A model generated the notes under the pieces. That model was not told the origin of the DNA and did no database searches. It worked only from the letters and a program-made list of their open reading frames with translations. The translations under genes were made by a program, and so were the position numbers. From the sequence record SRR2962707_813: 20,000 nucleotides of DNA. One strand, 5' to 3'. This document shows positions 1-20,000 of the stretch, piece by piece. The first letter of the stretch is position 1; the number at the start of each line of letters is the position of its first letter.

Positions 1-475
1 TTGCATCAATGTCAAAACTTGGTGCTGTGCTTAGCAATTCGGACGTGGTGGTGCGCTGGAGCGAACGCAGGTGATAAGCAGACTCCTCTGAGATAATCCC
101 TAAAGCTTCTTCTATTTCCAAAAGCGGAACTTTTAACTCTTCTGTATCTGGAGCCTGGTGGAGCCTGGCCAAATCCATGCCTATTTCTACCACGCTCTTT
201 TTCTCTTTCTCCGATATCCGGTCGCTTGACTCACGTATGGTTTTCAGCCAGGATTTTAGTTCGTTTGGGGTGGGCGGATCTTTGGGATCAAGGAATGAAA
301 GCAGGAATGCCCGTTCGTCAGCTTTCAATGTATGCTGTTTTTCTATGATGGACTGAAGACTCGTCACTTCACCGGGTGTGAGCACCGCATCCGCCCAGGC
401 CATGTAAAACATAGGAAGAAAGCTATACAGAGCTGGATTGGCCTGCAGCACGGGTGATTGCAGCATGTTTTTCAT
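1..475 (-). CDS. Acyl-CoA oxidase/dehydrogenase family protein, N-terminal part (runs off the left edge)
   Basis: Not in the ORF track. Manual translation from ATG at 475 gives MKNMLQSPVLQANPALYSFLPMFYMAWADAVLTPGEV...LDPKDPPTPNELKSWLKTIRE...LEIEEALGIISEE...SFDIDA. It resembles the N-terminal extension of Bacteroidetes acyl-CoA oxidases (recognised from memory); catalytic domains lie outside the window. Confidence 0.7.
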   Translation of the reverse strand, partial: MKNMLQSPVLQANPALYSFLPMFYMAWADAVLTPGEVTSLQSIIEKQHTLKADERAFLLSFLDPKDPPTPNELKSWLKTIRESSDRISEKEKKSVVEIGMDLARLHQAPDTEELKVPLLEIEEALGIISEESAYHLRSLQRTTTSELLSTAPSFDIDA

Positions 476-655
476 ATAATAGGTGTTTAGGAAAAGATAA
501 CCAAAACGGGTCGTTTACCAGCCATGGGGTTCTTGCCTTTTTTTGATTTTTTTGGAGTCCTCCAAAGACCAACAAAATCCTATGCTTACGTGATTTATTT
601 ACCGAGACAGGTTCCCGAATAATGATAAGCGAAGGTTATTGATCAATCAGAGATA

Positions 656-735
656 TGATTGAAATCATGCAGTAGATGCCTTGTTAAAGGCCAAATCTGT
701 TTGATGATAGTCATTAGACACCCTGACTTCTGTCA
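656..735. promoter_or_regulatory. Three Crp/Fnr-like palindromes (TGAY-N4-RTCA) upstream of mlaE
   Basis: TGATTGAAATCA 656-667, TGATGATAGTCA 702-713, TGACTTCTGTCA 724-735. Confidence 0.5.
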
Positions 736-770
736 AGAAACAGGAGAGCTTCATCTTTTAATTTCACAAT

Positions 771-1547
771 GTGGAATCTCGAAGTATGTCCAGGATTTAT
801 AAGTTTCTAGCAGAGACGACAGACGTTAGTCGGTTTGCTATACGCTTTTTTAAAGATGGACTAAAGCCACCGTTTGAAACTGAGGAAATCATCAAGCAAT
901 CATTTGCTATTGGCTATAAATCCTTGCCCTTGGTAGGGATTACCTCCTTTATTATGGGGTTGGTTTTGACTATTCAGTCTCGTCCAACGCTGGTTGAATT
1001 TGGTGCTCAATCTTGGCTACCCAGTATGGTGGCTATTTCTATCATCCGAGAAATAGGGCCGGTGATAACCGCCCTGATTTGCGCTGGAAAAATTGGTTCT
1101 AGTATCGGGGCAGAATTAGGCTCCATGAAGGTAACCGAACAAATAGATGCCATGGAGGTCTCTGGCACCAATCCATTCAAATTCCTTGTCGCTACAAGGA
1201 TTATAGCTACCACATTGATGCTGCCGCTATTGGTTATCCTGTCAGATGCTATAGGGATATTCGGATCATACTTGGCTGTTAATATCAAGGACACAGTGAG
1301 CTTTACTTTATTCTTCAATCAGGTATTCGATTCGCTTTCATTTAGTGACGTTATCCCTGCCATCATTAAAACCTTCTTTTTTGGTTTTGCAATAGGGCTC
1401 ATTGGTTGTTATAAAGGGTACCATTCTGAAAAAGGAACGCAGGGTGTAGGACGATCCGCCAATTCAGCCGTTGTTGTAGCTTCATTGCTGGTTTTTGTTC
1501 TTGATTTGATTGCCGTTCAAATAGCAGACTTATTTTATGAATTATAA
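771..1547 (+). CDS. mlaE: MlaE-family ABC transporter permease
   Basis: Motifs REIGPVITALICAGKIGSSIGAELGSMKVTEQIDAMEV and GTQGVGRSANSAVV; multiple TM helices. Start may be ATG 786. Confidence 0.93.
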   Translation: MESRSMSRIYKFLAETTDVSRFAIRFFKDGLKPPFETEEIIKQSFAIGYKSLPLVGITSFIMGLVLTIQSRPTLVEFGAQSWLPSMVAISIIREIGPVITALICAGKIGSSIGAELGSMKVTEQIDAMEVSGTNPFKFLVATRIIATTLMLPLLVILSDAIGIFGSYLAVNIKDTVSFTLFFNQVFDSLSFSDVIPAIIKTFFFGFAIGLIGCYKGYHSEKGTQGVGRSANSAVVVASLLVFVLDLIAVQIADLFYEL

Positions 1548-2322
1548 GGAAGCCGATATTGAAACTGCAACTCAGGAAAATGCTGATGCATGGCAAGTTC
1601 CGTCTGTTGAGATCATTGATCTAAAGAAATCATTCGGCAATAATCATGTGCTGAAAGGATTTAACCTTTCCATTAAACAAGGTGAAAATGTAGCGGTCCT
1701 TGGCAAATCCGGAAGTGGCAAATCCGTACTTATCAAATGCATTGTCGGTTTGATTAAACCTGATTCGGGTCAAATCAAGGTGTTTGGCAGAGATGTGGTC
1801 AACCTTGATCGGCAGGAACTGGACGAGGTGAGAAGCAAGATTGGATTTCTTTTCCAAAGCAATGCATTGTATGATTCGCTGACTGTGAGAGAAAACCTTG
1901 AATTCCCTATGCGGCGGTTGAGAATAAAAAAAACCAAAGAGCAGGTTGATGAAATGGTTCATGAAGCGCTGGAGAGTGTGGGATTGCCCGATGTACAGGA
2001 ACTCATGCCTGCATCACTATCAGGAGGTATGAAAAAAAGAATTGGTGTTGCACGTACACTCATTCTACAGCCAAACATCATATTGTATGATGAGCCAACC
2101 TCGGGTTTGGATCCTATTACAAGTAGGGAAATAGCCAATTTGATGAATGAGGTTCATCGGAAGTACAAGACGTCTTCCATTATTATTTCGCACGATATGA
2201 AATGCATAAAACGCACGGCTCAGCGAATTGTGATATTGAACAATGGAATTGATTACCTGCAAGGAAGCTATGAGGAATTAAAAAACTCCCAGGATGAGAT
2301 TGTAAATTCATTCTTTTTATAG
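1537..2322 (+). CDS. mlaF: MlaF/Mkl-family ABC transporter ATP-binding protein
   Basis: Walker A GKSGSGKS, FQSNALYDSLTVREN, LSGGMKKR signature, Walker B ILYDEPTSGLDP; overlaps mlaE. Confidence 0.93.
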   Translation: MNYKEADIETATQENADAWQVPSVEIIDLKKSFGNNHVLKGFNLSIKQGENVAVLGKSGSGKSVLIKCIVGLIKPDSGQIKVFGRDVVNLDRQELDEVRSKIGFLFQSNALYDSLTVRENLEFPMRRLRIKKTKEQVDEMVHEALESVGLPDVQELMPASLSGGMKKRIGVARTLILQPNIILYDEPTSGLDPITSREIANLMNEVHRKYKTSSIIISHDMKCIKRTAQRIVILNNGIDYLQGSYEELKNSQDEIVNSFFL

Positions 2323-2324
2323 AT

Positions 2325-3293
2325 ATGGAAAATTTTAAAAATATTAGACTTGGTTTATTCGTGATTATCGGGACATTGTTCCTTGTAATGGCACTGTATT
2401 TCATTGGAAATAATCAGAACCTATTTGGTTCCAGGTTTACCGTCCATGCAGTTTTCAAAAATGTCAGCGGACTTCAGAAGGGAAACAATGTACGCTTTTC
2501 AGGGATCAATGTGGGTACGGTTCGGGACATAGAAATGATCAATGACACTTCCGTATTGGTGAGTTTCATTCTAAAAGAAGAAATGAATCAATTCATACGG
2601 CGAGATGCTATTGCATCACTAGGAACGGATGGGCTTCTGGGGAACCGGATAATAAATGTTATCCCGGGGGACGGCAGTGATCGGCTTATAAATGATGGTG
2701 ACACGTTGAAGGTGTATCATGGAATTGATGAGGATGAAATGTTCAGCCTGCTGGAGCGTACAAACTACAATGTAGCTGTAATTACGAATAATCTAGTAGA
2801 TATTTTGAAGGACGTTAAGGATGGGAAAGGGGCAGTGGGTCGTCTGATTTCTGATTCCACGTTGGCTAATGACATCAATGAAACCATTAGTAATCTCAAT
2901 GCATCAAGTAAGCGAGCCGTTGAAATACTAGATGAGCTGGATAAGAATATTGCTAATGTGAGCGAAGGTAAGGGTACGGTAGGCATGCTCCTGAATGACA
3001 CAACACTTGCCAACAACATAAACAGGATATTTGAGGAAATTCATGCAAGTACAAGCAATGTTGAGGAAATATCCCGGGATATCAGGGAGTTAGTCACTCA
3101 AATTCAAAGTGGCTCAGGCCTGACCGGAAGTGTTATCAGCGATTCTACCATGGTAAATAGCCTGGAGGAAAGCCTGGAAAATATCAGACAAGGCACAGAA
3201 TCATTCAACCAAAACATGGAAGCTATGAAGCATCACTTCCTGTTTAGAGGGTATTTCAAAAATCTCGAGAAAGAAGAGAAAAAGAAAGACTAG
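2325..3293 (+). CDS. mlaD: MlaD/MCE-family substrate-binding protein with C-terminal helical repeats
   Basis: N-terminal TM anchor, MCE motif VSGLQKGNNVRFSGINVGTV, GLLGNRII, repeated GKG(A/T)VGxLxxDxxL helical units. Confidence 0.9.
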   Translation: MENFKNIRLGLFVIIGTLFLVMALYFIGNNQNLFGSRFTVHAVFKNVSGLQKGNNVRFSGINVGTVRDIEMINDTSVLVSFILKEEMNQFIRRDAIASLGTDGLLGNRIINVIPGDGSDRLINDGDTLKVYHGIDEDEMFSLLERTNYNVAVITNNLVDILKDVKDGKGAVGRLISDSTLANDINETISNLNASSKRAVEILDELDKNIANVSEGKGTVGMLLNDTTLANNINRIFEEIHASTSNVEEISRDIRELVTQIQSGSGLTGSVISDSTMVNSLEESLENIRQGTESFNQNMEAMKHHFLFRGYFKNLEKEEKKKD

Positions 3294-3628
3294 CCCGATA
3301 GAGTAACACGCCAGAGCACCAGAACCAATCCGATCAAAAAGATGGAAGTGAAAATAAGCTTATTATGACGGGCAAGCCAGAGCGGTAAGTAGATATCAAA
3401 GTTTTCTTTTTCTGAATCTGAATATTTTCTTGCCAGAACAGTAAGGGGGCAAAACATTTTGAAGACTAAGAGAACCAGCCCTTCTCCCAGAATTGCAGCT
3501 ATACCTATCCAGGTAAGTGTATTGACCCTATTCATAAAGCCACTGTAAACCACATAGAAGATCACAGTGACAAAGAAGAGCCATATGATGGAGTGAACAA
3601 CTTTGATGATTTGTAATTTCTTGTTCAT
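3290..3628 (-). CDS. Small integral membrane protein (about 3 TM), hypothetical
   Basis: 112 aa, hydrophobic segments, CPLT motif, convergent with mlaD (4-bp overlap). Confidence 0.75.
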   Translation of the reverse strand: MNKKLQIIKVVHSIIWLFFVTVIFYVVYSGFMNRVNTLTWIGIAAILGEGLVLLVFKMFCPLTVLARKYSDSEKENFDIYLPLWLARHNKLIFTSIFLIGLVLVLWRVTLSG

Positions 3629-3774
3629 CGGATCCAGCTGTAATTGTTACACTGTTTTTCGCTACTGATGTGCTTAATTTCATTCCATACCAGTTGCTCA
3701 ATCTCTTCCGGAATGACTGTTTAAAATTCATAAAATTCAAACCGTATTGGAAGGTGAATTATCAGCTATTTATG

Positions 3775-3817
3775 TGACAGAAGTCATTTGATTCAGACGT
3801 TACACAGGGTAGGTTTG
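3775..3817 (+). promoter_or_regulatory. Bacteroidetes housekeeping-sigma promoter with adjacent Crp/Fnr-like box
   Basis: -33 TTTG (3787-3790), 19-bp spacer, -7 TAGGTTTG (3810-3817, matches TAnnTTTG). TGACAGAAGTCA (3775-3786) abuts the -33 element. Confidence 0.65.
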
Positions 3818-3882
3818 ATACTAGCTAAATGTAGATAAAAAGCTGTAAATAATTGGTTTTGGGAGTCATAAAAATAGGCATC

Positions 3883-4509
3883 ATGAAAACGGAACTCACA
3901 CTAAAGGAAAAAGGGGCAAAGAAGCTTGAGGAATGGAAGCAATTTGTCCACGAGTTAAACGATCAGTTGCATCATGAAGTATCGGATGCAAAAGAGGAAT
4001 TTGAACGGCAGAAGAAGAAACTTCGAACCTGGCTTGATTCATTGGAAGAAGATTTGGATCACGCCGTTGATATCAGCAAAGAGAAAGCGAAGGGTCTTAA
4101 GACATCCATCGAAGAATTGCGAGTGCAGGCAGCCTTGGGTCGGGCGGAAGCTGAAGACCTCATGCACGATCAGCAGAAGAAACTCGTCAAAGGGCTGCAC
4201 GATCTGAAACATAAAATTCATACGCTCTACGATTCTTCAAAAGAAGATGTTCAAACCTTTAAAGAAAAGGTGGCGGACAAAGTAGATGATTTTCATACCC
4301 GCTTTGACCTGTTTCGTTTGCAATGGCATTTGGGCATGACAGAGGCGAGGCAAGAATGGCAGGAGAAGAAGAAAGAACTGTCGCATCGCCTGCATGAAGT
4401 AAATACCAAACTGGATCACCTGGAAGAAGAAGCAGCTGATAAATGGACCGGTTTTTCATCTGAAATGTCTGAAGCATGGGATCATTTCAAGAAAGCATTT
4501 AAAAGCTAA
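3883..4509 (+). CDS. Hypothetical charged all-helical protein with three internal repeats
   Basis: ORF 3853-4509; ATG 3883 preferred. E/K-rich, with a repeated Q-x-x-LG-x-x-EA...KKxL unit. Confidence 0.8.
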   Translation: MKTELTLKEKGAKKLEEWKQFVHELNDQLHHEVSDAKEEFERQKKKLRTWLDSLEEDLDHAVDISKEKAKGLKTSIEELRVQAALGRAEAEDLMHDQQKKLVKGLHDLKHKIHTLYDSSKEDVQTFKEKVADKVDDFHTRFDLFRLQWHLGMTEARQEWQEKKKELSHRLHEVNTKLDHLEEEAADKWTGFSSEMSEAWDHFKKAFKS

Positions 4510-4514
4510 ACGGG

Positions 4515-4913
4515 ATGACTATCATGGAATACTATTTCAATAAAACCGTCTCTGGAACTTTTGAGGATGTAATACAAACAGTCAAAGAGCTTCTGATGGA
4601 TGAGCGTTTCGGTGTATTGACCGAAATAGATGTAGATCAGGTTTTTAAGAAAAAGCTGGATGTAGATTTTCCAAGGTATAAGATTCTGGGAGCATGCAAT
4701 CCTCAATTTGCCTATAAAGCATTGCAAAATGAAAACAAGATAGGGACCATGCTGCCCTGCAATGTAATCGTGCGCGAAACAGAAGATCGGAAAGTGGAAG
4801 TAGCGGCCGTTGATCCGGTCGCCTCTATGATGGCAGTAGACAATCCAGCTCTGGCTGATATAGCAGAGGAAATAAGAAACAGGCTCTCATGGGTGGTACA
4901 AAACGTTAATTAA
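4515..4913 (+). CDS. DUF302 domain protein
   Basis: FGVLTEIDV...YKILGACNPQFAYKAL...IGTMLPCNVIV...VAAVDP is typical of DUF302. Confidence 0.9.
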   Translation: MTIMEYYFNKTVSGTFEDVIQTVKELLMDERFGVLTEIDVDQVFKKKLDVDFPRYKILGACNPQFAYKALQNENKIGTMLPCNVIVRETEDRKVEVAAVDPVASMMAVDNPALADIAEEIRNRLSWVVQNVN

Positions 4914-4938
4914 TGAACAAACGCTAAAACTCAGGAAA

Positions 4939-5439
4939 ATGAAAAAGATTGCAAGTTTGAAAGACCTAATGATGGAACAGCTTCGAGACCTCTATCATAG
5001 CGAAAATGAGCTCGATGATTTACTTAAAAAAATGATAGAAAGTGCTTCCGAACCTCGATTACGAAAAATATTCGAAGATTATCTATTTGAAAACAAGGAA
5101 CAGGTGATGAGACTTAGACAGTCATTTGAGCCGTTGTTTGAGCAGAAGAGAGGAGAAATGTGTGACGCGATGTTAGCCATGACAAAGGAAGCAAGGGACC
5201 TTATAAATCGAAGTGCGGATGAATATGTAAGAGACGCGGGTCTGATCACTGCACTTCAGCACATCATACACTACCAGATTGCAGGGTATGGGGCTGTTTG
5301 CACGTATGCGCAGATGTTGAATTTTGATAATGTAGCCTCTATTATTCACAAAAACCTGGAAGTGGAAAAGCATACCGACCGAGAGTTGGCCATGTTGGCC
5401 GAAGACGTGATTAATGAACGTGCGATAAAAATGGTGTAA
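4939..5439 (+). CDS. YciE/YciF (DUF892) ferritin-like protein
   Basis: LKDLMMEQLRDLYHSE, VRDAGLITALQHIIHYQIAGYG, LEVEKHTDRELAMLAE...INERA. Confidence 0.85.
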   Translation: MKKIASLKDLMMEQLRDLYHSENELDDLLKKMIESASEPRLRKIFEDYLFENKEQVMRLRQSFEPLFEQKRGEMCDAMLAMTKEARDLINRSADEYVRDAGLITALQHIIHYQIAGYGAVCTYAQMLNFDNVASIIHKNLEVEKHTDRELAMLAEDVINERAIKMV

Positions 5440-5470
5440 TAATCCGTTGAATACCATTAGTACTGTTTTC

Positions 5471-5482
5471 TGATATTAATCA
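5471..5482. promoter_or_regulatory. Crp/Fnr-like palindrome TGATATTAATCA upstream of the exporter operon
   Basis: Same TGAY-N4-RTCA pattern as at 656-735 and 3775. Confidence 0.5.
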
Positions 5483-5548
5483 TATATCTATTTGATGGGC
5501 TTAAGTTTTCTTTCATCGGCAATAAGTGATCTTAGCCATATGTTTGAG

Positions 5549-6634
5549 ATGATAAAGCAAAAAGCCGCAATTCCAATTACAATCCTTTTTTTCATACAAG
5601 GATGTAACCAGTCACCCAATATGGTGACACCCGGCGTGCATGATATTACTGAGTCTGTTTATGCTTCTGTAACGATCGTGCCAGATAGCCTTTATAAAGT
5701 TTGCTCTGTCGTAAGTGGGATACTAACTGAACTGCATGTGCGTGAAGGTGATGAGGTGAGCAAAGGACAAATTCTTTTGCAAATACGTAATGAAAGTCCG
5801 GAGCTGAATGCTGAAAATGCCCGATTGATACTTGAGTTAGCGCAGAAAAATCTTGCCGGGTCGGGATCTATTCTAAAAACACTTCAAAATAAAATGGCAA
5901 CTGCCAATCTGACCTACCAGCAAGATTCTGTGGACTACTTGCGGCAAAGCAGATTGTGGGAGCAAAATATCGGTACTCAGCGCGAATATGAGCTCCGGAA
6001 GATGGCCTTTGAAAGGTCTGCAGAAAATCTGCAGTCGCTACGCAAAGAATTTAGCAGAACCAAAGCTGAGCTGACCACTGCATTCAACACTGCCAGAAAT
6101 AATTATCAAAGTGCCAAACTTGGGAGTGAGGACTATTCGGTTAAAAGCAGCATGAATGGGAAAGTGTACGACCTATTCAAAGAACCGGGCGAATTGATCA
6201 GTCCGCAAGAGCCTATTGCCACCATCGGAAGGAGTGGCTCCTTCACTGTAAACCTGCTGGTAGATGAAGTGGATATCATCAAGATTCGTATCAATCAACG
6301 GGTCATTGTGAACCTCGATGCATTTGAAGGTGAGGTGTTTGAGGCGAGAGTCACACGCATCTTACCACAGAAAGACAGCCGCACACAAACATTTACGATA
6401 GAAGCCGAATTCACAGATCCTCCGGACCCTTTGTATTCCGGATTATCAGGTGAAGCGAATATCATCATCAATCAAAAGAAGGATGTCCTGGTGATTCCAA
6501 GGAGCTACCTGATGGAAAATGATCGGGTGAATACCAGTGATGGAGTGGTACAGGTAGAAGTTGGATTAATGAACATGGAGTATGTAGAAATTATCTCAGG
6601 GTTGGATTCCACCACTCACCTTTTAATGCCTTAA
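5549..6634 (+). CDS. Efflux periplasmic adaptor (membrane fusion protein), probable lipoprotein
   Basis: Lipobox-like FFIQGC after likely start MIKQK (5549; ORF track starts at 5492). Lipoyl halves VREGDEVSKGQILL and VKSSMNGKVY...GELISP, coiled coil, VDEVDI, LYSGLSGEANIII. Confidence 0.88.
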   Translation: MIKQKAAIPITILFFIQGCNQSPNMVTPGVHDITESVYASVTIVPDSLYKVCSVVSGILTELHVREGDEVSKGQILLQIRNESPELNAENARLILELAQKNLAGSGSILKTLQNKMATANLTYQQDSVDYLRQSRLWEQNIGTQREYELRKMAFERSAENLQSLRKEFSRTKAELTTAFNTARNNYQSAKLGSEDYSVKSSMNGKVYDLFKEPGELISPQEPIATIGRSGSFTVNLLVDEVDIIKIRINQRVIVNLDAFEGEVFEARVTRILPQKDSRTQTFTIEAEFTDPPDPLYSGLSGEANIIINQKKDVLVIPRSYLMENDRVNTSDGVVQVEVGLMNMEYVEIISGLDSTTHLLMP

Positions 6635-6637
6635 CCG

Positions 6638-7897
6638 ATGAATTGGGGAATCCTGTTGACCATATCAAAAACCCATTTGCTGGCCCGCATTAAACAATCA
6701 GGCATTGCAGCACTCGGGGTGACATTTGGTATTGGTACGTTCATTATCCTGGTCAGCTTCATGACAGGCCTGAATAACTTGTTGGATGGACTCATATTAA
6801 ACCGGACACCTCATGTACATATTTATAATGAAGTTCAGCCAAGTAAGAAACAACCCATCGACTACCTAACACAGGTGGAGGGTCACATAAATATTATTCA
6901 TTCCATTAAACCCAAACTTAGTCAGGAAAGAATACACAATGCACTTCCGCTAATGAGTCATCTAAGGAAGGATCCAAGGGTGAAAGGCATAACACCACTG
7001 GTTCGGGCACAGGCTTTTTATTCCGCAGGATCATTGCAAATAAATGGATTGTTAAATGGCATTGATGTTTTAGAAGAAGCACGGCTGTTTTTACTGGAGG
7101 ATTATCTATTTGAAGGGGATGCAAAATCTTTAAAACGTACCTCCAACGGCATTTTAATGGGAGTAGGGGTGGCTGATAAGCTTTCACTCAAAGTGGGAGA
7201 TAATGTGCAAATCATCTCCAGTAAAGGCGACCTGTTCCAACTCAAAATCGTGGGTTTTTACCAAAGTGGCCTTGCCGAAATAGACAATATGCAGAGCTAT
7301 GTAAACCTGGCTACCGCTCAACAGATATTGGGGGAGGGACAAAACTACATCACCGATATAAACATAAAACTATATGATATAAAAGAGGCAGTTCCGATGG
7401 CTAAGCAAATCGAACGGAAATTCAAGCTTAGAGCGGTAGATATCAATGAAGCCAACGCCCAATTTGAAACCGGAACTTCCATTCGAAACATCATCACCTA
7501 TGCGGTATCGATTACCCTGCTGATTGTAGCCGGGTTTGGGATTTACAACATCCTAAATATGCTTATTTATGAGAAAATGAATGACATAGCCATACTAAAA
7601 GCAACTGGGTTCTCGGGACGGGATGTCAAGTATATCTTCATCTCTCAGGCACTACTCATTGGCTTAGCGGGAGGTCTGCTGGGCTTGCTGTTTGGATACG
7701 GCATCTCTGTGCTTATTGATCACACTCCGTTTGAAACAGAGGTGCTCCCCACCATCAAAACCTTCCCGGTCAATTGGAATCCACTTTACTATGTTATCGG
7801 TATTGTCTTCGCGCTCATATCTACTTTTCTGGCGGGTTATTTACCAGCACGGCGAGCAGAACATATCGATCCTGTGGAAATTATTCGTGGACAGTGA
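6638..7897 (+). CDS. ABC transporter permease, MacB/LolE/FtsX family
   Basis: N-terminal TM, large periplasmic domain, IYNILNMLIYEKMNDIAILKATGFS, YLPARRAEHIDPVEIIRG. Confidence 0.9.
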   Translation: MNWGILLTISKTHLLARIKQSGIAALGVTFGIGTFIILVSFMTGLNNLLDGLILNRTPHVHIYNEVQPSKKQPIDYLTQVEGHINIIHSIKPKLSQERIHNALPLMSHLRKDPRVKGITPLVRAQAFYSAGSLQINGLLNGIDVLEEARLFLLEDYLFEGDAKSLKRTSNGILMGVGVADKLSLKVGDNVQIISSKGDLFQLKIVGFYQSGLAEIDNMQSYVNLATAQQILGEGQNYITDINIKLYDIKEAVPMAKQIERKFKLRAVDINEANAQFETGTSIRNIITYAVSITLLIVAGFGIYNILNMLIYEKMNDIAILKATGFSGRDVKYIFISQALLIGLAGGLLGLLFGYGISVLIDHTPFETEVLPTIKTFPVNWNPLYYVIGIVFALISTFLAGYLPARRAEHIDPVEIIRGQ

Positions 7898-8580
7898 CGC
7901 AGGAAAAGCACGATATTATTCTAAAAGTTGAAAAGCTGAATAAGTACTTCAGGGATCCGGTCATATTTCATGTGTTGAAGGACGTGTCATTGGAGATAAA
8001 ACGGGGAGAGTTTGTGTCCATCATGGGCAAGTCTGGTTGTGGAAAGTCAACGCTGTTATACATCTTATCTACTATGGATACAGACTATGAAGGCAATCTG
8101 TACCTAAACGACCGCCTATTAAATGGACAGTCAGGGGATGAACTGGCGCGTATAAGAAATGAACACATCGGATTTATTTTCCAATTTCACTACCTGCTTC
8201 CGGAGTTTACCGTCCTGCAAAACGTTATGCTTCCTGCATTAAAACTGGGTATAAAACCAAGGGCTGAAATAGAAGCTGATGCACTGGAAAAGCTGAAGCT
8301 ATTAGATATTGCAGATCAGGCACACAAGCTGGCTTCCCGGATCTCCGGTGGACAAAAACAACGGGTGTCCATTGCCCGGGCACTCATCAATAACCCGGAT
8401 ATCATTATGGCGGATGAGCCAACAGGAAACCTGGACAGTAAAAACTCTGATAATGTATTCCAAATTCTTCGCGACCTGAGCCACCACGCAAACCTATCTC
8501 TGCTGGTGGTGACACACGATGAGGATTTTGCAAAGCGAACAGATCGAGTCATTACCATGGAAGACGGCAGGATTGTGTGA
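7894..8580 (+). CDS. ABC transporter ATP-binding protein, LolD/MacB-type
   Basis: GKSGCGKST, IGFIFQFHYLLPEFTVLQNV, ISGGQKQR, ADEPTGNLD. GTG 7894 overlaps the permease stop (GTGA). Confidence 0.92.
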   Translation: MTQEKHDIILKVEKLNKYFRDPVIFHVLKDVSLEIKRGEFVSIMGKSGCGKSTLLYILSTMDTDYEGNLYLNDRLLNGQSGDELARIRNEHIGFIFQFHYLLPEFTVLQNVMLPALKLGIKPRAEIEADALEKLKLLDIADQAHKLASRISGGQKQRVSIARALINNPDIIMADEPTGNLDSKNSDNVFQILRDLSHHANLSLLVVTHDEDFAKRTDRVITMEDGRIV

Positions 8581-8722
8581 TGAATACGGTTGATGTTTTA
8601 ACTGTGCTGTCAGGTATTTCTACCTGATATTCAGAAGGAAGGTTTCGTTTGATTCTGACTGTATCGGGTGGAAACACCGGCTATACGGGAATGATACCTT
8701 GAAATTGAGTCATTCCATGCCT

Positions 8723-8740
8723 CGGTTTGTGTCTCACGAA
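8723..8740. repeat. Isolated degenerate half of the REP-like element
   Basis: CGGTTTGTGTCTCACGAA resembles CGGTTCGTGTCCTCACGAA at 14783; lies between convergent genes. Confidence 0.4.
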
Positions 8741-8756
8741 TTTTCCACACCCTTTT

Positions 8757-8951
8757 TTAATCCATTTTTTCCATTCCATCATTGATCTCCTTCTTAATCT
8801 CTTTGGTCGCGTCTTTAAATTCCCGGATACCTCGACCCAGGCTTCTGGCGATTTCAGGAATTTTCTTTGCTCCGAAGAATATGACGATAAACAGGGCAAT
8901 AACCATGATTTCACCGAAACCTGGCATGCCAAACCCCAATATTATTTTCAT
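8757..8951 (-). CDS. tatA: Twin-arginine translocase subunit TatA/E
   Basis: GFGEIMVIALFIVIFFGAKKIPEIARSLGRGIREFKDAT is the canonical TM plus amphipathic helix. Confidence 0.93.
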   Translation of the reverse strand: MKIILGFGMPGFGEIMVIALFIVIFFGAKKIPEIARSLGRGIREFKDATKEIKKEINDGMEKMD

Positions 8952-9073
8952 AATTAGTTACTTAAAAAAGGGAGAAAGTGTATTTGCCCATTTATTGGTT
9001 AGTAATTGGACGGAGCAATTTGAAAAAGTAACATCCTGGAGTTAGAAAATTTGAGAGAGAGTTGTGCTTTATT

Positions 9074-9643
9074 CTATTTTTTTAAGTCTTCTATGATCAG
9101 TTTCTTTTGCTTGAAGGTATTTATCATGGCTTTCTCCCTTACTGCGGCATCCGTACTATGAATCAACTCATAGTACTCAGCAGGGACTATCTGCCATGAT
9201 AAGCCATATTTGTCTTTGCACCAACCGCACGAACCTTCCTCGCCACCATTAGCAGTAAGTGCTTCCCAATAGTAATCCACTTCTCCCTGATCTTTACAAT
9301 TCACCACAAATGATACCGCCTCATTGAATTTAAATAGCGGGCCTGCTGCGAGAATACTAAACTCCATTCCGGCTATTTCGATTACAGCTGTTTCAAAGCT
9401 AGTGGTATCGCTACTGAACTCATTAGGTGGATTAACAAAAGTGCGATAATCTTTTAACCTGCCATCTTTGAAAATGGACAAGTAGTAATCTGCCACTGCC
9501 TTTGCATCTTTTTCTACCCATAAACAGGGTGTGATTTTTTGATTGGTATTTGCCATTGTTATGGAATTTTTATTGTTCGAACAGGACATTGTGAGTAAAG
9601 CAATTACTGCTACAGCCAATGGGGTTATCGAATTCTTTTTCAT
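9074..9643 (-). CDS. VOC/PhnB-like (3-demethylubiquinone-9 3-methyltransferase-like) protein with N-terminal lipoprotein-like extension
   Basis: [54 protein letters not shown]-terminal ALLTMSC. Confidence 0.88.
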
Positions 9644-10143
9644 TTGCTATTTTCTAATTGTTGTAGTACCAATTCAAGATTGACCATAGAGGCTTTATAT
9701 CCTTCCACAAAGCCCATTTCAAGCATCTTCTCCAGTCGCTCTAGCGATTCATTGTAAATCGTAATACGGACAGTTGTTTTTCCACCCTTTTCGCTGAAGG
9801 AATAATCCCACTCAGATCCGATAGGAGCGGGGTTTTCATCTTTATCGGCGAAGGCATTATACAATTTGAAATTGCTCATTGGGGTAATGGAAGTATATTC
9901 TTGTATAATCCAGCCCTCATGTCCCTCGGGGCTTACCATCGCATAAAATCGTTTCCCACCCACTTCGAAATTCATGTATTTTGTTTTTGCTTTAAATGGT
10001 GCTGGTGCAACCCATTGATCCAGAATTTCCGCTTTCGTAAAAGCATCCCATACCAGTGACAGTTCGGCATCAAACACTCTGGTTATGTAGACCGTTTTCG
10101 TGGCTTTGTCAACGGTGAAGTCAAGTTGAGGATTATTGTTCAT
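9640..10143 (-). CDS. SRPBCC/AHSA1 (START-like) domain protein
   Basis: [47 protein letters not shown]. Confidence 0.9.
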
Positions 10144-10465
10144 TTCTTTTGTTTTTAAGCGTTGCTAATACATTGTCCAGTTGACCAAACTGAGTCTCCA
10201 GCGTTTTTCTGAGTCGCTCTACCCATTGATCGATTTCATCAATTTTAGTTGCGTTGATATGATAATGAATTTCCCTTCCCTTCTTCTCTTGTCTCACCAG
10301 TTCGCATTCAGTTAGAATTTGAATATGCTTTGAAACTGCCTGTCTGCTGGTATGGAATTCTTCAGCGATGGCATTAGGTGTCATTGATTGTGCAGCAATC
10401 AATAATAAAATGGCTCTTCGTGTCGGATCAGCTATGGCCTGAAATACATCTCTTCTGACTTTCAT
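10133..10465 (-). CDS. ArsR/SmtB-family transcriptional regulator
   Basis: [35 protein letters not shown]...GREIHY. Confidence 0.93.
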
Positions 10466-10477
10466 TTATTCTATTTA

Positions 10478-10520
10478 TGCAACTAAATGATTGCTAATAT
10501 AATGCAATTATTTAGTTGCA
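10478..10520. promoter_or_regulatory. ArsR operator pair (module 1)
   Basis: TGCAACTAAATGATTGC (10478-10494) and GCAATTATTTAGTTGCA (10504-10520) are inverted copies with 1 mismatch; each is itself pseudo-palindromic. A -7-like TATATTAG lies between them on the minus strand. Confidence 0.75.
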
Positions 10521-10623
10521 CAATATTATTTTTCAAATGAAATGATTCTCTGTGATGCCGGGCAGATCGGTTGGCGATGCGAATTTTTTGATTTAATTCC
10601 GGTTAAGGAGGTACAAAGAGTAA

Positions 10624-11487
10624 TCACTCATTTACCACCAGCTTGTATCCGACTCCACGAGCATTTAATATTTTGATGCTGGGGTCTTCTTGTAGCTTAC
10701 CACGCAACTTGGAAATGAAAACATCAAGCGTACGGCCAACATAACTCCCTTCGTCACCCCATACCTCCTGAAGCAAAGTTTCCTTCTTTACCGTCTCATT
10801 GACCGATGAATAGAGCAGGCTCAGCAGGTCAACTTCCTTGCTGGATAGCTCTGTCTTTTCATCATTCATGATCAATAACGCATTTTGTTGATCGAATAAA
10901 TAGTTACCCAGCTTGATTAATCGGGACTTGCCTAATGGCTTGTTTTTTTGCCAAAATACAAATGCAACAATTCCGGAAAGGAATAGGAAGCCGGCGACTA
11001 ATGGATATACCGGAAAGGTCGAAGGTGGACCCGTACTTGCCAGCATATTGGGCTGCTGTTCCAGAATAGTAAGCACAAGCCGATAGCACGAGCGGGGCTG
11101 TGTTCTCGATTGGCACGGTACAATATCCTGATATTCTGACCGGTCCATCTCAAAACTATACACCACTGCGAGCGTCTCGCATTGTTCCACCTCTACAATG
11201 TATCGATGTGCAATCCTGGCATCATTCATTATCGTTGATACCGTTTGAACAAGCTCCTCCGGTTTGAATCCAAACTCCGCCTCAAATGGAATGATGTATT
11301 GTCCGTCTTGGCTGGTGACCGGTAATACCCGGGAAGAGGTGTCCTTCGCATTGAGCAATATTTCATGTCCGATCTTGCGCAAAGCCACTTCAATGTGCTT
11401 GTCAGCAAAAGATTCCTGGGCACCCACCTGAGGAATAATTACTCCCAAACATACCAATGCTATGAAGAAGGTTCTGAACGATACCAT
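10624..11487 (-). CDS. Membrane-anchored transcriptional regulator with C-terminal OmpR/PhoB winged-helix domain
   Basis: Signal-peptide-like N-terminus, soluble domain, TM (VYPLVAGFLFLSGIVAFVFW), then LSSKEVDLL...VWGDEGSYVGRTLDVFISKLRGKL...ARGVGYKL. No receiver domain. Confidence 0.88.
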   Translation of the reverse strand: MVSFRTFFIALVCLGVIIPQVGAQESFADKHIEVALRKIGHEILLNAKDTSSRVLPVTSQDGQYIIPFEAEFGFKPEELVQTVSTIMNDARIAHRYIVEVEQCETLAVVYSFEMDRSEYQDIVPCQSRTQPRSCYRLVLTILEQQPNMLASTGPPSTFPVYPLVAGFLFLSGIVAFVFWQKNKPLGKSRLIKLGNYLFDQQNALLIMNDEKTELSSKEVDLLSLLYSSVNETVKKETLLQEVWGDEGSYVGRTLDVFISKLRGKLQEDPSIKILNARGVGYKLVVNE

Positions 11488-11527
11488 AGATTACAAAACT
11501 ATTTGATTCTTTCCCGGCTAAAACTGT

Positions 11528-11566
11528 TTTACACAACATTTACATCATTTTACACTTCAACTTACA
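11528..11566. promoter_or_regulatory. Phased (T/C)TTACA direct repeats, putative OmpR-type binding array
   Basis: TTTACA at 11528, 11539 and 11549, CTTACA at 11561 (spacing 11, 10, 12 bp) in the divergent intergenic region. Confidence 0.6.
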
Positions 11567-11615
11567 TCCGGACTGAAGGTGCGCCGTATCATTGGATCAG
11601 TAAAACGATCAAACT

Positions 11616-12392
11616 ATGTTAAAAATGAAAAAGCAAATAATAATTATCGGATGTTTAGCCGCGGTGATGTCAATCGTGGGTTTTGTGGCTGTTAGCCAAC
11701 CTGACGAATTAATCTCCGAGCCCCAAAAGGAAATGGACTCCCGGGTTCAAACGGATTTCAGTGCTTTGCACACTTCTTCTAAACCGGTCGATTTTCATTA
11801 CGGTGTTGGTTCGCGATTCTTCGCTACTATCTCGAAAGAAGATTTACACAAAGCTAAAACGGTGACCGACCTCCTTCCACCTGAAGCGAATTGGTCGACT
11901 TACCCCATTCAGAAAGTTATGATCAAACGGCTGGATGTATTATTTGAAGCAGGAAGGGAGGGAACCGATCTCAATCTTACTGAGTCTCAACTTGCCACTC
12001 TAAGATCATGCGAGTATGGCAATAGCTTCCGTGTGATGGCCTGGGATGAGTATAATGAACTTAACTATTTCATTACGGTGATCCCTGAGAAAGAGGCCAG
12101 CTACAAAGAAGGCATGGATGCATTGGTGAAATACCTCAAGAGAAACAGTGCCTCTGTTGTGGCGAACGTAAGTGAAGATAAATTGGGAGCAGGACGGATT
12201 ATGTTTACAGTAAATAAGCAGGGCGATATTGCGGATGTCCAACTAACCGAATCTTCAGGCTATCAAGCCATAGACAAAGCGATGAATGAGCTCATTCGCA
12301 AAACGTCAGGAAAGTGGGAGCCTGCGGCTAATGCTGAGGGGGCTAAAGTGGATCAGGAGTTGGTGTTTTCTTTTGGAAGGGCCGGGTGCTAA
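11616..12392 (+). CDS. TonB C-terminal domain protein (energy-transducer TonB-like)
   Basis: N-terminal TM/signal; C-terminal ASYKEGMDALVKYLKRN...FTVNKQGDIADVQLTESSGYQAID...WEPAANAEGAKV. Confidence 0.8.
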   Translation: MLKMKKQIIIIGCLAAVMSIVGFVAVSQPDELISEPQKEMDSRVQTDFSALHTSSKPVDFHYGVGSRFFATISKEDLHKAKTVTDLLPPEANWSTYPIQKVMIKRLDVLFEAGREGTDLNLTESQLATLRSCEYGNSFRVMAWDEYNELNYFITVIPEKEASYKEGMDALVKYLKRNSASVVANVSEDKLGAGRIMFTVNKQGDIADVQLTESSGYQAIDKAMNELIRKTSGKWEPAANAEGAKVDQELVFSFGRAGC

Positions 12393-12494
12393 GGAGGAGC
12401 ACCCTTCTTCGGATAATGTTAACGGCATGTGATGTTTTGACGAATAAGGCTTCATAACGGAACTATTCCGCAAGCAAGCGCGTACCTTTAGGTA

Positions 12495-12604
12495 GATTAT
12501 CAGGAAAGGTGAAGGGACTGGGCCCGATGCAGCCTTGGCAACCCGATCGCCAGCGTGCGATATCCGGTGCTAATTCCCAGCCTGCAGCGACAGGACAGAT
12601 GATC
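12495..12604 (+). ncRNA. SAM-I (S-box) riboswitch
   Basis: GATTATCAGGAAAGGTGAAGGGACTGGGCCCGATGCAGCCTTGGCAACC...GGTGCTAATTCC...ACAGATGATC. P1 (GATTATC/GATGATC), kink-turn P2, GCAACC and GGTGCTAATTCC SAM-binding elements are all present. Confidence 0.9.
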
Positions 12605-12610
12605 CGGGAT

Positions 12611-12635
12611 GCCATCTTCATTGATGGTTTTTTTA
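12611..12635 (+). terminator. Intrinsic terminator of the riboswitch expression platform
   Basis: GCCATC-TTCATT-GATGGT hairpin followed by a T-run. Confidence 0.7.
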
Positions 12636-12662
12636 TGTCTTTACGGTCTGTCTTAGGACAGA

Positions 12663-12752
12663 ATGAAAATAAAAAACCGACCCTTCAAGGGGTTCACAGG
12701 TGAAACTCACTCAACTTTTGAGTTTTATTTTTCCGATTGGATTACCAGGTAG
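12663..12752 (+). CDS. Putative 29-aa small protein downstream of the SAM riboswitch
   Basis: MKIKNRPFKGFTGETHSTFEFYFSDWITR*; an ATG-initiated ORF shortly after the riboswitch terminator. Confidence 0.4.
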   Translation: MKIKNRPFKGFTGETHSTFEFYFSDWITR

Positions 12753-12868
12753 TTTCCGTTTTTCCAGAAAGCTGCCGGATCTTTAATGGTTAGCTTGCCC
12801 ATATTGTCACCAGTTAGCATCCATTCATAGGATCCATCCGGGTACTGAGAGATCAATAGATATAGAGG
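12725..12868 (-). pseudogene. Possible 3' remnant of a truncated gene
   Basis: Open frame PLYLLISQYPDGSYEWMLTGDNMGKLTIKDPAAFWKNGNYLVIQSEK* begins right at the DoxX terminator with no proper start. Confidence 0.35.
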
Positions 12869-12870
12869 TT

Positions 12871-12906
12871 AAAAGAGGTTTTGCCGAACACTAAAACCTC
12901 TTTTTT
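12871..12906. terminator. Bidirectional intrinsic terminator
   Basis: AAAAGAGGTTTT-N10-AAAACCTCTTTT perfect stem with A and T tails, just downstream of the DoxX gene. Confidence 0.8.
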
Positions 12907-12912
12907 AAAACA

Positions 12913-13287
12913 TCAGGAAGAAGCGTACACTTTCTGATTATAGAAATAAGATAATGCTAACACCATACCTACTATCACTGGCATGATAATGTAGCTGATA
13001 TTTTTGTCTACCATGATGTGACTGTATGCGGCAAATATCAAATTAAATGATAAGCCAGCGTATGCCCACTCTCTCAATCTGTCTGGCAGCTTTGGAATCA
13101 TTAGTGCTGTTGCACCTGCTATTTTGCAAATGATCAAAGCGTAAGCAAAATAGTCAGGATAGCCTAATGGTTTTGTTCCGGCATTAAAATATTCATGTGC
13201 AAACAGGAGGGTGCTCAAGGGCAAAAGGGCTTCCATTAAGAAGATGATGGAGGTAGTTATCCAGAAGATGATTTTGTATTTTTTCAT
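12913..13287 (-). CDS. DoxX-like membrane protein
   Basis: IFWITT...LGYPDYF...KIAG...RLREWAYAGLSFNLIFAAYSH. Confidence 0.88.
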   Translation of the reverse strand: MKKYKIIFWITTSIIFLMEALLPLSTLLFAHEYFNAGTKPLGYPDYFAYALIICKIAGATALMIPKLPDRLREWAYAGLSFNLIFAAYSHIMVDKNISYIIMPVIVGMVLALSYFYNQKVYASS

Positions 13288-13299
13288 GGTTTTATCTTA

Positions 13300-13779
13300 T
13301 TATTTATTTGCCAGCAATTGCGCCAAGGCTTCCAATGTAGCTGTAAATCCTTCTTTGAAGCCCATTTTTATGTGCGCCTCCAGATCAGCCAGCGTTTTGT
13401 GTTTGATCCGAACCTGCACGGTGGTCTTTCCATTGGATTCTGTGAAATCTATATTCCAATTGGATCGTGGTACGTCTTGGTTGATATTTCCTTGATCGTC
13501 ACTAAAACCAGCCAATTGCTTGAAGTTTGTTTCCGGGGTGATTGAGGTGAATTCAATTACTCCCCAATGCTCTTCTCCGTTGGGTCCGACCATTGCGTAT
13601 AAGCGAGTTCCCCCTTCTATAAAATCCATGGATTTGGTCACTGATTTCCATGGATGAGGAGCCCACCACTGATCAAGGATGCTTGCCTCTGTCCATGCTG
13701 CCCAAACATCCGATTGTGATGCGTCGAACTCACGAGTTACATAAACTGTGCTGTTTTCTTTGTCGACTATAAATTCCAT
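13300..13779 (-). CDS. SRPBCC/AHSA1 domain protein
   Basis: VTREFDASQSDVWAAWTEASILDQWWAPHPW, MDFIEGGTRLYAMVGPNG, MGFKEGF. ATG 13779 preferred over the ORF-track start at 13851. Confidence 0.88.
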   Translation of the reverse strand: MEFIVDKENSTVYVTREFDASQSDVWAAWTEASILDQWWAPHPWKSVTKSMDFIEGGTRLYAMVGPNGEEHWGVIEFTSITPETNFKQLAGFSDDQGNINQDVPRSNWNIDFTESNGKTTVQVRIKHKTLADLEAHIKMGFKEGFTATLEALAQLLANK

Positions 13780-13822
13780 ATTCAATTTTGATTTTAGTTT
13801 CTGTTTTGTTCTGTTGAAAGGC

Positions 13823-14326
13823 CTATTTTTTGAAAGTTGACAAAAGTTCATCCAACCTCTCCAGGGTAGACATCAGTCCTTCTTTCATGCCCATTTTGAT
13901 CACTGCCTCCAGATCAGACAGGGACTTATAGGTTACAGTAGTTTCTACCAGTGTATTATTTCCCATATCGGAAAAATCAACATGCCACTCTGCTTTTGGA
14001 AGATCCGAATTCAGGTTTCCATCAGCGTCACTAAAGGCATCAAGTGTTTCATAAAAATCAATGGGTTGGATTTTGGTGTATTCTGTCCAGCCCCAATATT
14101 CCTGCCCTTCAGGGTCGATCATGGCATAGTGCCAGTGTCCGCCTTCGCTAAAATCCATGGATTTGGTCTTGGTGCTGAAAGGTCTGGGAGCAAACCACTG
14201 GTCCAGTAGCTCGCTTTTGGTGTAACAATCCCAAACCAATTGACGCCCTGCATTAAATTCTCTCCTTACGGTAATCGTGTTTTTTTCCTTGTCTACAAGG
14301 AAGTCAAACTGTAAATTCATTTTCAT
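13823..14326 (-). CDS. SRPBCC/AHSA1 domain protein
   Basis: [51 protein letters not shown] 14326 overlaps the arsR stop (ATGA). Confidence 0.9.
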
Positions 14327-14649
14327 TTTTTCTTGTTTTTCATTGTGGATAATAAGTTGTCGAGCTGATTGAAACGACTTTCCCAGATCTTTCGAAACTG
14401 CTCCAGCCAATGATCTATTTCTTTCATTTTCTCCACTTTTAGTTCATAGTAGATCTCTCTGCCTTGCTGGTTGGATTCAATGAGTTCACACTCACTCAAA
14501 ACCTGTATGTGCTTGGATATGGTAGGCCTGGCCACATCGAAATTGTTGGCTATTGCCCCGGCAGTCATGGTCTGTGATGCTAATAATACCAGTATCGCTC
14601 TGCGGGTAGGGTCCGCTATAGCCTGAAATGGATCTCTTCGTAGTTTCAT
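14323..14649 (-). CDS. ArsR/SmtB-family transcriptional regulator (second paralogue)
   Basis: [35 protein letters not shown]...GREIYY. Confidence 0.93.
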
Positions 14650-14676
14650 ATTAAGTCATTAAAATCGTTTATAATA

Positions 14677-14724
14677 TGTAGCTATATGGCTACAAATATA
14701 TTAATATGAAGTTAAATGGCTACA
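14677..14724. promoter_or_regulatory. ArsR operator pair (module 2) around a TAnnTTTG promoter
   Basis: TGTAGC-TATATG-GCTACA (14677-14694, palindromic arms) and TGAAGT-TAAATG-GCTACA (14707-14724). Minus-strand TATATTTG at 14693-14700. Confidence 0.75.
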
Positions 14725-14776
14725 TATTTTTGAATTTTTTTTCAAAATCAGGCTTTAAAATGTATTTGAGCAGCTT

Positions 14777-14842
14777 AACCCCCGGTTCGTGTCCTCACGA
14801 AACGAAAGATCTTCAGGATTTTGTGAAGACACAAACCATGGC
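14777..14842. repeat. REP/REPIN-like hairpin repeat, copy 1 (left of defence island)
   Basis: GGTTCGTGTCCTCACGAA...TTTGTGAAGACACAAACC imperfect inverted arms; direct copy at 18021-18085 (56 of 66 positions identical by manual alignment). Confidence 0.8.
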
Positions 14843-14901
14843 AGAGTATCTTTCTAAAGCTGCTTCCGGATGTTCTATTGCCAGAGAAGTAACGGCTTGC
14901 T

Positions 14902-14950
14902 TGTCATGCCGGACTTGATCCTGCCTTTGTCGGCAGATAGGCCTGCATCT
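14902..14950. repeat. Second REP-like element, possibly nested
   Basis: TGTCATGCCGGACTTGATCC...TGCATCT interrupted by the imperfect palindrome CCTGCCTTTGTCGGCAGATAGG. Confidence 0.4.
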
Positions 14951-15009
14951 TCCACAGTTATTTCTAATTATCCTTTGAAGGAGGGAAGAGGGTTGCTAAC
15001 TTTAGTTAA

Positions 15010-15165
15010 TTAGCAATTAAAATTAGAAGTAAGACATCTGCAGCAGTCACTTTATATGGTAAGGAGCTCCCAATAAGTGGGATAACGACTACATTAAGAA
15101 TTAGCAGGTCAACACTATATGAGTACCTAAGAAGAGAGGGTGTGTTTGACGTAAAGGCTAGTTAG
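15010..15165 (+). pseudogene. C-terminal HTH remnant of a serine recombinase (resolvase/invertase)
   Basis: Frame after TAA 15007-15009 reads LAIKIRSKTSAAVTLYGKELPISGITTTLRISRSTLYEYLRREGVFDVKAS*. ISRSTLYxYL is the Hin/resolvase HTH recognition helix; no start codon or catalytic domain. Confidence 0.7.
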
Positions 15166-15227
15166 GGTGTGGGTAACTTGTGGATATTTTTTTTTTGTTA
15201 ATTTTAATAAACCGTTATCACCGTTTT

Positions 15228-15428
15228 ATGGATGAATTTCTATCTTTTACAGGGTGGCTTATCGCACTAGGATCATTTATTGTAAACCTTATTCAACTGA
15301 ATAGAAACAAAAAGCTAGGTAAGAAGCTAAATGATTATAGAGCGATCACCAACTCCAATACTCTTAACCATTCAGGAGAAGGGGATAATATTAGCGTTGG
15401 AGGAGACGCAAAAATAAATAAGAATTAG
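15228..15428 (+). CDS. 66-aa single-TM protein with C-terminal amyloid-like motif; putative Lamassu-associated effector
   Basis: MDEFLSFTGWLIALGSFIVNLIQL (TM), basic linker, then N/G/S-rich tail NSNTLNHSGEGDNISVGGDAKINKN; ends 4 bp before the next gene. Confidence 0.75.
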   Translation: MDEFLSFTGWLIALGSFIVNLIQLNRNKKLGKKLNDYRAITNSNTLNHSGEGDNISVGGDAKINKN

Positions 15429-15432
15429 GATT

Positions 15433-15981
15433 GTGAATAAAATGGAGCATACTGGATTGGGTGATAATATTCATGCACAGGGTAACGTGTATATTAATGT
15501 AATTCAAAAATATCCAACGATACTGGCAGATCTAGTTAATGAGCTTAGTAGACAGCTGGGAGAAGAAGAAAACTCTATTGAGCTAAAGGATTTTCGGATA
15601 GAGGATAAAATTTCGTACAATAATGTCATAAGATATCGCGAGATAATTCAAGATCAGAAGATATACTATGGCAAATTGAATTTGATATATAATGAACTAG
15701 ATTCGCAAGGTTCATCTAAAAAGCAGCAAATTTTTAATTCAATAAGATCATCATACTTGAAGGCAAAAGGTCGCTTTATGAGTGAAAAACCGGAATTAGT
15801 TGAGATTGATATTATTCGTGAGAAATCAGATGATATTATAGAGAGTGTAGAGAATGAGATGATGAATATTATAGAGAAAAGCAACAACATTAATGCTGGC
15901 CTTGAGGCTATTAAATGGGGTATACAAATAATTCTTGTAGATGCCTTTATAAAGTGTAAGATTCTAGAAAATCCAAGCTAA
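15433..15981 (+). CDS. lmuA: Lamassu LmuA-like protein: ABC-3C C-terminal domain only, with a short N-terminal motif instead of an enzymatic effector
   Basis: 182 aa, helical, ends AFIKCKILENPS; sits directly before the middle component and ABC ATPase. No nuclease, protease, Sir2 or hydrolase domain is apparent. Start GTG 15433 or ATG 15442. Confidence 0.75.
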   Translation: MNKMEHTGLGDNIHAQGNVYINVIQKYPTILADLVNELSRQLGEEENSIELKDFRIEDKISYNNVIRYREIIQDQKIYYGKLNLIYNELDSQGSSKKQQIFNSIRSSYLKAKGRFMSEKPELVEIDIIREKSDDIIESVENEMMNIIEKSNNINAGLEAIKWGIQIILVDAFIKCKILENPS

Positions 15982-16214
15982 TGCTATTAAGTAAGAACCT
16001 CAGTCCTAATCACAGTCTTTATTACTCAGGTGCATTGATCATTCAAGTATTGAATGATAGCAATGAAAATGAGTTTGATTTTATAGACCTATATAATAAA
16101 TCAAACGCAAGGACTACAATCAGCATGAAGATGTTTGTATTGACGTTAGACTGGCTTTTCCTGATTGATGTGGTCAAACTAGGTGAGAATGGTTCCGTAA
16201 TAAAATGTATCTAA
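15981..16214 (+). CDS. lmuC: Lamassu LmuC / ABC-3C middle component (MC6-like)
   Basis: 77 aa, P-x-x-SLYYSGALII...FVLTLDWLFLIDVV; overlaps both neighbouring genes. Confidence 0.8.
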   Translation: MLLSKNLSPNHSLYYSGALIIQVLNDSNENEFDFIDLYNKSNARTTISMKMFVLTLDWLFLIDVVKLGENGSVIKCI

Positions 16215-17899
16215 AATCACTAGAAGTTAATTCGGATCAAGGGATAATAAGAAGTATCTCATTTAAAAAGGGGTTAAACCTTATTGTCGATGAAACTAAT
16301 TCCAATAGCGCTCAAACAACTGGTAATAATGTAGGTAAAACCACTGTTTTAAGGTTGATTGATTATTGCTTTGGTGGTAATGGTGAAAATATTTATAAAG
16401 ATTCTGAGTTTAAGGATAAATCCAATACTCAGGTTGAAAATTTCCTTATAGACAGAAGAGTTGAAGTTACTTTGACTTTAGTCGATAGTCTAAAGGATTT
16501 TGAATCTGATACAATTGTTATAAAGAGAAATTTTCTGAAAAGAAAAAGCAAAATTCAGCTAATCAATGGTGAATACTATAATGACAAGGATTTTGACTCA
16601 AAGCTCAAAAACCTGATTTTTAAAAGCTCAACTGATAAGCCAACTTTTAGACAAATCATCTCAAAGAATATTAGAGACGAGAAGAACAAGCTTCAAAATA
16701 CATTAAAAACCCTTCATTATAATACAACTAAAGAGGAATATGAGGCCCTTTATTTGTTTTGGCTAGGAATTGACCTTGATACCGCAAGTAGAAAAGTCAA
16801 ATTGAGTGAGCAAAGAAAAATGGAGATGAAAATATTCAATCGTTTGAAGAAAGGCGTTTCTGTCTCTGAGATTGAACAAGCTCTATTGATTTTAGAAAGG
16901 GACATCCAAGATTTAAATCGGCGTAAGGATAGGTTTAACTTAAATGAAAATTATGAATCTGATCTTCAGAAGTTAAATGAAACCAAGACTCATCTTAATT
17001 CGCTTTCTACTGAATTGGGAAGGCTAAAAACAAGGCAAGACTTAATCAATGAAAGTCTGAATGAATTAGAGAATGAAAAGTCAGACATTGATGTTAAGCA
17101 GTTAGAGGATATATATACAGCTGCCCAAAAATATATCCCTGATCTTCAAAAACAATTTTCTGATCTGCTTGAGTATCATAATAATATGCTTGACGAAAAG
17201 ATCGAGTTTATCGCGGCGGAAAAGCCAATAGTTGAATCTCAAATTCAGAAAGTATCAAGAGAGATACAGTTCTATATTAAGAGTGAACAGGAATTAAGTA
17301 TTAAACTGGAGAAGTCGGGAGCAATAGATGAGTTGCAATCGATTGTGTCAGATCTCAATTCAAAGCATGAGCAGAAAGGAAGTTACGAGGAGAAGCTAAA
17401 TCAGTGGAATAATTCAATAGATAAACTAGAAGAAATTGATGAGGAGCTAGAGAAAATCAATCAAGGGATAGATTCCCTAGATGAATTGATATCAAAGCGA
17501 ATAACGAGCTTTAATAGTTATTTTACCCAACTTTCTGAAATCCTATATGATGAACAATTCATCCTTAGTTATGATAAAACTGAAAGGGCATATGAATTAA
17601 AAATTAGCTCAGTTGGGGGAAATCTAGGAACAGGTAAGAAAAAAGTACAGATTGCAGCTTTTGATTTTGCATACATTCTGTTCTGTGAGGATAATGATGT
17701 CCCATGTTTTCATGCAATTCTTCATGATCAGAATGAGACAATTCACGATAATCAACTAAATCAATTAGCCGCTCTTTCTGAGAGTATAGATAGTCAATAC
17801 ATAGTTCCTGTTTTATATGACAAGCTTCCTCCAGGTATTGATATAGAGAAAAATAAAATTTTGAGTTTATCCCAGTCTGATAAGTTTTTCAAAATATAA
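16205..17899 (+). CDS. lmuB: Lamassu LmuB / ABC-3C SMC-Rad50-like ATPase (DUF2326-type)
   Basis: FKKGLNLIVDE, Walker A GNNVGKTT, long coiled coil, signature-like LGTGKKK, Walker B-like AILHD, C-terminal LSLSQSDKFFKI. Confidence 0.88.
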   Translation: MYLKSLEVNSDQGIIRSISFKKGLNLIVDETNSNSAQTTGNNVGKTTVLRLIDYCFGGNGENIYKDSEFKDKSNTQVENFLIDRRVEVTLTLVDSLKDFESDTIVIKRNFLKRKSKIQLINGEYYNDKDFDSKLKNLIFKSSTDKPTFRQIISKNIRDEKNKLQNTLKTLHYNTTKEEYEALYLFWLGIDLDTASRKVKLSEQRKMEMKIFNRLKKGVSVSEIEQALLILERDIQDLNRRKDRFNLNENYESDLQKLNETKTHLNSLSTELGRLKTRQDLINESLNELENEKSDIDVKQLEDIYTAAQKYIPDLQKQFSDLLEYHNNMLDEKIEFIAAEKPIVESQIQKVSREIQFYIKSEQELSIKLEKSGAIDELQSIVSDLNSKHEQKGSYEEKLNQWNNSIDKLEEIDEELEKINQGIDSLDELISKRITSFNSYFTQLSEILYDEQFILSYDKTERAYELKISSVGGNLGTGKKKVQIAAFDFAYILFCEDNDVPCFHAILHDQNETIHDNQLNQLAALSESIDSQYIVPVLYDKLPPGIDIEKNKILSLSQSDKFFKI

Positions 17900-18020
17900 T
17901 CCCCTAAGTTTAATTCTTTATAAGAGGAATAGTCAATTCAAATTTGGATACACTATAATTTAAACGGTGATCCACGACATTTCATTTTGTGCTCTACACA
18001 CCTCCATTTTCCATTTCTCC

Positions 18021-18085
18021 AACCCCCGGTTCGTGTCCCCCCGAATCGAAATTCTTCTGGGTTTTATGAAGACACAAACCTTAGC
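18021..18085. repeat. REP/REPIN-like hairpin repeat, copy 2 (right of defence island)
   Basis: AACCCCCGGTTCGTGTCCCCCCGAATCGAAATTCTTCTGGGTTTTATGAAGACACAAACC, same orientation as copy 1. Confidence 0.8.
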
Positions 18086-18198
18086 TAAAGATTTGACGCA
18101 AGGGCATTCAAAAGACTTACAACACCTTAATTCCTCCATTCTATATTTTCAATTCTCCTCAGCCTGGTCCTTCATTTGCAACGAGGATTCCTAATCCC

Positions 18199-18225
18199 AA
18201 AACACCTCCGATTACTCGGAGGTGT
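18199..18225 (-). terminator. Intrinsic terminator of the CMD gene
   Basis: ACACCTCCGA-TTAC-TCGGAGGTGT 10-bp stem with T tail on the minus strand. Confidence 0.75.
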
Positions 18226-18247
18226 GATCCATAGCATGATTGCTTAG

Positions 18248-18703
18248 TCAGCTTTGCTCTTCATACGAGCCCGGCACAAAGCCAAAAGTGATGGCTATAC
18301 GATTCCAGGAGTTAATCTGGCAGATGAGCAGGGTGAGATTTGCGATCTCATCCTTGGAAAAGACTTTAGCTGCGTGTGCATATGCTTCTTCCACATCACT
18401 GCCTGAGATGTTGGTCAGGGCCTCTGTCAGATGCAGCGCCGCACGCTCTTCTTCAGTGTAATGAGGTGATTCTCGCCACACCCGGGAGAGGTACAGACGC
18501 TGTGGGCTTTCTCCATCTTTTAGTGCTTCCTTTGTGTGCATATCTATGCAATAACCACAGCCATTGATCATCGATGCACGCAGCTTTACCAGGTGGTAGA
18601 TCTTCGAATCGATTCCTGCTTCCTTCAGGTATTTTTCAGTGTTCATCATGGCGGCATAAGCGCCTTTTGGTACTTCATGACTCGCTATTCGTTCCATTGT
18701 CAT
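18248..18703 (-). CDS. Carboxymuconolactone decarboxylase / AhpD-like protein
   Basis: LVKLRASMINGCGYCIDMH (CxxC...H), WRESPHYTEEERAALHLTEALT, INSWNRI. Confidence 0.92.
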   Translation of the reverse strand: MTMERIASHEVPKGAYAAMMNTEKYLKEAGIDSKIYHLVKLRASMINGCGYCIDMHTKEALKDGESPQRLYLSRVWRESPHYTEEERAALHLTEALTNISGSDVEEAYAHAAKVFSKDEIANLTLLICQINSWNRIAITFGFVPGSYEEQS

Positions 18704-18727
18704 AATTAATTTTTGATTCTGTTATTA

Positions 18728-18756
18728 TGACCGATTCGATGGGAGTGCGCGTGACA
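18728..18756 (-). promoter_or_regulatory. ECF41-type promoter for the CMD gene
   Basis: Minus strand TGTCACG-N16-CGGTC, close to the ECF41 consensus TGTCACA-N16-CGTC. Confidence 0.65.
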
Positions 18757-18761
18757 CTTTT

Positions 18762-19628
18762 TTAGAGAAATTTTAATTTTTCCTGATTCAGCACTGTGTA
18801 GATTTCATCAATCTTACCATCCCCGGTTGCCAGAATCATGGACCGGTATACGATCCCGCTTAGCACGTATACAATGGCGGGCTGGTGATTGATGGATGTA
18901 AACCGGATTTCTGTACCAGTTAGCATATACTTGGTGCCAATTGCCCGCAGTAGCTTGGCTACCCGATCCAAACCTTTCAGAGGCTTACGAGCTGCCGCAT
19001 AATCAGGCCCGCCATCCGATACGGCTCGAATAGTATCGGACAGCAGGCGTTTGATAGCGGTGAGGTCTGCATTTGCCATAGCACTTGTTAGCTCACTGAG
19101 GAGGAGTCGATCAGAGTTGTCCAGCGGTCTTCGTTTTCCTTTCATCGACTTCACTTTGTCGTTTGCTCGCTTGTAAAGCTGTCGCGAGTGGTCTTCTTTG
19201 ATTTCAAGTACATCGGCTATGTCCGGATGTTTATAGTCAAACGCATGCTTCAGGATATAGACCGCACGCTCATGTGGGTTTAGCTTTTCCATGAGCACGA
19301 GCAGCGAATAGTTGAGCACCTGCTGTTTGTCAGCCTCATGATAGATGCTTTCCGGGGTTTCAACAGGCTCAGGAAGCCAATCGCCAGGATAGTGCTCCAG
19401 CTGGTTACGAAGTAGCTGTTTATAGTTGATGGATCTGTTGATAACAGATCGAGTAAGATAGCCGGTAGTATTTTCAATGTGTGAATGATCGCGGGTGAAA
19501 AATGGCACAATTACCTCTTCCACAAGATCCCGGGCAGGCTCTGTAGCTCCGATGATGTTATAAGCATAAGGAAAGAGTTTTGCCCGGTAGTGGGTCAGTT
19601 CTTCTTGGAGATCGATTAATTCGCTCAT
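18762..19628 (-). CDS. ECF41 (SigJ-like) sigma factor with C-terminal SnoaL-like domain
   Basis: AYNIIG, YPGDWLPEP linker, LMEKLNPHERAVYILKHAFDY, SDGG, INHQPA, IYTVLNQEKL; adjacent to the CMD gene. Confidence 0.9.
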   Translation of the reverse strand: MSELIDLQEELTHYRAKLFPYAYNIIGATEPARDLVEEVIVPFFTRDHSHIENTTGYLTRSVINRSINYKQLLRNQLEHYPGDWLPEPVETPESIYHEADKQQVLNYSLLVLMEKLNPHERAVYILKHAFDYKHPDIADVLEIKEDHSRQLYKRANDKVKSMKGKRRPLDNSDRLLLSELTSAMANADLTAIKRLLSDTIRAVSDGGPDYAAARKPLKGLDRVAKLLRAIGTKYMLTGTEIRFTSINHQPAIVYVLSGIVYRSMILATGDGKIDEIYTVLNQEKLKFL

Positions 19629-19667
19629 AAGCCAGTTTTGACTGTGGAATAGTGCTTAAACATACAG

Positions 19668-19694
19668 GACAAGAAGAAAGGTCTTTTTGTGACA
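19668..19694 (-). promoter_or_regulatory. ECF41-type autoregulatory promoter
   Basis: Minus strand TGTCACA-N16-TGTC, 40 bp upstream of the sigma start codon. Confidence 0.7.
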
Positions 19695-19737
19695 TTTTTT
19701 TTCATCTGTTCGGAATCTTTCACTCTAAATTCCGATT

Positions 19738-19967
19738 TCTCCCACCATCTCCCACCAGACTTCCTAAAACCAAAATTTCAAGCACTGAATCTCAGAATTT
19801 CTATGAAAAGATCCTGAAATAGCGTTTCTTCTCATAACTCATTCATTAACAGATCATTCATTTTCAGCTCAAAATCATTGATTTAAACATCAAATTCGCA
19901 ATTTTTTTAATTTTGTGTATGAAAGTGGGGGAAAGTGGTGGAAAATAGGAAAAGTTGATTACATTTG
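19738..19967 (+). promoter_or_regulatory. Probable MraZ-binding GTGG repeats and promoter of a dcw operon beyond the window
   Basis: 10-bp-period GAAAGTGGGG GAAAGTGGTG GAAAATAGGA (19921-19950), inverted pair TCTCCCACCA x2 (19738-19757), -7 element TACATTTG (19960-19967). Confidence 0.6.
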
Positions 19968-20000
19968 TCTCGGTGGTTTATATTTTTCAAGGCTCAGTAT

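What the first reader, a model, noticed from the sequence alone, without database searches (positions are those of the whole stretch)
15228..15498. Matching amyloid-like motifs link a small membrane protein to Lamassu LmuA: candidate amyloid-signalling Lamassu system
Seen in sequence: the C-terminus of the 66-aa TM protein (HSGEGDNISVGGDAKIN, 15369-15419) and the extreme N-terminus of LmuA (HTGLGDNIHAQGNVYIN, 15448-15498) align without gaps at 9/17 identities (H-x-G-x-GDNI-x3-G-x3-IN), plus S/T and D/N substitutions. Several shared residues use different codons, which points to conservation at the protein level. Established: an effector with a C-terminal motif encoded directly upstream of a sensor carrying the same motif at its N-terminus is the hallmark of amyloid signalling (fungal HET-S/NWD2, bacterial BASS motifs in Bell/NLR pairs, RHIM), and such motifs are G/N/D-rich with alternating beta-formers. 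Lamassu LmuB/C sense DNA ends and release or oligomerise LmuA, which normally carries an enzymatic effector. Inference: here activated LmuA oligomers would nucleate an amyloid fold that templates the small TM protein into a membrane-damaging assembly, causing abortive infection. I do not know of this coupling being described for Lamassu.
Basis: partly seen in the sequence, partly recalled or inferred. Interest (0 to 1): 0.95.

Follow-up and report, generated by a model that had tools for sequence, protein, structure and literature searches.

The report
Lamassu system with split membrane effector
A Lamassu-type anti-phage operon has swapped its built-in nuclease for a short peptide tag that also ends a tiny neighbouring membrane protein, which suggests the sensor switches on a membrane-damaging killer by prion-like templating.

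Summary
The 17-residue match (9 of 17 identical, no gaps) lies at the stated coordinates and beat all 2000 composition-preserving shuffles.

The operon is a type II Lamassu (ABC-3C) system: a small membrane (TM) protein, a CTD10 LmuA-like protein, the MC6 middle component and a DUF2326 ABC ATPase.

Most relatives fuse an HNH nuclease to CTD10: 140 of 170 loci by regex. In the short forms a ~20-residue G/N-rich motif replaces HNH.

All 18 short-form loci that keep their upstream DNA encode a 60-90 aa TM protein ending in the matching motif. The motifs differ between loci but match within each locus: 15 non-redundant pairs, 0 of 100,000 permutations. Synonymous sites are saturated.

The CTD10 fold best matches the LmuA oligomerisation domain.

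Most likely, released LmuA-like oligomers template the TM protein through an amyloid-like motif. Amyloid formation and phage defence are untested.

My searches found amyloid signalling described for NLR and Bab/Agp systems but not for Lamassu. Two earlier notes of this scan reported the same architecture on other DNA.

I class it as a new variant of known kinds.

The parts
15228..15428 (+). Gene for the 66-aa small membrane protein, the proposed effector: N-terminal TM helix, K/R-rich juxtamembrane stretch, linker, C-terminal motif.
   Evidence: ORF. Homologous upstream ORFs in 18 of 18 short-form loci, aligned. The family has 242 clusters at E<=0.01 and none of the 120 listed has a precomputed Pfam domain. 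No Pfam hit reaches its cut-off.
15240..15302 (+). Predicted single transmembrane helix (about residues 5-25). It is followed by NRNKKLGKKL, which by the positive-inside rule puts the C-terminal tail in the cytoplasm.
   Evidence: Best 19-residue Kyte-Doolittle window 1.87 at residue 4. All 120 listed family members have such a window, with median start at residue 5. The topology is inferred from charge distribution.
15369..15419 (+). Effector-side motif HSGEGDNISVGGDAKIN. It ends 2 residues before the C-terminus.
   Evidence: Score 48 against the partner motif; 0 of 2000 shuffles reach it.
15433..15981 (+). LmuA-like adaptor: N-terminal motif plus the CTD10 domain, with no enzymatic effector domain. 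The start is GTG 15433 or ATG 15445. Homologues have 4-5 residues before the conserved H, which fits the GTG start.
   Evidence: Pfam PF20275 CTD10 E 2.6e-14, residues 27-175. AF2 pLDDT 88.6, all-alpha, with residues 1-20 as coil at pLDDT 57-58. Best fold matches are LmuA CTDs 9hqx_A (Z 7.2) and 9nxx_A (Z 7.0).
15448..15498 (+). Sensor-side motif HTGLGDNIHAQGNVYIN. It occupies the position where sister proteins carry an HNH nuclease domain.
15981..16214 (+). LmuC-like middle component (MC6), 77 aa.
   Evidence: Pfam PF20293 MC6 E 2.2e-19. Conserved in 15 of 16 short-form loci.
16205..17899 (+). LmuB-like SMC/Rad50-type ABC ATPase, 564 aa, with Walker A GNNVGKT and a long coiled-coil region.
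   Evidence: Pfam DUF2326 E 8.5e-15 and SMC_N E 3.6e-4. PADLOC PDC-M68B E 1.1e-41 and LmuB E 1.3e-10. The Walker A motif is read from the translation.

Best explanation
This is a four-gene type II Lamassu (ABC-3C) defence cassette of the CTD10/MC6/DUF2326 subfamily, with the effector split off into a separate gene.

The LmuA-like protein keeps only its C-terminal CTD10 domain. By analogy with solved LmuA proteins, this domain is held as a monomer by an LmuB dimer plus LmuC. It is released and oligomerises when the ATPase complex senses foreign DNA ends.

In place of the HNH nuclease found in sister systems, the protein carries a disordered ~20-residue G/N-rich motif at its N-terminus. The upstream gene encodes a 66-aa protein with one TM helix and a cytoplasmic tail that ends in the same motif.

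Proposed mechanism:
1. Oligomerisation of CTD10 brings several N-terminal motifs together.
2. They nucleate a cross-beta (amyloid-like) fold.
3. That fold templates the tails of the membrane protein.
4. The TM helices cluster into a membrane-permeabilising assembly, and the infected cell dies (abortive infection).

Shown here: the gene family assignments, replacement of HNH by the motif, the conserved four-gene set, within-locus matching with between-locus divergence, protein-level selection on the match, and the LmuA-CTD-like fold.

Inferred: DNA-end sensing, release and oligomerisation (by homology to CTD7 and CTD12 Lamassu), the amyloid nature of the contact, membrane damage, and phage defence.
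For: Family assignment. CTD10, MC6 and DUF2326 match by Pfam, and the ATPase matches LmuB models in PADLOC. The CTD10 model's top two of 48,161 chains are LmuA C-terminal domains: Z 7.2 and 7.0, next best 5.1. The Foldseek best hit is B. subtilis YydB in a YydD-YydB model, E 0.04, TMq 0.61.

Effector swap. Of 170 related loci, 140 are HNH-CTD10 fusions by regex and 19 are short forms. The other 11 are HNH variants or fragments that the regex missed.

Partner gene. All 18 short forms with upstream DNA have a same-strand 60-90 aa TM ORF that ends within a few bases of, or overlaps, the CTD10 start, and its C-terminus matches the CTD10 N-terminus.

Co-variation, 15 non-redundant pairs.
- Cognate score mean 60.5 against non-cognate 30.1.
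- The cognate partner ranks first in 9 of 15 (TM to CTD10) and 10 of 15 (CTD10 to TM) comparisons, and never below 4th.
- 0 of 100,000 partner permutations reach the observed sum.
- Every pair beats 2000 shuffles, z 6.6-11.9.

Motif properties. 14 of 15 pairs align without gaps over 11-25 columns, at 37-73% identity (mean 57%). Composition is N 19.5%, G 17.3%, P 0.3%, L 2.2%, K 3.5%. Dyrka et al. 2020 describe BASS motifs as about 25 aa, enriched in Q/N/G/V/I, depleted in K/P/L, with tested pair identity of 43-56% (passages and section 9 read). One pair (L165) carries G-I-Q-I-G and G-L-Q-I-G, the G-phi-Q-phi-G core that Dyrka et al. give for RHIM/PP/BASS3.

Selection at protein level. 84 of 166 identical residues use different codons, against 77.5 expected for independent codon choice.

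No other effector candidate. Only four gene families are conserved across 16 short-form loci.

Disorder. The AF2 N-terminus is coil at pLDDT 57-58.

Oligomerisation step. LmuA is sequestered as a monomer through its C-terminal domain and forms tetramers once liberated (passages of 10.1101/2025.03.14.643221 and 10.1101/2025.06.23.660979).

Precedent. Bab/Agp BASS11 amyloid signalling gives abortive-infection defence in E. coli (10.1101/2024.11.07.622273; introduction part 1 and discussion read).

Breadth. 802 representative proteins match at E<=0.001. Of the best 150, 120 are 165-230 aa without HNH. G+N fraction is 0.24 in their first 32 residues against 0.10 in the rest.
Against: No experiment or amyloid predictor was available, so cross-beta formation is untested. 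The motifs were not compared with BASS1-11 profiles, which I did not have.

Within a motif family the match is not locus-specific. The window's TM motif scores higher with the CTD10 N-termini of L090 (58) and L081 (55) than with its own (48).

The permutation test does not correct for shared descent. On the ATPase tree the short/HNH label needs only 2 changes and 1 is not excluded. The architecture may therefore have arisen once, and the number of independent motif switches is small.

The fold match to LmuA CTD has Z about 7, which the tool warns can be a common helical arrangement. Foldseek found nothing at E<=0.001.

The effector has no Bell/HeLo-like domain. A lone TM helix may need a different activation logic from HET-S or Bab.

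The sensor mechanism is extrapolated from CTD7/CTD12 Lamassu to CTD10.
Confidence: 0.55

Rival explanations
1. Same split-effector Lamassu architecture, but the matched motifs form an ordinary stoichiometric contact, such as beta-strand pairing or a small zipper, rather than a self-propagating amyloid. The motif simply docks the LmuA-like adaptor to the membrane protein. Activation works by induced proximity: a CTD10 tetramer gathers a fixed number of TM helices.
For: The within-locus matching, co-variation and effector replacement only require a specific homotypic contact. Solved LmuA oligomers are closed tetramers, not open filaments (passages). Some motifs are short: the L044 match spans 11 columns.
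Against: Stoichiometric docking does not need the two sides to resemble each other, because complementary surfaces usually differ. Here both sides keep the same sequence, with N/G-rich, P/L/K-poor composition like BASS motifs. One pair has the RHIM-type G-phi-Q-phi-G core. Matched C-terminal and N-terminal motifs in adjacent genes is the arrangement of the experimentally confirmed amyloid signalling pairs.
Confidence: 0.27
2. The small TM protein is not the killer. It anchors or regulates the Lamassu complex, for example by localising it at the membrane where phage DNA enters or by holding the adaptor inactive. Toxicity would come from another component or from a host factor.
For: No enzymatic or known pore-forming domain was detected in the TM protein. 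The only hints are sub-threshold Hol_Tox hits (3 of 15 members, best E 0.014) and DUF6353 hits (3 of 15, best E 3e-05, 24.1 bits against a cut-off of 25).
Against: The motif replaces the effector domain at exactly the effector position of CTD10 proteins. No other gene is conserved in the 16 short-form loci, so this reading leaves the system without any effector.
Confidence: 0.12
3. The match is an artefact: a frameshifted or nonsense-broken single gene with a tandem repeat, or a recent local duplication or gene conversion with no function.
For: The two DNA segments are 75% identical over 24 nt, 79 nt apart (repeat D5).
Against: The two-gene layout with a stop codon is kept in 18 of 18 loci from Bacteroidota, Balneola, Lachnospiraceae and viral contigs. 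None of the 150 best representatives has an N-terminal TM segment. Synonymous sites between the copies are saturated: 84 differences observed against 77.5 expected.
Confidence: 0.01

Closest known systems
Type II Lamassu / ABC-3C systems (LmuA-LmuC-LmuB; DdmABC), CTD10-MC6-DUF2326 subfamily with HNH effector
   Same: Gene order, the CTD10, MC6 and DUF2326 families, LmuB-model hits, and an LmuA-CTD-like fold. ATPases of HNH-type sister loci are 50-54% identical to the window's.
   Different: The LmuA-like protein has no effector domain and carries a ~20-aa motif instead. A fourth gene encodes a TM protein with the same motif. The effector classes listed in the passages I read are nuclease, SIR2, hydrolase, protease, phosphoesterase, monooxygenase and lipase. 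None of these is a separate membrane protein.
Bab/Agp BASS11 amyloid-signalling Abi system of E. coli (Ibarlosa et al., bioRxiv 10.1101/2024.11.07.622273)
   Same: Adjacent genes. A small effector with an N-terminal hydrophobic helix and a C-terminal ~20-aa motif. The sensor carries the same motif at its N-terminus. The proposed outcome is membrane-targeted abortive infection.
   Different: [quoted passage not shown] Bab has a ~90-aa helical 'Babybell' domain, whereas here there is only a TM helix plus linker. The motif sequences differ. 'Lamassu', 'ABC' and 'SMC' do not occur in that text.
NLR/Bell BASS1-10 pairs of filamentous bacteria and fungal NWD2/HET-S (Dyrka et al. 2020, bioRxiv 10.1101/2020.01.06.895854)
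   Same: C-terminal and N-terminal motif pairs in adjacent genes, similar composition, length and pair identity, and parallel 'all-in-one' architectures where the effector domain is fused directly to the receptor.
   Different: Those receptors are NACHT/NB-ARC STAND NTPases and the effectors are Bell, TIR, CHAT or hydrolase domains. They were reported in multicellular Actinobacteria and Cyanobacteria. Here the hosts named in record titles are Bacteroidota, Balneola and Lachnospiraceae, plus viral contigs.
Effector-associated domains (EADs, Death-like adaptors) of NTPase conflict systems (Kaur et al. 2020, PMC7159879)
   Same: The logic of a shared homotypic adaptor that couples a separately encoded effector to an NTPase sensor. 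This description is recalled from memory. A term search of that paper found no mention of ABC-3C or amyloid.
   Different: EADs are folded helical domains. Here the adaptor is a short, disordered G/N-rich peptide.

Membership tests
Type II Lamassu / ABC-3C | SMC/Rad50-like ABC ATPase (LmuB) with Walker A and a coiled-coil insert | tested here: met
   DUF2326 E 8.5e-15 and SMC_N E 3.6e-4. PADLOC LmuB models E 1.3e-10 and 1.3e-08; best model PDC-M68B E 1.1e-41. GNNVGKT is read in the translation.
Type II Lamassu / ABC-3C | Small middle component (LmuC / MC family) encoded between LmuA and LmuB | tested here: met
   PF20293 MC6 E 2.2e-19. The gene lies at 15981-16214, between the other two.
Type II Lamassu / ABC-3C | LmuA with a family-specific C-terminal (oligomerisation) domain | tested here: met
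   PF20275 CTD10 E 2.6e-14. AF2 model pLDDT 88.6. Top two VIA matches are LmuA residues 273-398 (9hqx_A, Z 7.2, rmsd 4.1, 115 aligned) and 237-382 (9nxx_A, Z 7.0, rmsd 3.8, 117 aligned); the next match is Z 5.1. Z is middling for a helical fold.
Type II Lamassu / ABC-3C | Enzymatic effector domain fused to the N-terminus of LmuA | tested here: not met
   Only about 26 residues precede CTD10, with no domain hit. Sister proteins carry HNH there.
Type II Lamassu / ABC-3C | Protection against phage or plasmids; activation by DNA ends | not testable with these tools
   No experiment was possible. The mechanism is taken from passages on CTD7/CTD12 systems.
Amyloid signalling motif pair (BASS/FASS type) | Same short motif at the C-terminus of an effector and the N-terminus of an oligomerising sensor protein, encoded by adjacent genes | tested here: met
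   Window pair. 18 of 18 short-form loci. The TM-side motif ends 0-7 residues from the C-terminus and the CTD10-side motif starts at residue 1-12.
Amyloid signalling motif pair (BASS/FASS type) | About 20-25 residues, enriched in N/G/Q/V/I and depleted in P/L/K; pair identity around 40-60% | tested here: met
   11-25 columns, mean identity 57%. N 19.5, G 17.3, I 9.4, V 6.6, Q 5.2, P 0.3, L 2.2, K 3.5%. Criteria are taken from Dyrka et al., section 9 and passages.
Amyloid signalling motif pair (BASS/FASS type) | Parallel 'all-in-one' architectures with an effector domain in place of the motif | tested here: met
   HNH-CTD10 fusions in 140 of 170 loci. The criterion is described in Dyrka et al., section 9.
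Amyloid signalling motif pair (BASS/FASS type) | Sensor is an NLR (NACHT/NB-ARC) or, for BASS11, a TGP protein | tested here: not met
   The sensor module is CTD10 + MC6 + ABC ATPase.
Amyloid signalling motif pair (BASS/FASS type) | Effector carries a Bell/HeLo-like helical membrane-targeting domain or another immune domain | tested here: inconclusive
   There is only one TM helix and no Pfam family reaches its cut-off. No Bell profile was available to compare.
Amyloid signalling motif pair (BASS/FASS type) | Match to a described motif family (BASS1-11, RHIM/PP core G-phi-Q-phi-G) | tested here: inconclusive
   G-phi-Q-phi-G is present on both sides in 1 of 15 pairs (L165). With a looser pattern, G-phi-x-phi-[GA] with S/T/A/M/F also allowed at the phi positions, 5 of 15 match on both sides and 1 more on one side. 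The window's pair has neither. BASS profiles were not available.
Amyloid signalling motif pair (BASS/FASS type) | Fibril formation, cross-seeding and prion-like propagation | not testable with these tools
   This needs peptides and ThT, EM or ssNMR. No amyloid predictor was installed.

The most novel reading that the evidence does not exclude
SMC-type (Lamassu) immune sensors use prion-like amyloid templating to fire a minimal executioner made of a single TM helix plus a ~20-residue tag.

This would be a large family. Of the 150 best representative CTD10 proteins (50%-identity clusters), 120 are short forms. The TM protein has 242 clusters at 90% identity. Members occur in unicellular Bacteroidota and Firmicutes and on phage-like contigs.

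If so, amyloid signalling is not confined to NLR/TGP sensors or to multicellular microbes. The co-varying motifs would act as interchangeable address labels that keep co-resident systems insulated from one another.
Probability: 0.5. Interest if true: 0.9.

Novelty: new variant of a known kind. Interest (0 to 1): 0.8.

Why it matters
Two known ideas would be joined that the papers I could search treat separately.

First, Lamassu activation works by release and oligomerisation of LmuA. Second, amyloid signalling needs an oligomerising receptor to nucleate a short motif. If the link is confirmed:

- Lamassu gains a membrane-targeting effector class encoded in trans.
- Amyloid signalling extends to an SMC-like sensor and to unicellular gut and environmental bacteria.
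- It offers the smallest amyloid-controlled executioner so far, a single TM helix. That makes a tractable model for how cross-beta templating turns into membrane damage.
- The co-varying motif families allow a clean swap experiment on signalling specificity.

There is also a practical point. Annotation pipelines would see these operons as Lamassu systems lacking an effector. The TM family members that carry a name are mostly called 'hypothetical protein', and none of the 120 listed has a Pfam domain.

Tried and rejected
**Complex prediction.** I submitted 3 copies of CTD10 residues 1-40 and 3 copies of TM protein residues 30-66. The answer was 'no answer' (score 0.01, mark 0.34, controls not run). 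It counts neither for nor against binding.

**Foldseek against PDB.** Nothing at E<=0.001. The solved LmuA chains only surfaced with the wide VIA search.

**Recurrent origin of the split form.** I considered this after ATPase similarity ranks scattered the short forms. I dropped it because the ATPase tree needs only 2 label changes and 1 is not excluded. That was FastTree only, with long-branch warnings.

**Promoter and terminator scan of 14600-18300.** 13 promoter-like sites against 14.3 expected, so it was uninformative.

**tRNA integration site.** No tRNA gene in the window.

**Phage records.** No tblastn match for a viral-contig-type CTD10 protein among 50,697 phage records.

**Own genome.** It is not held, so I used the nearest genome, G001.

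**Literature.**
- The first search was wasted by a loose setting.
- 'Lamassu' plus 'amyloid' returned 3 papers, which I judged irrelevant from titles and abstract openings only.
- The searches found no description of this coupling.
- Term searches inside PMC12261475, PMC13506858, 10.64898/2026.10.19.760177 and 10.1101/2024.01.29.577857 found nothing relevant.
- Krishnan et al. 2020 (NAR), which defined CTD10 and MC6, is not held. It and any supplements may mention short CTD10 forms, and I could not check.

**Holin or type I toxin membership of the TM protein.** Only sub-threshold hits: Hol_Tox E 0.16 and PepG1 E 0.16.
Full report
**1. What is in the window**

Four same-strand genes lie head to tail:
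- a 66-aa ORF at 15228-15428;
- a 178/182-aa ORF from ATG 15445 or GTG 15433 to 15981;
- a 77-aa ORF at 15981-16214;
- a 564-aa ORF at 16205-17899.

Pfam assigns the last three to CTD10 (E 2.6e-14), MC6 (E 2.2e-19) and DUF2326/SMC_N of the ABC-three-component systems. PADLOC matches the ATPase to PDC-M68B (E 1.1e-41) and to LmuB models (E 1.3e-10).

Passages of 10.1101/2025.06.23.660979 state that type II Lamassu is the same thing as ABC-3C and that LmuA C-terminal domains are named by the CTD scheme.

The 66-aa protein has no family. It has one hydrophobic helix near the N-terminus, then NRNKKLGKKL, a linker and the motif.

**2. The observation**

The two 17-residue segments are at the stated coordinates and share 9 of 17 residues without gaps. 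The local score of 48 exceeds all 2000 shuffles (mean 19.4, sd 4.0). Three of the nine shared residues use different codons.

**3. What relatives show**

A protein search found nine relatives. Three had HNH domains in front of CTD10 and six had short G/N-rich N-termini.

Scans returned 170 loci:
- Genome contigs: 122 relatives, best 80 kept;
- Metagenome contigs: 218 relatives, best 80 kept;
- Viral contigs: 10 relatives.

A regex classed 140 of these as HNH-CTD10 fusions. Of the 30 others, 19 are short forms. The remaining 11 are HNH variants the regex missed, or truncated ORFs (L028, L040, L058, L059, L070, L118, L134, L136, L137, L140, L148).

One short form (L075) is cut at the contig end. 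In each of the other 18, the ORF just upstream on the same strand encodes a 60-90 aa protein. It has an N-terminal hydrophobic helix and a C-terminus that repeats the N-terminus of the CTD10 protein.

The motifs differ sharply between loci:
- H-S-G-x-G-D-N-I types;
- G-x-Q/N-Y-x-A-x-R-D-I-N types in L002, L086 and L117;
- N-x-G-x-N-x-G-phi-x-phi-G types in Lachnospiraceae and viral contigs;
- a Q-K/R-S-G...N-x-Q-x-V-V type in L167.

Within each locus, however, the two motifs agree.

**4. Statistics**

I dropped four near-duplicates (L083, L163, L168, L169) and added the window, which left 15 pairs.
- Cognate scores average 60.5 against 30.1 for non-cognate combinations.
- The cognate partner is the best match in 9 of 15 (TM to CTD10) and 10 of 15 (CTD10 to TM) cases.
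- 0 of 100,000 partner permutations reach the observed sum.
- Each pair beats 2000 shuffles.
- The same comparison in 89 HNH loci never exceeded 28, while the lowest cognate score is 44.

Two caveats apply. The permutation ignores shared descent. Within one motif family the partners are interchangeable by score: the window's TM motif scores higher with the L090 and L081 partners than with its own.

Identical residues use different codons in 84 of 166 cases, against 77.5 expected if codons were chosen independently. The resemblance is therefore kept at the protein level and is not a recent duplication or gene conversion.

**5. Evolutionary setting**

On a FastTree of 130 ATPases (16 short, 114 HNH), the window sits in an all-short clade of six (support 98). 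The label needs two changes, and one is not excluded. The split architecture is thus old and stable. It has persisted while ATPases diverged to about 30% identity. I cannot say which form is ancestral.

Across 16 short-form loci only four gene families recur, so the TM protein is the only candidate effector.

The family is large. A profile of short forms finds 802 representative proteins at E<=0.001. Among the best 150, 120 are 165-230 aa without HNH, and by my count from the printed list 104 of these have at least 16% G+N in the first 32 residues. None of the 150 has an N-terminal hydrophobic segment, so no fused forms were seen.

A profile of the TM proteins finds 242 clusters at E<=0.01. 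The 120 listed are mostly about 72 aa, and those that carry a name are mostly called 'hypothetical protein'.

**6. Structure**

AF2 with 76 sequences gives a confident seven-helix CTD10 domain (pLDDT 88.6, pTM 0.80). Residues 1-20 are unstructured at pLDDT 57-58.

Foldseek's best hit is B. subtilis YydB in a YydD-YydB model (E 0.04).

The wide VIA search puts two LmuA chains on top, both aligned over their C-terminal domains (Z 7.2 and 7.0, next 5.1). These Z values are modest for a helical fold. I take them as agreeing with the Pfam assignment rather than as independent proof.

**7. Mechanism**

Two preprints report that the LmuA C-terminal domain is buried in the LmuB2-LmuC complex as a monomer. 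After DNA-end sensing it is liberated and oligomerises, and this is what activates the N-terminal effector (passages).

Amyloid signalling, as described for NWD2/HET-S, the BASS pairs and Bab/Agp, needs exactly such a step. An oligomerising receptor brings N-terminal motifs together, and the resulting fold templates the C-terminal motif of a membrane-targeting effector encoded next door.

The present motifs meet the sequence-level criteria listed by Dyrka et al.: position, length, composition, pair identity, and the existence of all-in-one relatives. One pair even carries the RHIM-type G-phi-Q-phi-G core.

I therefore favour amyloid-like templating of a cytoplasmic tail that clusters TM helices into a lethal membrane lesion (0.55). 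An ordinary docking contact comes second (0.27). An anchoring or regulatory role for the TM protein comes third (0.12).

**8. Known or new**

Amyloid signalling in phage defence is published for Bab/Agp, and that text does not mention Lamassu, ABC or SMC. My searches found no paper linking Lamassu or ABC-3C to amyloid motifs or to a separate TM effector.

The paper that defined CTD10 is not held, which leaves a gap.

Two earlier notes of this scan describe the same architecture in other genomes. I had reached the reading before seeing them, and they agree with it.

I class the finding as a new variant of known kinds.

**9. Context**

The nearest held genome, G001, shares 42% of sampled words. 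It matches the right flank (window 18179-19700) at 81% identity. It has no DNA match to the operon and no protein match to the ATPase. The cassette therefore looks accessory.

A ~66-nt direct repeat brackets it, and a resolvase-like HTH remnant lies just upstream.

Noticed in passing
window 14777-14842 and 18021-18085: A ~66-nt direct repeat (85-90% identical, spacing about 3244 nt) brackets the Lamassu cassette. The left copy also matches five places in the nearest genome G001, one of them next to the homologue of the right flank. It is a dispersed repeat that may mark the insertion site of the cassette.
   Followed up: partly
window 15010-15165 (+): A stop-to-stop frame of 51 aa ending ...ISRSTLYEYLRREGVFDVKAS gives a sub-threshold hit to the resolvase HTH_7 domain (E 0.002, 18.7 bits against a cut-off of 23.8). 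It is probably the remnant of a serine recombinase gene directly upstream of the cassette.
   Followed up: partly
window 14672-14731: A tandem 30-nt repeat, each unit an imperfect palindrome around GTAGC...GCTAC, lies just upstream of the divergent ArsR-family gene at 14323-14649 (D3/I1). It looks like an operator. The ArsR gene heads a minus-strand set with two AHSA1/SRPBCC genes and a DoxX gene.
   Followed up: no
G001 (nearest held genome): No DNA match to window 13000-18178 apart from the repeat and a 69% match in the ArsR region, and no protein match to the ATPase. The right flank is 81% identical. The whole left part of this stretch differs between the two genomes.
   Followed up: partly
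proteins P0010, P0014, P0021, P0026, P0031, P0049 (listing): Some database members of the TM family run 7 residues past the usual ...GDIHK end (for example ...KWQEMTTK). This looks like a gene call that read the TGA stop as W. The usual stop overlaps the CTD10 start (ATGA) in L162.
   Followed up: no
L165:3691-3939: The TM protein on this viral contig has a run of about 30 asparagines between the TM helix and the motif, and its motif pair carries the RHIM-like G-[IL]-Q-I-G core.
   Followed up: partly
L167-L169 (viral contigs): A divergent subtype whose upstream protein appears to have two hydrophobic segments, with a different motif pair (IIQKSGSHSKNNQTVVFGNN against VTQRSGNYSRNVQVVVDSNS). 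Its ATPase sits on a long branch.
   Followed up: no
plasmid records H1-H6; proteins P0027, P0045, P0058: CTD10 relatives lie on plasmids of Priestia megaterium and Clostridium botulinum. NCBI annotates them as 'ABC-three component system protein' or 'hypothetical protein'. TM-family members are also recorded from C. botulinum genomes. The P. megaterium copy (L178) is a 328-aa long form beside MC6 and DUF2326.
   Followed up: partly
L074, L162, L164 TM proteins: The TM helix plus KNEAKK region gives near-threshold hits to the N-terminal ~50 positions of Pfam DUF6353, a 253-position model (best E 3e-05, 24.1 bits against a cut-off of 25). That family might include longer proteins built on the same membrane anchor.
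   Followed up: no

Follow-up and report, generated by a model that had tools for sequence, protein, structure and literature searches.

The 20,000-nt stretch of DNA analysed here (the window) carries a four-gene variant of Lamassu, the effector slot of which is apparently filled by a separate micro-protein, T, whose sole link to the sensor is a short tag that co-evolves in the two partners. In Lamassu as usually described, the enzymatic effector is fused to the sensor. In the window, genes of the lmuA, lmuC and lmuB families follow a gene for a small membrane protein, and this four-gene layout is conserved in other loci; T and LmuA share a Gly/Asn-rich tag that co-varies within loci, and the CTD10 domain of LmuA resembles known LmuA C-terminal domains. 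On the reading that we favour and consider fairly probable, LmuA, once released and oligomerised, recruits or templates T via the shared tag, and T damages the membrane. The components are as follows.

15228..15428, + strand: gene T, single-pass membrane protein of 66 aa (open reading frame and 12 aligned homologues)
15366..15419, + strand: C-terminal tag of T, residues 47-64, NHSGEGDNISVGGDAKIN, aligning with LmuA residues 2-22 (SW score 53)
15433..15981, + strand: lmuA-like adaptor of 182 aa, tag plus CTD10 (Pfam CTD10, PF20275, E=2.8e-14, residues 31-179)
15445..15498, + strand: N-terminal tag of LmuA, residues 5-22, EHTGLGDNIHAQGNVYIN, conserved in 17 short forms and co-varying with the T tag
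15981..16214, + strand: lmuC-like middle component of 77 aa (Pfam MC6, PF20293, E=2.2e-19)
16205..17899, + strand: lmuB-like SMC/Rad50-type ABC ATPase of 564 aa, without a zinc hook (DUF2326, PF10088, E=8.5e-15)

The earlier note on this DNA described a three-gene system of overlapping, intact genes in the order lmuA-lmuC-lmuB. The Lamassu-type trio is real: the three open reading frames (182, 77 and 564 aa, all on the + strand) are intact, the lmuA-like and lmuC-like genes overlap by 1 nt and the lmuC-like and lmuB-like genes by 10 nt, and the matches to CTD10, MC6 and DUF2326 agree with this order. The number of genes has to be revised, because T, which ends 4 nt before the lmuA-like gene and had been overlooked, is the fourth gene belonging to the operon. 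The G+C content of the operon is 32%–33%, versus 40%–46% in its flanks.

The lmuA-like protein matches an ABC-3C C-terminal domain profile, CTD10, with 54.2 bits against a cut-off of 28.1. The same note had held that about 22 residues precede the helical domain and leave no room for an enzyme, and AF2 and Pfam agree: an enzymatic head is absent, with about 30 non-helical residues before CTD10 and no second Pfam domain, and the AF2 model (pLDDT 81.5) contains seven helices from residue 30 to residue 173, residues 1-20 having a pLDDT below 50. As the start codon we take GTG at 15433, which keeps the spacing before His seen in homologues, rather than the alternative ATG at 15442. When the CTD10 model was compared with VIA-align, the nine best rows were all LmuA C-terminal domains (Z 7.3-10.9), followed by an unrelated row at Z 3.9; the matches were clear only with this method, plain Foldseek giving no row for the LmuA-like model at E<=0.001 and the LmuA-like profile giving chance-level rows only against PDB sequences. 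The MC6 match of the lmuC-like protein is above the curated cut-off and spans positions 3-76 of the 76-position profile. In the lmuB-like ATPase, DUF2326 covers residues 444-564 and SMC_N is matched at 3.6e-4; the best PADLOC match is the candidate family PDC-M68B (1.1e-41), followed by LmuB (1.3e-10), the PHROGs match is phrog_5467 (1.7e-38), and PDB sequences yielded no match at E<=0.01. Walker A and B motifs without a CxxC zinc hook, as originally noted, are borne out by the P-loop GNNVGKT at residue 40, the AILHDQ motif at 503-509 and cysteines only at 55, 494 and 501; 11 relatives share the P-loop residues and D508 without exception, and CxxC is absent.

Type II Lamassu (V. cholerae DdmABC = LmuACB; Salmonella enterica LmuACB; PDB 9uxl, 9uxi, 9hqx, 9hr5, 9nxx) has the same overlapping lmuA-lmuC-lmuB order and likewise combines an SMC/Rad50-like ATPase bearing a C-terminal DUF2326 with a small middle component; the C-terminal helical domain of its LmuA has the same fold as the CTD10 of the window (Z 7.3-7.8 over 113-133 residues). 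Unlike Type II systems, the window LmuA carries no Cap4, Mrr or other head, the ATPase has no zinc hook and an extra membrane-protein gene lies upstream; the domain families are CTD10/MC6 versus CTD7/MC3 in V. cholerae, and LmuA and LmuC of the window type go unrecognised by PADLOC 2.0, none of its LmuA or LmuC models matching at E<=1.

T comprises a transmembrane (TM) helix at about residues 5-24, a basic stretch at residues 25-40 (net +5) and the C-terminal Gly/Asn-rich tag, and is modelled by AF2 as a helix from residue 2 to 44 with a coil tail. Given its positive-inside charge pattern, the tag would be located in the cytoplasm. Q23, G50 and G52 are invariant and S16 and N20 nearly invariant in the alignment of 12 homologues, and homologues form 34 clusters, all unnamed, in a set of 5.8 billion proteins. 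As T has no family match in Pfam, PADLOC, NCBIfam or PHROGs, this key gene is missed by annotation pipelines. Against known membrane-toxin families, the best Pfam matches, holin for T (E=0.26) and Hol_Tox for the T of a relative (E=0.11), were both insignificant. Because the nearest homologue of the window genes is only 46% identical, dN/dS was estimated in a related locus pair, where it was 0.10-0.20, with one row of the comparison (two synonymous and one non-synonymous changes) having too few changes to judge. The dN/dS of T was 0.12 versus 0.10 for the ATPase in the one informative pair, L182/L184, indicating that T, its tag included, evolves under purifying selection in these loci.

T adjoins lmuA in all 13 short-form loci with upstream DNA (the window, four genome loci and eight metagenome loci), with gaps of -14 to +6 nt; the junctions include three ATGA overlaps, two in-frame stop-ATG arrangements and other offsets. 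A programmed frameshift or read-through fusing T and LmuA was considered and rejected, since the frame relation of the two genes varies between loci. Under a stricter automatic rule, T was present in 12/12 short-form loci versus 0/109 HNH-fused loci. The latter belong to a sister lineage of HNH-CTD10 + MC6 + DUF2326 systems (for example P0001 and L016-L095). This lineage shares the CTD10, MC6 and ATPase families with the window, and its closest fused relative aligns with 88% of the query at 43% identity; it differs in having an HNH head (about 100 aa) fused to CTD10, in lacking T and in forming a separate clade (support 100). On viral contigs, loci with other tag types encode a T-like TM protein of 72-112 aa in 10/10 cases. 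In nine of these, genes for a middle component (73-104 aa) and an ATPase (566-574 aa) follow, L176 stopping at lmuA; both middle components that were checked match MC6. The split T/LmuA layout spans lineages with ATPases 29%–55% identical and several unrelated tag types.

A three-gene Lamassu that has decayed to an effector-less remnant, or that relies on an effector encoded elsewhere in the genome, would also explain why LmuA lacks an enzymatic domain, and the drop in G+C together with a recombinase helix-turn-helix (HTH) remnant suggests a mobile, possibly eroded insert. The comparative data make this account very improbable: none of the four frames is disrupted and the profiles are covered over their full length, the catalytic residues of the ATPase are kept, and the tag motif is found nowhere else in the window, occurring only twice in its six-frame translation. 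Moreover, the short form is a family in itself. Among 466 LmuA homologues (E<=0.001), the eight best are 182-189 aa long and align almost end to end, so that the close homologues are not long proteins from which a head has been deleted here; the short forms fall outside the HNH clade and therefore do not represent a local deletion. The original view of an intact short form rather than a decayed system is thereby upheld, as it is by the dN/dS values given above. Its further proposal that the effector is supplied in trans fared less well, the more likely effector being the 66-aa T, whose gene lies in the same operon, 4 nt before lmuA, and whose tag co-varies with that of LmuA.

The two tags are conserved, and in the monomer models neither is structured; in the LmuA tag, all 17 short forms have G8 and G10, and nearly all have N12. 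Across 12 loci, the mean tag score was 61.3 for cognate pairs versus 37.3 for non-cognate pairs, and none of 100,000 permutations reached the observed sum; in this comparison, the cognate score of the window (53) ranked only third among the LmuA partners of its T. With 19 non-redundant loci, the means were 63.1 and 30.2, respectively, again with 0/100,000 permutations reaching the observed sum, and the best partner of the LmuA tag was the T of its own locus in 15 of the 19; for the class-2 loci alone (n=7), the figure was 1/5040 permutations. Judging from these sequences, the approximately 22 N-terminal residues of LmuA are a conserved coupling tag and not a leftover, because T, encoded upstream, shares a co-varying motif with them.

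Likeness of the tags could also be maintained by gene conversion between two short DNA repeats, without selection for pairing. In its fullest form, this explanation holds that an ancestral TM-tag-CTD10 gene was split by tandem duplication and that gene conversion has since kept the copies alike, so that the duplicated tag is a neutral by-product and binding is not needed. The tag-coding stretches of the window do form a direct DNA repeat (D5) with a spacing of 79 nt, not a multiple of three, as a splitting duplication would leave. A neutral origin of this kind nevertheless appears distinctly unlikely, given that the layout persists across the divergent lineages and unrelated tag types described above, that the junction frames vary between loci, that T is under purifying selection along its tag and that the glycine pairs of both tags (G50 and G52 in T, G8 and G10 in LmuA) are invariant. 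No long protein containing T, such as a fused TM-CTD10 form, emerged at E<=0.01 when 8000 candidates were scored, which is weak evidence in the same direction.

What T does at the membrane is the second point on which readings part. In every other LmuA class found, a head is fused to CTD10, HNH in most loci and SMEK_N in two, and the slot filled by T would therefore be the effector slot; T is probably the effector of the operon. Its single TM helix makes for a minimal effector, and T could be a membrane anchor instead, a constitutive one whose matched tag keeps LmuA, LmuB and LmuC on the inner membrane, perhaps to monitor incoming DNA, with killing or interference left to something else, such as LmuB or a host factor. 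The same tag-pairing data support an anchor, T has no recognisable toxin domain, and its helix is confidently predicted while the rest of the protein is featureless. We nonetheless regard an anchor as unlikely, as it sits poorly with the fused heads of the other classes, with the fact that T is never found together with an HNH head and with solved Lamassu systems, in which LmuA must leave the complex to act, so that a fixed tether fits poorly.

LmuA of V. cholerae is reported to be held as a monomer, to be released upon sensing of DNA ends and to tetramerise via its C-terminal domain (10.1101/2025.06.23.660979), a scheme that its authors propose to be general. Taking T as the effector, we infer the following course of events for the window operon. 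At rest, a LmuB dimer and LmuC would hold one LmuA through CTD10, and T would reside in the inner membrane with its N-terminus outside and its C-terminus inside, the tag being disordered in the cytoplasm. Foreign DNA (ends or replication intermediates) would be sensed by LmuB, leading to the release of LmuA, which would oligomerise via its C-terminal domain and thereby gather several N-terminal Gly/Asn-rich tags. The clustered tags would bind the matching C-terminal tag of T and might template it in the manner of an amyloid; as a consequence, T would cluster, and its helices, carrying a conserved polar stripe (S16, N20, Q23), might perturb or permeabilise the membrane, the damage stopping the infected cell (abortive infection). 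That the tags bind, that events follow this order, that the membrane is damaged and that the operon acts in defence are thus all parts of the model. A prediction of the LmuA+T complex, run without alignments, scored 0.00 (mark 0.34) and is uninformative on binding either way.

A bolder proposal, which we put forward tentatively and with some doubt, is that prion-like amyloid templating carries the signal from the SMC-type DNA sensor of Lamassu to a minimal executioner in the membrane: oligomerisation of the head-less LmuA through its CTD would nucleate a cross-beta fold in its tag, which would then convert the tag of T. Bacterial amyloid signalling motifs are described as about 25 aa long, with Q, N, G, V and I enriched and K, P and L depleted; in the set examined by those authors, 91% of pairs are collinear, with the open reading frames <=10 bp apart in 57% of the collinear pairs (Dyrka et al., bioRxiv 10.1101/2020.01.06.895854). 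Compared with the CTD, the tags contain more G (14.3% vs 2.7%), N (17.4% vs 8.1%) and Q (6.8% vs 2.6%) and less L (2.1% vs 8.6%), P (0.7% vs 2.0%) and K (6.3% vs 10.0%). None of the known amyloid-motif profiles in Pfam was matched by the tags of the window itself; the LmuA tag of a relative matched the fungal Ses_B model at E=0.0044, below the cut-off, and the T tag of a relative gave E=0.47. If such templating does take place, it would involve a whole Lamassu sub-class with several independent tag families, in unicellular bacteria and phage contigs, and amyloid signalling would extend beyond NLR-like receptors and multicellular bacteria.

The closest parallel in arrangement is Bab/Agp of E. 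coli (BASS11), for which the effector motif is reported at residues 86-108 and the sensor motif at residues 2-25, in adjacent genes with abortive defence activity (10.1101/2024.11.07.622273). As proposed for the window, a small effector with a C-terminal motif (about 23 aa) adjoins a sensor with an N-terminal motif; in Bab/Agp, as reported, action of the effector on the membrane and phage defence are established, whereas for the window operon both are only proposed. Bab has a globular Bell-like domain and Agp is a large single protein, as opposed to the single TM helix of T and the SMC-type three-protein complex on the sensor side here; the Bab/Agp motifs are unrelated to the tags of the window, and the amyloid behaviour demonstrated for them compares with a likeness in composition in our case. 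Bell/NLR BASS pairs and fungal HET-S/NWD2 are similarly described as having the effector end, and the receptor begin, with the motif; the genes are collinear and abut or overlap, the motifs are G/N/Q-rich, and ‘all-in-one’ forms with the effector fused to the receptor are also on record. The receptor is an ABC-3C adaptor here, versus a STAND NTPase in BASS and HET-S/NWD2, and T, unlike their effectors, is neither a Bell nor a HeLo domain. Instead of multicellular Actinobacteria or Cyanobacteria, the hosts here comprise unicellular bacteria of a Bacteroidota-like kind, further bacteria and viral contigs.

Krishnan et al. 2020 (NAR 48:10045) reportedly defined ABC-3C. Leaving that paper aside, the portions of the literature compared contained no published account of a TM effector in Lamassu or of a link between Lamassu and amyloids; Lamassu, ABC and SMC gave no hit in an amyloid review (2026) or in a paper on motif detection (2025), and we met no tests of defence activity for CTD10-type systems in the literature compared. 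Lamassu is present in about 10% of prokaryotic genomes (10.1101/2022.05.11.491447). If our reading is correct, it would add a membrane-acting output to this system and point to a simple rule by which defence systems are wired with exchangeable parts, the tag serving as an address. The operon would also offer a tractable bacterial model, with an effector of 66 aa and tags of 18-22 aa, for the proximity-induced or amyloid-type signalling of fungal and animal cell death.

Scans of the window for promoter and terminator consensus sequences gave nothing above shuffles, and no tRNA was found in it. The sole Rfam match in 14400-18400, a miRNA-like hit on an AT-rich palindrome, was judged spurious. 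Three further features surround the operon.

14777..14842, + strand: dispersed repeat of about 65 nt, left copy (families D1, D2), 85%–90% identical to the right copy
15010..15162, + strand: resolvase/invertase C-terminal HTH-like remnant of 51 codons (Pfam HTH_7, E=0.002, under the curated cut-off)
18021..18085, + strand: dispersed repeat, right copy, holding a terminator-like stem-loop at 18027-18048

The recombinase HTH remnant sits directly upstream of T. The flanking 65-nt direct repeats are copies of a dispersed repeat, matched at five places in the nearest genome (G001), and not proven att sites. The left and right copies bracket the low-G+C operon.

The window carries a four-gene Lamassu variant, in which a membrane micro-protein, T, is probably coupled to a short LmuA-like protein through a tag, a short motif common to the C-terminus of T and the N-terminus of LmuA. 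The earlier note had proposed a three-gene system with its effector supplied in trans, and is borne out in part: the three genes were found, but the fourth, T, which adjoins lmuA and is the proposed effector, was missed. The four genes are as follows:

15228-15428, + strand: T, 66 aa, ORF directly upstream of lmuA, ending 4 nt before the lmuA start
15433-15981, + strand: lmuA-like gene, 182 aa, ORF, Pfam ABC-3C CTD10
15981-16214, + strand: lmuC-like gene, 77 aa, ORF, Pfam MC6
16205-17899, + strand: lmuB-like ATPase gene, 564 aa, ORF, Pfam DUF2326

The ORF positions and Pfam families agree with the overlapping lmuA-lmuC-lmuB order read from the sequence (overlaps of 1 nt for lmuA/lmuC and 10 nt for lmuC/lmuB). 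All three proteins match the Pfam profiles suggested for checking above the curated cut-offs, namely, ABC-3C CTD10 over residues 31-179 of the 182-aa protein (E=2.8e-14), which disposes of the possibility that it matches no ABC-3C CTD profile, MC6 for the 77-aa protein (E=2.2e-19) and DUF2326 over residues 444-564 of the 564-aa protein (E=8.5e-15). The PADLOC check gave a mixed outcome: the ATPase matched the LmuB model (1.3e-10), behind the candidate family PDC-M68B (1.1e-41), but the LmuA and LmuC models had no match among the operon proteins. The ATPase carries the expected Walker motifs (P-loop GNNVGKT at residue 40 and AILHDQ at 503-509) and, with cysteines only at positions 55, 494 and 501, lacks a CxxC zinc hook, as had been stated. 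Across 11 aligned relatives, G40, N41, G44, K45, T47, D508 and E511 do not vary. Residue 509, next to the Walker B aspartate, is Gln in the window and variable in the aligned relatives; according to a review, LmuB generally has a Glu-to-Gln change at this motif. The operon has a G+C content of 32-33%, against a background of 40-46%.

The claim that LmuA has no catalytic domain also holds: in the AlphaFold2 model (pLDDT 81.5, pTM 0.75), residues 1-20 are disordered (pLDDT <50) and seven helices span residues 30-173, with CTD10 beginning at 31. Foldseek alone returned nothing at E<=0.001 for this model. When VIA-align was run on the Foldseek candidates, nine Lamassu LmuA chains ranked at the top, with the Bacillus subtilis YydB model 9a6c_B at Z 10.9 and the Vibrio cholerae (9uxl, 9uxh, 9uxi), Salmonella (9hqx, 9hr5) and 9nxx, 9ny1 and 9ny5 chains at Z 7.3-7.8; the alignments cover 113-133 residues, superposing approximately residues 33-182 of the model onto the C-terminal residues ~240-398 of the LmuA chains, and the first unrelated row follows at Z 3.9. 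Because of this gap and the whole-domain coverage, a common fold of the modelled protein and the LmuA C-terminal domains is likely, although Z values below 8 are not strong for helical proteins.

T has a hydrophobic helix at approximately residues 5-24 and was modelled by AlphaFold2 as a single long helix over residues 2-44, reliable to about residue 30, followed by a coil tail. Its C-terminus, NHSGEGDNISVGGDAKIN, mirrors LmuA residues 5-22, EHTGLGDNIHAQGNVYIN; the DNA coding for the two tags constitutes the direct repeat D5, and in a six-frame translation of the window the motif occurs at these two places only. The positive-inside rule predicts the side on which the termini of membrane proteins lie; given the basic stretch at residues 25-40 (net charge +5, versus -2 over the first five residues), it would place the T tag in the cytoplasm.

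A T-like gene precedes lmuA in 13/13 loci that encode the short form, a LmuA-like CTD10 protein without an enzymatic head, and have enough upstream DNA (the window, L017, L018, L053, L066, L096, L097, L099, L102, L103, L104, L107 and L134). These T proteins are 53-72 aa long and end -14 to +6 nt from the lmuA start; Q23, G50 and G52 are invariant and S16 and N20 nearly so (n=12), and S16, N20 and Q23 (i, i+4, i+7) would fall on one helical face. An automatic rule (ATG-initiated ORF of 40-120 aa, end within -30 to +20 nt, hydropathy >=1.4) was positive for 12/12 short-form loci versus 0/109 loci with an HNH head. The junctions include three ATGA overlaps and, in L096 and L097, a stop followed immediately by an in-frame ATG, and are different again in the other loci. 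This variation between loci rules out a single frameshifted gene and argues that T and LmuA are separate products, probably translationally coupled. The T family comprises 34 clusters at E<=0.01 in a set of 5.8 billion proteins, none of them named or assigned to a Pfam family, and searches of NCBIfam and PHROGs with T found nothing.

A full scan of 1.84 billion representatives yielded 466 homologues of the 182-aa protein at E<=0.001, the best eight of which are 182-189 aa long and align nearly end to end. The short-form N-terminus follows the pattern H-x-G-x-G-x-N-(I/V)...G-(D/N)..I-N, in which G8 and G10 never vary and N12 hardly does (n=17). The other large CTD10 class has an HNH head of ~100 aa, as in the representative protein P0001 (HNH_2, E=0.0012, plus CTD10 in Pfam). 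Judged from the N-termini, 75/80 genome loci have the HNH head, four are short forms and one is a 121-aa fragment (L073); most of the 80 metagenome loci likewise have it, the others being eight tagged short forms, a 5'-cut copy (L133) and a 168-aa form without the tag (L130). SMEK_N, which replaces HNH or the tag in P0129 and P0147 (322-332 aa; E about 1e-36), is a third head type on the CTD10 adaptor. In a FastTree phylogeny of 150 rows (131 of 151 proteins, the window and 18 loci; 20 fragments <170 aa omitted), the HNH forms make up a single clade of 57 rows with support of 100 (44 full and 7 partial rows, and 6 short ones resembling truncated calls). Neither the window nor any of the 18 loci known to have a T gene falls within it, which speaks against a head simply deleted here; with the lengths of the eight best homologues, the tree indicates that the short form is a lineage rather than a deletion, in line with the initial view that the system is not decayed. 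The dN/dS estimation proposed earlier, performed on one related locus pair (L182/L184), gave 0.10 for the ATPase, 0.12 for T and 0.20 for both LmuA and MC.

More distant short CTD10 proteins have other Gly/Asn-rich N-termini, for example, with the consensus E-N-x-G-x-N-x-G-V...N-x-G-x-I-N. Scanning viral contigs with an alignment of these proteins identified 10 loci, and in 10/10 the protein encoded upstream (72-112 aa, one or two hydrophobic helices) has a C-terminus mirroring the N-terminus of the adjacent CTD10 protein. An MC protein (73-104 aa) and an ATPase (566-574 aa) follow in 9/10, L176 stopping at lmuA, and both MC proteins checked match MC6. The recurrence of this layout shows that the four-gene architecture is a sub-class with several tag families, present also on phage or prophage DNA. 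In L182-L185, the 81-aa upstream membrane protein apparently has two hydrophobic helices, not one, so the effector module varies between tag classes. The T-like protein of L180 (genes 2760-3011 and 3001-3609) has a run of >20 asparagines ahead of its tag.

Tag co-variation was assessed by Smith-Waterman comparison of the C-terminal 30-35 residues of T with the N-terminal 30-40 of LmuA. Cognate pairs, from the same locus, scored higher than non-cognate pairs in 12 loci (means 61.3 and 37.3; L099, a near-copy of L096, dropped) and in 19 loci including the distant ones (63.1 and 30.2; without L099 and L184, and with L177 and L182 standing also for their duplicates L178 and L183), with 0/100,000 permutations reaching the observed sum in either set; for seven distant loci alone, the means were 66.1 and 36.0 and only the identity among 5040 permutations reached it. 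The cognate LmuA was best for T in 11/19 loci and the cognate T best for LmuA in 15/19; the window's own score of 53, third among LmuA partners and first among T partners in the 12-locus set, is not extreme. Independent divergence after one old duplication would be expected to leave cognate and non-cognate pairs equally alike; since cognate pairs are more alike, co-evolution, gene conversion or repeated duplication appears to have maintained the match.

Amyloid-signalling motifs, as described by Dyrka et al. (bioRxiv 10.1101/2020.01.06.895854), are ~25 aa long, rich in Q, N, G, V and I and poor in K, P and L, and stand at the effector C-terminus and receptor N-terminus; 91% of gene pairs are collinear, with ORFs <=10 bp apart in 57% of these and overlapping in 42%, and 'all-in-one' alternatives fuse effector to receptor. 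T/lmuA has the same layout, the tags contain 14.3% G, 17.4% N, 6.8% Q, 2.1% L and 0.7% P, and the all-in-one role is here played by HNH-CTD10 and SMEK-CTD10 proteins. Escherichia coli Bab/Agp is such a pair and protects against T5 by an abortive mechanism; its motifs occupy residues 86-108 of Bab and 2-25 of Agp, and the effector moves to the cell periphery (10.1101/2024.11.07.622273). The V. cholerae LmuA monomer is sequestered through its CTD, released on DNA-end sensing and then tetramerises via the CTD with the N-terminal domains outward, which the authors suggest to be general for Lamassu (10.1101/2025.06.23.660979). Putting these two models together, we infer by analogy, beyond gene content at every step, that CTD-driven oligomerisation of LmuA would cluster its N-terminal tags, which might capture or convert those of T, and that T, once clustered, would damage the membrane. 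Our literature search found no paper in which a split membrane effector or amyloid-type motifs are connected with Lamassu or ABC-3C; head-less forms may be mentioned in the study that first defined ABC-3C (Krishnan et al. 2020). The window's own tags have no Pfam match. Ses_B is a Pfam model of a fungal death-pathway motif; the L180 LmuA tag (residues 14-29, G-L-Q-I-G core) matches it below threshold (E=0.0044; cut-off 23.2 bits) and a relative's T tag at E=0.47, a hint of likeness only.

The window is part of a chromosome and shares synteny with the nearest genome, G001 (81-96% identity on both sides), in which positions 12640-18180 have no counterpart at the syntenic site. What stands there in G001 is a gene of at least 435 aa whose product has an AGS_C domain (adenylyl/guanylyl and SMODS C-terminal sensor; E=2.6e-11) and a cyclase-like motif (L001 2-1309; G001:C1:904565-905872); because of this replacement, the site looks like a variable, defence-prone hotspot. 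Three further features surround the operon:

14777-14842: left copy of a dispersed repeat of ~65 nt, 85-90% identical to the right copy, with the operon between them
15010-15162, + strand: 51-codon open stretch ending ...ISRSTLYEYLRREGVFDVKAS, similar to the C-terminal HTH of serine recombinases (resolvases); HTH_7 E=0.002, sub-threshold
18021-18085: right copy of the repeat, with a terminator-like stem-loop at 18027-18048

The repeat, matched at five places in G001, is probably a REP-like dispersed element, and the 51-codon stretch may be what is left of the element through which the operon arrived. The syntenic site of G001 also lacks a gene cluster at 12913-14649 (- strand) that encodes DoxX_2, two AHSA1/SRPBCC paralogues and an ArsR-type regulator. 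A 30-nt tandem and inverted repeat (14672-14731) lies immediately upstream of the ArsR gene; the only Rfam match there, mir-1277, is spurious (27.9 bits versus a cut-off of 81), and the repeat may be the operator of this gene.
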